From: Candidatus Marinacidobacterales bacterium
GTDB lineage: Bacteria > Acidobacteriota > Vicinamibacteria > Marinacidobacterales > SMYC01
Reading direction: 5' to 3'
DNA: 64,000 nucleotides
Assembly: GCA_965237955.1 (NCBI GenBank)
Contig: OZ250169.1
Span: 1,696,001 to 1,760,000, forward strand
Shown: one piece after another, positions 1 through 64,000 of the stretch
Layout of the letters: each line of letters begins with the position of its first letter
Position numbering within the stretch: position 1 is the first letter of the stretch
The notes under the pieces: generated by a model
What the model was told of the DNA's origin: nothing
Database searches by the model: none
What the model saw: the letters and a program-made list of their open reading frames with translations, nothing else
Position numbers and translations under genes: made by a program

Positions 1-1
1 C

Positions 2-697
2 GTGAAAAACGTCGCCGGCTACGAGCTCATGAAGCTCTTCGTCGGCTCGTCGGGCACGCTCGCGGTGATGACGCGAGCGTTTCTGAGACTGCGCGCGCTC
101 CCGGAGGAGACACGGACCGTCGCGCGTCGATTTTGGCGGTCGTCCGAGGCGGAGCGGGCGTGGCGTGAGCTTCGCGAGCTCCCTCATCCTCCCGAAGTGG
201 CCGCGCTTTTGAACCCGAGCGCCGCGGACGCATTGGACTTGGAAGGGTGGAATCTATTGCTGCGGTTCGAAGGCTTGAGCGAAGAAGTTCAGGGCGCCGT
301 CTCGAGAGCCGGAGGCGAACCAGTGAGCTCGCCGCCCTGGGACGAGATTCGTGACTTTCCCCTGGGTGCGAGTGCGTTGGTGCTGCGCGGTCAAGTCGCT
401 CCTGCGCGCACGTTCCATCTCGCGGAAAGCTGGCAGGATGGCGGACCGCTGGTGGCGTATCCGGATGCCGGCCTCGTCTATAGCCACACACGGGATCCCG
501 ACGCGCTCGCCGATCGTCAGGAGCGGGCGGACGCCCAACGCGGAGGCGTCGTGCTCGAGCGAGCGCCGAGCGAGCTCAAGAAAGATCTCGATGTATTCGG
601 CGAGACTCCAGGCGGTTTCGAGTTGATGCAGAAAATCAAAGAAAAACTGGACCCGAAGGGTATTCTGTCTCCAGGCCGCTTCGTCGGCAGAATTTGA
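2..697 (+). CDS. glcE: Glycolate oxidase FAD-binding subunit, 5'-truncated by window edge
   Basis: KNVAGYELMKLFVGSSGTLAV motif and C-terminal KLDPKGILSPGRF; stop overlaps glcF start (TGATG). Confidence 0.85.
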   Translation: MKNVAGYELMKLFVGSSGTLAVMTRAFLRLRALPEETRTVARRFWRSSEAERAWRELRELPHPPEVAALLNPSAADALDLEGWNLLLRFEGLSEEVQGAVSRAGGEPVSSPPWDEIRDFPLGASALVLRGQVAPARTFHLAESWQDGGPLVAYPDAGLVYSHTRDPDALADRQERADAQRGGVVLERAPSELKKDLDVFGETPGGFELMQKIKEKLDPKGILSPGRFVGRI

Positions 698-1950
698 TGA
701 ACATGATCGAGAGCCACGAGAGCCTGTACCAGAAAACGCTCGCTTGCGTTCACTGAGGCTTGTGCTTGCCGGCGTGTCCGGCGTACGAGGTCCACCCGAG
801 GGAATCGCTCGCCCCGCGCGGTCAGGTGTACAACGTGCGCGCGGTCTTGGAGGGACGACTTCCGATGACCGCAGGCCTCGCGAGCGAGTTCTACGATTGC
901 CTCGCGTGCCGCGGCTGCGAGTCGGTGTGCCCTGCGGGCGTTCCTGTCGGGAACATTATGGAAGAAGCCCGCGGGCTCATGACTCAAGCAAAGACGGAAG
1001 GCGCCCTCTTTCGCTGGGCGAAGAGGTTCTTGCTCTCCGGAGTTCTTGCCCACCCGCGACGGCTCGCGCTGTTCATGACCTTCGCACGCTGGGGGGACGC
1101 GCTCGGCCTGCGTCGGCTCGTCTCCGCTGTCTCACCCGCACTCGGCGAGCGCGCCGCGCTCTTGCCGGCGGTGACCAAGACCCGTTCGCTGCCGGAGCAT
1201 TTCGATCCAATAGGTGAACCACGAAAGCGCGTCGCGCTCTTCGCGGGCTGCATCGCGTCGTATCTGTTTGCCGACGTCAACGAAACGACCGCGCGCGTGC
1301 TGCAACGCAATGGCTACGAAGTCGTCGTTCCCAAAGAGCAGGTGTGCTGCGGCGCCCTTCATCTTCACAATGGCCTTCCGGACACCGGCCGAAAGCTTGC
1401 GGCCAAGAACATTGATGCGTTCAAGGGCGTGGACGCGATCGTGGTGAACGCTGCCGGATGCGGTGCTGCGCTTTCAGAGTATGGGGAGCTCCTGGAGTCG
1501 AATCCAAACGCAAAATCGTTTGCCGCGCGTGTCGTCGACATTTCCGCGTTCCTCGTGCGCGAGGGGTTCGACGCACCGGATGCGGCTCCCGCGAGAGAGA
1601 AGCTGCGCGTTGCCTACGACGCACCGTGCCATCTTTTCCATGCTCAAGGGGTGAAGAGCGAGCCGCGCGAGCTCCTCGCGACAATCCCCGGCGTCGAGCT
1701 CGTCGATTACCGCGACTCCGAGCGCTGTTGCGGGAGCGCGGGCATCTACAACGTCACACATTACGACATGTCGATGGAAGTGCTCGAGAGGAAGATGAAA
1801 GACATCGTCCCCGCGAGGCCGGACATCATCGCAACCGGAAACCCAGGCTGTCACATGCAGCTGTCGGAGGGTGTGAGACGCGCGATGCTGAAAGCGGAAG
1901 TGGTGCACCCCGTGGTGCTGCTGGATCGAGCCTACCAATCGGAGCGCTAA
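697..1950 (+). CDS. glcF: Glycolate oxidase Fe-S subunit (GlcF/GlpC family) with in-frame TGA at 754-756, probable selenocysteine
   Basis: ATG at 697 reads MNMIESHESLYQKTLACVH*GLCLPACP in frame with ORF 760..1950; second cluster motif CLACRGCESVCP; two CCG domains (VCCGAL, RCCGSAG). Confidence 0.85.
759..789 (+). promoter_or_regulatory. SECIS-like hairpin immediately downstream of the in-frame UGA
   Basis: CUUGUGC-UU bulge-GCCGG-loop CGUGU-CCGGC-GUACGAG; apical loop starts 16 nt after UGA and has G at loop position 2. Confidence 0.6.
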
Positions 1951-2045
1951 TCTCTTTTCGCGTAGGCTAGGCTTAATCTACCGAACAAGTTGACGATGAC
2001 GATCACGGCAATCACGGTCGCGATTCCACCGATGAGTGGCTTCAT
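1947..2045 (-). CDS. Possible 32-aa hydrophobic small protein
   Basis: MKPLIGGIATVIAVIVIVNLFGRLSLAYAKRD*, with GGGAG ~9 nt upstream of the ATG. Confidence 0.35.
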   Translation of the reverse strand: MKPLIGGIATVIAVIVIVNLFGRLSLAYAKRD

Positions 2046-2146
2046 GTCCGTTGCTCCCTGACTGAAAGCGAGTTGACTTCAGTGTAAGGGTCGAATGGCC
2101 GAGCGACAACTGCCAGTTTTCTTTTCTGTTGTTGACCGGATGGCGC

Positions 2147-3112
2147 TTACGGAGCCAAAATCAGCTTCCCGCTCGTCTTGCGGCCTTCGAGGAGGCGGTG
2201 CGCTTGTGCGGCGTCGGCAAGGGGAAGTTCGCGATCGATCGTCACGTCGAGCTCGCCTTGCTCCACCCAACCGAGAAGGTCGTTCGCGCGCTCGAGGAGC
2301 TCCTCCCGGTCGAGCATGTAGTGAGCGAGGGTGGGGCGGGTGACGAAAAGCGATCCGCCGCCGCCGAGTCTTGCAAGCTCGAACGGTGCGACCGGTCCGC
2401 TCGACTGTCCGTAGAGAACGAGCATGCCGCGCGGGCGGAGACACTTCAGGCTCTTGTCGAACGTCGTCTGGCCGACGGAGTCGTAGACGGCATGGAGCCT
2501 CGCCCCATCGGTCTCGCGTTGGATCGCCTCTTCGAAATCTTCTTCCGTGTAGCGGATGACGACGTCCACGCCGGCACGTTTACAAGCGTCAGCTTTCGCC
2601 TCGGTGGAGACCGTTCCGAAAACGTGCGCGCCGCGTTTCTTGGCCATCTGCACCAGGAGTAGCCCGACACCGCCGGCGGCCGCGTGCACGAGAACACGGT
2701 GACCTTTCTCGATGGGAAACGTCGAATGAGAAAGATAGTGCGCCGTCAAGCCTTGCAGCATCAACGCTGCCGCCGTCTTGGAGCTGACGTCGTCCGGCAC
2801 GGGGACGAGCTTCCCCGCCGGCACGATCGCAAGCTCCGCGTAGCTAGGGCTCAGGACGTAAGCGACACGGTCTCCCGGTTGCACCTCGGTCACGTCGGCG
2901 CCGACCGACTCGACCACACCTGCTGCTTCGCATCCCGGCGTGAACGGCGCGTCGAGCGGATAGAGTCCGGTACGGTGATAGACGTCGATGAAGTTGACTC
3001 CGATCGACTCGATCCGAACCAACGCTTCCCCCGGTGCCGGTTCCGGAACAGGAATATCATCGACCTGAAGAGCTTCCGGGCCCCCCGGTGAGCGTACCCG
3101 TATAGCCTTCAT
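2147..3112 (-). CDS. qor: NADPH:quinone oxidoreductase (zeta-crystallin/MDR family)
   Basis: GVNFIDVYHRTGLY, PGCEAAG, HAAAGGVG, YDSVG motifs. Confidence 0.92.
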   Translation of the reverse strand: MKAIRVRSPGGPEALQVDDIPVPEPAPGEALVRIESIGVNFIDVYHRTGLYPLDAPFTPGCEAAGVVESVGADVTEVQPGDRVAYVLSPSYAELAIVPAGKLVPVPDDVSSKTAAALMLQGLTAHYLSHSTFPIEKGHRVLVHAAAGGVGLLLVQMAKKRGAHVFGTVSTEAKADACKRAGVDVVIRYTEEDFEEAIQRETDGARLHAVYDSVGQTTFDKSLKCLRPRGMLVLYGQSSGPVAPFELARLGGGGSLFVTRPTLAHYMLDREELLERANDLLGWVEQGELDVTIDRELPLADAAQAHRLLEGRKTSGKLILAP

Positions 3113-3233
3113 GCCGCGAAGTATAACAGCGCCTCGAGGCCGGACGGCAGCATCCTTGCTGGCACCCTCTCACTTTGCTAGCATAGATTGATTGCGTGCC
3201 CCCCCCGAGGGGGGGTGCTGTGAAAGATCCAAC

Positions 3234-4340
3234 ATGGCGAATCTTCCCCTGGCGAACATCTTCAACCGCAAAACCCGCACCACAGTAGGCATTCTCGCCG
3301 TCGCCCTTGGGGTGGCGCTCGTGCTCGTACTCGTCGGGCTCGCGCACGGAACCCTCGACGAGACTTCGGATCGCATCAAGAACGTCGGCGCCGACATCAT
3401 CTTTCAGGCGCCCGGCTCGTCGCCGTTTCTCGTCTTGAACTCTGGCGTCGTCGATGTGCGCTACGGAGCGCGCCTGCTGGACGTTCCCGGGATCGCCGCG
3501 GCCGCACCGGTTCTAACCGGTCGCGTGATGAAGCTCAAGGGAAATCAAAAACTCGTCATGATTTTTGGCGTTGACGAGAGGACCTACAACCAGGTCGGCT
3601 CCGGCATTTGGATTGTCGAGGGCCGTGGGTTGCAGGAGCCCGCGGACCTTGTGGTCGACACGGTTCTCGCCGCCGCCGACGATATCAAGATCGGCGACAC
3701 GCTCCCGATCATGAATCGCGACTTCAACGTGGTCGGTATCTGCAAAGCGGGCGCGGGCGTTCGGATCTTCATGGGCATTACCGACATGCAGACCGCGACC
3801 GCGCAGCCGGGTAAAGCGTCGCTGTTCTTTCTCAAAGTCAGTGACGACTCGACGGTCGCCGACGCGGCCACGGCACTCGAAGAGCGCTTCGAGGGCTATC
3901 AAATCAGAAAACTCGAGTTTTTCACCGAGGCGATGAAGGAGAACGCACTCGGACTCACAGAGTTTGTCAGCGCGCTGTCGATTTCTGCAGCCATCATCAG
4001 CTATCTCGTGATCCTGCTCGCGATGTACACGGCGATTATCGAGAGAACCCGTGAGATCGGCATCCTCAAGGCGCTGGGTGCGAGCAAGGCCTACATCATC
4101 AAATTGGTGATGGCGGAATCGCTGCTGATTTGCGTCATGGGCGTCGGCGCCGGCTTTCTGTTTTCGGTACTGGGGCGCTCGGCGATTCTGATCTTCTTTC
4201 CGACGCTTTCGGTGGACTTGATTCCCCGTTGGTTCGCCATGTCGGCTATCCTAGGCATCACCGGAGGCCTGTTGGGCGCGATCTACCCCGCCTATCGGGC
4301 CGCCAAGCTCGATCCGGTCGAGGCGCTCAACTTCGAATAA
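3234..4340 (+). CDS. ABC transporter permease (MacB/FtsX/LolE-like)
   Basis: N-terminal TM helix, periplasmic domain, [15 protein letters not shown]-terminal [14 protein letters not shown]; ATG at 3234. Confidence 0.9.
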
Positions 4341-4389
4341 AAGAGTGGGAATAAGAGTTGGGCATAATGGGAATAGAGCCGTCAATCAC

Positions 4390-5127
4390 ATGAGCCAGCG
4401 CGCTGCCGTCTTGAAGACCATCGCTCTACGCAAGGTCTACCGAACGGGCTCGCTCGACGTTCCCGCTCTCCAAGGCATCGACATCGATATAAAAGCCGGT
4501 GAGTTCGTCTCGATCATGGGTCCATCGGGCTGTGGCAAGTCAACGCTCCTCCAGATTCTGGGTGGGTTGTCGAGCCCGACGTCGGGGCAGGTGTTCATCG
4601 ATGGCGTCGACCTCGCGTCGGTTTCGGACGCACAGCGAACCCGCATGCGCTGCCTCAAGATCGGCTTCGTGTTCCAGCGGTTCAACCTGATGCCGACGCT
4701 CACGGTCCAAGGGAACATCGAGATCGCGCGGCAGATATATGGTGGTGAGCCGATCCATCGTGACGAAGTGGGCGACCTGCTCGAGATCGTTCACTTGCGG
4801 CACAAGCTCGACTACAAACCACTCGAGCTTTCGGTGGGCGAGCAGCAGCGCGCGGCGATCGCCCGCGCGCTCGTGAACAAGCCCGCCATCATTTTGGCCG
4901 ACGAGCCCACGGGAAATCTGGACTCCCGCAACTCGGAGCAGGTCCTGCGGCTCCTTTCGGACTTGAACCGCGAAAAGCAGCAAACGATCGTCATGATCAC
5001 GCATAACCCCCAAGCAGCCGAGATGGGGAACCGCATCATCGAGATGCTCGACGGTCAGATCCGAAGCCACGGCACGGTGGCCGAGCTCGTCGAAGAGCCT
5101 GAGCAGGCGCGCTCTCAGGCGCGCTAG
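4390..5127 (+). CDS. ABC transporter ATP-binding protein (LolD-like)
   Basis: Walker [18 protein letters not shown] signature, [11 protein letters not shown]. Confidence 0.92.
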
Positions 5128-5133
5128 ACTCCA

Positions 5134-5787
5134 ATGAAGGTGTTGCTTACGATCTCCTTCGTAGCGCTGTTACTCGTCGCCGCTCCCGTGGACGCCGAGC
5201 GGCTCGACGAGATCCTTGCCGAGATGCAAAAAGCCGGAGACGAGCTGAAGACTCTTTCCGCGGATTTCGAGCAGAAGGACTACGACGCCATCCTGGAAGA
5301 TCAAGAAGTCAGCATCGGCAAGCTCCATCTCGAGATGCCGGGACGCGTTCGCTGGGAGCACCTCGAGCCGGCACCCAAGGTGTTGGTCGTCAACGACAAG
5401 CTCGTCCGGCTTTACAACCCCACCGCGGGGCAGGTGCAGGAGTTCGAGCAGAAACAGGCGAGCGGCTCGGGCGGGTTCAATCTACTAATAGGTTTCGGCA
5501 GCAGTAACGACGAGATTGCGAAGAACTATGATGCGAGTCTCCTCGAGGAAACGTCGACGAGCGTGGTGTTGAAGCTCGTGCCCAAGCCGGATTCACCAGC
5601 GTCGATTTTTGCCGCGATCGAGCTCACCGTGGACAAGACGACGTGGACGCCCATTCGCTCCGTCTTTCACGAGTTTAACCGCGATCACACCGACATCGAT
5701 TTCAAGAACGTCGTCGTCAACGGGAAGCTTCCTGGCCATATCTTCGAGCTCGAGCTTCCGAAAGACGTCGAGATTATTCGGAACTGA
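5134..5787 (+). CDS. lolA: Outer-membrane lipoprotein carrier, LolA family
   Basis: Signal peptide, LSADFEQ, PGRVRWE, C-terminal [12 protein letters not shown]. Confidence 0.75.
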
Positions 5788-6827
5788 TGATGCGGGTGGC
5801 GGCGAAGGCGCGAATCCGGGCACTCGAGCTGTGGAAGATCGGCAAGGGGCTGGTAAACCAACGTCACCCCATCCTTGCTCACATCATTCCCATGCGGCGG
5901 TGCAACCTCGCCTGTACTTACTGCAACGAGTTCGACGACGTGTCGCCCCCAGTGCCCATCGACGACATGCTCCGGCGCGTCGACAAGCTCGGCGAGCTGG
6001 GAACGTCGATCGTCACCATCAGCGGCGGCGAGCCCACGCTCCATCCCGAGCTCGACGACATCATCCGTCGTATCCGCAAGCGCGGGATGATCGCAGGTCT
6101 CATTACTAATGGATACTTCCTGACCCCGGAGCGCATCGAGCGGCTCAACAAGGCCGGGCTCCAGCATCTTCAGATCAGCATCGACAACATTCTGCCCGAC
6201 GACGTTTCCAAGAAGTCTCTCAAAGTTCTCGACTCGAAGCTCAAAAACCTCAACCAGCACGCGAACTTCTTCGTGAACATCAACTCCGTCATCGGGAGCG
6301 GTATCGAGAATCCGGAAGACGCGGTCGAGGTCGCGGGTCGCGCCGTCCAGCTCGGTTTCTCGACGACGCTCGGCGTCATCCACGACAGCGCCGGCAAGCT
6401 CGTGCCGCTGGGTGCGCGCGAGATGAAAGTCTACGACCGTCTGCGGCAACAGGGCAAAAAAAGCTACGCCCGCTTCACTGGGTTCCGCGAGGATCTCGCG
6501 CACGGCAAACCGCATAACTGGCGCTGCCGCGCCGGCGCTCGCTACCTCTATATCTGTGAAGACGGACTCGTCCACCTGTGCTCGCAACAACGCGGCTATC
6601 CGGGAACGCGACTCGAAGACTACACGCGGGACGATTTGCGCAGGGAGTTCGACCGCCCCAAAACGTGTGCCCGGTATTGCACCATCGCATGCGTTCAGAT
6701 CGTGAGTTTGTTCGACAACTGGCGCTCGCCTCAAACCGGCGACCCCTACGTGTCGCGGCGGGCGGAGCCGGCGCCGACGACGGTTCCAGTTGGTACTGGC
6801 TCGGAGCCCCAACACCAGCAAGTTTGA
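5787..6827 (+). CDS. Radical SAM protein with C-terminal Cys-rich (twitch/SPASM-like) region
   Basis: [22 protein letters not shown]; C-terminal CRAG...CSQQRG...CARYCTIAC. Confidence 0.88.
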
Positions 6828-6847
6828 GGCGGGGCCCACACGTGGCC

Positions 6848-8653
6848 ATGGACCTCCAGCAAAAGCTTGACGAGCTCCCTCAAAGCTCCGGGGTCTACAT
6901 GTTTCGCGGGCAGGGCGGGGAGATCCTCTACGTCGGCAAGGCGCTCTCTCTCAAGAGCCGGGTCCGCTCGTACTTTCAAGAGGCACGCGTCGATAGTCCC
7001 AGGCTCGATCGTCTCGTCGAGCGTATCCTCGACGTGGAAGTCGTCGTCACCGATACCGAGCGTGAAGCGCTGGTGCTCGAGAACAGCCTCATCAAGACCC
7101 ACAAGCCGAGATTCAACGTTCTCCTCCGCGACGACAAGAACCATCCCTACTTGAAGCTCACGTTGAACGAGGGCTACCCGCGTCTGTACGTGGTGCGACA
7201 GCCCGGCTCGGACGGTGCGGTTTACTCCGGGCCGTACGTTCCCGCGAGCTTGGCGCGGAAGACCGCGAATCTCGTGCACCGCCTCTTCGGCATCCGCAAT
7301 TGCCGCGAGAAGCTCAACGGCAAACGACCGAGGCCGTGCTTGCAGTATCAGATCAAACGGTGCATCGCGCCGTGTGTCGACGAAATCGTGACTCTTGCCG
7401 AGTATCGCAAAGCGGCCGAAGACGCGAAGTTGTTTCTCGAGGGCAAAAACGATGCTCTCATCGCGTCGCTGAAAAAGAAGATGCTCGAAGAAGCGGACAA
7501 CGAGCGCTTCGAGGAAGCAGCGCGGCTCAGAGACAACGTGCGCACGCTGGATGATCTCGGCGCGCGCCAGAAGATGGCGGGCGTGCGCGGCGACGAAAGC
7601 GATGTGTTCGGTCTCTATCGTGAAGGCGACAACGCGGTGCTTCAGGTGTTTTCGGTCCGTTCGGGGAAAGTGGTGGACCGTGACAGCTTTCTCCTCGAAG
7701 AGCTCGAGGTCCACGATGAAGCCGAGCTCATCGAGGCGTGTTTGAAACAGTACTACGAGCTCGGCCGTTTCCTGCCGTCTTCGATGCATATTCCCGTCGA
7801 CTTTCCCGAGCGCTTGGTCGTGGCCGAGTGGCTGAGCTCGAAGAAAGGCTCGAAGGTCGAGATTCATGTGCCCCAACGCGGGGGGAAACGGAGGCTCGTC
7901 GAGCTCGTATGCCGGAACGCCCGACTCGCCTACGAGCTCGACTTCCGCGAGGAGGGGCGCAAAGCGAGCCAGAGGCTCGATGCCCTCCGCGAAGTTCTCG
8001 AGCTTCCCGACCGGCCCGAACGTATCGAAGGGTTCGACATTTCCAACATCCAAGGTAGTGAGACCGTCGCGTCGATGGTCGCGTTCGAGCGAGGGCAGCC
8101 CAAAAGAAGCGACTACCGCAAGTACAAGATCAGAAGCGTGAAAACGGGCAAACCCGACGACTTCGCGTCCATACGAGAGGTCGTTCTCAGGCGCTATCGC
8201 CGCGTGCTGGAAGAAGGTCGGGAATTTCCAGACCTGATTCTCATCGACGGGGGCAAGGGCCAGCTAAAAGCGGCTCTCGAGGGGCTCGAGGAGTTGGGGC
8301 TTTCCCATCTGCCTACCGTCAGCTTAGCCAAGAAGGAAGAGTGGATCTTCAAGCCCGGCGCTTCCGAGCCTATTGTGCTGGATCAGCACTCGCCGGCGCG
8401 GCAACTCCTTCAGCGGGTTCGGGACGAGGCGCATCGTTTCGCCGTGACGTTTCATCGGCAGCAGCGGAAGGCGCGGGATTTGAGCTCTACGCTCGAGGCG
8501 ATTCCCGGGGTTGGGCCGAAGAAGCGGAGAAAATTGTTGACGCATTTCAAGAGTCTGAAGGGAGTGAAAGCGGCGGGGGTTGATGAGTTGCAGAAGCTCC
8601 TTGGTCCTAAGCTCGGGAAGCAAGTGCATCAGCATATTCAAGAGTTGCTTTGA
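6848..8653 (+). CDS. uvrC: Excinuclease ABC subunit C
   Basis: GIY-YIG (GVYMF...YVGKA), RIEGFDISN, LIDGGKGQL, RDEAHRFA, HhH IPGVGPK. Confidence 0.97.
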   Translation: MDLQQKLDELPQSSGVYMFRGQGGEILYVGKALSLKSRVRSYFQEARVDSPRLDRLVERILDVEVVVTDTEREALVLENSLIKTHKPRFNVLLRDDKNHPYLKLTLNEGYPRLYVVRQPGSDGAVYSGPYVPASLARKTANLVHRLFGIRNCREKLNGKRPRPCLQYQIKRCIAPCVDEIVTLAEYRKAAEDAKLFLEGKNDALIASLKKKMLEEADNERFEEAARLRDNVRTLDDLGARQKMAGVRGDESDVFGLYREGDNAVLQVFSVRSGKVVDRDSFLLEELEVHDEAELIEACLKQYYELGRFLPSSMHIPVDFPERLVVAEWLSSKKGSKVEIHVPQRGGKRRLVELVCRNARLAYELDFREEGRKASQRLDALREVLELPDRPERIEGFDISNIQGSETVASMVAFERGQPKRSDYRKYKIRSVKTGKPDDFASIREVVLRRYRRVLEEGREFPDLILIDGGKGQLKAALEGLEELGLSHLPTVSLAKKEEWIFKPGASEPIVLDQHSPARQLLQRVRDEAHRFAVTFHRQQRKARDLSSTLEAIPGVGPKKRRKLLTHFKSLKGVKAAGVDELQKLLGPKLGKQVHQHIQELL

Positions 8654-8713
8654 GCGCTCGGGCACGGGCACGAACGGCAGCGTTTGTGCTAATCTTCGCG
8701 CGACTCAACCAGA

Positions 8714-9718
8714 ATGACGCAGGCGAAACGCGTTCTCTCCGGGATGCGGCCGACCGGGGCCGCGCACTTGGGGCATCTCCTCGGAGCGTTCCAGAACTGG
8801 GTGGCGATGCAGGACGAGCTCGACACGTTCTATTGCATCGTTGACTGGCACGCTCTGACGACGGACTACGCGGACACGTCCGAGCTCCGAGCGAATATCA
8901 AAGAGCTCGCGCTCGACTTTCTCGCCGTCGGGCTCGATCCGGAGAAGTCCACTCTGTTCGTGCAATCGCATGTTCCTGAGCACGCCGAGCTGCACTTGCT
9001 GCTTTCGATGGTGGTGCCGCTCCCGTGGCTCGAGCGGGTCCCGACCTACAAAGAGCAGATGACGCAGCTGAAGGACAAGGACCTCACCACCTACGGCTTT
9101 CTCGGATATCCGGTGCTGCAAGCGGCCGACATCCTCATGTACCGCGCGGATTTCGTCCCCGTGGGCGTGGATCAGCAGCCCCATGTCGAGCTGACGCGAG
9201 AAATTGCGCGCCGCTTCAATAATTTCTATGGCCAAGTGCTTCCGGAGCCTCAGGTCAAGCTCACGCCCACGCCCAAGCTTCCCGGTACCGATGGCCGCAA
9301 GATGTCGAAGAGCTACGGCAATACCATCGGCCTCGCCGAGGAAGAAGACAGCATTCGCCAAAAGCTCAAAACGATGATGACCGATCCGGCGCGCAAGAGG
9401 CGCACCGATCCCGGAGATCCCGCAAAATGCCCCGTGTTCGACCTCCACAAAGTGTTCTCGACGGAGAAGACGCAAAGCTGGGCCGCCGAGGGATGCCGCA
9501 CCGCAGGTATCGGCTGCATCGAGTGCAAGAGCGCTCTCGCCGATAAGGTCGTCGTGCAGCTCGAGCCCATTCGGAACCGGCGAGCGGACTATGTAAGCCG
9601 GCCCGATGACGTCCGGGATATCTACCGTGACGGTGCCCGCCGTGCCCGCGAAGTGGCGGCGAGCACGATGGCTGACGTCCGGAACGCGGTGAAGCTGGTG
9701 ACGGAGGACCAGCTGTGA
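8714..9718 (+). CDS. trpS: Tryptophanyl-tRNA synthetase
   Basis: SGMRPTG, HLGH (HIGH), YPVLQAADIL, VPVGVDQ, KMSKS. Confidence 0.97.
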   Translation: MTQAKRVLSGMRPTGAAHLGHLLGAFQNWVAMQDELDTFYCIVDWHALTTDYADTSELRANIKELALDFLAVGLDPEKSTLFVQSHVPEHAELHLLLSMVVPLPWLERVPTYKEQMTQLKDKDLTTYGFLGYPVLQAADILMYRADFVPVGVDQQPHVELTREIARRFNNFYGQVLPEPQVKLTPTPKLPGTDGRKMSKSYGNTIGLAEEEDSIRQKLKTMMTDPARKRRTDPGDPAKCPVFDLHKVFSTEKTQSWAAEGCRTAGIGCIECKSALADKVVVQLEPIRNRRADYVSRPDDVRDIYRDGARRAREVAASTMADVRNAVKLVTEDQL

Positions 9719-10512
9719 GCCTGGCCAAGCTCTACTTCGGTCCCGGAACCGTCGAAAGCGGTGACCTCGAGCCCAAGTACCACGTTCGCCTTCCCGTTTT
9801 CGACGGGCCGTTGGACCTCCTGTTGCATCTGATCCGGAAGAACGAAGTCGAGATCTACGATATCCCCATCGCCGACATCACCAAGCAGTACCTCGAGATT
9901 CTCGAGCTCATGGAAGAGCTCAACTTGGATCTCGCCGGCGAGTTCCTGGTGATGGCGGCGACGCTCATCCACATCAAGTCGAAGATGTTGCTACCGCCCC
10001 CGCACGAGGACGGTACCGAGGACGAAGAGACGGAAGACCCGCGGGCGGTGCTGGTCGCACGTCTGCTCGAGTACGAGCGTTACAAAGAAGCGGCGCAGCA
10101 GCTACATCAACAAGAGGAGATCCGCAACGCCACGTGGGCGCGCCCGGATTCTGTTCAACACGCAACCGAAGGTTCCGATGGACACGAGGCGCAAGAGAGC
10201 CTCATCGAGGTCAACCTGTTCGAGCTCATCAGCGCGTTCCGGGAAGTTCTCGAGCGGGTACGCCAGCGCGCCGATCTCATCGTCCACCGCGAGGCGATTT
10301 CCATCGAGGAGATGATCCGGCGGCTGGACGCGCGTCTCCAGGTGAACGAGCAATGCACGTTCGTCCAGCTTTTCGATGACGCAACCGACCGGGCCACCGT
10401 GATCGCGACCTTCCTTGCTATTCTCGAGATGGTTCGTCTGCGCACGTTGAAGATCTACCAGCAGCAGCTCTTCGGCACCATCCATGTCATGCGCTTCCCC
10501 GATGCAGAATGA
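9715..10512 (+). CDS. scpA: Segregation and condensation protein A
   Basis: FDGPLDLLLHLI, EFLVMAATLIHIKSKMLLP, TFLAILEM. Confidence 0.95.
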   Translation: MSLAKLYFGPGTVESGDLEPKYHVRLPVFDGPLDLLLHLIRKNEVEIYDIPIADITKQYLEILELMEELNLDLAGEFLVMAATLIHIKSKMLLPPPHEDGTEDEETEDPRAVLVARLLEYERYKEAAQQLHQQEEIRNATWARPDSVQHATEGSDGHEAQESLIEVNLFELISAFREVLERVRQRADLIVHREAISIEEMIRRLDARLQVNEQCTFVQLFDDATDRATVIATFLAILEMVRLRTLKIYQQQLFGTIHVMRFPDAE

Positions 10513-11222
10513 AGCCGAATAAGCTCGAGAGCGAAAAGGAAAACACAGAAGAGCTACCGGGCCTCCCGCTCGAGGAGGTCCGCGCGAGCGTTGAAGCCCT
10601 CCTCTACGCATCGGGGGATCCAATCCCGATGCGCTCGCTCAAAAAGGTCTTTCCGGAGGCACGCGATCTCGTCAACGACGCGCTTTCGAGCTTGAAAGAG
10701 ATCTACGAGCAGCCCGGGAGAGGCTTGCAGCTCATCGAGGTGGCCGGCGGGTGGCAGATCACGACGCGGCCGGAATACCATGAGCGGGTCGGTCGTCTCT
10801 TCGACAGCCCGCGTCCATCGCGGCTTTCGATCCAGGCGCTCGAGACGCTGGCGGTGATCGCATACCGCCAACCGGCGACCGTTCCCGAGATCATGGAGCT
10901 CCGGGGCGTGCGCTCCGCCGGAATCGTGCGAACACTTCTCGAGAGAAAACTGGTCAAGATCGTGGGCCGCAAGAAAATCGTGGGCCACCCGCTGCTGTAT
11001 GGAACTACGAAAGAGTTCCTGGTCCGTTTCGGCCTAAAGAACGTGAAGGACCTTCCGCAGCTCAAAGACATGTCCGAAGTCTTCGGCGACGAAGTAGCGC
11101 AGCAATTAGAAACGCTAGACCAACTAGACGAAGCAAAAGAGGAAGTAGAAATAGAACCGTTACCGGAGACTGAAATCTTCACCGACGAGCAAGACGTCAC
11201 CGAGCGAGAGGCTGATGGCTGA
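10509..11222 (+). CDS. scpB: Segregation and condensation protein B
   Basis: LSIQALETLAVIAYRQP, RGV, GHPLLYGTTKEFL. Confidence 0.95.
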   Translation: MKPNKLESEKENTEELPGLPLEEVRASVEALLYASGDPIPMRSLKKVFPEARDLVNDALSSLKEIYEQPGRGLQLIEVAGGWQITTRPEYHERVGRLFDSPRPSRLSIQALETLAVIAYRQPATVPEIMELRGVRSAGIVRTLLERKLVKIVGRKKIVGHPLLYGTTKEFLVRFGLKNVKDLPQLKDMSEVFGDEVAQQLETLDQLDEAKEEVEIEPLPETEIFTDEQDVTEREADG

Positions 11223-11238
11223 TGGCCGATGGCCGATG
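11211..11238 (+). repeat. Heptamer tandem repeat GCYGATG x4 at the scpB/rluB junction
   Basis: gctgatg gctgatg gccgatg gccgatg. Confidence 0.85.
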
Positions 11239-12014
11239 ACGCAGCAATGAAGCAACGATTACAGAAGATCCTCAGTCATGCTGGCATCGCGTCACGCCGC
11301 GCCGCCGAACAGCTCATTCTGGAAGGTGCGGTCACCGTCGACGGCCACGTGGTCAAGGTGCTCGGAAGCTCCGCCGACCCCGATACTCAGGACATTCGCG
11401 TGGACGGCGCTCGTGTGCGAGCGCGCTCGGCGCGTCGCTATTTCGCGCTCAACAAACCCGCGGGCTACGTCACCACCCGCTCCGACCCGAGCCGCCGGAA
11501 AACCGTGATGGAGCTTTTGCCCATCTCGTTCCAGAGCGTGTTCCCAATAGGTCGTCTCGACATGGCGAGCTCCGGCCTTCTCGTGCTCACCGACGATGGC
11601 GAGCTCGCTCAGCGCCTTACCCACCCGAAATACCGTGTCGAGAAAACCTATCTCGCTACCGTCATGGGAATACCCGGGCCGAATGTCTTGACCAAAGCCT
11701 CTCGCGGTATCGTCGTCGATGGCGAGCGCCTCTCGATCGATCGCGCGCGCGTTGTGACGACGCGCCGGAGCCGCGACGCCGCCAAACCGCGGACCCGCAT
11801 TCGGGTCACTCTACGTCAAGGGCGAAACCGCGAGATCCGGCGTTTGTTCCGAGCGCTCGGCCATCCCGTCGTTGAATTGCATCGCGAGCAAATCGGGACG
11901 CTATCGGTCGTGGGCATTGCTCCCGGCGCCTTCCGCCGTCTGACGCCACAGGAGATCGCCGAGCTTCAAGGTGAGACCGCTCCCAAGCGATCCCGCCGGA
12001 CAAGAGTGAAATAG
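11229..12014 (+). CDS. rluB: rRNA pseudouridine synthase (RluB/RsuA family)
   Basis: S4 domain RLQKILSHAGIASRR, NKPAGYVTT, GRLD, GRNREIRR. Confidence 0.9.
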   Translation: MADDAAMKQRLQKILSHAGIASRRAAEQLILEGAVTVDGHVVKVLGSSADPDTQDIRVDGARVRARSARRYFALNKPAGYVTTRSDPSRRKTVMELLPISFQSVFPIGRLDMASSGLLVLTDDGELAQRLTHPKYRVEKTYLATVMGIPGPNVLTKASRGIVVDGERLSIDRARVVTTRRSRDAAKPRTRIRVTLRQGRNREIRRLFRALGHPVVELHREQIGTLSVVGIAPGAFRRLTPQEIAELQGETAPKRSRRTRVK

Positions 12015-12021
12015 GGGTGAA

Positions 12022-12690
12022 ATGACCAGGCGCCCGATCATCGCCATCGACGGCCCCGCCGGCGCCGGCAAAACGACGGCCGCGCGCAACTTGGCTGACC
12101 ACCTGGATCTCGTCTACCTCGATACCGGGGCGACGTTTCGCGCGATCGCGCTGAAAGCACTGAGGGAGGGTGTCGACCTGTCCGACGAAGCGGCGATCAC
12201 AGCCTTGGCCGAAAGCTCCGATATCCGATTTGCCAGCGATCGCCTCGAGCGCATTCTGCTCGATGGGGAAGATGTGAGCGAAGCCATTCGCGCGCAGGCT
12301 GTCGCCAACGCGTCGTCCGCCGTGGCGGTCCATCCGAGCCTGCGGGCTCTTCTCGTCGAGCTGTGGCGGAAGATCGGCGACAACGGCGGCGTCGTGCTCG
12401 AAGGACGAGACATCGGCACCGTGGTGTTCCCCGACGCCGAGATCAAGTTCTTCCTCGATGCCCGCCCCGAAGCGCGCGCGAAGCGACGCTTCTCCGAGCA
12501 GTCCGAAAAAGAAGAAGTGACCATCGAGCGCGTCACCAAAGACCTCGAGGTAAGAGACAAAGCTGACCGCACCCGCCAACACGCGCCCCTCCGACGAGCC
12601 GAAGACGCCATCGAAGTCGACACCACCCACCTAACCCCCGAACAAACCCTAAACCGCTTACTAAAAGAAGCCCAAAAACGCCTCCTTTAG
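12022..12690 (+). CDS. cmk: Cytidylate kinase
   Basis: IAIDGPAGAGKTT, LDTGA, EGRDIGTVVFPDA. Confidence 0.96.
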   Translation: MTRRPIIAIDGPAGAGKTTAARNLADHLDLVYLDTGATFRAIALKALREGVDLSDEAAITALAESSDIRFASDRLERILLDGEDVSEAIRAQAVANASSAVAVHPSLRALLVELWRKIGDNGGVVLEGRDIGTVVFPDAEIKFFLDARPEARAKRRFSEQSEKEEVTIERVTKDLEVRDKADRTRQHAPLRRAEDAIEVDTTHLTPEQTLNRLLKEAQKRLL

Positions 12691-12754
12691 CACCACTCAT
12701 TCACCCGAAGGCAAGCGGGCTCAAACGTTCATCTTTGGCGAGATGCCTCCTACC

Positions 12755-12781
12755 GCCGAATGCCGAATGCCGAATGCCGAT
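12755..12781 (+). repeat. Heptamer tandem repeat GCCGAAT x~4 upstream of the rpsA promoter
   Basis: gccgaat gccgaat gccgaat gccgat. Confidence 0.85.
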
Positions 12782-12785
12782 CGGC

Positions 12786-12815
12786 TTGACATAACCCAAT
12801 TAAATAGAGTAGGAT
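12786..12815 (+). promoter_or_regulatory. Sigma70-type promoter for rpsA
   Basis: TTGACA-N18-TAGGAT with AT-rich spacer. Confidence 0.6.
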
Positions 12816-12930
12816 AACGGCTTGCAGGTCAGCCCGCCCTTGTAGAAGCGAGCCCATCCAAAATCCTTTCTTGGCGGAACGAGTGCGCGCCTGTAAATCG
12901 TTCGAGTTCTAGGAGGAACCAAACCAGGTC

Positions 12931-14769
12931 ATGGTGGAAACCAACAACGCTGAAAGCCTCATCGAAGGAGGGGACATAGCGCAAGAAGACTTCATTCCGG
13001 CTGCGGAATACGAAAAGCTGCTGGAGGCGTACAACACCAATATCACCGAAGGCGAAGTCGTCAAAGGTAAAGTGCTGCAAGTTTCGGATAGCGAAGTCGT
13101 GGTCGACGTCGGATACAAATCCGAAGGCATGATCAACGTCAACGAGTTTCGTAACGAGAAAGGCGAAGTCACCGTCAAGGCAGGCGATACCGTCGACGTG
13201 CTGCTCGAGAAAGCAGAAGACAAAAACGGCTACCTCGTTTTGTCCCGCGAAAAAGCCGAGAAGATGAAGGTCTGGGACGTCATCGAAGAAGCCTACCAGA
13301 ACAAAACGATCGTGAAAGGTCGCGTCATCGAGCGCATCAAAGGAGGCCTCGCGGTGGACATCGGTGTCCGCGCGTTCCTTCCCGGCTCTCAAGTCGATGT
13401 GCGTCCGGTTCGAAACCTCGACAGCATGAGGGGCCAAGACCTCGAGATGCGGGTCATCAAGGTCAACAAGAAGCGCGGCAATATCGTGTTGTCCCGCAAG
13501 GTCGTGCTCGAAGAGCACCTAACCGAGCGCAAATCCGAAACCCTGGAGGCTCTCGAAGAGGGTCGGGTGTTCCGCGGCGTGGTGAAAAACCTCACCGACT
13601 ACGGTGCTTTCATCGACCTCGGCGGCATCGACGGTCTTCTCCACATCACCGATATGTCGTTCGGCCGGATCCAGCACCCGTCGGAGCTCTTCAATGTGGG
13701 CGACCAGACGGAAGTCGTCGTTCTGAAGTTCGACCGGGAGACCGAGCGAGTCTCCCTCGGCTACAAGCAGCTGGCGCCCGATCCGTGGGAATCGGCTCAA
13801 GAGAGCTTTCCCATCGGCACCAGGGTCAAGGGCAAAGTCGTGAGCCTCACGGATTATGGCGCTTTCGTCGAGCTCAAGCCCGGAGTCGAAGGGCTCATCC
13901 ATGTCTCGGAAATGTCATGGAGCAAGCGGGTCAAGCACCCATCGAAGGTCTTGAACGTTGGAGATGAAATCGAGGCCATGGTGCTCCAGGTGGACGCCGG
14001 CGAGCGCCGCATCAGCCTCGGCCTGAAGCAGGTCGAGCCCAACCCCTGGCAACAGCTCGCGGACAAGTACGAGACCGGTGCCCGCATCGAAGGCACGGTT
14101 CGAAATCTCACTGATTTTGGCGCGTTCGTCGAAGTCGAAGAAGGTATCGACGGACTCATCCACATTTCCGATATGAGATGGAGCAAACGGGTCGCGCATC
14201 CTTCGGAGGTCTTGAAGAAGGGCGACACCGTCGACGCCGTGGTGCTCAGCATCGACGCCGAGAACCAGCGCCTGTCGCTCGGGCTCAAACAGCTCGGCGA
14301 AGACGTGTGGGAAGAGTTCTTCAATCGCCAGCAAGAGGGTGACGTCGTCGACGGCAAAGTCGTGCGGCTTACGAATTTCGGAGCGTTCGTCGAGATCGAA
14401 GAAGGCATCGAAGGGCTTCTCCACGTCTCCGAGGTGGACGACGAGCGCATCGAAAAGCCAGAAGACAAGGTCGCGGTCGGCAAGTCCTACCGTATGAAGA
14501 TCATCAAGATTTCGCCGCTCGAGCGGAAGATCGGACTCTCCATCCGCGCCGTCAACATCGAGGACTACGAGGCTCACTACTCGAGCCAAGGCTCGGCCAA
14601 CGCCACCCTCGGTGACGTGGCGGATTTCGACGCCGACTGGGGTTCTAGCTCGAGAGCGAACCCCGAGGCCGAAACGACAGAGGCAGAGGCAGAGACGGTG
14701 ATGGAATCGGAGACGGAACCGGAGAAGGAATCGCCAGAGAAGCCAGAGAAGCCGGTTAAGGAAGAATAG
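12931..14769 (+). CDS. rpsA: 30S ribosomal protein S1
   Basis: Six S1 repeats (DYGAFIDLGGIDGLLHITD etc.), DVGYKSEG, AFLPGSQVD; AGGAGG upstream. Confidence 0.98.
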   Translation: MVETNNAESLIEGGDIAQEDFIPAAEYEKLLEAYNTNITEGEVVKGKVLQVSDSEVVVDVGYKSEGMINVNEFRNEKGEVTVKAGDTVDVLLEKAEDKNGYLVLSREKAEKMKVWDVIEEAYQNKTIVKGRVIERIKGGLAVDIGVRAFLPGSQVDVRPVRNLDSMRGQDLEMRVIKVNKKRGNIVLSRKVVLEEHLTERKSETLEALEEGRVFRGVVKNLTDYGAFIDLGGIDGLLHITDMSFGRIQHPSELFNVGDQTEVVVLKFDRETERVSLGYKQLAPDPWESAQESFPIGTRVKGKVVSLTDYGAFVELKPGVEGLIHVSEMSWSKRVKHPSKVLNVGDEIEAMVLQVDAGERRISLGLKQVEPNPWQQLADKYETGARIEGTVRNLTDFGAFVEVEEGIDGLIHISDMRWSKRVAHPSEVLKKGDTVDAVVLSIDAENQRLSLGLKQLGEDVWEEFFNRQQEGDVVDGKVVRLTNFGAFVEIEEGIEGLLHVSEVDDERIEKPEDKVAVGKSYRMKIIKISPLERKIGLSIRAVNIEDYEAHYSSQGSANATLGDVADFDADWGSSSRANPEAETTEAEAETVMESETEPEKESPEKPEKPVKEE

Positions 14770-14773
14770 CCCG

Positions 14774-14802
14774 GCGGCTCGTCCGAGAGCCGCTCGATTT
14801 TT
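14774..14802 (+). terminator. Possible intrinsic terminator/hairpin after rpsA
   Basis: GCGGCTC-gtccga-GAGCCGC followed by tcgattttt. Confidence 0.45.
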
Positions 14803-14820
14803 GAGAAGGGAGTCTTTCAG

Positions 14821-15129
14821 ATGACGAAAGCGGAACTGATCGAAGAGGTGTCGCGAGTTTCGGATCTAACCAAGAAACACTCTGAGATCATCGTCGACAC
14901 CGTTTTCAAGAGCATCATCAATGCTCTTCACCGTGGTGACAAGATCGAGCTTCGGGGGTTCGGCAGCTTTCGTACCCGGCAGCGGGAGTCCCGCACGGGG
15001 CGCAACCCGAAAACAGGTGAGCGTGTCGACGTGCCCGCCAAGAAAGTTCCCTACTTCAAGCCGGGCAAAGAGCTGAAGGAGCTGATCAACCAGCCTCAAG
15101 AACGCCTCGAGGGAGCGCAGCAGGAATAA
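14821..15129 (+). CDS. ihfB: Integration host factor beta / HU family DNA-binding protein
   Basis: MTKAELI, IELRGFGSF, GRNPKTGE, PYFKPGKELKE; follows rpsA. Confidence 0.88.
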   Translation: MTKAELIEEVSRVSDLTKKHSEIIVDTVFKSIINALHRGDKIELRGFGSFRTRQRESRTGRNPKTGERVDVPAKKVPYFKPGKELKELINQPQERLEGAQQE

Positions 15130-15227
15130 ACGCCGCTCGCTGCTCTTGGGTGGAGGTCTCGCTTCGTGGTAATGGCCCTGTCGGGCCAGGGCGTCGCTCG
15201 TTCCGTTTGGAGTAGTCTGAGACCGAA

Positions 15228-15248
15228 CACTGAGCACTGAGCACTGAG
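15228..15248 (+). repeat. Heptamer tandem repeat CACTGAG x3 abutting the icmF start
   Basis: cactgag cactgag cactgag. Confidence 0.8.
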
Positions 15249-15250
15249 TG

Positions 15251-18200
15251 ATGACGAACTCGGATGCCGTCTACGAACCCCGCCATTCGGTCCGATTCGT
15301 CACCGCAGCGTCTCTGTTCGACGGCCACGACGCTTCCATCAATATCATTCGCCGGCTTCTCCAAGCCCGAGGCGTTGAAGTCATCCATCTCGGACACAAC
15401 CGCTCGGTCCTCGAGATTGTCGACGCTGCTATCCAGGAAGACGCGCAAGCGGTCGCGGTCAGCTCCTATCAAGGCGGACACAACGAGTTCTTTCGCTACT
15501 TGGTGGATTCGCTGCGAGAGCGCGGCGCGTCTCACATCAAGATTTTTGGTGGCGGCGGTGGTGTCATCGTGCCGCGCGAGATCGCCGACCTAGAGAGCTA
15601 CGGCGTCAGCAAGATTTTCTCTCCCGAGGATGGTCGCAAGCTCGGGCTGGCCGGAATCATCGACGAGATGGTACGCGGTGCGGATTTTCCGCTCCAGCCG
15701 GTCGCGACCAACGGCGACCTGTCATGGCTCGCCGACGGCAACATGAATCGACTGTCGCGCCTCATCACCCAGGCGGAGACGAATGGAAACGGAACCGGCC
15801 TCAGTGCAGAACTAGAAGAGGCGCTGGCAACGGCCGTGTCGAAAAAGACCGTTCCCGTCGTGGGGATTACCGGCACCGGAGGCGCCGGTAAGAGCTCGTT
15901 GACCGATGAGCTCGTGCGCCGGCTCATCGCCGATGCCCCGAAGCTCGAGATTGCCGTCTTGTCCATCGATCCGTCGAAGCGGAAAACCGGCGGGGCGCTC
16001 CTCGGCGATCGCATCCGCATGAACGCCATCGATCGCGAAGGTGTCTTCATGCGGAGCCTGGCGACGCGCGGCTCCGGCTCCGAGATCTCGCACGCGACCG
16101 ACGAGGCCATCCGTATCTTCAAAGCGTCGGGATTCGATCTGATCCTCGTCGAGACGAGCGGAATCGGTCAGGGCTCCTCCGCAATCGCGGACATCTCCGA
16201 TATCAGCCTCTACGTCATGACGCCCGAGTACGGCGCCGCCTCGCAGCTCGAGAAGATCGACATGCTCGATTTCGCCGACGTCGTGGCCATCAACAAATTC
16301 GATCGACGCGGCGGCGACGATGCGCTTCGCGATGTCCGCAAGCAATTTCGTCGCAACAAGCAGATCGCGCACGACGTCCCTGACGATGCGCTGCCGATTT
16401 TCGGCACGATCGCGAGCCAATTCGGTGATCGTGGTGTCACCGCGCTTTATCTTCATTTACTGTCTCTCGTGCGTGAGCTTCAACCGCGATTGCCCAGCTC
16501 GAAGCTCGTGGTCGAAGAGGGTGTCGTCACCGGCGAGCGACACGCGCTCATCCCCGACAACCGCGTCCCCTATCTCGGCGAGATCGCCGAGCTCTCGCAC
16601 CGGGAGCGCGATCGCGTCGAAGCGCAGGTTTCCATCGCCAGGCGTCTCTATCAGCTCGACGGCGCGGCCAAAGAATGCAGAGATCCGAAAATCGCAAAAG
16701 CGCTCCACGAACGATTCGACGCGCTGCGAGAAGAGCTCGACGACGAGAGTTTTGCCCTCATCGAGACGTGGCCCGAGCTCAAAGAGCGCTACGCGCAGGA
16801 CGAAGTCAAATTCGGGGTGCGCGATCGCGAAATCGCTATCCAAGCATACACAGATACGCTGAGCGGCTCGCGGATCCCAAAAGTCGCTCTGCCGCGCTAT
16901 CAGGACTGGGGTGAGATTCTTCGTTTTCGGTTGAGCGAGGGCTTGCCCGGGCAATACCCTTTCACCGCCGGCGTGTATCCGTTCAAGCGGAGCGAAGAGA
17001 CGCCGCGGCGGCAGTTTGCCGGCGAAGGCGGACCGCGTCGCACCAACGAGCGGTTCCACTACCTCTCGCGTAACGACAACGCGAAGCGGTTGTCGACGGC
17101 ATTCGATAGCGTGACCCTCTACGGGGAGGATCCGGACGAGCGGCCGGACATCTACGGGAAGATCGGCGAAGGCGGCGTCTCCATCGCGACGCTCGATGAC
17201 ATGAAAGAGCTCTACGCGGGATTCGATCTCGTCGGCGAGATGACGAGTGTTTCGATGACCATCAACGGTCCAGCGCCGACGATCTTGGCGATGTTCTTCA
17301 ACACCGCGATCGACCAACAATTCGATCGTTTCACCACCGAGAACGATCGTCCTCCGACGGAAAAGGAACGGGCGCGCATCGCCGGAAAAACCCTCGCGAG
17401 AGCTCGGGGTACGGTTCAGGCGGACATTCTCAAAGAAGACCAGGCGCAGAACACGTGCATTTTTTCGACCGAGTTCTCGCTACGGTTGATGGGAGATGTA
17501 CAGCAATACTTCATCGACCACGGAGTTCGAAATTTCTACTCGGTCTCTATCTCCGGGTACCACATCGCGGAAGCCGGGGCGAATCCCATTACTCAGCTCG
17601 CGTTCACACTAGCGAACGGCTTTACCTATGTGGAGTACTACTTGGCCCGCGGCATGGACATCGACGGGTTCGCGCCGAATTTGTCGTTTTTCTTCAGCAA
17701 CGGTCTCGATCCGGAGTACTTTGTCCTCGGTCGAGTGGCGCGAAGAATTTGGGCTCGCGTACTGAAACACCGCTACGGCGCCAACGAGCGCTCGCAGAAG
17801 TTCAAGTACCACATCCAGACGTCGGGCCGCTCGCTCCACGCGCGTGAGATTCAGTTCAACGACATTCGGACGACGCTGCAAGCACTGACCGCGGTGTACG
17901 ACAACTGCAACTCACTTCACACGAACGCGTACGACGAAGCGATCACGACACCGACGGAAGAGTCGGTGCGACGCGCGATGGCGATCCAGCAGATCATCAA
18001 CCGCGAGTTTGGGGTGACGAAGAACGAGAACCTACTCCAGGGCTCGTACGCTCTCGAGGAGCTCACCGATCTCGTGGAAGAAGCGGTGCTGGCGGAGTTC
18101 GAGCGGATCAACGCCCGCGGTGGTGTGCTCGGTGCGATTGAGCTGCAGTATCAGAGGAGCCGGATTCAAGAAGAGTCGCTGCACTACGAGCTCATGAAAG

Positions 18201-18517
18201 ACAGCGGGGCGCTTCCGATCGTCGGCGTCAACTGCTTCTTGGCTCCGGAGGCGGCCCTAGATAAGCCCAAGCCCGCGCCCGCGCCCCAGTTAGCGCGCGC
18301 GAGCGCCGAAGAAAAACTCGATCAGATCAAACGGCTTCGCAAATTCAAAGCTGACCATGCCGCCGAGACAGAGAAAGCTCTCTCTCGTTTGCAGGCCGTC
18401 GCGATGGAGCAAGGCAACGTGTTCGCCGAGCTCATGCATGCGGTTCGCGTCGCGAGCCTCGGTCAGATAACCCATGCGCTTTATGAAGTCGGTGGCGAGT
18501 ATCGGAGGGCGATGTAG
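15251..18517 (+). CDS. icmF: Fused isobutyryl-CoA mutase / MeaI GTPase
   Basis: B12-binding domain ([12 protein letters not shown]), GTPase ([20 protein letters not shown]), mutase domain ([25 protein letters not shown]). Confidence 0.95.
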
Positions 18518-18520
18518 ATC

Positions 18521-18958
18521 ATGTCGGCCGTCGGCCATCGGCCATCAGCCATCAGCAAGACAACGCGTCCCCTACGTGTGCTTATTGCTAAACCCGGGTT
18601 GGATGGGCATGACCGGGGGGCGCTTGTCGTCGCACGCGCTCTGCGTGATGCGGGCATGGAGGTGATTTATACTGGCCTCAGGCGTACTCCGGAGCAAATT
18701 GTTGAGGCAGCACTTCAAGAAGATGTCGACGCAGTCGGTGTCTCCGTTCTTTCGGGCGCCCATCAGCACTTGCTAGCCCGCATCCTCGAGCTGTTACGCG
18801 AGCAAGGAATGGACGACGTGACGGTGTTCGTGGGCGGGATCATACCCGATCAGGACATTCCGGAGCTGCTCGAGATGGGGGTCGCTTCCGTCTTCCAGCC
18901 AGGCGCATCCACCACCGAGATCGTCTCGCTGCTGCGCGAGCGCCTAAAGCCTTCGTAA
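18521..18958 (+). CDS. Cobalamin-binding small subunit of an acyl-CoA mutase
   Basis: [25 protein letters not shown]. Confidence 0.92.
18523..18556 (+). repeat. Heptamer tandem repeat RTCRGCC x5 (reverse complement of the GGCYGAT family)
   Basis: gtcggcc gtcggcc atcggcc atcagcc atcagc. Confidence 0.85.
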
Positions 18959-18983
18959 GGAAGGAATTATGATACTGCATTGG

Positions 18984-19013
18984 TTGACACGTCCCGCGGA
19001 CGCGTGCTACTAT
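18984..19013 (+). promoter_or_regulatory. Sigma70-type promoter for the response regulator gene
   Basis: TTGACA-N18-TACTAT with TG extended -10. Confidence 0.55.
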
Positions 19014-19101
19014 TCCTAACTCTCAGAGTCACGCTCTCGAATCGCGATTCAACACACCGAAAGAAGGACCGTTCGAACTCGCATAGCCGGAAGGAGGCGC
19101 G

Positions 19102-20793
19102 ATGGGACACAAGATCCTGCTCGCCGACGACAGCATCACGATTCAGAAGGTTATCGAGCTCACGTTCTCCGATGAGGATTTCGAGCTCCACACAGTCGGA
19201 AACGGGCAGAAGGCCATCGACGAGATTCGCGCCATCCAACCGGACATCGTGCTCTGCGACATCATTATGCCCGAGAAGAACGGGTATGAAGTTTGCGAGT
19301 TCATCAAGTCGAACGATGAGCTCAGACATATCCCTGTCCTGTTGCTGACTGGCGCCTTCGAGCCGTTCGACCAAGAGCGCGCCAAGGCAGCCGGGTGCGA
19401 AGGTTTTCTCGCCAAGCCCTTCGAGCCCCAGACGTTGATTTCCGAGGTCAAAGAGCTTCTGGCAAGTGCTCAAGGCGCACCCGCTGGCGCTGCAGCGCCC
19501 CCCGCCGCCATGCCGCCGGAGCCCCCCCCAGTAGCCGCGCCACTGATGCCCGACACCGTGCAAAACGCCGGACCCATGGCGGGAGAAGGGGACGAAACCG
19601 TGTTGGTTCCGCCTCCGACGATGGGTGCACCGCCGCCCGCTGTCGGCGGGCCTCAAGTACCCGCGACGCCGACCGTGCCCCCAGCCGACGACCCGTCGCC
19701 AGGCCTCGGCGAGGCGTTCGCGGTAGAAGCGGGCGAGCGCGAGCTCGCCATGGATCCTGGCGATCACACCGTGCTTCTCGGCGCGAACGACTCCCCCGCA
19801 CCACCGGCAACGCCGCCCGGTGCTTCCGACGATATCTGGAGCGACGCCGGGTCGTCTGTGTCGCCTTTGCAGCCCGTCCAGCCGGCTCCAGAGTCGGATC
19901 AAGACGATGGAGCGACCATCTTCATGGCGGAACCGCCCCCGATCAACATGCCCGCGCCTCCCGGTGAAGCGAGCTTGGGTGGTCCCGTCGACAACGAAAT
20001 GAGCGTCGGAGACGAAGACCCGGAAGCGACCTGGCAGATGCCGCCGTCGACGCCCGGGATTCCGGATGCTCCGCTTCCGGCGGCAGGGGATCTCGGTGGT
20101 TTCGAAGACTTCGCCGCGGCGCCGCCCGCGGCGGGTGAACCGCCGCCGATGGCCGAGCCTCCCGCGATGGACATGGTGCCGCCCCCGCCTGCGATGGCAG
20201 CAACGCCGGACCCGGGCGTCGATTTGTTTACGCCCGATCCTCCGGAGTTGGGGTCCACCAACGAAGTTTCACCGGTCGAGATGACGCCCGAGTCCATTCC
20301 GTCGGTCGACACCCAATCCACGATGGATCCCGTCCGTGCAGGCGGTGACGCCTTCACACCGCTGCCGTCCACGCCCGAGCCCGCGAACCCGGAGCCTCCG
20401 CAAATATCGGAGATGCCAGCTATGCCGACGGAACCGGAAACGCCATTTACACCTGTGGAGCCCGCGAACGAGCGAGAATCCTTGGACGCACCCGCGCCTC
20501 CGGTGTTGCCATCGCCCGAGCCGACTCCGGTTGCGGAGGCGCCGCCCGTGGTACCCGTAATGCCGGTCACGGATGCATCGATGGAGTCACCTCTGTCGAC
20601 ATCCGACCCTCAGGTGCCCGCTGCTACTAGCGACGACGACGACCTCGTCGAACGCGTCGCCGAGCGCGTGGTTGACAAGCTTTCCTCCAAGATTATCCAG
20701 GAGATTGCCTGGGAGGTCGTTCCGGATCTGGCCGAAGGCCTAATCCAACGAGAGATCGACGTCCTGAAGTCGAAGATTCCCAAGTCGGGGTAG
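19102..20793 (+). CDS. Response regulator: receiver domain, long Pro/acidic linker, RomR-like C-terminal helix
   Basis: ILLADDS...CDIIMP...AKPF receiver; ~400-aa Pro-rich disordered region; IIQEIAWEVVPDLAEGLIQREID. Confidence 0.85.
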   Translation: MGHKILLADDSITIQKVIELTFSDEDFELHTVGNGQKAIDEIRAIQPDIVLCDIIMPEKNGYEVCEFIKSNDELRHIPVLLLTGAFEPFDQERAKAAGCEGFLAKPFEPQTLISEVKELLASAQGAPAGAAAPPAAMPPEPPPVAAPLMPDTVQNAGPMAGEGDETVLVPPPTMGAPPPAVGGPQVPATPTVPPADDPSPGLGEAFAVEAGERELAMDPGDHTVLLGANDSPAPPATPPGASDDIWSDAGSSVSPLQPVQPAPESDQDDGATIFMAEPPPINMPAPPGEASLGGPVDNEMSVGDEDPEATWQMPPSTPGIPDAPLPAAGDLGGFEDFAAAPPAAGEPPPMAEPPAMDMVPPPPAMAATPDPGVDLFTPDPPELGSTNEVSPVEMTPESIPSVDTQSTMDPVRAGGDAFTPLPSTPEPANPEPPQISEMPAMPTEPETPFTPVEPANERESLDAPAPPVLPSPEPTPVAEAPPVVPVMPVTDASMESPLSTSDPQVPAATSDDDDLVERVAERVVDKLSSKIIQEIAWEVVPDLAEGLIQREIDVLKSKIPKSG

Positions 20794-20795
20794 CA

Positions 20796-21623
20796 ATCGC
20801 TCCTGAAGGTCAAGGCCTCGGCGCGCGGCTTCGTCAAACGGGCCGAGAGAAAACGCGCTGGGGTGACTTCATCCTCACGCTAGATCGCGCTGTCTCCACG
20901 AATGACGTCGCCCTTGATTACGCGCGCAAGGGCGCTCCTCACGGAAGCCTCTTCATTGCCAGGGAACAGACCGCGGGGAGAGGTCGGTTCGGCCGACGGT
21001 GGGAGTCCCATCCGGGTGGGCTCTACCTAAGCGTGCTCCTCAGGCCACAACCAGGTGATCGCGATCGCGTGGCGCTCTTGCCTCACTTGAGCGCGGTCGC
21101 AGCTGCGGAAGCCGTGATCGAGACCACCGCGCTCGACGTGCGGCTACGTTGGCCGAACGATCTCTACACGAGCGGCCTCAAACTGGGCGGTGTCCTTTGT
21201 GAAGGCAGCTTCAGAGGTTCCGAGGCGGAAGCGTTCGTCGTGGGGATCGGCATCAACGTGAACCAACGGGTGGAGGCTTTTCCGGCGGACGTACAAGAGC
21301 GAGCAACAGTCTTGTCCGAGCACGCGCTCGGCACGCTCAACAGGCGTGACGTCGCCGCGCGTGTCGTCACCAGGCTCGAGACGTGGTGGAGGCTCGGTGA
21401 GCCAGCGCGGATCCTCGCGCGGTTCCGCGAGCTCGCCGAAGGCGCAACCGGCCACCGGATCCACGTCCAACCGCGAGACACTGAGAGTGAGCCGTTCGAA
21501 GCAGTGACCCGCGGGATCGCGGACGACGGCGGGCTCATCGTCGAGCTCGATGACGGAGAGGAGCGGATCTTGTACTCTGAGGATGTTGTCCAACTGCGGG
21601 ACGGTGATGACCGATCACGATGA
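20796..21623 (+). CDS. birA: Biotin--acetyl-CoA-carboxylase ligase (start uncertain)
   Basis: Frame open upstream of GTG 21033 encodes STND and EQTAGRGRFGRRWES; RWPNDL, KLGGVLCE, GIGINV. Confidence 0.88.
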   Translation: MAPEGQGLGARLRQTGREKTRWGDFILTLDRAVSTNDVALDYARKGAPHGSLFIAREQTAGRGRFGRRWESHPGGLYLSVLLRPQPGDRDRVALLPHLSAVAAAEAVIETTALDVRLRWPNDLYTSGLKLGGVLCEGSFRGSEAEAFVVGIGINVNQRVEAFPADVQERATVLSEHALGTLNRRDVAARVVTRLETWWRLGEPARILARFRELAEGATGHRIHVQPRDTESEPFEAVTRGIADDGGLIVELDDGEERILYSEDVVQLRDGDDRSR

Positions 21624-22272
21624 ACCTGATGAACATGATGAACAGGGCTACTTCGGAGACGTCGAGGCCTATTTCATCGAGCGCCGGGGGAGCCCGCTGT
21701 TCATCACCCCCGCCGAGTGGTTTCTCGTCTCGAAGTGGGAACAGAAGGGCATTCCATTGCACGTGGTTCAGGAGGGGATCGACCGCGTGTTCGAACGCCC
21801 GCAAGCCGCGGCGAAGCCGCGCAAGCTCGGCTACTGCCGGCAAACAGTCGAAGCGGCGTTCCGTCGCTTTCGCGAAGTGACGCTCGGCGGCGGTGAAGAT
21901 CCCGCTCCGGTCGAAGACCGCTTCGATGCCGCGGCACATCTCTCGCGTCTCGCCTCGAAACTGAGCGGTCTGAGCAGGCTGGCGGTGGCGCCCGAGCTCG
22001 CCGCGCGAGTGGAGGCGCTCGGCGGTTCTGGGGAAAGTCTTCAACGTATCGAGGACGCGTTGACTGCCATCGACGACGAGCTCGTGGAATTCGCCGAGGA
22101 CGCGCTCGAAGAGAACGATCGCGACGCGCTTCTCTCGGACGCGGGTGCTTCGTTGGCGTCGTATCGAGACCGGATGCCGGACAAAGTTTATCAGTCGGCG
22201 TTGAAGAGCGCGTACCGCAGACGGCTGCGAGACAAAGCGAAGCTCCCACGTTTGAGTCTCTACGATCGATAG
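21607..22272 (+). CDS. Hypothetical protein with possible DnaD-like helical N-terminal domain
   Basis: Overlaps birA end and abuts the methyltransferase gene; typical codon usage; ITPAEWFLVSKWEQKGIPLHVVQEGID...LGYC. Confidence 0.7.
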   Translation: MTDHDEPDEHDEQGYFGDVEAYFIERRGSPLFITPAEWFLVSKWEQKGIPLHVVQEGIDRVFERPQAAAKPRKLGYCRQTVEAAFRRFREVTLGGGEDPAPVEDRFDAAAHLSRLASKLSGLSRLAVAPELAARVEALGGSGESLQRIEDALTAIDDELVEFAEDALEENDRDALLSDAGASLASYRDRMPDKVYQSALKSAYRRRLRDKAKLPRLSLYDR

Positions 22273-22280
22273 CTTTTTTG

Positions 22281-23594
22281 ATGACGAGCTTCGACGTCAA
22301 GATCGAGAAAATCGTCGCCGGCGGCGACGGTCTCGCGCGACACGAGGGGCGTGTCGTTTTCGTACCCGAGACCGCGCCGGGCGAGCGCCACCGTGTGGAG
22401 ATCGTCCAAGCAAAGAAAGACTACCTTCGGGTCGGAAGCGTCGCCTGCCTCGAGTCGTCCCTGTCCCGCCGAGAAGCCCCCTGTCCGTACTACGGGCGCT
22501 GCGGCGGCTGCTCGCTGATGCACCTCGATCTCGACGCGCAGCTCGAGGCAAAAAGGGGCATCCTGTTGGAAAGCTTCGGCCGAAGTGGAGTCGAAACGAG
22601 CGACATCCCGCTCGAGCTCACGCCCTCGCCCGAGACCGGCTACCGAACGCGTCTACGATTCCACGTGTCCCTTCGGAGCGATCGGCTAAGAATGGGGTTT
22701 CGTCGCCGGGGCAGCCACCAAGTGGAAGACGTCGAGAACTGTCGACTCGCCGGGAGCGGGCTCAACGAACGCTGGCGGCGGATCAGGCGTTTCTTCGAGA
22801 ACGAATCTTCCATAGCACGCGGCCTGGTGTCGATCGAGCTACAAGAATCCAGCCACGACCCAGGGAGGGTTGTCGGGCATTTTCTCGTCCGATCTAGTGA
22901 TGAGCTTCGTCGATTCGACCGCGATGTTCGCGACACGCTGCTCCATCGGGCCTCACTCGAGGGCCTGGTGGTGGCTGCGGGGTCTCACGACGTGCGCGCC
23001 GGCCGGCCCTCGGTGCATCATCAGGTGGGCCACGTCTTGCTGCGCCAGAGTGTCGGAGCCTTTTTCCAGACGAACCGCTTTCTGCTGGAGAAGCTGGTCG
23101 AGGTCGTTTCTCCCGAGGCGGATGTGGCGCGGCTCGTGGACTTGTATTGCGGCGTCGGTTTGTTTTCGATTCCCCTTGCGCGTCACGCGCGAGAAATCGT
23201 GGGTGTCGAAACGTCGCCGGTTGCCGTGCGCGACGCTGTCGCAAACGCCGAGGCTGCGGGCGTCGACAGAGCTCGGTTCGTCTGCGCCGACGCCGCCCGT
23301 TTCGCGGAAGGCTTTCGTTTCGGCCGGGACGACTACGTCGTCGTCGACCCGCCCCGAGGCGGACTCGCGCGCGCGATCCGAAAAGCGCTCGCGAAGAGCT
23401 CGGTTCGTCGAATCTGCTACGTGTCGTGCGATCCACCAGCGTTCGCCCGCGATGCAGCCGCGTTTCTCGCGAACGGCTTTCGCATCGACCGTCTCCACCT
23501 TCTCGATTTCTTTCCGAACACCCATCATTTCGAGACGGTGGCGGCGCTCTCCCGCCCAGCACTTGATTCGGCCCCCCAGGAGGGACGATACTAG
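22281..23594 (+). CDS. rlmD: 23S rRNA m5U methyltransferase (RlmD/TrmA family, TRAM domain)
   Basis: TRAM domain, CPYYGRCGGC, FFQTN, DLYCGVG, DPPRGG, YVSCDP, DFFPNTHHFE. Confidence 0.9.
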   Translation: MTSFDVKIEKIVAGGDGLARHEGRVVFVPETAPGERHRVEIVQAKKDYLRVGSVACLESSLSRREAPCPYYGRCGGCSLMHLDLDAQLEAKRGILLESFGRSGVETSDIPLELTPSPETGYRTRLRFHVSLRSDRLRMGFRRRGSHQVEDVENCRLAGSGLNERWRRIRRFFENESSIARGLVSIELQESSHDPGRVVGHFLVRSSDELRRFDRDVRDTLLHRASLEGLVVAAGSHDVRAGRPSVHHQVGHVLLRQSVGAFFQTNRFLLEKLVEVVSPEADVARLVDLYCGVGLFSIPLARHAREIVGVETSPVAVRDAVANAEAAGVDRARFVCADAARFAEGFRFGRDDYVVVDPPRGGLARAIRKALAKSSVRRICYVSCDPPAFARDAAAFLANGFRIDRLHLLDFFPNTHHFETVAALSRPALDSAPQEGRY

Positions 23595-23692
23595 CTTTGC
23601 GCACAGCTTCTCCGAGACAGCTAAGACGTACAGAATCGAGCTAACGCTCGATATCAACGAGTGGCTGTTCGAAGCGATTGGGAGAGCGTTCG

Positions 23693-24613
<921 letters not shown>

Positions 24614-24635
24614 TTTCTAGCACGGGCGCGCGGTT

Positions 24636-26995
24636 GTGAGGGCGCCCGCGCTGCCGCTTTGCCTCGCCCTCGTCGTCGGCATCCTGGCGCCCCCTCGGTT
24701 GAGTCCGCTGCAAGCGTTTGGCGTTGCATCCTTTGCGCTCGCGGGCGCTTTTTTGTGTGCGGCTCGGCATCGCGCGATCTCGGGATCTATTTGTGTCGTC
24801 GTGGCGTTCGCTGTTCTCGGAAACGTGGCGAGCGCGCTGCATACGCATGCCGTGGAACGCTCCGAGCTTCTCCTGGCCTACGAGCGATTTGGCGAGCGCG
24901 TATTCTCCTCGCCGCGCCTTACGACGGGACGGCTCCGCCGGGAGCCGGAAGCACGTGCCGACGCTACGCTTCTCAGCGTCGACGTCGAAAGTATCGTCAT
25001 CGGTCGTCGCGACATCAAGGCCGCGGGCGGTCTGAGGGCGAGCGTACGGGGCGAGCGGAGAGCGGCCCTCGAAACACTGGTTGCCGGCGATCGCGTGCGC
25101 TTTTGGGCGGTGGTCCGGGAGCCCGTGTTCTTCAGCAATCCCGGGAGCTTCGACGGCGCGCGCTATCTAGCGCGGCAGCACGTCGATCTGTTGGGCTCGG
25201 TCAAAAGCGGCCTTCTCGTGAACCGGGTTCAAAGCTCGCCGACGCCGTCGGCGTTCGTATCGCGTCTGAGGCGTCGGGTTTGGAACGCCTCGGCACGGAG
25301 CTTCGATCGCCGCCATCGCCGGATGCCTTCGGGGTCGTCGCCGCGCTCGTGACCGGTGTTCGCACCGAGCTTTCACCGGAGCTGATACGTCTCTACCAGC
25401 GGGCCGGTATCTTCCATGTCATGGCGATCAGCGGCGCTCACGTCGCGATCTGGATCGCGTGTCTCTATGCTTTGTTCCGGTGGATGGGGCTCAGCACGCG
25501 CGCGACGCTGGTTCTGTTGATGTTGGTGCTTCCGCTCTACGCCGTCTTCTGTGGCAACCGCGCGCCCGTTGTCCGCGCGGTGCTGATGGCGTTGCTTCTC
25601 ATGGGTGCCCGCCTTCGGAGCCTCAGAGCGCCGGCCGAGAACGCGCTCGCGGTCGCTGCGTTGATGCTCCTCGCGTGGGAGCCCGCGAGCCTGTTCGATG
25701 CTGGCTTCCAGCTCACGGTGGCGGCGATGGTGACCATTGTTGCTTTTTACGAGCGCTTCGCCGAGTGGCTCGCGCCGCTCGGCTTCCTCGCCAAGCCGCT
25801 CGCGGTCTCGATCGCGGCTCAACTCGGCGTCATGCCGGTCGCGGCGTGGCATTTTCATCGTTTGAATCCAGCAGCACCGCTGGCCAGCCTCGTGGGCATC
25901 CCCGTCGCCGCGGCGATTTGTATTTTGGGTGTCGTCCTCGTCTTCGTTTCCGGTATTCCGGTTGTGGCCGCGATCGTGAGTGCCGCGACGCGCCTCGCGG
26001 TAACCGTTCTTACCGGTGTTGCGGAGCTTGCGGCAGAGCTTCCTGCCGGCTCGATCCGCGTCGGCGCGCCATCATGGATTTTCGTCGGCGTGTACGTGGG
26101 CGCGCTCATCGCTCTACTGTCGACATCCAAGCGTCTTCGCGCGAGTGGAGGCCTACTCCTCGGCGTTTTGCTCGTCGCCGCAATCTTTCCGTTGCGCGCG
26201 AGCCCGGGAGTGCTCGAAGTCAACGCGCTCGACGTGGGGCACGGTGATGCGATTCTGTTGACGCTTCCGGACGGGGGAAATGTTTTGGTGGACGGCGGTG
26301 GGCTGCCGTTCGCGTTGCTCGATGTGGGAGAGAGTGTCGTTCTGCCCTTCTTGCTCGATCGAGGCGTGCGAAGACTCGACGCGGTCGTAGTGACCCACGC
26401 GGATTTCGATCACATCGGCGGGCTCGCGACCGTCGTCAATGAGTTGCGCGTCGATGCGATCTGGCAGGGAAATCCTGACAGGAAACGTCCAGCGTATCGC
26501 GAGTTGCGCGAGCGCGCCGACGAACGGAATGTAGCGGTGCGCACTCTCAGAGCAGGTGAAAACTTCGAGCTCGGCGGCGCACACTTCGAAGTGCTGGCAG
26601 CCGGCGAAGGCTCTCTCGAGACGTCGAACGATCGCTCAGTGGTGCTGCGAATCGGCTACGGCGGGCGACACGTGCTACTGACCGGAGACGCGGAAGAGGA
26701 GCTCGAACGGCGCCTCGTTCGTTCGGGAATGGATCTCCGCGCTGATGTTTTGAAACTCGCGCATCACGGCAGTCGAAGCTCGAGCTCGAGCGCGTTCCTC
26801 GACGCGGTACAACCGCAGTTCGCCATCGTGTCCGCCAGAAGAAACCGCTCCCGCCCCATACCATCCGCGCTCGTGCTTCACCGTTTGCGCGAACGAGGCA
26901 TCGAATACGCAAGAACGGACCGCAACGGAACGGTAACGGTCCGCATCCACAAAGACGGCCAAATGGAAGTCTCCACTCACCGGCAGAGGAGGTAA
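24636..26995 (+). CDS. comEC: ComEC/Rec2 competence protein (frameshift near 25280-25315)
   Basis: SNPGSFD in first frame; GIFHVMAISGAHV, DAGFQL, DVGHGDA, THADFDHIGG, LTGDAE, HHGS in second frame. Confidence 0.92.
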
Positions 26996-27015
26996 AAGAA
27001 AACGCAGGGGTTCTC

Positions 27016-27064
27016 GGCTGACGGCCGATGGCTGATGGCTGATGGCTGATGGCCGATGGCAGAT
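27016..27064 (+). repeat. Heptamer tandem repeat GGCYGAT x7 between convergent comEC and mazG
   Basis: ggctgac ggccgat ggctgat ggctgat ggctgat ggccgat ggcagat. Confidence 0.9.
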
Positions 27065-27067
27065 CCT

Positions 27068-27841
27068 CTACAAGCCCTTCGCTTCTTGCCAGAGACGTTC
27101 CAGCTCCTCCATGGTCGTCTCCTCGACCGTCCGTCCCTGCGACGCGAGCTCGGTCTCGATATGACGAAATCGTTTCGAGAACTTCTCGTTCGCGTCCGAG
27201 AGAGCAAGCTCGGCATCGGTATCTGCGTGGCGAGCCAAGTTGACCATCGCGAACAGTAAATCGCCGACCTCCTCGCGTATGGCGTCGGCGTTTCGGGAAC
27301 GGCGTGCCTCGTCCAGCTCGTCGAGCTCCTCTTCGATCTTGTCCCGAATCTCGTCGCCTGACTCCCAGTCGAAACCTACGTTCGCGGCGCGCTTCGAAAG
27401 TTTGGCTGCACGGGATAGAGCGGGAAGCGAGCGCGGCACGCCGTCGAGAACCGATGCGCGGTCGGGCTTTTCTCGGGCTTTGATCGCTTCCCAGCGTTCG
27501 AGGGCTTCGCCGGCGTTGTCCGCCGGAGACGAGCCGAAAACATGTGGATGGCGGCGTACGAGTTTTTCGCGAATACCGCGGGCAACATCGGCCATCGTGA
27601 ACTGCCCGGCTTCGGCCGCGATCTGCGTTACAAAGACGACTTCGAGAAGAAGATCGCCCAATTCTTCACGGATCGCGTCGGTTTCGCCTTGTTGAATCGC
27701 ATCGACGAGCTCATGAGCTTCCTCGAGCACGAACGGCCGCAGCGTGCTCATGGATTGCTCGCGGTCCCACGGACACCCGTCGGGGCCGCGAAGTCTAGCC
27801 ATGATCGCCAGAAGCTTTTCGAGCTCCGAGCCTTCGGTCAC
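27068..27841 (-). CDS. mazG: Nucleoside triphosphate pyrophosphohydrolase
   Basis: GCPWDREQ, EELGDLL, KLVRRHPHVF, GFDW, EVGDLLF. Confidence 0.96.
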   Translation of the reverse strand: MTEGSELEKLLAIMARLRGPDGCPWDREQSMSTLRPFVLEEAHELVDAIQQGETDAIREELGDLLLEVVFVTQIAAEAGQFTMADVARGIREKLVRRHPHVFGSSPADNAGEALERWEAIKAREKPDRASVLDGVPRSLPALSRAAKLSKRAANVGFDWESGDEIRDKIEEELDELDEARRSRNADAIREEVGDLLFAMVNLARHADTDAELALSDANEKFSKRFRHIETELASQGRTVEETTMEELERLWQEAKGL

Positions 27842-28086
27842 GGTCGAGGATTATACCCTCCGCGGCCGGCCCCGTCCTCATAAATCTCTGAGAAGAGATA
27901 AGATACAGGCACGCGTGTGTGTTGATTCACCTATCCCGCTATGTTATTTTAGGTTATTGCCCCGGTACTGACACCGAACGAACTGAACCCGGCTCGAACG
28001 TTGGGGGTCCTTGTCGTTTTAGTCGAATGGATTCAACTGCATGCTCATGACAAAAACAAAGGTCATTCATAGCTAAGGCTTGGATC

Positions 28087-29988
28087 TTGGTTCGCTCGTT
28101 GAGATATCTCGCGTGGACGTTGGTTCGAGCAAGCGCGGTCGTGTGCCTTGTCGTCACGACGCCCGCGCTTGGTGAGTCGCAGGCTGCCGACGGTTCCGAA
28201 ACACTGTCTCTCCATACTTCGTTCAACCACTACTGGCGCCGCTACCTCCAGGCTGCAGGCGCCGGTGATTCCGATACCGCTGAACGGATGCTCGAGGAGA
28301 TCAAGCGGCTGCGCGTGGAGCGCAACGCGTTCGCGCTCCACGACGTGGGCATGTGTTCGTTTATCAAGGATTCGCGCTTCTCGAAAATGGAGACGTCGAG
28401 GGCGCACGCGGCCACTTCGAGATCGCGAGAGATCTCAGCCCGAATCTACCCACCGCTCGCTGGGGCTTGGCGAGAATTGACGAGCGCTCGGGCGCGTTCG
28501 GTCACGCCACCGCAATCGTTCACCGCGTGCAGGCGCAGCTCGCCGCGCTTCGATCGGAGCGTGACGGGCCGTACGCGACGTGGAACCTTCTGTTCCTCAT
28601 CTTTACGAGCGTCATGCTCGTCTTCACCGTATTCGCCGTGGCCATGCTGTATCGCTATGGCGTTCTCCTCTTCCACGATCTCGAAGAGCGGTTCGGCGAT
28701 CGGATCGGGAGCAAAGGGGCTCTGGCGGCGACGTTCGGAGCGGTGTTCTTGCCGCTCATCCTGACCGCGGGCGTAGGATGGCTTGCCCCTTATTGGCTCG
28801 CGGTGACGTTCGGTTACCAATCGGTCAAGGGAGAGGGTGGCAACCGTGTTGGCCCTTCTGGTGTTGCTCGCCACCGCACCGTTCGTCGAGCTCTACGCGA
28901 CGTGGTCCCGAACCGTCTCGAATCCGGTGTACCAAGCAGCTCTATCGTCGACAACGGGAACGTTCGACGTCGACGACGTTTCGGTGTTGCGCGAAGCGGC
29001 CCGCCAAAGTCCTTCCGATCGGGACCTCCAGTTTCTTGCTCGCCACGCAGTACAAGAACCTCGGCGACTACGAGATGGCGGCGAACCAGTACCGGCGCAT
29101 CCGCGAGAATTTTCCGGGGGACGTCGAAGCCCAAGTCAATCTCGGCAATATCTATTTCGCTCAACGCGACTGGGATAGCGCTCTGGCTCAGTACAACGAT
29201 GTGCTCTCGTCGAACTCGCAGAACGCGATGGCCTACTACAACAAGAGCCTCGCGCACGCCGAGAATTTCCAGTTTTCCGAGCGCGAGGATGCGCGGGCTC
29301 GCGCGGAAGGAATCGATTCCATCGCGGTCGCCGCGCACGAGCAACGCACCGGCAGCTATCGGGTTGTCGCCGATGCGCGTCTGGACGAAACCGCGATCCT
29401 CGCAAAATTCTACGGTCTTTCCGAAGGCATGCGGGAGCAGCCGGTCGAAGCCTTTTTGGACGCGTCGCTTCTCGAAGGTTGGGGCATCCGCTTCGTCGCG
29501 GTACCCGTCGCTCTGGGCGTTTTGATTCTGCTACTCGAGCTCTTCTCGCGGGAGCGCAAGCTCACGAAGCGATGCTGGAAGTGCGGCAGCGCGTTCTGCG
29601 GACGTTGCCAGATCGGAACCGGCCGGAAGGGTCTGTGCACTCAGTGTACCACTTGTTCTTCATGAAGGACGGCGTGTCCGCGCAAGCGCGCAACGAGAAG
29701 CTGGGGCAAGTTCAGCGCGCGTCCACCAAGCGGTCCGTCGTGTTCCGTTTGCTGTCGATCGTAGCGCCCGGCAGTGGCCATATCAGCGAGGGCATGCCGA
29801 TCATCGGTTCACTGCTCTTGTTGGTATGGACTCTGGCGGCGTGCACGATCTGGATCGGTGGTTCGCTCTACTCTCTGCCCGATGGTCTCTTGGGTCTAGG
29901 TGCATCACCGTCGTACGCGATGATGGCCCTGATGGTCGTGATGTTGGTGCTCGCCAACGTCATTTCGCGTCCGATGTCGCGTGGCTAG
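28087..29988 (+). CDS. Membrane TPR protein with Cys-rich zinc-finger-like segment (about 4 frameshifts)
   Basis: Joined ORFs 28087/28353/28837/28580/29479: TPR helices, TM segments, CWKCGSAFCGRC...CTQC, APGSGH. Confidence 0.75.
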
Positions 29989-29991
29989 GAA

Positions 29992-31288
29992 ATGGCTCTC
30001 TCAGGCACCCTGAAAGATTTCGCGCTCCCCGATATCTTTCAGCTCATCGGGATGCAGCGTAAGACCGGTCTGCTCACGCTCGAGAGCGAGCGCGAGACCG
30101 TGAGCGTCGTGTTCGAGCAAGGGATGGTCGTCCACGCGGACTCGACAGTGAGACGACTCGACGATCTCCTCGGCAACGTCCTCGTTCGCCAAGGCAAGAT
30201 GCGGAAAGAAATCCTCGAAGAGGCCCTCGCGAAGCAGAAAGTTTCCATGCAGCGGCTCGGCTTCATTTCTCACGAGCCAGGGCTACATCGAGCGTGGCGA
30301 CTTGACCTCGGCGCTTTCCGAGCAAGTCCAACAGATCGTCTTCCGTGTCTTCCGGTGGAAGGCTGGAAACTACCACTTCGACCCGGCGGCGGATACCGAC
30401 TACGACCGCGAAAACGCCAGTCCCGTCAGCACCGACCACATCCTCATGGAAGGGATCCGGCGCGTCGACGAGTGGCCGATCATCGAGAAGCGTATTCCGT
30501 CTCTCGAGTCCGTCTTCCGGCCGTTGGTGCCGCAGAAACAAATCAAGGTCGTGGACGAGTCGGACGATAGTGGAGGCCTCGCATCTGCTTTCGGGAACGT
30601 CGCAAGCGGCGACGACAACGAGAACAACGCGACGTCAGAGGTCGTGCTCAACACTCAAGAGGCGAAGATTTACAAGCTCGTCGATGGCAAACGATCGGTA
30701 GCGACGATCATGGAGATGACCGGACTGTCGGACTTCGACGTGTGCCGGACTCTCTTCGATTTCCTCGACCGCAATCTCGTCGCCACTGCGGGCCAGGAGC
30801 GGGCGCGCACACAACGCCAGGCGGGACCACGTGTTGAAGACGGAGCGCCGAGCCAGACGGTCGGACTCCTCGGACTCGTCGTCGTGCTCGCTCTGAGCGC
30901 CGTTGGCTTCGCGGTGTCGATGGGCGTGCCGTTCCGGGTGCCGGCGCTTCCGAGCTTCTTGCTGCAAGAATCCGAGACGATACAAAGAAGCCGCGACGTT
31001 GCCGGCATGCAACGGATCGTGAGCGCGTTGCGTGCGTACTACATGGCGTTCGGCACGTATCCCACCACGCTCGATGACCTCGTGAACGCGACTCCACCTC
31101 TCGTTTCCACCGACGATCTGCGCGGAGTGGGTGGAGAGCCCTACCGCTACCAGACATCACCGGAACGAGTCGTCCTCCAGGCGATTGGGCCTTCCGGTGA
31201 ACCCTACCTGAGTGTCGTTCGCGAGATCCTTCCCGAAGAGATTACCCTTCCGGGTCCTCCTTCGGTAGGATCATCCGGGCCTGAGTAA
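29992..31288 (+). CDS. DUF4388-domain membrane protein (frameshift ~30265)
   Basis: MALSGTLKDFALPDIFQLI, LMEGIRRVDEW, TM helix, GspG-like ALRAYYMAFGTYPTTLDDLV. Confidence 0.82.
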
Positions 31289-31313
31289 GGGGCCCCCTAG
31301 GGTCAAGACCCCG

Positions 31314-32258
31314 ATGAAACTCTGCTACTACCCCAACGTCGATCTGCTTGAGAACGCGCGACCCGCGGTCACGCTCGGGAACTTCGACGGCGTCCACCTC
31401 GGCCATCGAAAAACGATGGAGCTTTTGAAGGTGCGCGCCAAAGCCCTCGCGTCGCCAGCGGTGGCGGTGACGTTCGAGCCGCACCCGGTGAGTGTTGTGC
31501 GTCCCGAGCAGGCACCGAAGCGCATCTTGACGCCCGAGCTCAAGCAAGAGGTGTTGGCCGAGTTGGGCATCGACTTTCTCGTCATCATCCACTTCACGGA
31601 AGAGTTCTCCCGCATCGAGCCGGACGCGTTCGTCGAACGTGTGCTCGTCGAAAAGCTCCACGTCGCCGAGCTCGTTCTCGGCGGCAACTTTCGCTTCGGC
31701 CGGGGCCGCGCCGGAGATCTCGAGGCGCTCAAAGCGCTCGGCGAGCGTCATGGGTTCGTCGTCCATCAAGTCGAGGCGTCGCGTCACGACGGCGCGATGA
31801 TCTCGAGCTCGCGCATCCGCGAGAGCCTGATGGATGGCGATGTGGAAGAAGCGGGGCTCATGTTGGGGAGACCGTTCTTTGTTCAGGGCACCGTCATCGA
31901 GGGCGATGGTCGTGGGCGCTTGATGGGCTTTCCCACGGCGAACGTCAAGGTGGACGGCGACGTCCTAATAGGCGACGGAGTGTACGTGACCGATGCGATC
32001 GTAGAGGTTGAGCGTTACCATGGGATGACCCATGTGGGCCGGAGGCCTACGTTCGGTCTCGACGAGCGCATGGTGGAAACGCATCTTTTCGACTTCAATC
32101 GAGAGATTTACGGAGCGGTAACTCGCCTTTACTTTCACCGACGGATCCGGGGGACGGTGGCGTTCGACTCGGCAGAGGCGCTCAAGGCTCGTCTCGAGGA
32201 GGACGAGGACGAGGCGCGGAGCTTCTTTCGCGGGCGCGGCCGGAACCTTGTGTTGTAA
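31314..32258 (+). CDS. ribF: Bifunctional riboflavin kinase / FAD synthetase
   Basis: GNFDGVHLGH, TFEPHP, ISSSRIR, GFPTAN, ETHLFDF. Confidence 0.97.
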   Translation: MKLCYYPNVDLLENARPAVTLGNFDGVHLGHRKTMELLKVRAKALASPAVAVTFEPHPVSVVRPEQAPKRILTPELKQEVLAELGIDFLVIIHFTEEFSRIEPDAFVERVLVEKLHVAELVLGGNFRFGRGRAGDLEALKALGERHGFVVHQVEASRHDGAMISSSRIRESLMDGDVEEAGLMLGRPFFVQGTVIEGDGRGRLMGFPTANVKVDGDVLIGDGVYVTDAIVEVERYHGMTHVGRRPTFGLDERMVETHLFDFNREIYGAVTRLYFHRRIRGTVAFDSAEALKARLEEDEDEARSFFRGRGRNLVL

Positions 32259-32336
32259 AATGCGTACCCATAAGTAGGACGGTTTTGCGGTGGGGTCCCG
32301 GTGGTCCTAGGAGATTTCTGTTTGGCTGATCTAACA

Positions 32337-32681
32337 ATGGAGAGCCGGCAAGTGGGTGATGTGACCGTGATCTGCCCCCAGGGTTTCATCAACGCACACA
32401 CCGTCCGTCAATTCGAGCAGGCGCTGAGCCAGGCTCTCGAGGACGGTCACGACAAGATCCTCATCAACGGCTCGGGGCTGGCGTACATCGCGAGTGCCGG
32501 GCTCGGCGTGATCATGGGTCTGATCGAGGATACGCGGGCCAAAGGCGGGGACATCCGCCTCGCGGAGCTCAACGACACGGTGCGCAACATTTTCGAGGTG
32601 CTCGGCTTCAACCACCTCTGCAAGATATTGAGCTCGGAACAAGAGGGGGTGGAGAGCTACCAGGCGGGCACCGCGGGCTAA
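32337..32681 (+). CDS. STAS anti-sigma-factor antagonist (RsbV/SpoIIAA-like)
   Basis: LAYIASAGLG phosphorylatable Ser motif, IFEVLGF. Confidence 0.9.
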   Translation: MESRQVGDVTVICPQGFINAHTVRQFEQALSQALEDGHDKILINGSGLAYIASAGLGVIMGLIEDTRAKGGDIRLAELNDTVRNIFEVLGFNHLCKILSSEQEGVESYQAGTAG

Positions 32682-32688
32682 CGTCGAC

Positions 32689-33147
32689 ATGTCGACCAAG
32701 TCTTCCGGCACGCGCGCGCTGATGGAGCTTTGCTTCCCCAGCGACAGCAAATACCTCCATATGGTGCACGAGATGACGCGGCTCCTGGCAGAGACGACGG
32801 GCTTCGAGACCGCGGAAGCGGAGAAGATTGCGCTCGCAGTCGACGAAGCAACCACGAACGTCGTGCAGCATGCCTACGGGGGGGAAGCGGGTCACGAGAT
32901 AGAAGTGCACTTCGATCCCGAGGGGGACAGCCTCGATATCGTCATCTTCCACGAGGGAAAGCCGCTCGAGTCCATGCCGGTGCCCGCGTTCGATCTCGAC
33001 GAGCTTGTTGCCGAGCACAAGACCGGCGGGCTCGGCCTCACGATCATGCGGCAGATGATGGACAAGGTGGAGCACACGAAAGCCGGGACCGGCAAGAACA
33101 TGTGCGTCATGGTCCGCTACAAGCAGCGTGATCCGGCCGAGAGCTAA
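32689..33147 (+). CDS. Anti-sigma factor Ser kinase (RsbW-like)
   Basis: LAVDEATTNVVQHAY, GGLGLTIMRQMMD. Confidence 0.9.
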   Translation: MSTKSSGTRALMELCFPSDSKYLHMVHEMTRLLAETTGFETAEAEKIALAVDEATTNVVQHAYGGEAGHEIEVHFDPEGDSLDIVIFHEGKPLESMPVPAFDLDELVAEHKTGGLGLTIMRQMMDKVEHTKAGTGKNMCVMVRYKQRDPAES

Positions 33148-33174
33148 GCGCCGGGACAAGATCGAATTTGGCCC

Positions 33175-34975
33175 ATGTCGTCCGATGAAACGCCTGCATC
33201 CTACCGTTATCAACAAGCCCTCGGACCACTCGCTCGGTGCATCGAGGACCCCAAAGCGCAGAAAAAACTCTCGGAGGTTCTGGCACTTCTCGACTTCAAC
33301 TCCACGCTGAACCGCTCGCTCGAGCTTTCCGAGATCCTCGATCTCGTTCTGTTCGTCGCCATGGGCGAGACACGAGCGAGCTGGGCGGGAGTGTTGTTGC
33401 GGGAGAACGAGGGGCCACTGAGAACGCCAACGCCAACGCCAATGCCAACGGCCACGCGTCGCGGTCGAAGCGATGACCGATGGAGTGCGCTCGAGATTCC
33501 CGGGCCGGCAAGCCCGCCCGCGATCGCGGGCGTCGGTGACGAAGACGTGAGCGTTTGGGCGCGCGACGTCTTGACCGCATCAGGTGCCGCGCTCCTGGTG
33601 CCGCTCGTGAAAGCCGAACGCCTCGTAGGTGTGCTGCTCCTGGGCGATAGAGGCGAGCCGTACGGAGCCGAGGAGCGTTTGTTCGCGGAATCGGCTTTGC
33701 GTTTCCGCGGCAGCCGCGATCGACAACGGCCGCGTTTACGAGGAGGTTCAGCGCCTCAACCAGCGTTTGTCGCTGAAGGTCTATCAGCTCGACTCTCTGT
33801 TCGATATCACCCGCGAGCTCAATCGCAGTCCCGATGTCTCCAGAGTTCGCGAAGTGCTCCTCACCAACGCGATGGGTCACGTCCTCACGACGCGCGCGTT
33901 GATGTTGCACGATGGTCGTGTCGTGGAGCAAAGAGGGTGCACGTTGACGCCCGAGGACCGAGCGCGCCTCGAAGCCGGCAGCCACAAGCTCGCGGAGCTC
34001 GCGGACGAGAGCTCTCTCGCCGAGCTTCCCGAGGGAGAAGTGCGCGATATCCTGCGCCGTCTCGGCATCGATACCGTGACCCCGCTGCGATCGGGCGAGA
34101 GCTCCCATGGAGCGCTTCTTCTCGGGCCCCGAGCTTCTGGAAAACCGTCGGCTGACGACGATCGCGATTTTCTGCGTTCGCTCGTATCGCAAGCGGCAGC
34201 GGCGCTCGATAATTTGAGGCTTACTCGCGAGTTCGTCGAAAAGCAGAAGATCGAAAAGGAAATGGCCATCGCGCGCCGCATCCAGCGAACGCTCCTACCC
34301 CAAAGCGAGCCCGGGATCGACGGCTGGGACATCGGCCGGGATCAACATCCCGTGTCTCACCGTCGGCGGAGACTACTTCGACTACGTCGACCGTGGTGGC
34401 GGCAAGCATTGGTTGGTGATCGCGGACGTTTCCGGCAAAGGAACAGGCGCAGCTCTTCTGATGGCATCGGTTCAGGCGGCGCTCCACGCGCTCGCGGGGC
34501 TCGGGGAGATTTCGCTCGAGGCGCTGGCCGAGCGGTTGAACGAGATCGTTTATTCGAGCACCGAGGGCAATCGCTACGTGACCGCGTTTTTTGCCATGGT
34601 GGATGCGCCCACGGAGAAACGACGTTCGTCAACGCCGGCCATTGTTTTCCGGTGTTGTTGCGCGGCAACGGCACCGTGGAGCGCCTCGAGGAAGGCGGCC
34701 CCGTGATTGGGCTCCTTCCGAAGATATCGCTGACGTCGGGACGGACGCGCCTCGATTCCGGAGATCTACTCGTTCTCTACACCGACGGCCTGTCGGAAAC
34801 GAGCAGTCCCGATGGCGAAGAGTTCGAGGAGGAGCGCATTATCGAGATCATGCGCGAGAGCGTTTCTAAGCCCTCACGTGAGATCATGGCGACGCTCCTG
34901 TCCCGCGTTCGTGTTTTTGCGGCGGAGGCGGGTTTGGCAGATGATTTGACGTTGATGGTCGTGCAGAGAACCTAG
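33175..34975 (+). CDS. GAF-domain PP2C/SpoIIE phosphatase (RsbU-like); frameshifts near 33695, 34335, 34620
   Basis: Two GAF-like domains, ARRIQRTLLP, VGGDYFD, IADVSGKG, NAGH, YTDGLSE, DDLTL across frames. Confidence 0.88.
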
Positions 34976-36379
34976 ATGACACAGTTGAAGCTCACGAACA
35001 CTCTTGGGGGAAAGCTCGAGCCGTTCGAGCCGATCGAAGACGGATACGTCCGCATGTACACCTGCGGGCTCACCGTCTACAACCGCGGGCACATCGGAAA
35101 TTTTCGAACCTTCGTCTCCCAGGACATCTTGAGGCGCTATCTCCAGTACAAAGGTTTCAACGTCACCCAGGCGATGAACTTCACCGACGTGGACGACAAG
35201 ACGATTGCCGGAGCGAGGGAGGCCGGCGTCGGACTTCGCGAGTACACCCAGACCTACATCGACTACTTCTTCGAGGATTGCAAGACCCTCAACATTCAAA
35301 AGGCGGAGCACTACCCGCGCGCGACCGACCAGAAGTACCTCGATGCGATGGTCGCGCTCGTCCAAAAGCTCGAAGAGCGCGGGCACACGTATCGAAGCGA
35401 CGGCTCGGTTTACTTCAAAGTGGACTCGTTGCCGGACTACGGAAAACTCTCGCGCGTCGACGTCCGTGGCATGAAGGCCGGCGCTCGCGTCGATTCCGAC
35501 GAGTACGAGAAAGAGAACGCGCGGGACTTCGTCTTATGGAAAAGCCCGAAAGACGGCGAAGTTTCCTGGGATACGGCGATTGGTCCCGGGCGTCCGGGGT
35601 GGCATCTCGAATGTTCGGCGATTAGCATGATGATTCTCGGCGAGACCTTCGACCTTCACGCCGGGGGTGTCGATCTCATCTTCCCGCACCACGAAAACGA
35701 GATCGCACAAAGTGAAGGTGCCACCGGAAAGCCGTTCGTCCGGCACTGGATGCACTCCGAGTTTCTTCTCGTCGAAGGCGAGAAGATGTCCAAGTCCAAA
35801 GGAAATCAGTTCACGGTGAAAGACCTTTTGGACGAAGGCTACTCGGCGATGGCGATCCGTTACTTGTTGCTCTCGGTCTACTATCGCCAGCAGCTCAACT
35901 TCACCCGTGACGGGCTCGCGCAGGCGGCGACCGCCATCCGGCGCGTGGACGACTTCCTCGACCGCCTCGGCGAGGTGAAACGCGATGGCGAGGCGTCGGA
36001 TGAGACCAAAGAGGCGGTGGCGAGCGGTCTCGAGCGGTTCGAGGCCGCGATGGACGACGACTTGAATACGTCTGCCGCACTCGCCGCACTTTTCGACCTC
36101 GTCAAGGGAGGGAACACCGCACTTTCTTCGTCTAATGTAACCAAGGGGGATGCGGAAGCGTTCCGCGAGGCCGTCGAGCGCATGAACTCGGTCTTCGGTG
36201 TTTTCGGCCGTAGCGAGAGGCTCACCCTGGACGAAGAAGTCGAAAAGCTAATCCAGGAGCGCAGAGACGCCCGAGCGAACCGCGATTTCGCCCGATCCGA
36301 CGAGATCCGCGACGAGCTCGATGCGCGCAATATCGTCCTGGAGGACACCCCCTCGGGGACACGTTGGCGACGAAAGTAA
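34976..36379 (+). CDS. cysS: Cysteinyl-tRNA synthetase
   Basis: YTCGLTVY, HIGN, GRPGWHLECS, FPHHENE, KMSKS. Confidence 0.97.
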   Translation: MTQLKLTNTLGGKLEPFEPIEDGYVRMYTCGLTVYNRGHIGNFRTFVSQDILRRYLQYKGFNVTQAMNFTDVDDKTIAGAREAGVGLREYTQTYIDYFFEDCKTLNIQKAEHYPRATDQKYLDAMVALVQKLEERGHTYRSDGSVYFKVDSLPDYGKLSRVDVRGMKAGARVDSDEYEKENARDFVLWKSPKDGEVSWDTAIGPGRPGWHLECSAISMMILGETFDLHAGGVDLIFPHHENEIAQSEGATGKPFVRHWMHSEFLLVEGEKMSKSKGNQFTVKDLLDEGYSAMAIRYLLLSVYYRQQLNFTRDGLAQAATAIRRVDDFLDRLGEVKRDGEASDETKEAVASGLERFEAAMDDDLNTSAALAALFDLVKGGNTALSSSNVTKGDAEAFREAVERMNSVFGVFGRSERLTLDEEVEKLIQERRDARANRDFARSDEIRDELDARNIVLEDTPSGTRWRRK

Positions 36380-36762
36380 TCGACGACCTGATTTGCAGGT
36401 GGCGCGCCCGGAGCAATCTTGGCCAGCGCGGCGAAGCTCTCGCCGCCAAAGAGCGGAAACGACGCGGCTACGAGATTCTCGAGCGGCGCTGGCGTTGCCG
36501 CTTTGGCGAAATCGATATCGTGGCCCGGGATGGCGATACCGTCGTGGTCGTCGAGGTCAAAACCCGTACCCGCAATGACCATTTCCGCTCAGTGGATGCG
36601 GTCGACGCCAAGAAGCAACGGAAGCTGATCCAGCTCGCGAAAGCCTATGTTCGAGCCCACCTCGAAGGCGACGTCACCGTCCGGTTCGATGTCGTGGGCA
36701 TCACGAAGGCTCCCCAAAAACGTCCGAAAATAGAGCACATCCGCAATGCGTTCGAAGCGTGA
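36364..36762 (+). CDS. yraN: YraN family endonuclease-like protein
   Basis: LGQRGE, GEIDIVA, VEVKTR, RFDVV, HIRNAF. Confidence 0.9.
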   Translation: MATKVIDDLICRWRARSNLGQRGEALAAKERKRRGYEILERRWRCRFGEIDIVARDGDTVVVVEVKTRTRNDHFRSVDAVDAKKQRKLIQLAKAYVRAHLEGDVTVRFDVVGITKAPQKRPKIEHIRNAFEA

Positions 36763-36766
36763 CATT

Positions 36767-36795
36767 TTGACAAACCTTTATCCACGTGCTACATA
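36767..36795 (+). promoter_or_regulatory. Sigma70 promoter for tRNA-Gly/tRNA-Cys
   Basis: TTGACA-N17-TACATA, 22 nt upstream of tRNA-Gly. Confidence 0.6.
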
Positions 36796-36817
36796 TAGCG
36801 TTTGCCCGTTGGTCTGG

Positions 36818-36892
36818 GCGGGACTAACTCAGTGGTAGAGTGCGACCTTGCCAAGGTCGAAGTCGCGGGTTCGAATCCCGTGTCCCGCTCCA
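36818..36892 (+). tRNA. tRNA-Gly(GCC)
   Basis: GCGGGAC/GTCCCGC acceptor stem, anticodon arm GACCT-TGCCA-AGGTC, GGTTCGAATCC, CCA end. Confidence 0.96.
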
Positions 36893-36928
36893 ACTAACGT
36901 CTTCCAGAACGCTCACCGACACGGTTCC

Positions 36929-37004
36929 GGCGGCGTAGCCAAGTGGCCAAGGCGGAGGTCTGCAAAACCTCTATTCGGCGGTTCGAATCCGCCCGCCGCC
37001 TCCA
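36929..37004 (+). tRNA. tRNA-Cys(GCA)
   Basis: GGCGGCG/CGCCGCC acceptor stem, GAGGT-CTGCAAA-ACCTC, GGTTCGAATCC, CCA end. Confidence 0.96.
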
Positions 37005-37006
37005 AT

Positions 37007-37031
37007 TTTCACCGAGCGAAGCTCGGTGAAA
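37007..37031. terminator. Perfect 11-bp hairpin after tRNA-Cys (possible bidirectional terminator)
   Basis: TTTCACCGAGC-GAA-GCTCGGTGAAA. Confidence 0.6.
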
Positions 37032-37179
37032 TTTGCCCGCCGTAGCCTAGAAATCCAAACGAATAGATGAGTGCAATGACTTCGTAAACGCCAAGCTTTC
37101 CTGTTTCCAGCGACATGGTCCCAGGCCGTGATTGTAGTTCGCTATGACTCGAAGGTTCAAAGGCGAGAACGGTCGGTCG

Positions 37180-37572
37180 TCACGACTCGCGAGCGGCGAT
37201 CCGTTGACGAAACCAGATCGTGAGCGGCTCGATGTCGATGTTCCCGCGAGCGACCTCCATGGTGACGTCCTCGAGCTCCTTCGGTGTGATGTTGGCGGTC
37301 CAATCATTCAGTTCGATGAACACGAGAGCCGCGTGTGCGCCGACGCGTTTGTTTCCGTCAACGAACGGATGATTGGCGACGAGCGCGTGCATCAGGGCAG
37401 CCGCCTTCGCCGCCACGTCGGCATACAAGTCCTCGCCGCCGAATGTCATCGCTGGTCGCGCGATCGCGGCGTCGAGCGCCCTTGAATCCCGGCATCCCGC
37501 GCTTCCGCCGTAGTATTCGATCTGAACTCTGTGGAGCTCCTCGATCTGCTCGATCGAGAGACAGAGGATCAC
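37180..37572 (-). CDS. doc: Doc-family (Fic fold) toxin
   Basis: HPFVDGNKRVG motif; GTG start overlaps the antitoxin stop. Confidence 0.9.
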   Translation of the reverse strand: MILCLSIEQIEELHRVQIEYYGGSAGCRDSRALDAAIARPAMTFGGEDLYADVAAKAAALMHALVANHPFVDGNKRVGAHAALVFIELNDWTANITPKELEDVTMEVARGNIDIEPLTIWFRQRIAARES

Positions 37573-37817
37573 TATTTCGCCAGTTTCTCGAACGCCTTGT
37601 CGTATTTCTTTCGAACCCTTTCTGCGACCCGCTCGAATCGGTTCGTGACCTTGCCATCTTCGAAGTACTTCACGCCGGCTCGGATGATGACCGCGCCCGT
37701 TGTCGGATGGATGGCGACGTCGACCGATTCTCCCTTTTGGAGCTCGAACTCCTTGACGATTTCGGCGGGCAATGTCACGGCGAGTGACTGGCCGATCTGC
37801 ACCAGTTTTCGCTTCAT
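37572..37817 (-). CDS. AbrB/MazE-family antitoxin
   Basis: RKLVQIGQSLAVTLP; C-terminal KYDKAFEKLAK; directly upstream of doc. Confidence 0.88.
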   Translation of the reverse strand: MKRKLVQIGQSLAVTLPAEIVKEFELQKGESVDVAIHPTTGAVIIRAGVKYFEDGKVTNRFERVAERVRKKYDKAFEKLAK

Positions 37818-37875
37818 ATATATTTAATACGGTTCTCCTGTCGTTTCGGGGGATCTGATTTGTGTTGGAGGGCAT

Positions 37876-38190
37876 GGCCTATGGACGCTGCCGCGATTGT
37901 GGAAAACGCCGGAAACTCCGGGCGAGAGAGGCGTTTAGGGAAAGGTTGTGAGCACGTACAAACGTGGAGCGGCGTTTTCCACAATCGCTTGGAAAACGCT
38001 TCGCGTTTTCCACGAGCGCCCACAGGCCCCTCCTGATATATATACAAGAAAGATTAATTCATATGGAATAAGGAAGGGGGGGCTCGATTAGTGGAGGCTA
38101 TGGAAAACGCCCTTCCAGGCTTCGAAGAGAACTCAGTCGTGAGCAAGGTCTGAACGACCAGAACCGTGGGGGCGTTTCCCACAGCCTTGT
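37876..38190 (-). ncRNA. Candidate structured element (two homologous hairpin modules) in the ISL3 leader
   Basis: 19-bp perfect stem 37893-37911/37970-37988, 10-bp stem 37990-38012, closing stem 37876-37889/38015-38028, second module ~38095-38188; mismatches are G-U on the minus strand. Confidence 0.45.
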
Positions 38191-38253
38191 CTCCCGCTGA
38201 GGGGCAGTGGCATTTGGTGAGGCCCGTGGGTTGAGAGGGTAAGCCATGTGTAG

Positions 38254-39531
38254 ATGCGCATCGGCGAGAACGCTAGAATCTTTTTTTCCGAAAGAGAAAA
38301 GAGCGTTCCCGCGATGCGCGTTACTACGTTAGTCAACAAGCTCATCGGATTGCAAGGCCTGTGGGTCCGAGGTTTCCACTTCCAGGCGGACAAAGCCAGA
38401 GTGGTGGTGGATGTAGTACCACGGAGGAGGAAGCCTCTGTGCGGGATTTGCGGACGAAAGGTCCGCAAGAACAAAGATCGCTACAATCGCTACTGGCGGC
38501 ACTTGGACCTGTTCGGAGTCCGGACCTATCTTCGCTACTCGATCCGACGAGTGGTATGTCGGCGGTGTGGAGTGGTCAGAGAAAAGGTGCCTTGGGCCGA
38601 CAAGGGAAGCCGCTTTACCAAAAGCTTCGAACAAGAGGTAGCGTGGCTGGCACAGAGGACGGACGTCAGCGCCGTAGCGAACTATTTCCGAGTGACGTGG
38701 CGTTCGGTGCGACGGATCATCCAGCGAGTGGTTGCCGAGCAGCGGGATGAGCGGCGCGAGCTCGATGGATTGCGGGTGATTGGGATGGACGAGATCAGCT
38801 ACCGCAAACGCCACAAGTACTTAACAGTGGTAATAGACCATCTCAGCGGCCGGGTCGTCTGGGCGGGAAAGGAGCGCAAGGCCAAGACGCTGCTGCGGTT
38901 TTTCCGCAAGCTCGGACCACAAAGAGCCGCGGAGCTCGAAGCGGTCAGCATGGACATGTGGGAGCCGTACATAACTGTCGTCGGCAAAAAGGCTCCTCAG
39001 GCACGGGTGATCTTTGACCGCTTCCACATCGTCAAGCATCTGAACGAGGCCGTGGATAAGACCCGGCGCGAGCTGGTGCGCGAGCTCAAAGGGACTGCCC
39101 GGCGCAACCTCAAGAACACCAAGTTTCCCCTTCTCAAGGCCAAACACAACCGCAGCGCGAAAGACAAACGGGTGCTCCGCGAGCAGGTGCGAGCTAATCG
39201 TCGCCTCTACCGCGCCATGCTTCTGCGCGACGACTTCATGGACCTCTACACCTACAAAACCGAGACATGGGCCAAGAAGTTTCTCCGAGGATGGCTGCGG
39301 CGCGCTATGAGCTCGAGGATAGAGCCCGTCAAACGCGCGGCGAAGATGAGCAGCCACTTCGATGGCGTCATCGCGTGGGTCACGTGGAGACTCAGCAACG
39401 GCCGACTCGAAGGAATGAACAACAAAATCAGGCTGCTGAGCCACCGCAGCTTTGGACTCCACTCTGCCGAAGCTCTCATCAGTCTCGTCTACCTAAACTG
39501 TGGCGGTCTCACCCTCGAGAGGATCCACTGA
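38254..39531 (+). CDS. ISL3 transposase (start may be 38314)
   Basis: Zinc finger CGICG...CRRCG, IGMDE, VSMDMWEPY, FDRFHIVK, SNGRLEGMNNKIR. Confidence 0.95.
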   Translation: MRIGENARIFFSEREKSVPAMRVTTLVNKLIGLQGLWVRGFHFQADKARVVVDVVPRRRKPLCGICGRKVRKNKDRYNRYWRHLDLFGVRTYLRYSIRRVVCRRCGVVREKVPWADKGSRFTKSFEQEVAWLAQRTDVSAVANYFRVTWRSVRRIIQRVVAEQRDERRELDGLRVIGMDEISYRKRHKYLTVVIDHLSGRVVWAGKERKAKTLLRFFRKLGPQRAAELEAVSMDMWEPYITVVGKKAPQARVIFDRFHIVKHLNEAVDKTRRELVRELKGTARRNLKNTKFPLLKAKHNRSAKDKRVLREQVRANRRLYRAMLLRDDFMDLYTYKTETWAKKFLRGWLRRAMSSRIEPVKRAAKMSSHFDGVIAWVTWRLSNGRLEGMNNKIRLLSHRSFGLHSAEALISLVYLNCGGLTLERIH

Positions 39532-39724
39532 AATGGCAGGAGAGGCTTTAATACTAACTATCTGGCTGAAGCGCAAGTGCGGAGGGCTGGAAGTGTCCAG
39601 GCCAGCGTGGCGAAAACAGGGCGTCTGGTGTGGTGAAAGCCCCTCATTGCGGCGCACATCGAAAGTCGGGCTCCGGCGCTAGGATTGGGGCGGAATCGAA
39701 TCCAACCAGAACCGGGGGGAAGTC

Positions 39725-42700
39725 GTGAATCGCCGTGAATCGAAGCGTTCGGCTGTGTTCGGCGCCGCTCTCTTGGGTGCCCTAACGATGTTGACGGTCT
39801 CGGGAGTTAGCTCGGCTCAGACGTTCTACATTGCGACGGACGGAGACGATGGGTCCGGAGACGGTTCCATGGGCGCTCCGTGGGCGACGATCACCCATGC
39901 GCTCGACTCGGTATCCGACGACAGCACGATTCTGGTGCGACCCGGCACCTACTTCGGACGTGTCAATCTCCGTGGCACGTTTGCGAACGGTGTCACCGTG
40001 CGCTCGGAGATTCCCTACGACGCGCGCCTTCGCTACGACGCCACCGTGGTCATCTGCTTCTACGGTCAAGGCATCACGCTCGAGGGATTCGATATTGCCC
40101 ATGACGGCCCGGGTGCCGGCGGTCTCGTGATCCAAGTTCAGGATCTGATCGGCGAACCTGGTGGGGCCGACTTCGTCAGCCGCATCACGTTTCGCAACAA
40201 CGTGCTCCACGGCAGCTTCAATAACGACATCCTCAAGATCAATAACGGCGCGGGCAACGTCACCGTCGAGGGAAACATCTTCTACAACCAGACGGGGAGT
40301 GACGAGCACATCGACGTCAATAGCGTTACCGATGTCGTTATTCAAGACAATGTGTTCTTTAACTATTTTTCGGGAAGCGGGCGCGTCAACGACAACAACA
40401 CCAGCGGCTACATCGTCATCAAGGACAGCAATGCCGGTGACGACACGAACCTCGGGAGCGAGCGCATCACCGTCAGGCGCAACGTCTTCCTCAACTGGGA
40501 AGGCTCGACCGGCTCCAACTTCGTGCTGGTGGGCGAGGACGGCCAACCCTTCTACGAAGCTCGAGAAGTCCTGGTCGAGAACAATCTCATGATCGGGAAC
40601 TCGTCCAACGTGATGCGATCGTCGTTCGGGGTCAAGGGGGGCACCGAGATCACGTTCCGGTACAACACGGTCGTAGGCGATCTTCCTTCCCTCGCTTACG
40701 CCATGCGCTTGAACACCGAGGGCTCGAATCTTCCCAACGACGACATCTTTTTCGAGAACAACATCTGGTCGGATCCGACAGGTATGATGGGCGCAGAAAA
40801 TTCGGATCGCCCCAACGATTTTTCCGACACTCCTCCGGACGAAACCATCGACTATCTGCTCGATAGCAATCTGTATTGGAACGGAGGCGCCGCCATTCCG
40901 TCGAATCTGGCCGAGCTCGTGAACTATACGGATGACGTGCGTCGTACGGTTGCCGACCCGCTCGTGCGCGACCCCGCCGGCGTCGTGTTGCCTCGCTACA
41001 TTCCGTTGGCGCAAGATTTCGCCGACGGCTCGACGACGATTCGAGAGGTCTTTGTCAACCTCGTCGATCTCTACGCGGCGGTGGATCCGGCGAGCCCTGT
41101 CATCGATGCCGCCGTCGGAGCGAGCCCGCCAACCGACATTCTCGGCAATCCTCGACCCGTCGGCGCCCGCGCCGATATCGGGGCGTGGGAGCGCCAAAGC
41201 GCGGCGCCGGTGTTCTCGCTCGACGTCACTCGATCCGGAACCGGCGCCGGCTCTGTCTCGAGCGTTCCATCAGGAATCAGCTGCAGCGGAGACTGCTCGC
41301 ACGACTTTACGGCCGACACCTCGGTAACGTTGACCGCGACGCCCGCCCCCGGCTCGGTGTTTGCGGGATGGAGCGGTGACTGTAGCGGTACGGACGTTTG
41401 TGTCGTCTCGATGACAGCGGATCGATCGGTCGACGCCAACTTCACCAGCCTGGGTACTCGAACACTGACGGTCACCACGTCCGGCAGCGGCACGGGGATG
41501 ATCGTGAGTGATCTTCCCGGCATCAGCTGCGGCGGCGACTGCTCGGAGAGTTATCTTCACAGCACCGCGGTGACACTGACAGCGATCTCCACGGGTGGCT
41601 CCACGTTCGTCGAATGGACCGGAGCGTGCAGTGGTAGCGGCGCATGTGTCGTGACCATGACGGATGATCTGGCCGTGGACGCGAGCTTCATCGCAGGCGA
41701 AGCCTACGACTACTCCTATCGCGTCACCGTCGAGAACCTCACCGGAGCTCAGGCGCTCACAGCGCCGGTGGTGGCGACCCACACCGGCCGCGTACGGCTC
41801 TACCGACCGCGACGATCCGCAAGCGCCGAGATCCAGGCGCTCGCCGAGAACGGTGACACGACTCCGCTTTTGACACTGCTTGGCGATGATGCCGGCGTCT
41901 CCGATATCGCCACCGGAGCGACGGGTGCGCTCGTGCCCGCGAGCGATCCAGGGGGGACACTTCTTGACAGCTCGACCAACATTCTCATCGGAGCCGACCG
42001 GCGTGCCAAGTTCCTTTCGGTGGTGTCCATGGTGGTGTGCACGAACGACGGGTTTACCGGACTCAATCGGGTGAGATTGCCGAAGAGCGGCGTCAGCGTG
42101 TATTTCCCCCGTGTCAGCGACGCCGGCACCGAGACTAACACCGAGGACTTCGCCGACCTCGTACCGGCTTGTCAATCCCTCCTTGGGATCGGGTCCGCCG
42201 ACGCGGGCACGCTCGTGAGCAATCCCGCCCTCGCAGAAGGCGGGCGTATCTTTCCGCATGCCGGCGTTGTCGGCGGAGACGACTTGATTCCATCGACCCA
42301 TGGCTGGCTCGACCCGATGGTCCGCGTCACGGTGACGCCTCTCCGCTCGGGCGCGCGTAGGCTCAGAGCCCGGCTGAACGGCAAGCAAGTCGTCGCCCAA
42401 GACGTTGATGGAAACAATACGTTCGTCGACACCCTTGCCAAGGGTACGCTGAATTTGCGATTGCTCGGAGGTGATACGCAGCTCAAGCACACGCTCGTCG
42501 TCCGCCGCATCGATGATGTGACCGAAGCGCACATTCGCGCCGGCCTCCCGAACGAGAACGGCCCGATCGTCGCGACGCTCTACGGGCCGCCCCCCCCCGA
42601 TGGGCGCTTCAACGGTCGATTAGCTCGAAGGAACCTCACCGAAGCCGATCTCGTGGGCCCGTTCGCGGGAGATTTCCCCGGCTTCCTCGCCGCACTCGGA

Positions 42701-42778
42701 AACGGCGAGCTCTACGTGAGTGTCCACACCACCGCGAATCCGGGAGGAGAAATCCGCGGCCAGATCGGCGCTCGGTAG
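39725..42778 (+). CDS. Secreted multidomain protein: beta-helix, two InlB-B-like repeats, spondin_N-like domain, CHRD
   Basis: Signal peptide; FYIATDGDD...PWATITHA; NN-rich beta-helix; ADIGAWE; GISCSGDCS x2; MVVCTNDGFTG, DAGTETNTE; LYVSVHTTANPGGEIRGQI. Confidence 0.85.
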   Translation: MNRRESKRSAVFGAALLGALTMLTVSGVSSAQTFYIATDGDDGSGDGSMGAPWATITHALDSVSDDSTILVRPGTYFGRVNLRGTFANGVTVRSEIPYDARLRYDATVVICFYGQGITLEGFDIAHDGPGAGGLVIQVQDLIGEPGGADFVSRITFRNNVLHGSFNNDILKINNGAGNVTVEGNIFYNQTGSDEHIDVNSVTDVVIQDNVFFNYFSGSGRVNDNNTSGYIVIKDSNAGDDTNLGSERITVRRNVFLNWEGSTGSNFVLVGEDGQPFYEAREVLVENNLMIGNSSNVMRSSFGVKGGTEITFRYNTVVGDLPSLAYAMRLNTEGSNLPNDDIFFENNIWSDPTGMMGAENSDRPNDFSDTPPDETIDYLLDSNLYWNGGAAIPSNLAELVNYTDDVRRTVADPLVRDPAGVVLPRYIPLAQDFADGSTTIREVFVNLVDLYAAVDPASPVIDAAVGASPPTDILGNPRPVGARADIGAWERQSAAPVFSLDVTRSGTGAGSVSSVPSGISCSGDCSHDFTADTSVTLTATPAPGSVFAGWSGDCSGTDVCVVSMTADRSVDANFTSLGTRTLTVTTSGSGTGMIVSDLPGISCGGDCSESYLHSTAVTLTAISTGGSTFVEWTGACSGSGACVVTMTDDLAVDASFIAGEAYDYSYRVTVENLTGAQALTAPVVATHTGRVRLYRPRRSASAEIQALAENGDTTPLLTLLGDDAGVSDIATGATGALVPASDPGGTLLDSSTNILIGADRRAKFLSVVSMVVCTNDGFTGLNRVRLPKSGVSVYFPRVSDAGTETNTEDFADLVPACQSLLGIGSADAGTLVSNPALAEGGRIFPHAGVVGGDDLIPSTHGWLDPMVRVTVTPLRSGARRLRARLNGKQVVAQDVDGNNTFVDTLAKGTLNLRLLGGDTQLKHTLVVRRIDDVTEAHIRAGLPNENGPIVATLYGPPPPDGRFNGRLARRNLTEADLVGPFAGDFPGFLAALGNGELYVSVHTTANPGGEIRGQIGAR

Positions 42779-42857
42779 TGCTTAGATTGAGTCACTTCCC
42801 CAAGGAGATTTGTCGTACTCGGTCGTTGTAGGATGTTCCGGCTTTTGGAGGGACCCT

Positions 42858-43550
42858 GTGACCGAGGAATCCGATACGAGAAAAAGCCTGTGGCAAAGCA
42901 AAACAATTTCGCTGATTCTCGTTTGTTCGGCGCTCGGCGTCGCCGTGTTGGTGCCGGGGGTCGGTGTCAACGGAGCGTTTTTGATTGCCCTTGTTGCCGC
43001 GGTCCTGGGCCGCAAGGCTGGCAGCTTTCGCGAGATGGGGATGCGCTCCCCGGTCTCGTGGCCGAAATTGCTGGGCACGACGTTCTTGTATGGCGTGGTG
43101 ATTCAGTTCGCCTTTGCGATACTCATCGAACCGATTCTGGAGAAAATCACCGGCAGTGCGGTGGATATCAGCGTGCTCGACGGGATACGAGGCAACTTCG
43201 TCAAGTGTATGACGATGATTGCCGTCGGTTGGATCATGGGCGGGTTCCTCGAAGAGTTCACCTTCAGAGGATTCGTCGTGACCCGCGTTCACAAATTGTT
43301 GGGCTCCGGTCCTGCTGCGATCTGGATTGCCATTCTGGTCGCGGCCGTTCCATTCGGTATCGCCCACATGTACCAGGGTCCCGCCGGCATGATTGGTACC
43401 GGACTCATCGGGTTCTTGTTCGGAGTTATCTTCGTCGTCCACGGTTACAATTTGTGGTATCCGGTGTTCGCGCACGGATTCATCAACACGGTTGCCATGA
43501 TCTTGATTTATCTCGATGTCGACCGCGGATTGAGCGGTTTCTTGTTCTAG
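42858..43550 (+). CDS. CPBP/Abi (CAAX protease-like) intramembrane metalloprotease
   Basis: EEFTFRG, FGIAHMYQG, AHGFIN; GGAGG upstream of GTG 42858. Confidence 0.9.
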   Translation: MTEESDTRKSLWQSKTISLILVCSALGVAVLVPGVGVNGAFLIALVAAVLGRKAGSFREMGMRSPVSWPKLLGTTFLYGVVIQFAFAILIEPILEKITGSAVDISVLDGIRGNFVKCMTMIAVGWIMGGFLEEFTFRGFVVTRVHKLLGSGPAAIWIAILVAAVPFGIAHMYQGPAGMIGTGLIGFLFGVIFVVHGYNLWYPVFAHGFINTVAMILIYLDVDRGLSGFLF

Positions 43551-43559
43551 CTACAACAG

Positions 43560-44073
43560 TGGACCCATCGTCGTGGACGATGTAGAACTCGACGAGCACA
43601 TAGTCCTCTGCTCGCACGATGCCATCGATGATGCTGTCGAAAGTTTCCTCTCCGTCGACGAGGAGCTCTACCGCGTTGCGGCGAAGAAACGGCGTCCCCG
43701 ACAACGCCATCAGGCCATCGTAGTCGGGAACTCTGTCGGCGGTTACGAGAGCGAATGGCTCGAGCTTCGGCTCGAGCGCGTCCACGAACTCTTCGATGTC
43801 CACTTCGTGATCGCGGCGCACCTCGACCCAGCCTTCGAACTTCTGGCGGCCGAACACGGCGTCGATCGGCACCATGACGTACGGGAATGCGTTCAAACTC
43901 ACCGCCCAGGCGATGGCGCCTTGGGCGGTCCGATTCCTCATGACGGCATCGACCGAGGCCAGGAGTCCGAGCACGTGAGCGAAGACGATCAGGATTCCGA
44001 GTACTCGCTTCACTCTTGGATTGGCAAAAATCCAGGGCCTGCGCTCTTTCGATGTGTCAGCTCTCGTGGACAT
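43560..44073 (-). pseudogene. cls: Truncated cardiolipin synthase (N-terminal third only)
   Basis: RTAQGAIAW, NAVELLVDGEETFDSI, YVLVEFYIVHDD, then homology ends before any HKD motif. Confidence 0.8.
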
Positions 44074-44215
44074 GAGCCCTCCCGGCTCGAAGTGTAATGC
44101 ATGACGACTGACCCGTTCTTTCGGCTCGTCCCTTTGAGATGTGTGGCTGCCTCGAGACCACGCCGTCGATAGCCGCACGTGCTAGAGTTTCGGTGGCATC
44201 TACGGCGTTATTGTT

Positions 44216-44299
44216 GCCGGGGTGGCGGAACGGCAGACGCGGGGGACTTAAAATCCCCTGAGGTAACTCGTGAGGGTTCGATTCCCTCCCCCGGCACCA
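44216..44299 (+). tRNA. tRNA-Leu(TAA)
   Basis: GCCGGGG/CCCCGGC acceptor stem, GGGGA-CTTAAAA-TCCCC, long variable arm, GGTTCGATTCC, CCA end. Confidence 0.95.
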
Positions 44300-44539
44300 A
44301 TTGAAAGTTACTGACCCGCTTCAACTTCAAAGGCTGCCGTGACTCAGCGTTGGACGCCGTCACTCTAGACTTGTGCTCAACTTGTGCTGTTCCCAGAACC
44401 GCCTAGGCAGGGAGTGACTGGCTCAATCAGATTAGCGTCGTCATAGAGTGCGATGGCCCGACGCGCAACATAGTAATGAATGTTATGTTTCCTGGGCTCT
44501 GGGATCTGGGTGAGGACGCGGACGGGAAACTCGAAGACA

Positions 44540-46726
44540 TCACGGTCTAAGCTTCGCTGCACGCCGCTTCAGATGAAGCACAGGCTCCGTATAGCCGTTC
44601 TCGGCAACGCGACCCTTGAATACCAAATCCAACGCTGCTTGGAATTCGACGCTGCCGTCGAAATCAGGCGCCATGTTCCTGTACAGAGGATCCCCCGAGT
44701 TCTGATCGTCGACAATGGCCGCCATTCTTTTCATGCTTTCTATGACTTGCCGCTTGGTCGTAACACCGTGATGCAGCCAGTTTGCGACATGTTGGCTTGA
44801 GATGCGCAAAGTAGCGCGGTCCTCCATCAACGCAGTGTCGTTGATATCGGGCACCTTGGAACACCCCACACCCTGACCGACCCATCGCACGACGTATCCA
44901 AGAATACCCTGGAGATTGTTATCGAGCTCTTTCTGAATCTCATCCTCGTCAAGTTCTCGATCAACTAGCAAAGGCATCGTCAAGATGTCATCGAGGCTCG
45001 CCCGGCCACGATTCTTGAGCTCTTCCTGACGAGCAAGCACGTCCACTCGGTGATAGTGAATAGCGTGTAGCGTGGCCGCTGTCGGCGAAGGCACCCACGC
45101 TGTATTCGCGCCGGATGTAGGATGCTCAATCTTGGCACGCATCATGGCCGCCATCTCATCGGGCATGGCCCACATGCCTTTTCCGATCTGCGCAGAACCA
45201 GGTAATCCAGTCTCTATGCCGATGTCTACGTTCCAATTTTCGTAAGCCGCAATCCAGGGTGCGCCCTTGATCTCGGCCTTCGGCAACATTGGACCTGCCT
45301 CCATGCCGGTGTGTATTTCATCGGCCGTGCGATCGAGGAAACCCGTGTTGATGAAGATCACTCTATTCTTGGCAGCGCGAATGCTTTCTTTGAGGTTCAC
45401 CGTCGTTCGCCGCTCCTCGTCCATGATTCCAAGCTTCACCGTGTTGCGTGACAACCAGAGCGCATCTTCCACCATTGAGAAAAGCTCAGCCGTAAATTCG
45501 ACTTCTTGAGGACCATGCAATTTTGGCTTGACGATGTAGATACTTCCCTTGGTTCTGCTGTTGTCCACGTTGCCGGTTCTCTCGATATCATGTTTCGCTA
45601 TAAGCGCCGACACAATGGCGTCGAGAATTCCCTCGGGAATCTCTGCACCATCCGAGGTGGTGACCGCATCCGTATACATATGGAGGCCGACATTTCGCAC
45701 CAGCAGCAAACTTCTCCCCGGCACCGTCATTACCTCGCCGGTAGGTGCAACAAACTGCCTGTCCGGATTCATGCTGCGTGTCACACGAGAGCCGGCTTTC
45801 TCGAAGCTGGCTTCCAAATCGCCCTTCATCAAACCGAGCCAGTTTCTGTAGACCAAGACCTTGTCCGGCGCATCGACGGCCGCGATGGAATCTTCGAAGT
45901 CCTGAATCGTGGTGATGGCGGCTTCGAGCAGGACATCCTTGATGTCGGCCGGATCGGTTCTGCCGACGGGATGCGCGGGATCGAGCTGAATCTCGATGTG
46001 GAGGCCGTTGTTCTTCAACAATATGGCGGAGAGTGAGCCCTCGTCTTCGCTGTAGCCCACGAACTGCGATGGATCCTCGAGCCCCGTGGTGCCGCCATTT
46101 CGCAACGACGCGCACAACACTTTCCTCGCCGCCGAGCCGTTCAATGAGAAGCCCGTCACGTCGGCGTACTTTGCGCCCCTGAGCCCGACGGACTCGTCGA
46201 GGAACTCTTTGGTGTAGGCAATGACTTTGTTGCCACGGACCGGATTGAACGCGGTTCCTCGTTCAGCTCCACCCGTATCGGGAATCGCGTCGGTGCCATA
46301 CAGCGCGTCATACAAACTGCCCCAGCGGGCATTGGCGGCATTCAGGGCGTAGCGTGCGATTTGTACGGGAACGACGAGTTGCGGCCCTGGGATTCTGGTG
46401 ATCTCTTCATCCACATTGTCGACGCTCACCTTGAAATCCGGACCTTCAGGGACCAGGTATCCAATCTTCTCTAGGAAACGCTTTTGCTCCTCGACATCGA
46501 TAGGCTGCCCTCGGCGCTCGCGGTTCCAAGCGTCGATTTCCTGCTGCAGCGCGTCACGGCGGTCCAACAGGGCTCGGTTCTTCGGGGCGAGGCGATCTAT
46601 GATGGCGGCAAGGGATTGCCAGAATTGATCCGCGACAATTCCGGTTCCTGGGGCTATCTCGTTCTCGACCAACCCGAACAGCGATGCGTCGATTTTCAAG
46701 CCCGCTTTGTCGACGGTGGCGGTCAT
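44540..46726 (-). CDS. glcB: Malate synthase G
   Basis: [61 protein letters not shown]. Confidence 0.97.
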
Positions 46727-47176
46727 TGGTCGCTGTAAAGGTTCACTGTCGTTGCGGTTCGGATTCGGGGCGCAAAAGCGCTTCTATATCGAGGGCTGGC
46801 CGCGATGGTCACACCTGAAACGAAGGGTAGGCAATGAGATCGGTCGTGCCGCCGAGCCTGTATAAGGATAGGAAAATTCATACGTGTCCGGCCCCGGTCC
46901 GCACGAAATTTCCCCACTGGGATGGGACTGTGCAGTCCGATTGAGTCCTGGTGAGGGTAGCAGAACTCGAGCAAACAGGGCAAGGCGGTTGAGGAGTGTC
47001 TCCCGCCGGGAGGATGGGTGTGAAGGGTACTTTCAAGTTGGCGAATCGCGCCCCAATATCGTGGGGGCTCGAGGATGCGCCGTCAACCATATCTTGGGGT
47101 CGAATCGGCCTTGAAGCTCTCAACTTGACAATACCCTCTCGACAGATACGCGACACGGCAGTATTCTCAGGCTACG

Positions 47177-47722
47177 GTGGAGGTTGGGGCTGGCTTGACA
47201 TCGCTGCCGCGGCGGGCGATCCTGTGGCGCTGTGTCGCGTTGCTCGGCGTGGCCCGGCCGATGTGGGCGGCGGCGACGTCGCGCGTGACCACGTTTCGCG
47301 AGCTGACGCGTCCGGTGGCGATTCCGCTCCGTCAGGTCGCCGAGCCGTGGCAGCCGCTGGCATTCGACGCCTGGGCGGTCGACGCGTCCGGTAGTGATGT
47401 GCGGCTCAAGGGAACGCTGGTGCGGACTGCACGCGCACCGGATCCGGCCGACGGCCTGACGTCGGTCTGTCTGACCTGCCCGCACGAGATCTGTTATGTC
47501 AATCTGGTCGAGGAACCCGGTGCGGCTGAGCTGGACGCGGGTGCGCCCGACCATCCGGTGTTCGTCTGCCCATGCCACTTCAGCTCGTTCGATCCCCGCG
47601 CGGATGGCGCCCGCCTGGGCGGTCCGACGACACGCGGTCTGTTCCGCTTTCGTTTCGAGGTCAGAGGAGAGGTAGTCCGAATTGTAGAGATCGAAGAGGA
47701 AATACTCCGGTTTTTGGCATGA
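47177..47722 (+). CDS. Rieske 2Fe-2S protein with twin-arginine-like signal
   Basis: PRRAIL, TCPHEIC and CPCHFSSF Rieske boxes, GPTTRGL. Confidence 0.8.
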   Translation: MEVGAGLTSLPRRAILWRCVALLGVARPMWAAATSRVTTFRELTRPVAIPLRQVAEPWQPLAFDAWAVDASGSDVRLKGTLVRTARAPDPADGLTSVCLTCPHEICYVNLVEEPGAAELDAGAPDHPVFVCPCHFSSFDPRADGARLGGPTTRGLFRFRFEVRGEVVRIVEIEEEILRFLA

Positions 47723-47742
47723 CGCAGTTTGACCTAGGAGGC

Positions 47743-48783
47743 ATGATGAACGCGCGAACTCTTTTCACTCTCGTCGTCGTCCTGTTCGTGTCGTCGTTCG
47801 TGACCGTCGTAAGCGCGCAAGAGGGACGCCAGCAGAAGCTGTATGTCCTGAGTAGCGCGGACAACGACGCCACCATCATCGACGTCGCAACGAATCAGAT
47901 CATCGGCGCGATCGAGGTTGGCGGACTGCCGCACGGCCTCGCCGTGCCCGCGACCAACGACATCCTGTACGTATCGACCGAACGCGACAACAAGTTGGTC
48001 GTCGTGGATCCAGTCACCGACGAGATCGTCAAGAAGTATCCGGTGGGTGACACACCGAACGAGATCGACATCACCCCCGACGGCCGGTTCGTATACCTAC
48101 CAATCCGCCGCGGCGGTGTCTTCGAAGTCTTCGACACCGTCAAGGAGGAGGTCGTTGCCCGGATTCCGACGGACGGGGACCCGCACAATGCGGTGGTTTC
48201 GCCCGACGGCCGATTCATGTATCTCGCACCGATGGGCGACAACGACAAGATCTATGTCGCCGATACACGCACCCACACGATCGCAGCGACGATCCCAACC
48301 GAACATGCGCCGCGGCCGATTGCAGTCAGCCCCGACGGCAAGTGGCTCTACGTGAACACCGACGAGCTCCTCGGCTTCAAGGTGCTCGACCTCGAGAAGC
48401 GCAAAGTGGTGTCGACGGCCCACTATGAGCTGACGGCCGACGAGAAGGCCGAGCGGAGCCGCTCGCACGGCGTCGTCGTGACACCGGACGGCAAGGAAGT
48501 CTGGGCGTCGGACGTGAATCACGAGTTGGTGTTCGTCTTCGACGCGACGCAGAACCCGCCGAAGCAGATTGCCAGGTTCGAGAACCCGGGCGATCCGTAC
48601 TGGTTGACCGTCACGCCCGACGGGAAAACGGTGTACGTCGCAAGCGCCACCGACGACACTGTTACGGCGTACGATGTCGCAGCCAAGAAAAAGGTGGCGG
48701 TCATTCAGCTGCCGAAGGGCAAGGCGCCCAAGCGGATGCAGGTCGTGAGCGTCTCGGGGAGGCGCACGAGCGATCAACATTAA
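47743..48783 (+). CDS. Secreted YncE/YVTN-type beta-propeller protein
   Basis: Signal peptide, repeated (S/T)PDGR/K-x-YV blades; AGGAGG upstream. Confidence 0.88.
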   Translation: MMNARTLFTLVVVLFVSSFVTVVSAQEGRQQKLYVLSSADNDATIIDVATNQIIGAIEVGGLPHGLAVPATNDILYVSTERDNKLVVVDPVTDEIVKKYPVGDTPNEIDITPDGRFVYLPIRRGGVFEVFDTVKEEVVARIPTDGDPHNAVVSPDGRFMYLAPMGDNDKIYVADTRTHTIAATIPTEHAPRPIAVSPDGKWLYVNTDELLGFKVLDLEKRKVVSTAHYELTADEKAERSRSHGVVVTPDGKEVWASDVNHELVFVFDATQNPPKQIARFENPGDPYWLTVTPDGKTVYVASATDDTVTAYDVAAKKKVAVIQLPKGKAPKRMQVVSVSGRRTSDQH

Positions 48784-48899
48784 GTTGACGATCGGAGAAC
48801 GATCTCCCGCTCGCGACCGTTTGAGCCACGTTCTAGGAGCCTGTCTCGTCCTACTGTTTGAAGCCCACTGATTGCGTGGGAAGACACGAGGAGGATGAC

Positions 48900-49816
48900 A
48901 TGACAGCAAAACGAAGAAAGCGCATTTTCCTGACCGGCGCGACCGGCGCGATGGGACTCGCCGGCGTTCGCGCATTGATCGCGGCTGGCCACGAAGTGGT
49001 CGGCACCACTCATTCGCGACGCAGTGCAGCCGCTCTGGACGAGCTCGGGGCAACGGCCATCTATGTCAACATGTTCGACGAAGGCGCCCTACGAGAGGCG
49101 TTGGTCGGCATCGACGTGCTCGCTCACTTCGCGACGAGCATACCGCTGGGGTTCGCATCCGTCCGGCTGAGCGCATGGCGCACGAACGATCGGTTGCGTC
49201 GCGAGGGCACGGCGACGCTCATCGCTGCCGCCGGTTCATCTTCGAATCGATAGCGCTCGCCTACCCCGACCGCGGTGACGCTTGGATCGACGAGTCGGAA
49301 GATTTGCGTCCGCCCTCAGTCGTTATGGGTACGGCGATCGAAGCGGAGGCGATGCTGGCTGGGTTCGCCGCGCGCGGCGGCGAGGCGGTGAGCCTACGCT
49401 TCGGCCGGCTCTACGGACTTGGGAGAGCCTCGGGCGACGTGATTGATGCAGTACGTAAGCGGTGGATGCCGATCGTCGGCAGTGGCGGCAACTACGTGTC
49501 CAGCATCCACGTTGCGGATGCTGGAAGTGCCATCGCAGCAGCGGTGGATGTTGCGCCAGGGACCTACAACGTCGTCGACGATGAGCCCCTGACCCAGCGC
49601 GTGTTGCTCGAGACGATCGCTCGGAGTCTGGATGCGCCGTCACCGAGAAGGATGCCGGAGATGCTCGCTCGTGTGATGATGGGCCATGCTGCGAAGGTGC
49701 TCACGGTGTCACAACGTGTCTCGAACCGTCGCTTTCGTGAGGCAAGCGGGTGGCGTCCGCGGTACCGGTCCGCCGCTCACGGGTGGCCGGAGATAGCGGA
49801 GGCCGTTGCGGCATAG
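48900..49816 (+). CDS. NAD-dependent epimerase/dehydratase (frame break or short deletion ~49230)
   Basis: TGATGAMG, NDRLRREGT; LRFGRLYG, SSIHVADA, YNVVDDEP in second frame. Confidence 0.8.
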
Positions 49817-49852
49817 TCGTGAGAAACAACGAGGGTCGATAGTCGAACGGCG

Positions 49853-50706
49853 GTGTTCGCCGAACACCGGTCGTACTTGTTTGCCGTCGCCTACCGGCTG
49901 CTCGGTATCGCGGAGGACGCGGAAGACGTGATCCAGGACGCCTGGATCCGTTTCTCCGATGTTCGCATCAAGGAGATCGAGCTCGACCATCCGCGCGCCT
50001 ACCTGCTCACGATCGTGACGCGTCTATCGATCGATCTCCTTCGCTCGGCACGCCACCGTCGCGAAGAGTACGTCGGCGTATGGCTACCGGAACCGGTGTC
50101 GACGCGCGAGGCACTTCCGCGCGATCTCGTGGAGCAAGCCGAATCTGCATCGTTCGCCTTTTTGTTGCTGCTCGAACGCTCGAACCCGGTGGAGCGCGCG
50201 GTCCTCGTCCTGCATGATGTGTTCGAGTACTCGCACAAGGAGATCGCCGCGGCGATCGGACGCGAACCCCCGCCAGCCGCCAGGCGCTCAGACGAGCCCG
50301 TCTGAAGCTCGGTGATGCGTCGAGCCGGTTACCTCCCTCCACAGAGCACGGGCGTACGCTCGTTGGACAATTCCTCGAGGCGGCGCGCTCCGGCGACCTA
50401 GAGCAACTCGCCGGCACCCTCGCGTCGGATGTCGTCCTGATGAGTGATGGCGGTGGGAAAGTGCTGGCGGCGGCTCGCCCTCTGGCCGGGAGCGGTTGTG
50501 TGGGACGGTTCCTGATCGCAGTGAGCAAGTCGGCCGGATGGAGTGGTCTCGAAATCACAGAGCTCAACGGCCAACCGGCGTTGCTCGTTTTCGGAAATCA
50601 CGTTCTGGCGAACGCGTTCCTCTTCGACGCCACCGCACAAGGAGTCACCGCGATCTATGTGGTGCGGAATCCCGACAAGCTACGACGCCTGGGCGACCAT
50701 AACTGA
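49853..50706 (+). CDS. ECF41/SigJ-type sigma factor (frameshift ~50270)
   Basis: AYRLLG..DAEDVIQDAW, YVGVWLPEP, SDGGGK, RNPDKL. Confidence 0.85.
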
Positions 50707-50723
50707 GCGGAGCGTTTTCCACG

Positions 50724-50921
50724 TCATCGTTCGCAATAAGCTTTCACGGCGTCCATATCTTTTCCGACAGCTTTTTGAACCATGCCCTTGATGAGCGGAT
50801 TCATCAGCTTGGGAAGAGGTTTGTAAGCCCGCGCATCCAAGAAGTTATTGATGTCGGATACGGTCTTGAAGACGAGTTCTACGGGCGCATCGATCGTCCG
50901 CTGGATCGTCATCCGGCTCAT
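50724..50921 (-). pseudogene. SRPBCC/polyketide-cyclase-like gene with large internal deletion
   Basis: N-terminal RTIDAPVELVFKTVSD joined directly to C-terminal helix KAVGKDMDAVKAYCE; only 65 aa. Confidence 0.6.
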
Positions 50922-50931
50922 GTCGCCGCCT

Positions 50932-51198
50932 TTAGCGGTCGCCTGATTTCCGGAAGCTGGACTTGGCGTGGCCGTGGGTCGCATCGTGAGGTGCAGGTGC
51001 CTCCCCCGTGGCCCCTCTTTGGCTGTCTCCGCCGTCGAAGATCTCGATCTTGCCGGAGTCGACGAGCTTCTTGAGGGCCGCGTGCTCCTCAGCACTATCG
51101 GCGATCTGTCCGGTCTTGTTCGGACCGAGGTGAAGTGATTTGCCGCGAGGTAGCGGTACCCTCAACGGAGCTCGAGTTTTGTTGACGACTGTCTTCAT
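50932..51198 (-). CDS. Small hypothetical protein
   Basis: MKTVVNKTRAPLRVPLPRGKSLHLGP...; GAGG-like RBS, typical codon usage. Confidence 0.65.
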   Translation of the reverse strand: MKTVVNKTRAPLRVPLPRGKSLHLGPNKTGQIADSAEEHAALKKLVDSGKIEIFDGGDSQRGATGEAPAPHDATHGHAKSSFRKSGDR

Positions 51199-51301
51199 GG
51201 AGCGCCCTCTCGAAAAGTATCGAGGGGCATTGTACATCGAGTCGGGGCCGACTTGGCGGGCTGAAGGTCTTGCCTTCAGCCCGCCGATACGGAGAATGAG
51301 C

Positions 51302-52080
51302 TCAGAAGCGTGATGACGTCAAGACAACGTCGGCGAGAGCCCAGGATTTGCGAAATCGTGCTTCGACCGCGCGTGCCTCTCGTGTTTTGCCTTGCGCTCG
51401 GAGAGACTCCAATAAACCAAAGAGCGCCCAGCCGTTCTCGCGGAACTTCTCGAGAGCTTTCACGTACATCGCCTCGGCTTCTTCGGCTCGACCGGCCTGA
51501 AGCAGAAGCGCCCCGAGCGACAGCCTCACCTGGTAGTGCCACGCGGGAGGCTCCATGTAGCCGAGTGTGTCCTGGTGGCGCACCGCGATCTCCATGACGC
51601 GGATGGCTTCGTCGAGATTGCCTTCGGTCGCGAGAATCTCGGCAAGCAAGACGTTCGACGCGACCGCAACGACGCCCTCTGCGGTGTACTTCGGTGCGAA
51701 GACCATCTCCATCATGTTCCGGAGCTCTTCGCTTTCCGCGATACGATTGAGCTCGGCGCGCGCGGCGCGCGCGTTGCCGAACTCTTCGAGAGCGTCGTAG
51801 GCGATTCCGCGCGCGTAGTGCTTCCGGCCCAACGAGCCTTGTCGGTGGATGACGAAGACGTGGTCCCTGGAATCGATCGAGATCCCGATGGTCGATCCCA
51901 TCACCCAATGATTGGGCAGCGGCTTCGGCCAAAACGGATCCACTTCGAACTTCGGTGCTTCGACACTGCCCTGGGCGGCTACCGACGCTCCAACGCAAAC
52001 TGACCGACGCCGAGCGCGACGAAGGCGACGAGCAAACCGGCACCGATGACCACGTTTTTCTTCGTGCATAGACGCATCAT
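51302..52080 (-). pseudogene. Deletion chimera: NHL/beta-propeller N-terminus fused to a TPR-protein C-terminus
   Basis: PKFEVDPFWPKPLPNHWVMG...HVFVIHR then HYARGIAY...EPPAWHY...ENGWALFGL; signal peptide lies in another frame from ATG 52080. Confidence 0.7.
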
Positions 52081-52107
52081 GCTTCCCACCCTTGATACCA
52101 TGGCTCC

Positions 52108-52369
52108 CTAGTCCCCTGTATCAGAACAAACTAGATAAAGCAGAGCTTGCCGAAACCATTCTAAGTGCATGAATCTTATGAATATTATGGGCTGGCGAAA
52201 AGCCTAACTTTGTATAGTAATCAAAGATCCAGGGGACTAGTCCCCTGTATCAGAACAAACTAGATAAAGCAGAGCTTGCCGAAACCCTTCTAAGTGCATG
52301 AATCTTATGAATCTTATGGGCTGGCGAAAAGCCTAACTTTGTATACTAATCAAAGATCCAGGGGACTAG
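52108..52369. mobile_element. Tandem pair of 125-bp MITE-like elements bounded and separated by CTAG
   Basis: CTAG at 52108, 52237, 52366 (129-bp period); terminal IR TCCCCTGTATC / GATCCAGGGGA; AT-rich; copies differ at 3 positions. Confidence 0.8.
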
Positions 52370-52484
52370 CGAGCCGGGGCCGAGTTTACGCTCTTCTCTT
52401 CAGGGAGTCCGCAGAGGCCTATGAGGCTCGGACCGGGCCAGGCAGCGCCGGCAGCGTCCGAAGAGTGGACAGCGCTGCGATCTT

Positions 52485-52727
52485 TTAGGGAATCCTTGCG
52501 GGCCAAAGCCCTCGAATGTAGATCGTGTCATCAGATACCCGGTAGTACACGATCCAGTTCTGCGCCAAGAACCAACGGTGATTTCGAAACCGGCCTTTCA
52601 TCCGGACCGGAAACATCCGCGGAAACTGCATGAGAAGCGATACCTTCTCCAGAATGATTTCGCGTTCCCGCTCCGATAACTCCAACAGGACCTCGAGAAC
52701 GCTCTCCGGCCAAAGGACCTCCGCCAT
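52485..52727 (-). CDS. RelE/ParE-family toxin
   Basis: 80 aa, EVLWPESV...LMQFPRMFP...WIVYYRVSDDTIYIRGLW; coupled to upstream antitoxin. Confidence 0.8.
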   Translation of the reverse strand: MAEVLWPESVLEVLLELSEREREIILEKVSLLMQFPRMFPVRMKGRFRNHRWFLAQNWIVYYRVSDDTIYIRGLWPARIP

Positions 52728-52993
52728 CAGCGCTCGTGATTCTTGTCGCGGGACCGCCTCATGGCTTCCTTGTGGGACACCAATCGCCCTGAGCGAATGT
52801 CATCCTCTGAGCGCTCCATCATGCGTTGGAACTCTGGATCCTGCTCGATTTGGTCGAGTCGTGAATCCATATCCGCGTACAACTGAATCGCTTCGCGGAC
52901 TACGAAGCTGAGATTTCCCGCCCGATCGGCGGCTAGCTTCTCGAGCACTTCATTGGTTCGGTCATCCAGGACGAATTGGCGACGCTTCGACAT
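52727..52993 (-). CDS. Ribbon-helix-helix (CopG-like) antitoxin
   Basis: RRQFVLDD...LSFVVREAIQLY; SEDDIRSGRLVSHKE; TGATG coupling to toxin. Confidence 0.8.
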   Translation of the reverse strand: MSKRRQFVLDDRTNEVLEKLAADRAGNLSFVVREAIQLYADMDSRLDQIEQDPEFQRMMERSEDDIRSGRLVSHKEAMRRSRDKNHER

Positions 52994-53211
52994 TGTGTTT
53001 TCCTCGCGCCTACCAGTTTAGCGAGATAATCATGCATAGTCAATACTATTCATGAATATTGTGCAAACATACTGAAATCCGGATACGCCGTGACCATACT
53101 GTTACTTCAGCTCGACGTGGTCGGCGCCGAGCAGGAGGCGGTTTCCCAGCTCGATGACGCCCCGCGTGGGTCGACGCGCGTACACGGAGACGATTCGAAG
53201 ACTGACGAACT

Positions 53212-53856
53212 CTAATTAATCGCGAAGCAGTAGAACAAGCCGTCGCCGCCCGTGTCCTGGAGGTTCTCCTGGCTGCAACCGCTGCTCGGGTGCGACGAGT
53301 TCCACGACGTCGGGTTCGAGCCACCGCCTTGGCGGTCGTGGTGGCCAACGAGTGCGCTACCGTTTTCTGCGTTGGTCGTCCAGTTCTGGCAGTTGGTGTC
53401 GACACTGTCCGAGCTCGCGGTGCCGTCCATCTGCGACCCCGTCAAAATATCGTGACGGTTGGGATCATCTCCACGGCCGTTGATCTTCTTGCCTTCGGCG
53501 CTGATGGAGTTTTCCTTGGAGAGCTTGTTGTTGTCGCTGTGGAGGTCCGAGACGCTCGACGCCACCTGGACGCCGTTCGCGCTGTGCCATGGGCCGGTGC
53601 CGATGCGATCCTTGGCGTTGACGCCGCCGCTACCGGTCGTGCTCAAGTAGGCGCGCCACGTTTTGCCGGTCACACCCGCGGCTTCCGCCAACGCGGTGCA
53701 ATGCGCGTCGGCGCCTTCGAGCCCGCCGAGGTTCGCGCCGTCGCCGGGTCCTTTGCCCGTGAGAAAGAAGCTCATGTCCGCGTCTTGCGCCATCATCGAA
53801 TGCGCCGCAAACGCAAACAGAGCGATCACCACCATGAAAATGAGTGCCTTCTTCAT
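53212..53856 (-). CDS. Secreted endostatin/NC10-like lectin-fold protein
   Basis: Signal peptide, NLGGLEGADAHC, WRAYLS, HDILTGS, GLFYCFA. Confidence 0.82.
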   Translation of the reverse strand: MKKALIFMVVIALFAFAAHSMMAQDADMSFFLTGKGPGDGANLGGLEGADAHCTALAEAAGVTGKTWRAYLSTTGSGGVNAKDRIGTGPWHSANGVQVASSVSDLHSDNNKLSKENSISAEGKKINGRGDDPNRHDILTGSQMDGTASSDSVDTNCQNWTTNAENGSALVGHHDRQGGGSNPTSWNSSHPSSGCSQENLQDTGGDGLFYCFAIN

Positions 53857-53869
53857 TGAGAAACTCCTT

Positions 53870-54490
53870 GTTACTGACTGATATTACCGGAAGAGATCGT
53901 GTGACTTGGACGTGGGCGTTGGTCCAGCAGCATTGCGAGCCGCCCCCGCCGTTACCAGAATTATCGTTGGCTTGAAGTCGAAGGATGTAGTCGCCGGGCT
54001 CGCTGAAAGTTGCAGTCGTCACTGCTGTGCCGTCTTCTTTGCTGACCTCCGGCTCAGCATTCTCGAACGTCACCTCGCTCGGGCCGCGATACTTGCTCCA
54101 CGATAGCTTCACGGGCGGATCGATAGCGCGTTCAGGCCGGAAAGGGTCGACGATGACGCCGTCGTCGCTCGCCGATACTTTGAGCGTCATCGGCGCGGAC
54201 GTCGTGCCCTCGAACGACGCGGTGAAACCCATGGGCGGGCCTTGTTGGGCGGAACCCTCGAGTGCGAACCGAACCGTGGGAGGCGTGTTGTCCTGCGCCT
54301 TCTCTTGGTAGGGTTCCACTTCCCAATCCTTCTTCAAGGCCATCGGTATCTCGGTCGGCTTGTTGTTAGCGTTCAAATACCAGGTCAGCTTCTTGTTGCC
54401 GAAATCTGCCGGTACCTTGATCGTGAAGATACCCCAATTTCGCCTCGGGAGGAAGTGCGTTGGTTGTCCCTGATCGGGCCCGCCCGATTG
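53870..54490 (-). pseudogene. 5'-truncated hypothetical gene with Ig/PKD-like C-terminus
   Basis: GPDQGQPTHFLPRR...WSKYRGP...PGDYILRLQAND...QCCWTN; no plausible start or signal peptide upstream. Confidence 0.6.
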
Positions 54491-54540
54491 TTTGCGCCTC
54501 GCGCGGGCTTCGAGGATGATGACGCGACGCTCATACAGCC

Positions 54541-55585
54541 ATGGATCCTATCGTACACACGCTCGTCGGAGCTTCTCTCGCACAGACCGGATTACGACGC
54601 ACGACGCCGTACGCCGCCGCGGCCCTCATCGCCGGCGCGAACCTTCCCGACATCGACGTGCTCGCCACGTTCGGCGGCTCCGATTTCTCGCTTTGGTTCC
54701 GACGCGGTTGGTCGCATGGCGTGCCCGCGCTCGTGCTGCTCCCGATTCTGCTGACCGGCCTTCTCGTGTTCCTGGTCTTACCTTGCTATCTTGACCCATC
54801 CGACGCTCGACTGGATGAACAACTACGGCATGCGGTGGCTCATGCCGATCGAAGAGCGTTGGTTCTACGGCGACACGCTCTTCATCGTCGATCTTTGGAT
54901 ATGGACGACGCTCGGGGGCGTGGTGTTTCTCGCACGGGAAAGACGTCTTCCGAGCTTCGCGATGTGGGGACTCTTTGCCACGTTTGCTGGGTACATGCTC
55001 TTCACCGTTGTCCCGGGACTCCTGCCAGCGAAGATCTTCTGGTGCGCAGCGCTCGCCGGCATCCTCTTCCTTCGCTGGCGACGTGTCGGGCGGGAGGAAA
55101 CCCCATCCCGGCGACTGGCCATCGGTGCCGTAGCCGCCGTCACCATTTACGTTCTCGTCTTGAGCGCGGCGACTCGATACACACGGCGAAGCGTCGTGGA
55201 CGCGATGACAGCAACAGGAGCCACGGTCGAAACGATCATGGTGGGGCCCGTTCCCGTCACCCCGTTCGTTCGCGACGTCGTCGTGCAAACGCCGGAGGGC
55301 TACTACTACGGCCGCGCCAACCTGTGGCCGGAGTTCGAGCTCGAGCTCGCACCGCGAACGGTACCGCTTCTCGAAGACTCGCCCATCGTGCGCGCGGCGA
55401 CCGCCTCTCCTACCGTGCGCGGTTTCATGAACTGGGCGCGGTTTCCGTTCGCCGAAGTCGAGGAAACTTCGTCGGGCTACGCGGTCTATTTGAGCGACGC
55501 CCGGTATACGCGCACGCGCGGCGCGGGATTCGGGTCGGCTCGCGTCGAGATCCCGAAAGAGCGCGTCGACACCGACGGGCGATAG
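54541..55585 (+). CDS. Inner-membrane metal-dependent hydrolase (YdjM-like); frame break or deletion ~54775
   Basis: MDPIVHTLVG, ANLPDIDV, RGWSHG; THPTLDWMNNYG, GDTLFIVD. Confidence 0.8.
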
Positions 55586-55609
55586 TTCGAAAATTGCTGG
55601 TGCTGGGTT

Positions 55610-55850
55610 ATGGTCGCGACGCTCTCGGGGATCGGCCTCGGGTTTCTCGCGCTCGGGTTCTTGTTTCAAACCTACGCGCGTCCCATCGTCGGTCTGACGA
55701 CGTTGACTCTCGTGTTCATCGTCTACCTGGGCAGGATGCGGTTCCTGTGGCGGCTGCCGGGGAGCTTCGTCGTTCTTCTCATCGGTGGGATCCTGTCCTG
55801 GGTCTCCGGGATCGCGCCCATTGGCGACGATCCGTTGGCCCCGTTGGAGT
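55610..55850 (+). pseudogene. Internal fragment of an NCS2 (xanthine/uracil)-like permease
   Basis: TLSGIGLGFLALGFLFQTYARPIVGL...LPGSFVVLLIG; lacks both ends. Confidence 0.5.
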
Positions 55851-55929
55851 CTATGCACCCCGCCTTGCGCTTGGCGAGACGTGGCAAGCGCTCCGCGGAG
55901 GTCAGCTCTTGCCGTACCTATCGATCAAA

Positions 55930-56105
55930 TCACACGTCGCCAGCGCATCGAGCTCGGTGGTTTTCGTAAGGCGAGGAGCGGGCGGCACGTTGTCGAGCTT
56001 GTCTTTCGATATGTCGACGAGTGTCGTGTCGTAACCGTGGGCGCACCAGTGTGCGGCGATACCGGACCCCATGACGCCGGCGACGACGACTCCCAAACGT
56101 CCGAG
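55930..56105 (-). pseudogene. Fragment of a 3-hydroxyacyl-CoA dehydrogenase N-terminus
   Basis: LGVVVAGVMGSGIAAH...LVDI...LDALATCDLI. Confidence 0.6.
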
Positions 56106-56109
56106 CCGG

Positions 56110-57527
56110 CAGCAAAGAAGCACTCGTCGCACGCGCCGCGTCGTTCGAGCTCGACACGCCGTATGAGTCGCCGCCGGGCGATCCGCTCGAGCACCATGCG
56201 GCGGGGTTCGCGAAGATCCTGTGCTCGGCCGTTTTCATCACCGGTCTCGACGTCGATTTTGCGGCCGAAGCCATCGGCTACTTTTCCGCCCCGTACGAGC
56301 TGCGGAAGGAGCTCACCGATCGCAAAGTCGACCACGAGAACAAAGCCGTGCATGTCACGCTACCCAACGGCGTCGTCCGTACCGCGAAGTACTACGGGGA
56401 CCAGGGATGCGTCGCGCTTCCCGAAGGCGAAGACAGCGTCTACTTCACCCCGGTCGAGATCGAACCCAACCTTCCCGATCCGGCGGTGACGCCATGGCCG
56501 ATGGGAGACGTCCTTCCCGATGACCCCCTCCCGCCCGAGCTCGACGCGGAGAAAGTGCAGGCGGCGGTCGACGCGGCGTTCGAGCCCGCGGAAGGCCTCA
56601 CCGCCGCATTCGTGGTGACGTGGAAAGGGCGTCTCATCGGCGAACGCTACCGGGAAGGCATTACCGTGCATACGCCGCTCGAAAGCTGGTCGATGGGGAA
56701 GAGTCTCACCGCGACGCTCATGGGCATTCTCATCCATCAAGGCGAGTACGAGCTCTATCAGCCTGCGCCCGTTCCCGAATGGCAAGAGGAAGGCGATCCA
56801 CGTGGCGAGATCCGTATCGCCGACATCATGAGCATGTCGAGCGGCCTGCGATTCAGGAACATGGGTGACCCCGAGTGGGATCCTGCACTCGGCTATCCCG
56901 ATCATCTTTACGTCTACACCGGCACCGTGAACTCGTTCGAATACGCCGCGACGAGACCTCAGCAATGGCCTCCGAACACGATCGGTCGTTACCGCAACTC
57001 CGACCCCGTGCTCACGAACTATCTGGTTCGCCTCGCCGTGGAGCGTCGCGGTGACGAGTATCTGTCGTTTCCGCAACGAGAGCTCTTCAACAAGATCGGC
57101 ATCCGAAACCTCGTTGCCGAGACCGATCCCTACGGAGATTTCCTGCTTCAAGGCTACGAATTCGGCACCGGACGCGACTGGGCACGGCTGGGCAATCTTT
57201 ACGTGCAAGACGGCGTCTGGGACGGCGAGCGGATCCTGCCTGAAGGGTTCGTGGAGTTCGTGGGTACGGTTGCGCCCGCTTGGGAAGCCGACGGTCGTCC
57301 TATCTACGGAGCCCTTCTGGATCAACGGGACGGGTACTTATCCCATCCCGAAGGAGTCGTACTACATGGCCGGCGCCGGGAACCAGAAGACGATCATCAT
57401 ACCGTCCCACGACCTCGTGGTCGTTCGCCTCGGCCACTACCAGGGAGCGCAGCCGGGCGACGAAGGGCTTTCGAATGCCCTCGCGCTGTTGATGGAGGCG
57501 GTGCCGGAGAGCGCAACGTCCAGTTGA
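56110..57527 (+). CDS. Serine hydrolase (beta-lactamase-like); N-terminus missing, frameshift ~57312
   Basis: SWSMGKS (SxxK), YRN, RDWARLG; second frame MAGAGNQ...LVVVRLG; frame open from ~56110 without a start codon. Confidence 0.8.
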
Positions 57528-57557
57528 AGTTCTGGCCTCACGTTTCAAGGAGTGTTC

Positions 57558-58160
57558 ATGACATTGAGAGTTTCGCGCCTCGCGCTCTGCGCCGCCGTCG
57601 CGTTCGTGAGCGTCGAGTGTGCGTCCACCAAGATGACCAAGAACTGGGTCTATCCGGAGCATGGGCCACTCGATTTCGAGAACATCCTCGCGATCGTGCT
57701 CGTCCAGGACTCGCTCGTGCGCCGCTCCGGCGAAGACGAGCTCGTCCGGCAAATCCGCAAAGCGAAAGCGATCGCGTCCTACACGCTCATACCGGATCAG
57801 GACATGCAGCATGAGAACCGTGTCCGGCAGGCGGTGACCGATACCGGCGTCGACGCGATCATCGTCATGCGCCCCGTCTTCGATGAGCAAGAGCTTCGCT
57901 ACGTTCCTGGCAGCTACCCGGCGGCGTACAACAGCTTCTACGGGTACTACGGGTGGGCCTATCCGGTAGTTTATTCGCCCGGCTATTTTCGCAACGACCG
58001 CATCGTCGGGGTCGAGACCAACGTTTACGACACCAGCGACGGCAAGCTGGTGTGGTCCGGTGTGAGCCAGACGACGAACCCGAAGGATACACAGAAGCTG
58101 GTCGCGGATACCGCCAAAGCGGTCCGAAGCGTGATGCGAAAGTACGGCTTTATCTCGTAG
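57558..58160 (+). CDS. Putative lipoprotein (DUF4136-like)
   Basis: Signal peptide ending ..VECAS, Tyr/Gly-rich segment, ETNVYD...KLVWSGVS. Confidence 0.75.
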   Translation: MTLRVSRLALCAAVAFVSVECASTKMTKNWVYPEHGPLDFENILAIVLVQDSLVRRSGEDELVRQIRKAKAIASYTLIPDQDMQHENRVRQAVTDTGVDAIIVMRPVFDEQELRYVPGSYPAAYNSFYGYYGWAYPVVYSPGYFRNDRIVGVETNVYDTSDGKLVWSGVSQTTNPKDTQKLVADTAKAVRSVMRKYGFIS

Positions 58161-58169
58161 CGCGTCGCC

Positions 58170-60728
58170 TCACTGCAACAGCGCGTTGAACAGAAGCTTG
58201 AAAGTTCCGTGCGTCTGGGCACGGTGCTGCGTGCGAAAGCCAATAAGGACGACACTTCCATCGCCTAGCTTCGCCGACACCATCGCCGCCTTGTTGGCCA
58301 GATGCTTCTCGCCGATGAGCCAGCCGCTCTGCAAGATGTCGCGGTCGATGTAGCGCACGATCGTCTCGTAGCGATCGTTACCGCGTGACGGTGTGATCTC
58401 GAAAGCGGAGTTTTCCCAAAAGAGTGCGAGACCTTTCGAAGGCATCCCATACGCCAAGGGATGGCTGTTGTCGATGGTCACTTTGAGCGTCGAGCCGGGG
58501 CTGTAGAACTCTTTGTGGTCGATGCCGTCGACGACGTTACGCACGTTGAGCTCGAACTTGTCGATTGCGAAGTTGGTAGCGCCTCCGAGAGCGATGAGAG
58601 TCCCACCGTTCTCGACGAAATCTTTGAGCGCCTCGGTTCCTTCGTCACCGATGCCGCTCATGTACTCGGGAGGGTAGGCAGTGGGAGGACGGCCCGGTCG
58701 CGGTTCTTCGTCTTCGCCGGTGATCATGGCCGTCGTGTCGTGCGGCAGGATGATGACATCGAAGTTGGCGTTCAATCCACCGCTTTGGATCTCGGCGTCC
58801 TTGACCGATTTGTAGGGAAACGCGAACTGCTCCAATAAGAAGCGGGTCCAGCCTTCATCCATGTTGCCGCCGCGGTAACGGTGGTACATGCCGACGCGCA
58901 TGCGTTTCAGATCGTGGATCCCGGACGAAGGCTCCCGACCCAAAGCTCGAAAGTCCACTCCGGTCGCCTCGGCAACGTCGGCCAACCCGGAGCCCCCCGA
59001 CACGATGAAATCACCGGGCTCGAGGCCGGCGGAAGCCTGGTCGACACGGCGCACGGTCGCGCCGTTATCGAGCAATAGATTCGCCGCCTTGTAGCTCGCG
59101 TTGAGTTTTCCATCGAGCACGAACCGTGAGCTTCCCGATGCCACGCTTCCTGACACCAGCACTGCGCTCGACAGTTTTTCGAAGTCGTCGACGGCCTCGT
59201 CGACGGCATGGACGCGCACGCCCATGAACTCGGCCATGGTGTGGGTGGCGGTGTCATACGGCCGAAGAGGTGTGCCGTCCCGCCCGCGGGTCCACTCGTT
59301 ATCGGGATAGAACGTTTGTCCGAGAAGGTTCCGGACCAGCCCCATCTTGGGCTGCGCGAGCGACACGATGTACGAACCTTCCTCAAAGCTCATGCCGTCG
59401 ACCGAGAACGCTTGGTCCGCTTTCTGGATCTCGATGTCGGACATCAACAGTGTGTTGATCATCTTCGTCGCGGTCAGCGGATCGTGTTGCGTCGTCGGGA
59501 TCACATAGGCTTTCGGGCTGCCGGAAGCGCCGCGCTCCGTTTGCCGCTTCGCCTTCAAGTAGCCGTTCCAAAGGACCGTTTCTTTGTTGCGGGCCGCCAG
59601 GTCTTGAATGGCCCACGCCGCGACCTTCTGCTGCTCGACGATGTCCCGGAGCCTCCACCAGCCACCCGGCCACGGGTTCGGCATATTCGACTGTGCGTCG
59701 TATTCGGGGAGCCCGCGTGCTCCGCCGCGGAGTTGATCGGGATGGAGGTAGAGCGGTGTCGCGAGGCTCGCGCTCGCGGCCTCGGTCAACATCCCGGCCA
59801 TGTTGTGGAACGGCGTAATCCAGTGCCATCCGAAATGACCCCAGCCTGGATACTGCCCCGCATTGAGAACGCCAGCCTGGCCAGCTTCTTCCAGCTTGTA
59901 GGCGATGTGGGCGCCGTACCAGGAGATCTCGCGCCACATCAAGGGATCGGCGTAGGGCCGGATGGGCTCGCTGTACGGCGGTACGTAGAACCGAGCGCCG
60001 TAGCTTCCCATCTGGTGATGGTCGACGTAGGCCTCGGGCTTCCAATCGACGTACATGACCTTTGCGGTGTAGACCGCCTCGACCATGTTGAGAAAATCGG
60101 CATCGCGGTTGTTATCGTGGCCGACGTACTTGTGGTAGAGCCACGGAAGGCCGACGCCTTCGTACTCGGTGTCTTTGTTCTGGTAGTACCAGTCGGTGAC
60201 CATGATCTGGCCATCGGGGTTGAAGCAGGGGAACATCAGCAGGATCGTGTTGTCGAGGATCCGCCTCGTCTCCGCGTCGTCGCGGGAAAGCAGATCGTAG
60301 GCGAGCTCGGGAGCCGTTTGCGCAGCGGCGACCTCGGTCGCGTGAAGACCGAACGACTGGCTCACCACCGCCACGCCTTCGCCGATAAGCTCTTTCACTT
60401 CGGCCTCGGGCGTGCGGGGATCCTGGATACTGACGTTCACTTCCCGGAGGCGCTCGAGGTTCGCCATGTTCGCGGGCGACGAGATGATCACGAGAAGGTA
60501 GGGATGGCCTTCGGTCGATGGGCCGAGGTCGGTGACTTGGATCCGATCGCTCTCCCCTTCGAGAAGCTCGAAGTATTCGACGATCTTGTCCCATCGAGCT
60601 AGCTCACGGTCGGTGCCTAGCTGGAAGCCGAAAAACGCGTCGGGCGGAGTGATGTCGTTCGCCGCGCCGGCGGTCGAGGCCAAGCTCGCGAGTGCGAGAC
60701 AAACGCCGAGAACCATTTTGAGCTTCAT
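58170..60728 (-). CDS. Secreted M14-family zinc carboxypeptidase
   Basis: Signal peptide, LHATE, NPDG, HDNNRD, DHHQMG; C-terminal GATase-like domain. Confidence 0.92.
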   Translation of the reverse strand: MKLKMVLGVCLALASLASTAGAANDITPPDAFFGFQLGTDRELARWDKIVEYFELLEGESDRIQVTDLGPSTEGHPYLLVIISSPANMANLERLREVNVSIQDPRTPEAEVKELIGEGVAVVSQSFGLHATEVAAAQTAPELAYDLLSRDDAETRRILDNTILLMFPCFNPDGQIMVTDWYYQNKDTEYEGVGLPWLYHKYVGHDNNRDADFLNMVEAVYTAKVMYVDWKPEAYVDHHQMGSYGARFYVPPYSEPIRPYADPLMWREISWYGAHIAYKLEEAGQAGVLNAGQYPGWGHFGWHWITPFHNMAGMLTEAASASLATPLYLHPDQLRGGARGLPEYDAQSNMPNPWPGGWWRLRDIVEQQKVAAWAIQDLAARNKETVLWNGYLKAKRQTERGASGSPKAYVIPTTQHDPLTATKMINTLLMSDIEIQKADQAFSVDGMSFEEGSYIVSLAQPKMGLVRNLLGQTFYPDNEWTRGRDGTPLRPYDTATHTMAEFMGVRVHAVDEAVDDFEKLSSAVLVSGSVASGSSRFVLDGKLNASYKAANLLLDNGATVRRVDQASAGLEPGDFIVSGGSGLADVAEATGVDFRALGREPSSGIHDLKRMRVGMYHRYRGGNMDEGWTRFLLEQFAFPYKSVKDAEIQSGGLNANFDVIILPHDTTAMITGEDEEPRPGRPPTAYPPEYMSGIGDEGTEALKDFVENGGTLIALGGATNFAIDKFELNVRNVVDGIDHKEFYSPGSTLKVTIDNSHPLAYGMPSKGLALFWENSAFEITPSRGNDRYETIVRYIDRDILQSGWLIGEKHLANKAAMVSAKLGDGSVVLIGFRTQHRAQTHGTFKLLFNALLQ

Positions 60729-60781
60729 GAGCGCACCTCTCTCGTTGGCGGATTCTACTGGTTTGAGTGGTGCTGCGCGAA

Positions 60782-61768
60782 CTAGCGGCCGTCGGGCCAG
60801 ATGCCGATGTCGCGGTAGTATCGGATGGCGCCGGGGTGGAACGGTGTGCCGTTATCGCGCACGACGTTGTCGGCCCTGATGAACTGGCCCGCGGGGTGTT
60901 TTTCGGCGATGCGATCCCCGTTCTCGTAAATGGTTCGCGTGATCTCGTAGGCGAGCTCGTCGTCCATATCTTCATGAACGATCACGTGCATCGAGCCGCA
61001 GTTGAGACCGGTGAACTCTTCGTCCTGCCCGCGGTACGTTCCGGCGGGGATAGGAACGTCGAAGTAGAACGGATATTGCTCGACGAGCGCGGCGCGGCGG
61101 TCATCGTCGAAGGGTACGAGAAGAATGTCGGAAGACGTCGTTGCTTGCACAATCGACGCCGTGGGAACGGCGCCGCCGAGAAACGCGGCAGCGGCGGATC
61201 CGTCGGCGAGCATGTCGACCGATCCGGCTTGAGTATTGTTGAGCGGCGTGAAGTCGTCGTAGCTGAGCCCGTGGGCTGCGAGGATCGGCCGCATGAAAAA
61301 CTCCCACCCCGCGCCCGCTACCCCGACGACGACGCGCTTTCCGGCGAGATCGGCGATGGATTCGATCCCGGAGCCGCGAGGCGTCACGAACACGAGCACG
61401 TTGTGCGCCATCGTCATGAGGCTTCGCATGCGGTACGGTTTGTCCCAGCTGCCTTCGCCACGCACCGCGAAGTATGTGATCGACGAGTTGGCAAGACCGA
61501 TCTCGAGCTCGCCCCGGTCGATGCGGCGGATGCTCTCGAGTGTACCCTTCGTCGCTTCCGACGTGACGTCCCAACGGTTGTCGCCGTGCTCGGTGAGCAC
61601 TTCGGCGAGAGCGCCGCCAACGATGAAAAACGCCCCCCCGGGAGGAGCAGAACCGATGCTGAGGAATTGCTTGGAAGGCGCGTCGCCGTCGGAGCACGCC
61701 GCGTTGGCTGCTACGACGAGTCCGAGCGCGAGGACCCAGCGTCGACGAGGCGAATGATGGATGGCCAC
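60782..61768 (-). CDS. TAXI-family TRAP transporter substrate-binding lipoprotein
   Basis: SIGSAPPGGAFF, ATKGTLES, IADLAGKRV, PFHPGAIRYY. Confidence 0.9.
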   Translation of the reverse strand: MAIHHSPRRRWVLALGLVVAANAACSDGDAPSKQFLSIGSAPPGGAFFIVGGALAEVLTEHGDNRWDVTSEATKGTLESIRRIDRGELEIGLANSSITYFAVRGEGSWDKPYRMRSLMTMAHNVLVFVTPRGSGIESIADLAGKRVVVGVAGAGWEFFMRPILAAHGLSYDDFTPLNNTQAGSVDMLADGSAAAAFLGGAVPTASIVQATTSSDILLVPFDDDRRAALVEQYPFYFDVPIPAGTYRGQDEEFTGLNCGSMHVIVHEDMDDELAYEITRTIYENGDRIAEKHPAGQFIRADNVVRDNGTPFHPGAIRYYRDIGIWPDGR

Positions 61769-61769
61769 G

Positions 61770-62492
61770 TCAGGGAAACTTGACCGGCTCGGTCGAAGTG
61801 AAGAGCTCGTCCGGCATCGAGGCGCCGACGAATATGTCTTCGAAGCGGATGCGCTCGTCGTTTCCAATGCGCTCGGTGGCGACGCGTATGCCGCCATAGC
61901 GGTGCCACCGCGTCCAGCGATAGTCTCCTTCGATTCCGCTTTCTAACTTGAACTTCCAGCGCTCCATCAGGTGGGTGTCGCGGTTGACGTAGGCCCAATA
62001 CTGGTCGCCCGGCGAGCGCCCCACATTATCGAACGTGAGATGCACTTTGTCGTAGACAACGCCGTCGATTTCTTCTTCGCCGTCATAGGAGAGATTGACT
62101 CCCGGGTCTCTCCATTTGAACGGCATGAGAAACCAATAGGTCGCGCCTGTCCACATCCGCGTTGCCTGCTTGAGGTAGTCTAAGAGCTCTTTGTGCCGGA
62201 GAGGTCGGCCTTCGACGTAGACTTTCCCCTGTCGCGTGTTGAGGTTCATCAAAACGACATAGGGAATGCCGGCATCGTTTCGCGATTCGATGCGGAGGCG
62301 ACCGAGCCAACGATCCCAAGTGAACGTGGGTTTGCGGTTTCGACGGACGTTGGTGAATCGAATGAACCGAGCTTGCTCCCAGTTCTCGCGGCCGCCCATG
62401 GCTTCGATCATCTCGTCGGCAACGCGGATTGCCTGCTGATCCTGTTCGTCGGGTGCGGCGAGCAGCGCAGCGAGGATGAGTGCTTGGAGCAT
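61770..62492 (-). CDS. Secreted hypothetical protein
   Basis: Signal peptide, AMGGRENW, YWFLMPFKWRDPGV, GRSPGDQYW. Confidence 0.75.
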   Translation of the reverse strand: MLQALILAALLAAPDEQDQQAIRVADEMIEAMGGRENWEQARFIRFTNVRRNRKPTFTWDRWLGRLRIESRNDAGIPYVVLMNLNTRQGKVYVEGRPLRHKELLDYLKQATRMWTGATYWFLMPFKWRDPGVNLSYDGEEEIDGVVYDKVHLTFDNVGRSPGDQYWAYVNRDTHLMERWKFKLESGIEGDYRWTRWHRYGGIRVATERIGNDERIRFEDIFVGASMPDELFTSTEPVKFP

Positions 62493-62563
62493 GCGCGGGA
62501 TGATACCAGTTGGCCGAGAATCTTACGAGGTGCCTCGCGGCGCGATATTCTGCTGAACCCGGA

Positions 62564-62705
62564 ATGACAGACCACGGCGAAGTTACCGAGCTACACCATG
62601 CTTATGCGGGAGGGGATCGAGGCGCGTTCGATCGTGTCGTCCCCATGGTGTACAACGAGCTTCGTCGCATTGCCCGAAACCATCTTCGCCGCACCAAACC
62701 AAAGA
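62564..62705 (+). pseudogene. ECF sigma factor 5' part, interrupted by ISL3
   Basis: EVTELHHAYAGGDRGAFDRVVPMVYNELRRIARNHLRR, then the IS left end. Confidence 0.82.
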
Positions 62706-64000
62706 GGTTCTCCTGTCGTTTCGGGGGATCTGATTTGTGTTGGAGGGCATGGCCTATGGACGCTGCCGCGATTGTGGAAAACGCCGGAAACTCCGGGCGA
62801 GAGAGGCGTTTAGGGAAAGGTTGTGAGCACGTACAAACGTGGAGCGGCGTTTTCCACAATCGCTTGGAAAACGCTTCGCGTTTCCCACGAGCGCCCACAG
62901 GCCCCTCCTGATATATATACAAGAAAGATTAATTCATATGGGATAAGGAAGGGGGGGCTCGATTAGTGGAGGCTATGGAAAACGCCCTTCCAGGCTTCGA
63001 AGAGAACTCAGTCGTGAGCAAGGTCTGAACGACCAGAACCGTGGGGGCGTTTCCCACAGCCTCGTCTCCCGCTGAGGGGCAGTGGCATTTGGTGAGGCCC
63101 GTGGGTTGAGAGGGTAAGCCATGTGTAGATGCGCATCGGCGAGAACGCTAGAATCTTTTTTTCCGAAAGAGAAAAGAGCGTTCCCGCGATGCGCGTTACT
63201 ACGTTAGTCAACAAGCTCATCGGATTGCAAGGCCTGTGGGTCCGAGGTTTCCACTTCCAGGCGGACAAAGCCAGAGTGGTGGTGGATGTAGTACCACGGA
63301 GGAGGAAGCCTCTGTGCGGGATTTGCGGACGAAAGGTCCGCAAGAACAAAGATCGCTACAATCGCTACTGGCGGCACTTGGACCTGTTCGGAGTCCGGAC
63401 CTATCTTCGCTACTCGATCCGACGAGTGCTATGTCGGCGGTGTGGAGTGGTCAGAGAAAAGGTGCCTTGGGCAGACAAGGGAAGCCGCTTTACCAAAAGC
63501 TTCGAACAAGAGGTAGCGTGGCTGGCACAGAGGACGGACGTCAGCGCCGTAGCGAACTATTTCCGAGTGACGTGGCGTTCGGTGCGACGGATCATCCAGC
63601 GAGTGGTTGCCGAGCAGCGGGATGAGCGGCGCGAGCTCGATGGATTGCGGGTGATTGGGATGGACGAGATCAGCTACCGCAAACGCCACAAGTACTTAAC
63701 AGTGGTAATAGACCATCTCAGCGGCCGGGTCGTCTGGGCGGGAAAGGAGCGCAAGGCCAAGACGCTGCTGCGGTTTTTCCGCAAGCTCGGACCACAAAGA
63801 GCCGCGGAGCTCGAAGCGGTCAGCATGGACATGTGGGAGCCGTACATAACTGTCGTCGGCAAAAAGGCTCCTCAGGCACGGGTGATCTTTGACCGCTTCC
63901 ACATCGTCAAGCATCTGAACGAGGCCGTGGATAAGACCCGGCGCGAGCTGGTGCGCGAGCTCAAAGGGACTGCCCGGCGCAACCTCAAGAACACCAAGTT
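62706..64000 (+). mobile_element. Second ISL3 copy, truncated by window edge; transposase from 63129
   Basis: Near-identical to the sequence from 37831 (offset 24875); about 5 substitutions seen by eye. Confidence 0.96.

Follow-up and report, generated by a model that had tools for sequence, protein, structure and literature searches.

A GlcF-like iron–sulfur subunit of Vicinamibacteria with a predicted selenocysteine at a [4Fe–4S] ligand position

Most known selenocysteine (Sec) residues either take part in thiol-redox catalysis or coordinate Mo, W or Ni. Several described proteins come close to the gene analysed here. The GlcF subunit of GlcDEF enzymes (NF008434, COG0247) shares with it the domain order, the eight-Cys dicluster, the two CCG domains and the gene order glcD-glcE-glcF; the gene here departs from that family by a TGA, predicted to encode Sec, at the second ligand of the first motif, and by a score below the family cut-off. 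Within the same dicluster-plus-CCG superfamily, the available text of earlier surveys presents a GlpC-like protein (WP_174406253.1, COG0247) as a predicted selenoprotein (PMC1794560, PMC13188914) from hdrA-frhD operons of Deltaproteobacteria (PMC1794560, PMC9312934), but its Sec lies in NTEUGH in the first CCG domain and its ferredoxin motif is all Cys. The FDH3 beta subunit in Table S2 of the deep-Sep study (PMC12013277) resembles our gene in having C-x-H-U at the second Cys (SCMHUADAPCIAVCP), but it belongs to the HybA family and is a single case, for which the accessible part of that paper reports no TGA homologues, and it is absent from Table 1 of a 2026 review (PMC13188914). The RnfB-like selenoprotein PRK07118/NF005503, in the partial descriptions available, also has a predicted Sec at a Cys of an Fe–S motif (GAQUGGCGFAGC), but this is the first Cys of a different, non-ferredoxin motif in a subunit of an electron-transport complex. 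SdhB/FrdB, HdrC-HdrB and EtfD (9OJN) match in fold and cluster-binding pattern, but have all-Cys ligands and different partners.

GlcF is absent from the 119 selenoprotein families in Table 1 of that review, whose accessible text treats proteins that differ in the position of Sec as separate subfamilies (PMC13188914). The accessible portions of PMC10779653 and 10.1101/2022.07.06.499078 contain no case of Sec binding a cubane, and the deep-Sep supplements contain no CVHUG, glycolate or GlcF. Across the literature searched, as far as its available text goes, Sec-bound cubanes appear only as predictions or in a synthetic peptide, and solved Sec residues near Fe–S clusters are non-ligands. The same literature, with few subscription papers and without bioRxiv supplements, held no report of Sec in GlcF; GenBank records bearing U are not findable by identity, and an annotation of a Sec-GlcF may already exist. 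Sec-GlcF would be a new selenoprotein subfamily, while predicted Sec ligands to Fe–S clusters were already known elsewhere.

The window, by which we mean the whole stretch of 64,000 nucleotides analysed, opens within a glcE-like gene (Table 1). The stop codon of this gene (TGA 695–697) is overlapped by the glcF ATG (697–699), the start of a frame that begins MNMIESHESLYQKTLACVH-TGA-GLCLPACP and then runs uninterrupted to TAA 1948–1950; the table-11 ORF list places the glcF start at TTG 760, so that both the translational coupling and the late ORF start described in the initial annotation were confirmed. The read-through protein consists of an N-terminal 2×[4Fe–4S] dicluster domain and two CCG domains. 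Among 24 NCBIfam models compared, its best match is GlcF NF008434 (250.4 bits, short of the curated cut-off of 333), and its partners likewise fall below their NCBIfam cut-offs (GlcD 503 bits against 568, GlcE 140 against 284). The order glcD-glcE-glcF is found at all 8 long TGA loci. The nearest other glcF homologue in the same genome is only 27% identical, and the lack of a close Cys paralogue would tie 2-hydroxy-acid oxidation to the supply of selenium. The first motif is missing from 25 of the 120 best database homologues (including 11 of the top 14), some of which may be short for other reasons; gene callers cut glcF short, and the annotation of such genes can now be corrected.

Table 1. 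Positions of the glc genes, their motifs and related features (window coordinates unless a locus is named)
Feature	Position	Strand	Remarks
glcE-like gene, 3' part	1..697	+	Stop overlaps glcF start
glcE and glcD upstream of the window	L057:9495-10697 (glcE start), L057:8062-9504 (glcD)		
glcF-like gene	697..1950	+	417 codons if TGA = Sec
First ferredoxin-type motif	745..777	+	C17 745-747, U20, C23 763-765, C27 775-777
In-frame TGA, codon 20, predicted Sec	754..756	+	Second Cys of C17-x2-U20-x2-C23-x3-C27-P
Predicted SECIS-like hairpin	757..793	+	Upper stem 768-772/778-782, loop CGUGU 773-777
Second ferredoxin-type motif	898..930	+	C68-x2-C71-x2-C74-x3-C78-P, all Cys
Malate synthase	44540..46726	-	728 aa, G-type length; context, outside the glc operon
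Distant GlcF	L079:279-1574	-	
Trx7/PDZ-like gene	L079:1-264	-	

GlpC-type selenoproteins had been offered as a precedent for this gene. A selenoprotein of that type has indeed been reported, but the comparison fails at the position of the Sec: the Sec of NTEUGH corresponds by eye to C255 here, in a sequence AAGCGA that carries Cys, so that the UGH-motif Sec is absent. The neighbours of our gene are glcD and glcE, and a glpC-hdrA-frhD-frhG-frhA operon is not seen. With its Sec in a CCG domain rather than in the ferredoxin motif, the GlpC-like protein represents a different subfamily and not a direct precedent.

The column of codon 20 is an invariant Cys in 117 other full-length homologues (alignment A1), and together with the reading frame this bears out the original proposal that the TGA replaces exactly the second Cys of CxxCxxCxxxCP. 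A structural model with Cys in place of Sec (pLDDT 95.3) matches SdhB/FrdB over residues 1–110, HdrB and LutA over residues 177–417, and EtfD (9OJN) over its whole length (Z 23.3, rmsd 3.5, 356 residues aligned). C17/U20/C23/C27 align with C149/C152/C155/C159 of Escherichia coli SdhB, and U20 also with the matching Cys of FrdB. We take C149, C152 and C155 of SdhB to bind a [4Fe–4S] cluster, and since U20 aligns with C152 it would ligate cluster 1. The putative arrangement has C17, U20, C23 and C78 holding cluster 1 and C68, C71, C74 and C27 holding cluster 2, with selenium bound to one iron of the first [4Fe–4S] cluster. Provided that the UGA is read as Sec, it is highly probable that the Sec is an iron ligand.

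Sec could instead be inserted without binding iron, leaving a [3Fe–4S] cluster beside a free, redox-active selenol. In [3Fe–4S] sites it is the Cys at the second motif position that is absent, and motif 2 of SdhB lacks its second position in the alignment with glcF. According to the accessible text of two reports, Sec197 of HdrA, near a cluster, forms a selenylsulfide and is not a ligand (PMC13518236), and Sec19 of BamF, near a [2Fe–2S] cluster, is not a ligand either (10.64898/2026.04.10.717634). Against a non-ligand role stand the invariant Cys of the column in homologues with a complete eight-Cys pattern, the reversion to Cys in close kin, and the lack of a spare Cys at hand for a selenylsulfide, and we consider this arrangement unlikely.

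With Sec as an iron ligand, a role in protecting the cluster suggests itself. When such clusters are oxidized, the iron at the second Cys is the first to be given up. A gene for heme-copper oxidase subunit I is present in the genome, and Sec might keep or restore the labile iron in an oxygen-respiring cell, which we favour over a large change in potential. In the accessible text of a peptide study, a Sec-for-Cys peptide still forms a [4Fe–4S] cluster, with a potential of −476 versus −471 mV (a shift of ∼5 mV; the substitution is at the first Cys position; PMC10946529), and it is this small change that leads us to prefer protection of the labile iron to tuning of its potential. Such protection has perhaps an even chance of being the actual role.

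By analogy with the family, electrons would pass from the GlcD flavin to the dicluster, from there to the clusters of the CCG domains and on to the respiratory chain, and the glyoxylate produced would feed malate synthase. Isocitrate lyase was not found in the genome (98% complete); malate synthase without isocitrate lyase needs a source of glyoxylate, which favours glycolate as the substrate, and close homologues carry the JGI name glycolate oxidase Fe–S subunit. Judged from sequence, the enzyme is likely to be a GlcDEF-type dehydrogenase, with glycolate, of which we are less sure, as its main substrate. The same Sec-ligated protein might oxidize d-lactate or another 2-hydroxy acid in place of glycolate. 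GlcDEF enzymes with d-lactate activity are known from Pseudomonas, the sub-threshold scores of GlcD, GlcE and GlcF mean that the substrate is not fixed, and glyoxylate carboligase did not reach its cut-off in the genome; still, the best models are GlcD, GlcE and GlcF, and these, the JGI names and the need for glyoxylate make another substrate quite improbable. All parts taken together, a GlcF subunit whose UGA is read as Sec by means of the hairpin, with the Sec on the first [4Fe–4S] cluster and glycolate as the likely substrate, is in our judgement the probable reading of the locus.

For decoding, SelB–tRNA(Sec) would bind the hairpin and insert Sec at codon 20. A search for selA, selB, selC and selD, called for in the initial annotation, found the Sec machinery complete: SelA (E 1e-134), SelB (366 bits, cut-off 242), SelD (275 bits, cut-off 125) and a single tRNA-Sec with a UCA anticodon, which is the one UCA tRNA called by ARAGORN at its default threshold. 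SelD is of the Cys type and lies at L013 (G000:C1:4040942-4041856) in an open frame of 750 codons, likely a fusion protein. Among the family relatives SelA was found in 18/18 and tRNA-Sec in 17/18, and when relatives including those with Cys-type GlcF are counted each was found in 58 of 61. Since Cys-type relatives keep the machinery, the alternation of TGA and Cys is not due to its loss; as they are also widespread, Sec is dispensable for function.

A coding-score scan of the genome gave 1,298 read-through candidates, from which 20 were hand-picked by motif; in 15 of these 20 the TGA coincides with a selenoprotein site already known and is covered by a family match (two FdhA, five peroxiredoxin-type, TlpA-like, DsbA, two deiodinase-like, AhpD/CMD, DsrE, DUF3179 and ArsC-like). 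Three of the other selenoprotein-type genes have a similar pentaloop and one an identical CGUGU. The UGA might be read as Cys by a SelB-type tRNA(ReC) using the same hairpin, giving an ordinary protein, and in the accessible text of one report tRNA(ReC) genes are described from genomes in which UGA codons stand at metal-ligand positions (PMC13582414). Here one SelB and one tRNA-Sec-like gene exceed the cut-offs, by general models that are not specific for tRNA(ReC), and with the single UCA tRNA this makes such decoding very improbable. Unusual tRNA calls by ARAGORN were considered as candidates for a second reader of UGA and dismissed. One of the tRNA-like genes, called Cys(ACA) (G000:C1:1295353-1295426, minus strand), combines a G3-U70 pair and ends resembling those of tmRNA with a poorly formed anticodon stem; the genome encodes a tmRNA elsewhere, at 2167633-2167982.

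The predicted fold downstream of the TGA agrees with the hairpin first described (a U bulge, a G in the apical loop and 16 nt between UGA and loop): the upper stem is GCCGG/CCGGC, the loop follows the UGA after 16 nt and has G at position 2, and the bulge consists of two U (766–767), or of one if U767 pairs with G783. The bSECIS model, as given in the accessible text of its description, allows a loop of 3–9 nt, an upper stem of 4–16 bp and a spacing of 16–37 nt, with G within the first two loop positions and an MFE of at most −7.5 (PMC13188914). The loop of 5, stem of 5–6, G at position 2, spacing of 16 and −17.1 kcal/mol found here lie within it, in line with the SECIS-like geometry noted originally, though a loose version of the model is unspecific, fitting 68% of 20,000 random TGAs of the same genome. 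Under a tighter version 2% of the random TGAs fit, as do the glcF site and 10 of the 15 further selenoprotein genes. Folding energy was discarded as evidence for the hairpin, with z-scores near 0 and not above chance (−0.82 for 757–800; +0.32, +0.06 and +0.78 for three other cuts).

What lifts the hairpin above chance is that, among relatives, it is conserved along with the TGA. All 18 TGA rows of the clade have, at the fixed 16-nt spacing, a G-U loop on a stem of 5 pairs or longer; so does one of the 20 Cys rows, a likely reversion, but none of the 3 stray TGA rows, kin rows being non-independent samples; the chance of such a stem is 0.031 per gene under the codon usage of the genome. This count omits 5 non-GlcF matches as well as 8 Acidobacteriota exact-pattern loci and L070, L075 and L076, whose sequences are already represented in it. 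The hairpin sits in conserved coding sequence, and all 18 clade TGA rows use YTG CCG GCG TGY CCG. A 4-pair stem bearing the identical loop occurs in 3 of the 8 Cys rows of the sister family f3, which means that the TGA is not required for part of the hairpin. Covariation is confined to one pair in one sequence, the distant GlcF L079, in whose hairpin a C-G pair is replaced by U-A through changes in both strands of the stem; 46 of 500 shuffles reach the same. From the TGA column, the hairpin and the machinery we hold it very likely that the UGA at codon 20 is read as Sec.

The genome search matched 55 of 61 genomes. A TGA was found in 10 of the 19 same-family genomes (our own included), exactly one inside each match and all ten in the identical alignment column, and none was found in the matches of the 36 other-family genomes. 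An exact-pattern scan of 185,579 genomes gave 12 matches (8 Acidobacteriota GlcF, with open frames of 397–406 codons behind the TGA, 2 distant GlcF and 2 non-GlcF) and the 16 matches from metagenomes comprised 11 from this clade, L079, a stray GlcF and 3 non-GlcF; these sets overlap and their counts are not additive. When 401 genomes of the class were searched with the N-terminal 118 aa, TGA occurred only in family f1 among the 150 matches listed, with 79 more beyond these. The TGA clade belongs to the Acidobacteriota, class Vicinamibacteria, and two of its records are Candidatus Marinacidobacterales. The alternation of TGA and Cys at codon 20 with a conserved hairpin, as the initial annotation had anticipated among relatives, was thus found, and its Sec-containing Fe–S subunit truncated by ORF callers is supported, iron ligation and substrate being inferred.

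Positions 754–756 are covered by contigs of four runs from four studies, with no change (and hence no TGC or TGT) among the differences listed; the comparison used assembled contigs instead of raw reads, with 39 weaker rows beyond those listed, and the window itself may stem from one of the runs. The TGA is not an error. A nonsense mutation or assembly error, with glcF a pseudogene or restarting at TTG 760, is very improbable and largely refuted: stray column-20 TGAs without the hairpin do exist (L058, L061, L077), but the same TGA recurs in proteins as little as 67% identical, whose frames are intact beyond it, the four runs agree, a restart would lose two cluster 1 ligands, and the only other homologue in the genome is the one at 27% identity. 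The genomes of L058 and L061, whose completeness is not given, had no match for SelA or tRNA-Sec, which fits a low background of nonsense changes. At window position 1285 (codon 197) the window has A, encoding Thr, and the contigs of all four runs have G, encoding Ala, the homologue consensus; this is either a strain difference or an assembly substitution error. The initial annotation took the other apparent errors in the window to be indels; the difference at 1285 is a substitution.

Two quick trees were used for the history of the site. After masking of the Sec/Cys column, the family's TGA rows group in a single branch (SH-aLRT 87, inner branch 94), which in a smaller tree has a support of 48; the trees are weakly in favour of one origin within the family. 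L031 (G012) has TGC yet keeps the whole hairpin and is nested among TGA forms of the same genus, and P0003 and P0004, Cys by their protein-level database entries, are nested in the TGA branch. All three are likely Sec-to-Cys reversions, that of L031 recent. The distant GlcF of L079, at 39% identity, shares the TGA column, the loop and its spacing. Its placement in one clade with the other TGA rows was rejected (p-AU 2e-53) and its nearest database relatives carry Cys, so that this single contig likely records a second origin of Sec in GlcF. Neither glcD nor glcE was found within the 3 kb of the contig analysed, and the gene after glcF begins like a Trx7/PDZ selenoprotein, with two close TGAs. 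On these data Sec would have arisen from Cys in one branch of the family, with at least one reversion, and a second time in an unrelated GlcF.

Close Cys/Sec pairs of the same genus (L031 versus L028–L030 and L032) make the role of selenium in an electron-relay cluster testable. We put at about even the wider proposition that this is a natural, conserved selenolate-ligated [4Fe–4S] cubane, belonging to a dehydrogenase of central carbon metabolism in bacteria that respire oxygen, and that it evolved two or more times at the same, most labile iron of GlcF (with C-x-H-U once in an FDH beta subunit), in which Sec would be a recurring protection of electron-relay clusters and the same-genus Cys revertants would serve as built-in controls.

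A loose CxxUxxCxxxCP pattern matched 193 of 401 genomes of the phylum, but the listed matches resemble out-of-frame chance matches and therefore say nothing on other Sec ferredoxins. Two metagenomic non-GlcF sequences (L080, L081) carry a ferredoxin-like CIH-TGA-G-x-C-x3-CP with 66–79 open codons behind it and no clear hairpin, and may reflect either Sec or nonsense. The genome itself is rich in selenoprotein genes (L086–L105), with at least 15 besides glcF, among them ArsC-like three times and one peroxiredoxin twice. L086 and L099, with SPT-TGA-xxC, thioredoxin-like by eye and without a Pfam or NCBIfam match, may be selenoproteins that existing models do not describe.

Follow-up and report, generated by a model that had tools for sequence, protein, structure and literature searches.

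Some insertion sequences (ISs) carry a structured non-coding region at one end, as in the bridge RNA of IS110 and the omegaRNA of IS200/605, and several families (IS3, IS21, IS256 and ISL3) use copy-out transposition with a replicative step. Folded DNA is also the basis of the A site of the ABC primosome, reportedly described by Masai et al. in 1990. According to PMC6127211 and PMC3105425, DnaA bound to the A site hairpin in SSB-coated single-stranded DNA (ssDNA) loads DnaB, and primase and polymerase III then copy the strand; ssi sequences are known on the plasmids R6K, R100, ColE1, ColE2 and RSF1010 (sections of PMC7690428). The unwinding system (BUS) of the chromosomal origin, oriC, consists of a pair of DnaA boxes, a spacer of ~4 bp and DnaA-trios of sequence 3'-GAT-5' (excerpts of PMC8287927), whose central adenine can be replaced by cytosine in vitro and in vivo (excerpts of PMC10721633 and bioRxiv 10.1101/2022.03.18.484894).

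The module described here lies in the non-coding leader of an ISL3-family insertion sequence within a stretch of 64,000 nucleotides (the whole of which is called the window). It shares with the A site, as presented there, a strand-specific hairpin predicted to form in ssDNA with a DnaA box in its stem, its own boxes being often imperfect; the A site consists of a single plasmid-borne hairpin and box, whereas the module, located in ISs, is a three-way junction in which three stems are box-like, the loops are of the GNA type and trios make up a tail. Tandem boxes, a GC spacer of ~4 bp, trios with an amine-bearing centre, an AT-rich tract and the polarity seen in the oriC of the phylum are shared with the BUS; as far as the sections consulted describe it (PMC8287927, PMC10721633, bioRxiv 10.1101/2022.03.18.484894, PMC6669920), the BUS acts in duplex DNA without fold-back, whereas the module combines trio-facing boxes with C at position 4 (C4), frequent C-centred trios and covarying inverted arms. 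Like the ssi/sso signals and Frpo of plasmids (sections of PMC7690428), which start second-strand synthesis, it is DNA that folds on one strand and lies close to functions of replication or transfer; unlike them, it has no -10/-35 boxes in its stems and occurs mainly inside ISs. We propose, with a probability of roughly 0.55, that module 1 of this leader is a portable three-way junction of many IS families, and likely an ssDNA landing pad where DnaA would load the helicase. The module is real and conserved, and is a candidate for a sequence of the single-strand-initiation kind.

The host element (37831..39546, plus strand; 1,716 bp) is flanked by an 8-bp target duplication (37823..37830 on the left, 39547-39554 on the right, plus), and its left 17-bp terminal inverted repeat (37831..37847, plus) matches the right repeat (39530-39546) at 13 of 17 positions. 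The transposase gene (38314..39531, plus) encodes zinc ribbon, HTH and DDE domains (Pfam PF14690, PF13542, PF01610), and the assignment to ISL3 is based on these domains (zinc-ribbon, HTH, DDE_Tnp_ISL3), the terminal repeats, the 8-bp duplication and AT-rich targets. Its first in-frame ATG is at 38254, 423 bp from the left end of the IS; the start at 38314 is likelier, and folding predicts a separate hairpin over that start codon (38256..38319, plus). The empty site was found in a contig of another run that links 37822 directly with 39547, the two sides having 8 bases in common. The genome, one contig of 8.13 Mb, contains 53 full-length copies covering 107 kb, with a perfect 8-bp duplication in 41 of them, AT-rich insertion sites without consensus, and no replichore bias (28 vs 25 copies; the skew is noisy). 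One further copy in the window (62706..64000, plus) is cut by the window end; its module 1 (62747-62919, minus) scores 73.8 bits with the covariance model described below. One scan of genome contigs returned near-identical copies exclusively, and close relatives of the element lie in Candidatus Marinacidobacterales. No circle junction was seen in the contigs of four runs, which cannot show absence.

Some variation among the copies was observed. At 39349 the window copy does not have 3 bases present in 39 of the 53 transposase copies, an in-frame allele shared by 14 copies. Three partial copies end at leader positions 420-455, in or beside the AT-rich loop of the start-codon hairpin, and a further copy is split within the AT-rich tract at leader positions 222-229, which suggests self-insertion of the element. 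Next to the window copy, in the region 37180-37830, lie genes for an AbrB/MazE-type antitoxin (37572-37817, minus) and a Fic/Doc protein; the IS has inserted into their promoter region, 13 bp upstream of the antitoxin gene.

Read along the minus strand, the leader begins with an AT-rich tract (38035..38071, no strand assigned) and three degenerate DnaA-trio-like triplets with central A (38030..38038, minus), recognised by the family pattern and, in this copy only, by the published BUS rule, which form a predicted single-stranded 5' tail. Module 1 follows on the same strand: the 5' arm of the outer helix P1 (38015..38028), containing a degenerate second box and the GC-rich spacer; the core helix P2 (37990..38012), a 10-bp stem with a c(GAA)g triloop; helix P3 (37893..37988; arms 37893-37911 and 37970-37988), a perfect 19-bp stem with one consensus DnaA box, TTTTCCACA, per arm and a 58-nt loop (37912-37969); and the 3' arm of P1 (37876..37889), with 13/13 pairs if G.T is allowed. 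Module 2 (38096..38186, minus; arms 38096-38112 and 38170-38186) consists of one long hairpin whose stem shows the same box likeness and the same G.T wobble and encloses a 59-nt loop; it is a weaker member of the family (21.7 bits, E 0.008). The leader folds more stably than its shuffles on either strand, with the minus strand ahead (z -9.09 minus, -5.96 plus), and the same holds for module 1 (-4.20 and -3.83) and module 2 (-3.69 and -2.48).

The initial annotation had described about 420 non-coding bp in front of the transposase, a three-way junction of closing stem, perfect 19-bp stem and 10-bp stem, and a second module, both enclosing loops of about 58 nt; all of these sit where it had placed them, and the loop of the 10-bp stem is a GAA triloop on the minus strand. 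Its observation that the A.C mismatches of the plus-strand stems correspond to G.T pairs on the minus strand was borne out, as was the wobble at 38009, where two IS copies had been seen to differ: the base is C, giving the G.T pair, in 51 of the 53 copies, so the T of the window is the rarer allele and the G.T pair the normal state. The proposed words common to both loops are collinear, with borderline likeness (94/2000 shuffles score as well); TCCRGGC and CGTGG are present in the window copy but altered in diverged copies. Neither loop (37912-37969, 38112-38170) has a match elsewhere in the genome, and in diverged copies the loops change more than the stems. The sequence TTCCAT-N18-TATATA, taken earlier as an outward promoter before module 1, does exist; as a sigma-70 promoter it was rejected, since its -35 matches 2/6 positions, its -10 is without the last T and the promoter scan gave 0 sites. 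The spacer reads better as an AT-rich tract beside DnaA-trios.

The canonical form of the family is a three-way junction made up of a 5' tail, P1 (~13 bp), P2 (the core), one A, P3, a three-base GNC linker and the second arm of P1, and module 1 fits it with 13/13 pairs in both P1 and P3. A covariation check had been suggested on homologous ISL3 leaders. The covariation is real: in 19 canonical members, picked for the three-way-junction shape, 93.7% of cells pair (40-53% in slid controls) and 16 of the 33 pairs change on both sides, a result equalled by 0/500 shuffles. G.T is the commonest pair at the same box position in all three helices (14, 17 and 14 of the 19). Across 57 clusters, complementarity is kept without exception at both free pairs of the core (GC 41 and CG 16; AT 35 and CG 22), and the third pair is G.T in 52. 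The covariance model built from the 19 members with the window's sequence left out (R1) scores module 1 at 72 bits on the minus strand and 24.9 on the plus strand, and matches 45/151 genomes of the phylum and 4/21 close relatives. Loops range from 3 to more than 70 nt in the relatives, and we propose that the long ones are tolerated insertions, not guides.

Triloops of the type c(GNA)g are unusually stable in DNA and are not known to be so in RNA. When the loop was left free in the search pattern, GNA was found on one strand in 81/102 loci (chance, 8/64 triplets), with a free middle base (C 21, A 18, G 17 and T 1 in 57 clusters), and the other hairpins of the modules comprise 25 c(GNA)g (1.93/kb vs 0.14/kb in the flanks), 2 GNRA and 3 UNCG loops. 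Members found by the model also have loops of 4-5 nt, often T-rich, and long branched arms, so GNA is common, not required. Together with the G·T wobbles on one strand, the c(GNA)g triloops point to folding as DNA, with the caveat that a G.T pair is equally G.U, and sequence alone does not settle whether such a motif is ssDNA or RNA (a point made in part of PMC5737381). Among the three options put forward at the start (outward structured RNA, ssDNA hairpin device, nested miniature element) the evidence favours the second; the triloops are of the DNA type, GNA, and not GNRA or UNCG.

The strand opposite to the folding one reads as two box-like 9-mers, a 4-base GC spacer, repeats of C-K-R (the complement of 3'-G(A/C)(T/C)-5') and an AT-rich tract. 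Trio-like runs of at least 3 occur in 24/57 clusters (shuffles, 0.5%; reverse complements, 4%) and mostly start 4 bases after the second box; they are also present in 14 of 27 model-found loci, a proportion biased by model training. The centre of the tail triplets is A in 95, C in 100, T in 41 and G in 31. Under the strict published rule (central A), 3 trios were found in 17/57 clusters vs 11% of shuffles, and the complete BUS rule (a DnaA box with at most 2 mismatches, a spacer of at most 16 bp and at least 3 NAN trios) recognises the first window copy and not the second, as well as 20 of 300 random windows. The trios of the window are degenerate relative to the family pattern, and most module boxes are imperfect, with 2-4 mismatches to TTATCCACA.

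The origins of the phylum show the same layout. In 29 regions downstream of dnaA the commonest box is that of P3 (21 of at least 37), a C-K-R run of at least 2 is present in 12, and several read as box, 4 bases, (CTA)n and AT-rich tract in the same polarity; the host's own dnaA-dnaN origin at ~2.352 Mb, away from which the window module lies, has a box, 4 bases and four NTN triplets. These origins are without the junction: the model has 0 matches in 30 dnaA loci, and 2 GNA hairpins occur in the 29 regions. The boxes of the module are asymmetric at position 4, which is C in 76/98 trio-facing boxes (26/42 outside the core) and T (T4) in 43/47 away-facing ones, so that folding pairs the two as a G.T wobble; T is the base in 46/51 top-strand boxes of oriC. 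With two perfect boxes per copy, the ISL3 element of the window contributes 117 of the 191 TTWTCCACA sites of the genome and 117 of the 274 TTWTNCACA sites, and 117 DnaA-box-like sites in one IS could possibly act as a DnaA sink.

The search pattern, which describes the core hairpin and sets no constraint on its loop, matched 16/401 genomes of the phylum (0 for the reversed control), at least 122 metagenome stretches, 80 of which were listed, and 2 viral contigs. After dropping 10 own-genome or duplicate loci, the longest ORFs of 102 loci were tested by Pfam: 65 have a transposase or integrase, and 37 are without transposase match among the ORFs tested. The 65 comprise, reading family labels from Pfam domains, IS3 (17), unassigned rve (11), IS21 (8), IS110 (8), IS481 (6), IS256 (5), IS630 (5), ISL3 (3), IS1634 (1) and an integrase (1). 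At least eight IS families thus have the module, which may lie to either side of the transposase gene and read in either direction relative to it. Of the 53 loci whose loop is GNA, 36 have the module at the 3' end of the transposase, with the antisense strand folding in 32 and the sense strand in 4; the other 17 have it at the 5' end, where the sense strand folds in 11 and the antisense strand in 6 (the type of the window element). In 43 the module points inward from the nearer end; this mixed orientation indicates that the module is not an mRNA element.

Within ISL3 the distribution is patchy. Of 29 relatives (31-42% identity), 5 have the module in the ISL3 ends, 3 at E <1e-4 and 2 at E 0.02-0.03; two further matches were read as belonging to neighbouring elements, and some negatives are cut by contig ends. 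Since most relatives are without the module, it is not essential, and a feature of ISL3 at large was rejected on the same count (three clear cases in 29). A tree of 34 transposases, 4 of them added as carriers, needs 3 changes for the module, which within the clade of the window's element switches from the 5' end to the 3' end. A motif-like stretch in one relative (L243) was missed by the model. The 27 new model-found loci include 14 with a transposase, 1 with a RepA_C gene, 1 with conjugation genes and 11 with none of these among the ORFs tested. In the locus with conjugation genes (L290:1501-1631) the module is flanked by genes for a secretion ATPase and a TraG/TraD coupling protein, with no transposase match. 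The genome of the window itself holds a second version of the module in an IS3-type element at 991 kb (L081:3539-3725), four-armed and with the same AT-rich tail, where the orfA start points away from the remaining transposase, suggesting rearrangement. Every model match listed in this genome lies in an IS copy or in this element.

Plasmids were searched with proteobacterial-type versions of the module, which matched 45 and 40 records, and with the window leader, which gave no match. Thirteen records were opened, hand-chosen for different hosts, several of them mutually related, and in 11 the core hairpin lies 0.08-1.45 kb from a rep gene: 10 have an annotated rep and one a protein 74% identical to an annotated RepA; of the remaining two, one has no rep annotated in the stretch but shares the origin region of another record, and one is an IS end. 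Four unrelated Rep types are represented (RepA_C, RPA, RepL and a family without Pfam model), and a model match beside a RepA_C gene was also seen in one genome. Where the plasmid is of the RepA_C type, AT-rich repeats and iterons lie next to the hairpin. Most plasmid versions consist of the core hairpin only (13-35 bits), and several are without trios. Five records (L305, L306, L310, L272, L268) encode a RepA of 450-500 aa belonging to the family without Pfam model, and 3-4 GNA hairpins, almost without exception on the sense strand of rep, follow the gene within ~100 bp. In R6K (L312:25901-25960) the P3 box occurs in an arm of a hairpin ~300 bp from the iterons, where position 4 of the box forms a T.T mismatch; the covariance model gives it E 2.7, and box and mismatch position are alike by eye. 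We take this hairpin to be, probably, the A site.

The layout of the module, being like the unwinding site of the host's origin, likely lets DnaA start copying the element once single-stranded. In the mechanism that we propose, the C4 trio-facing boxes would bind DnaA poorly in duplex DNA, and no origin firing would therefore be expected there. The minus strand may become single-stranded through conjugative or transforming entry, as a displaced strand, or in the replicative step of copy-out transposition; the distal T4 arm would then pair with the proximal arm via the G.T wobble, and folding would present a box-like duplex with unpaired trios adjacent in origin polarity. From the stems, DnaA would extend along the trios and load DnaB, followed by priming by DnaG in the manner of the ABC primosome's A site; a simpler second pad would be provided by module 2. 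A broader version can be offered only tentatively, being less likely than not to hold: ISs of many families would carry a conditional origin, a fold-back copy of the unwinding site detuned in duplex by C4 and switched on by ssDNA folding (T4 via G.T beside unpaired trios), recruiting DnaA and helicase during transfer or copy-out transposition and exchanged with plasmid origins. In the window's own element the silence as duplex fails for box binding, because P3 contains two perfect duplex boxes.

These perfect boxes (117 of the genome's 191 sites), the agreement of the layout with the oriC of the phylum and the plasmid position beside iterons and AT-rich repeats would also suit a site that works as duplex, where a box cluster with trios opens the DNA near the IS end, or makes transposition, or expression of the transposase, depend on the replication cycle, the fold being secondary. 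We consider this unlikely, as compensatory changes, G.T wobbles and GNA loops are needless in duplex, the trio-facing boxes carry the non-consensus C4, and the real oriC regions do not fit the fold. The same ssDNA evidence, with the branched DNA, could alternatively reflect initiation via PriA (a primosome assembly site) or directly via DnaG (a G-site), the likeness to DnaA sites being incidental; the clusters of GNA hairpins without trios just downstream of rep genes and the ssi sequences of the plasmids named at the outset (PMC7690428, in part) are in keeping with this. Such an explanation leaves the box, the 4-base spacer and the A/C-centred triplets in origin polarity unaccounted for, and appears quite improbable.

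The initial annotation had placed an IS-encoded, guide-like RNA specific to ISL3 among its candidates, and with the IS110 bridge RNA and the omegaRNA the module does share a structured non-coding IS end and two loops of similar size. This was not supported. Leader and loops are near-invariant over the 53 insertions, and in the 52 rebuilt target sites, AT-rich and unrelated to the loops, the longest loop match averages 5.7-5.8 nt vs 6.0 in random DNA (5-7 nt for the IS ends); there is therefore no sign of a guide, nor of the covariation of loops with target sites for which a test had been suggested. A guide or bridge role of the loops was rejected on these grounds and because the module is not tied to one transposase family or sense, occurring on either strand and in IS110 elements too; the folding strand is the mRNA strand in 15/53 cases and the opposite strand in 38/53. 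A structured RNA from the minus strand acting as regulator, decoy or transposase cofactor would still agree with the strong strand-specific fold and its G.U pairs, with the AT-rich tract 5' of the fold and with the contigs of 4 RNA runs from one study that cover the leader, although these contigs carry no strand, end or level. It must be judged very improbable, given the 0 sites of the promoter scan, the absence of Rfam matches (one at E 9.8 within the transposase gene and none in the window leader region; tRNAs only in 20 homologous loci), loops that are invariant and unrelated to targets or IS ends, unrelated transposases read in both senses, and GNA triloops in place of GNRA/UNCG. The least probable explanation is a selfish miniature element hitch-hiking in the non-coding ends of ISs without helping them. 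The words GTAG and CGTC, which are REP tags, occur in the 5' tail, the spread is patchy with the end switch inside one ISL3 clade, and the 37 loci without transposase match would suit such an element; set against this, the tail is a 3-base periodic run with an A/C centre and not one tag, no terminal repeats or target duplication of its own were seen, and the module is placed beside rep genes. Short, repeated palindromes with a strand-specific fold are indeed common to the module and to REP/BIME and MITE sequences (among them an ISL3-mobilised MITE, in the part of PMC11448079 consulted), which differ in that the module does not share the IS terminal repeats and is not dispersed alone in its own genome. 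The nested miniature element of the initial annotation is likewise at odds with the absence of free-standing copies from that genome (other genomes were partly checked).

No description of the module was found in the literature searched, most subscription journals lying outside the search; it is absent from the main texts, as far as available, of PMC5737381 and PMC11109978, although it may be among the 250 mobile or repeat candidates of the latter. For the question of how IS intermediates and incoming ssDNA recruit the replication proteins of the host, a short, covarying, family-independent cis module is now at hand. If the landing pad proposed here is correct, the A site would no longer be the curiosity of one plasmid but part of a widespread class of mobile devices, DnaA-trios would occur outside origins, and folding would be a switch between a silent and an active origin. 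The concentration of 117 of the 191 consensus-core DnaA boxes in one IS bears on origin prediction and on host physiology.

Two repeats of other kinds were observed elsewhere in the window: a 129-nt tandem duplication at 52108-52365, with 98% identity between the units, and short arrays of a 7-nt unit in three places between 11210 and 27072.
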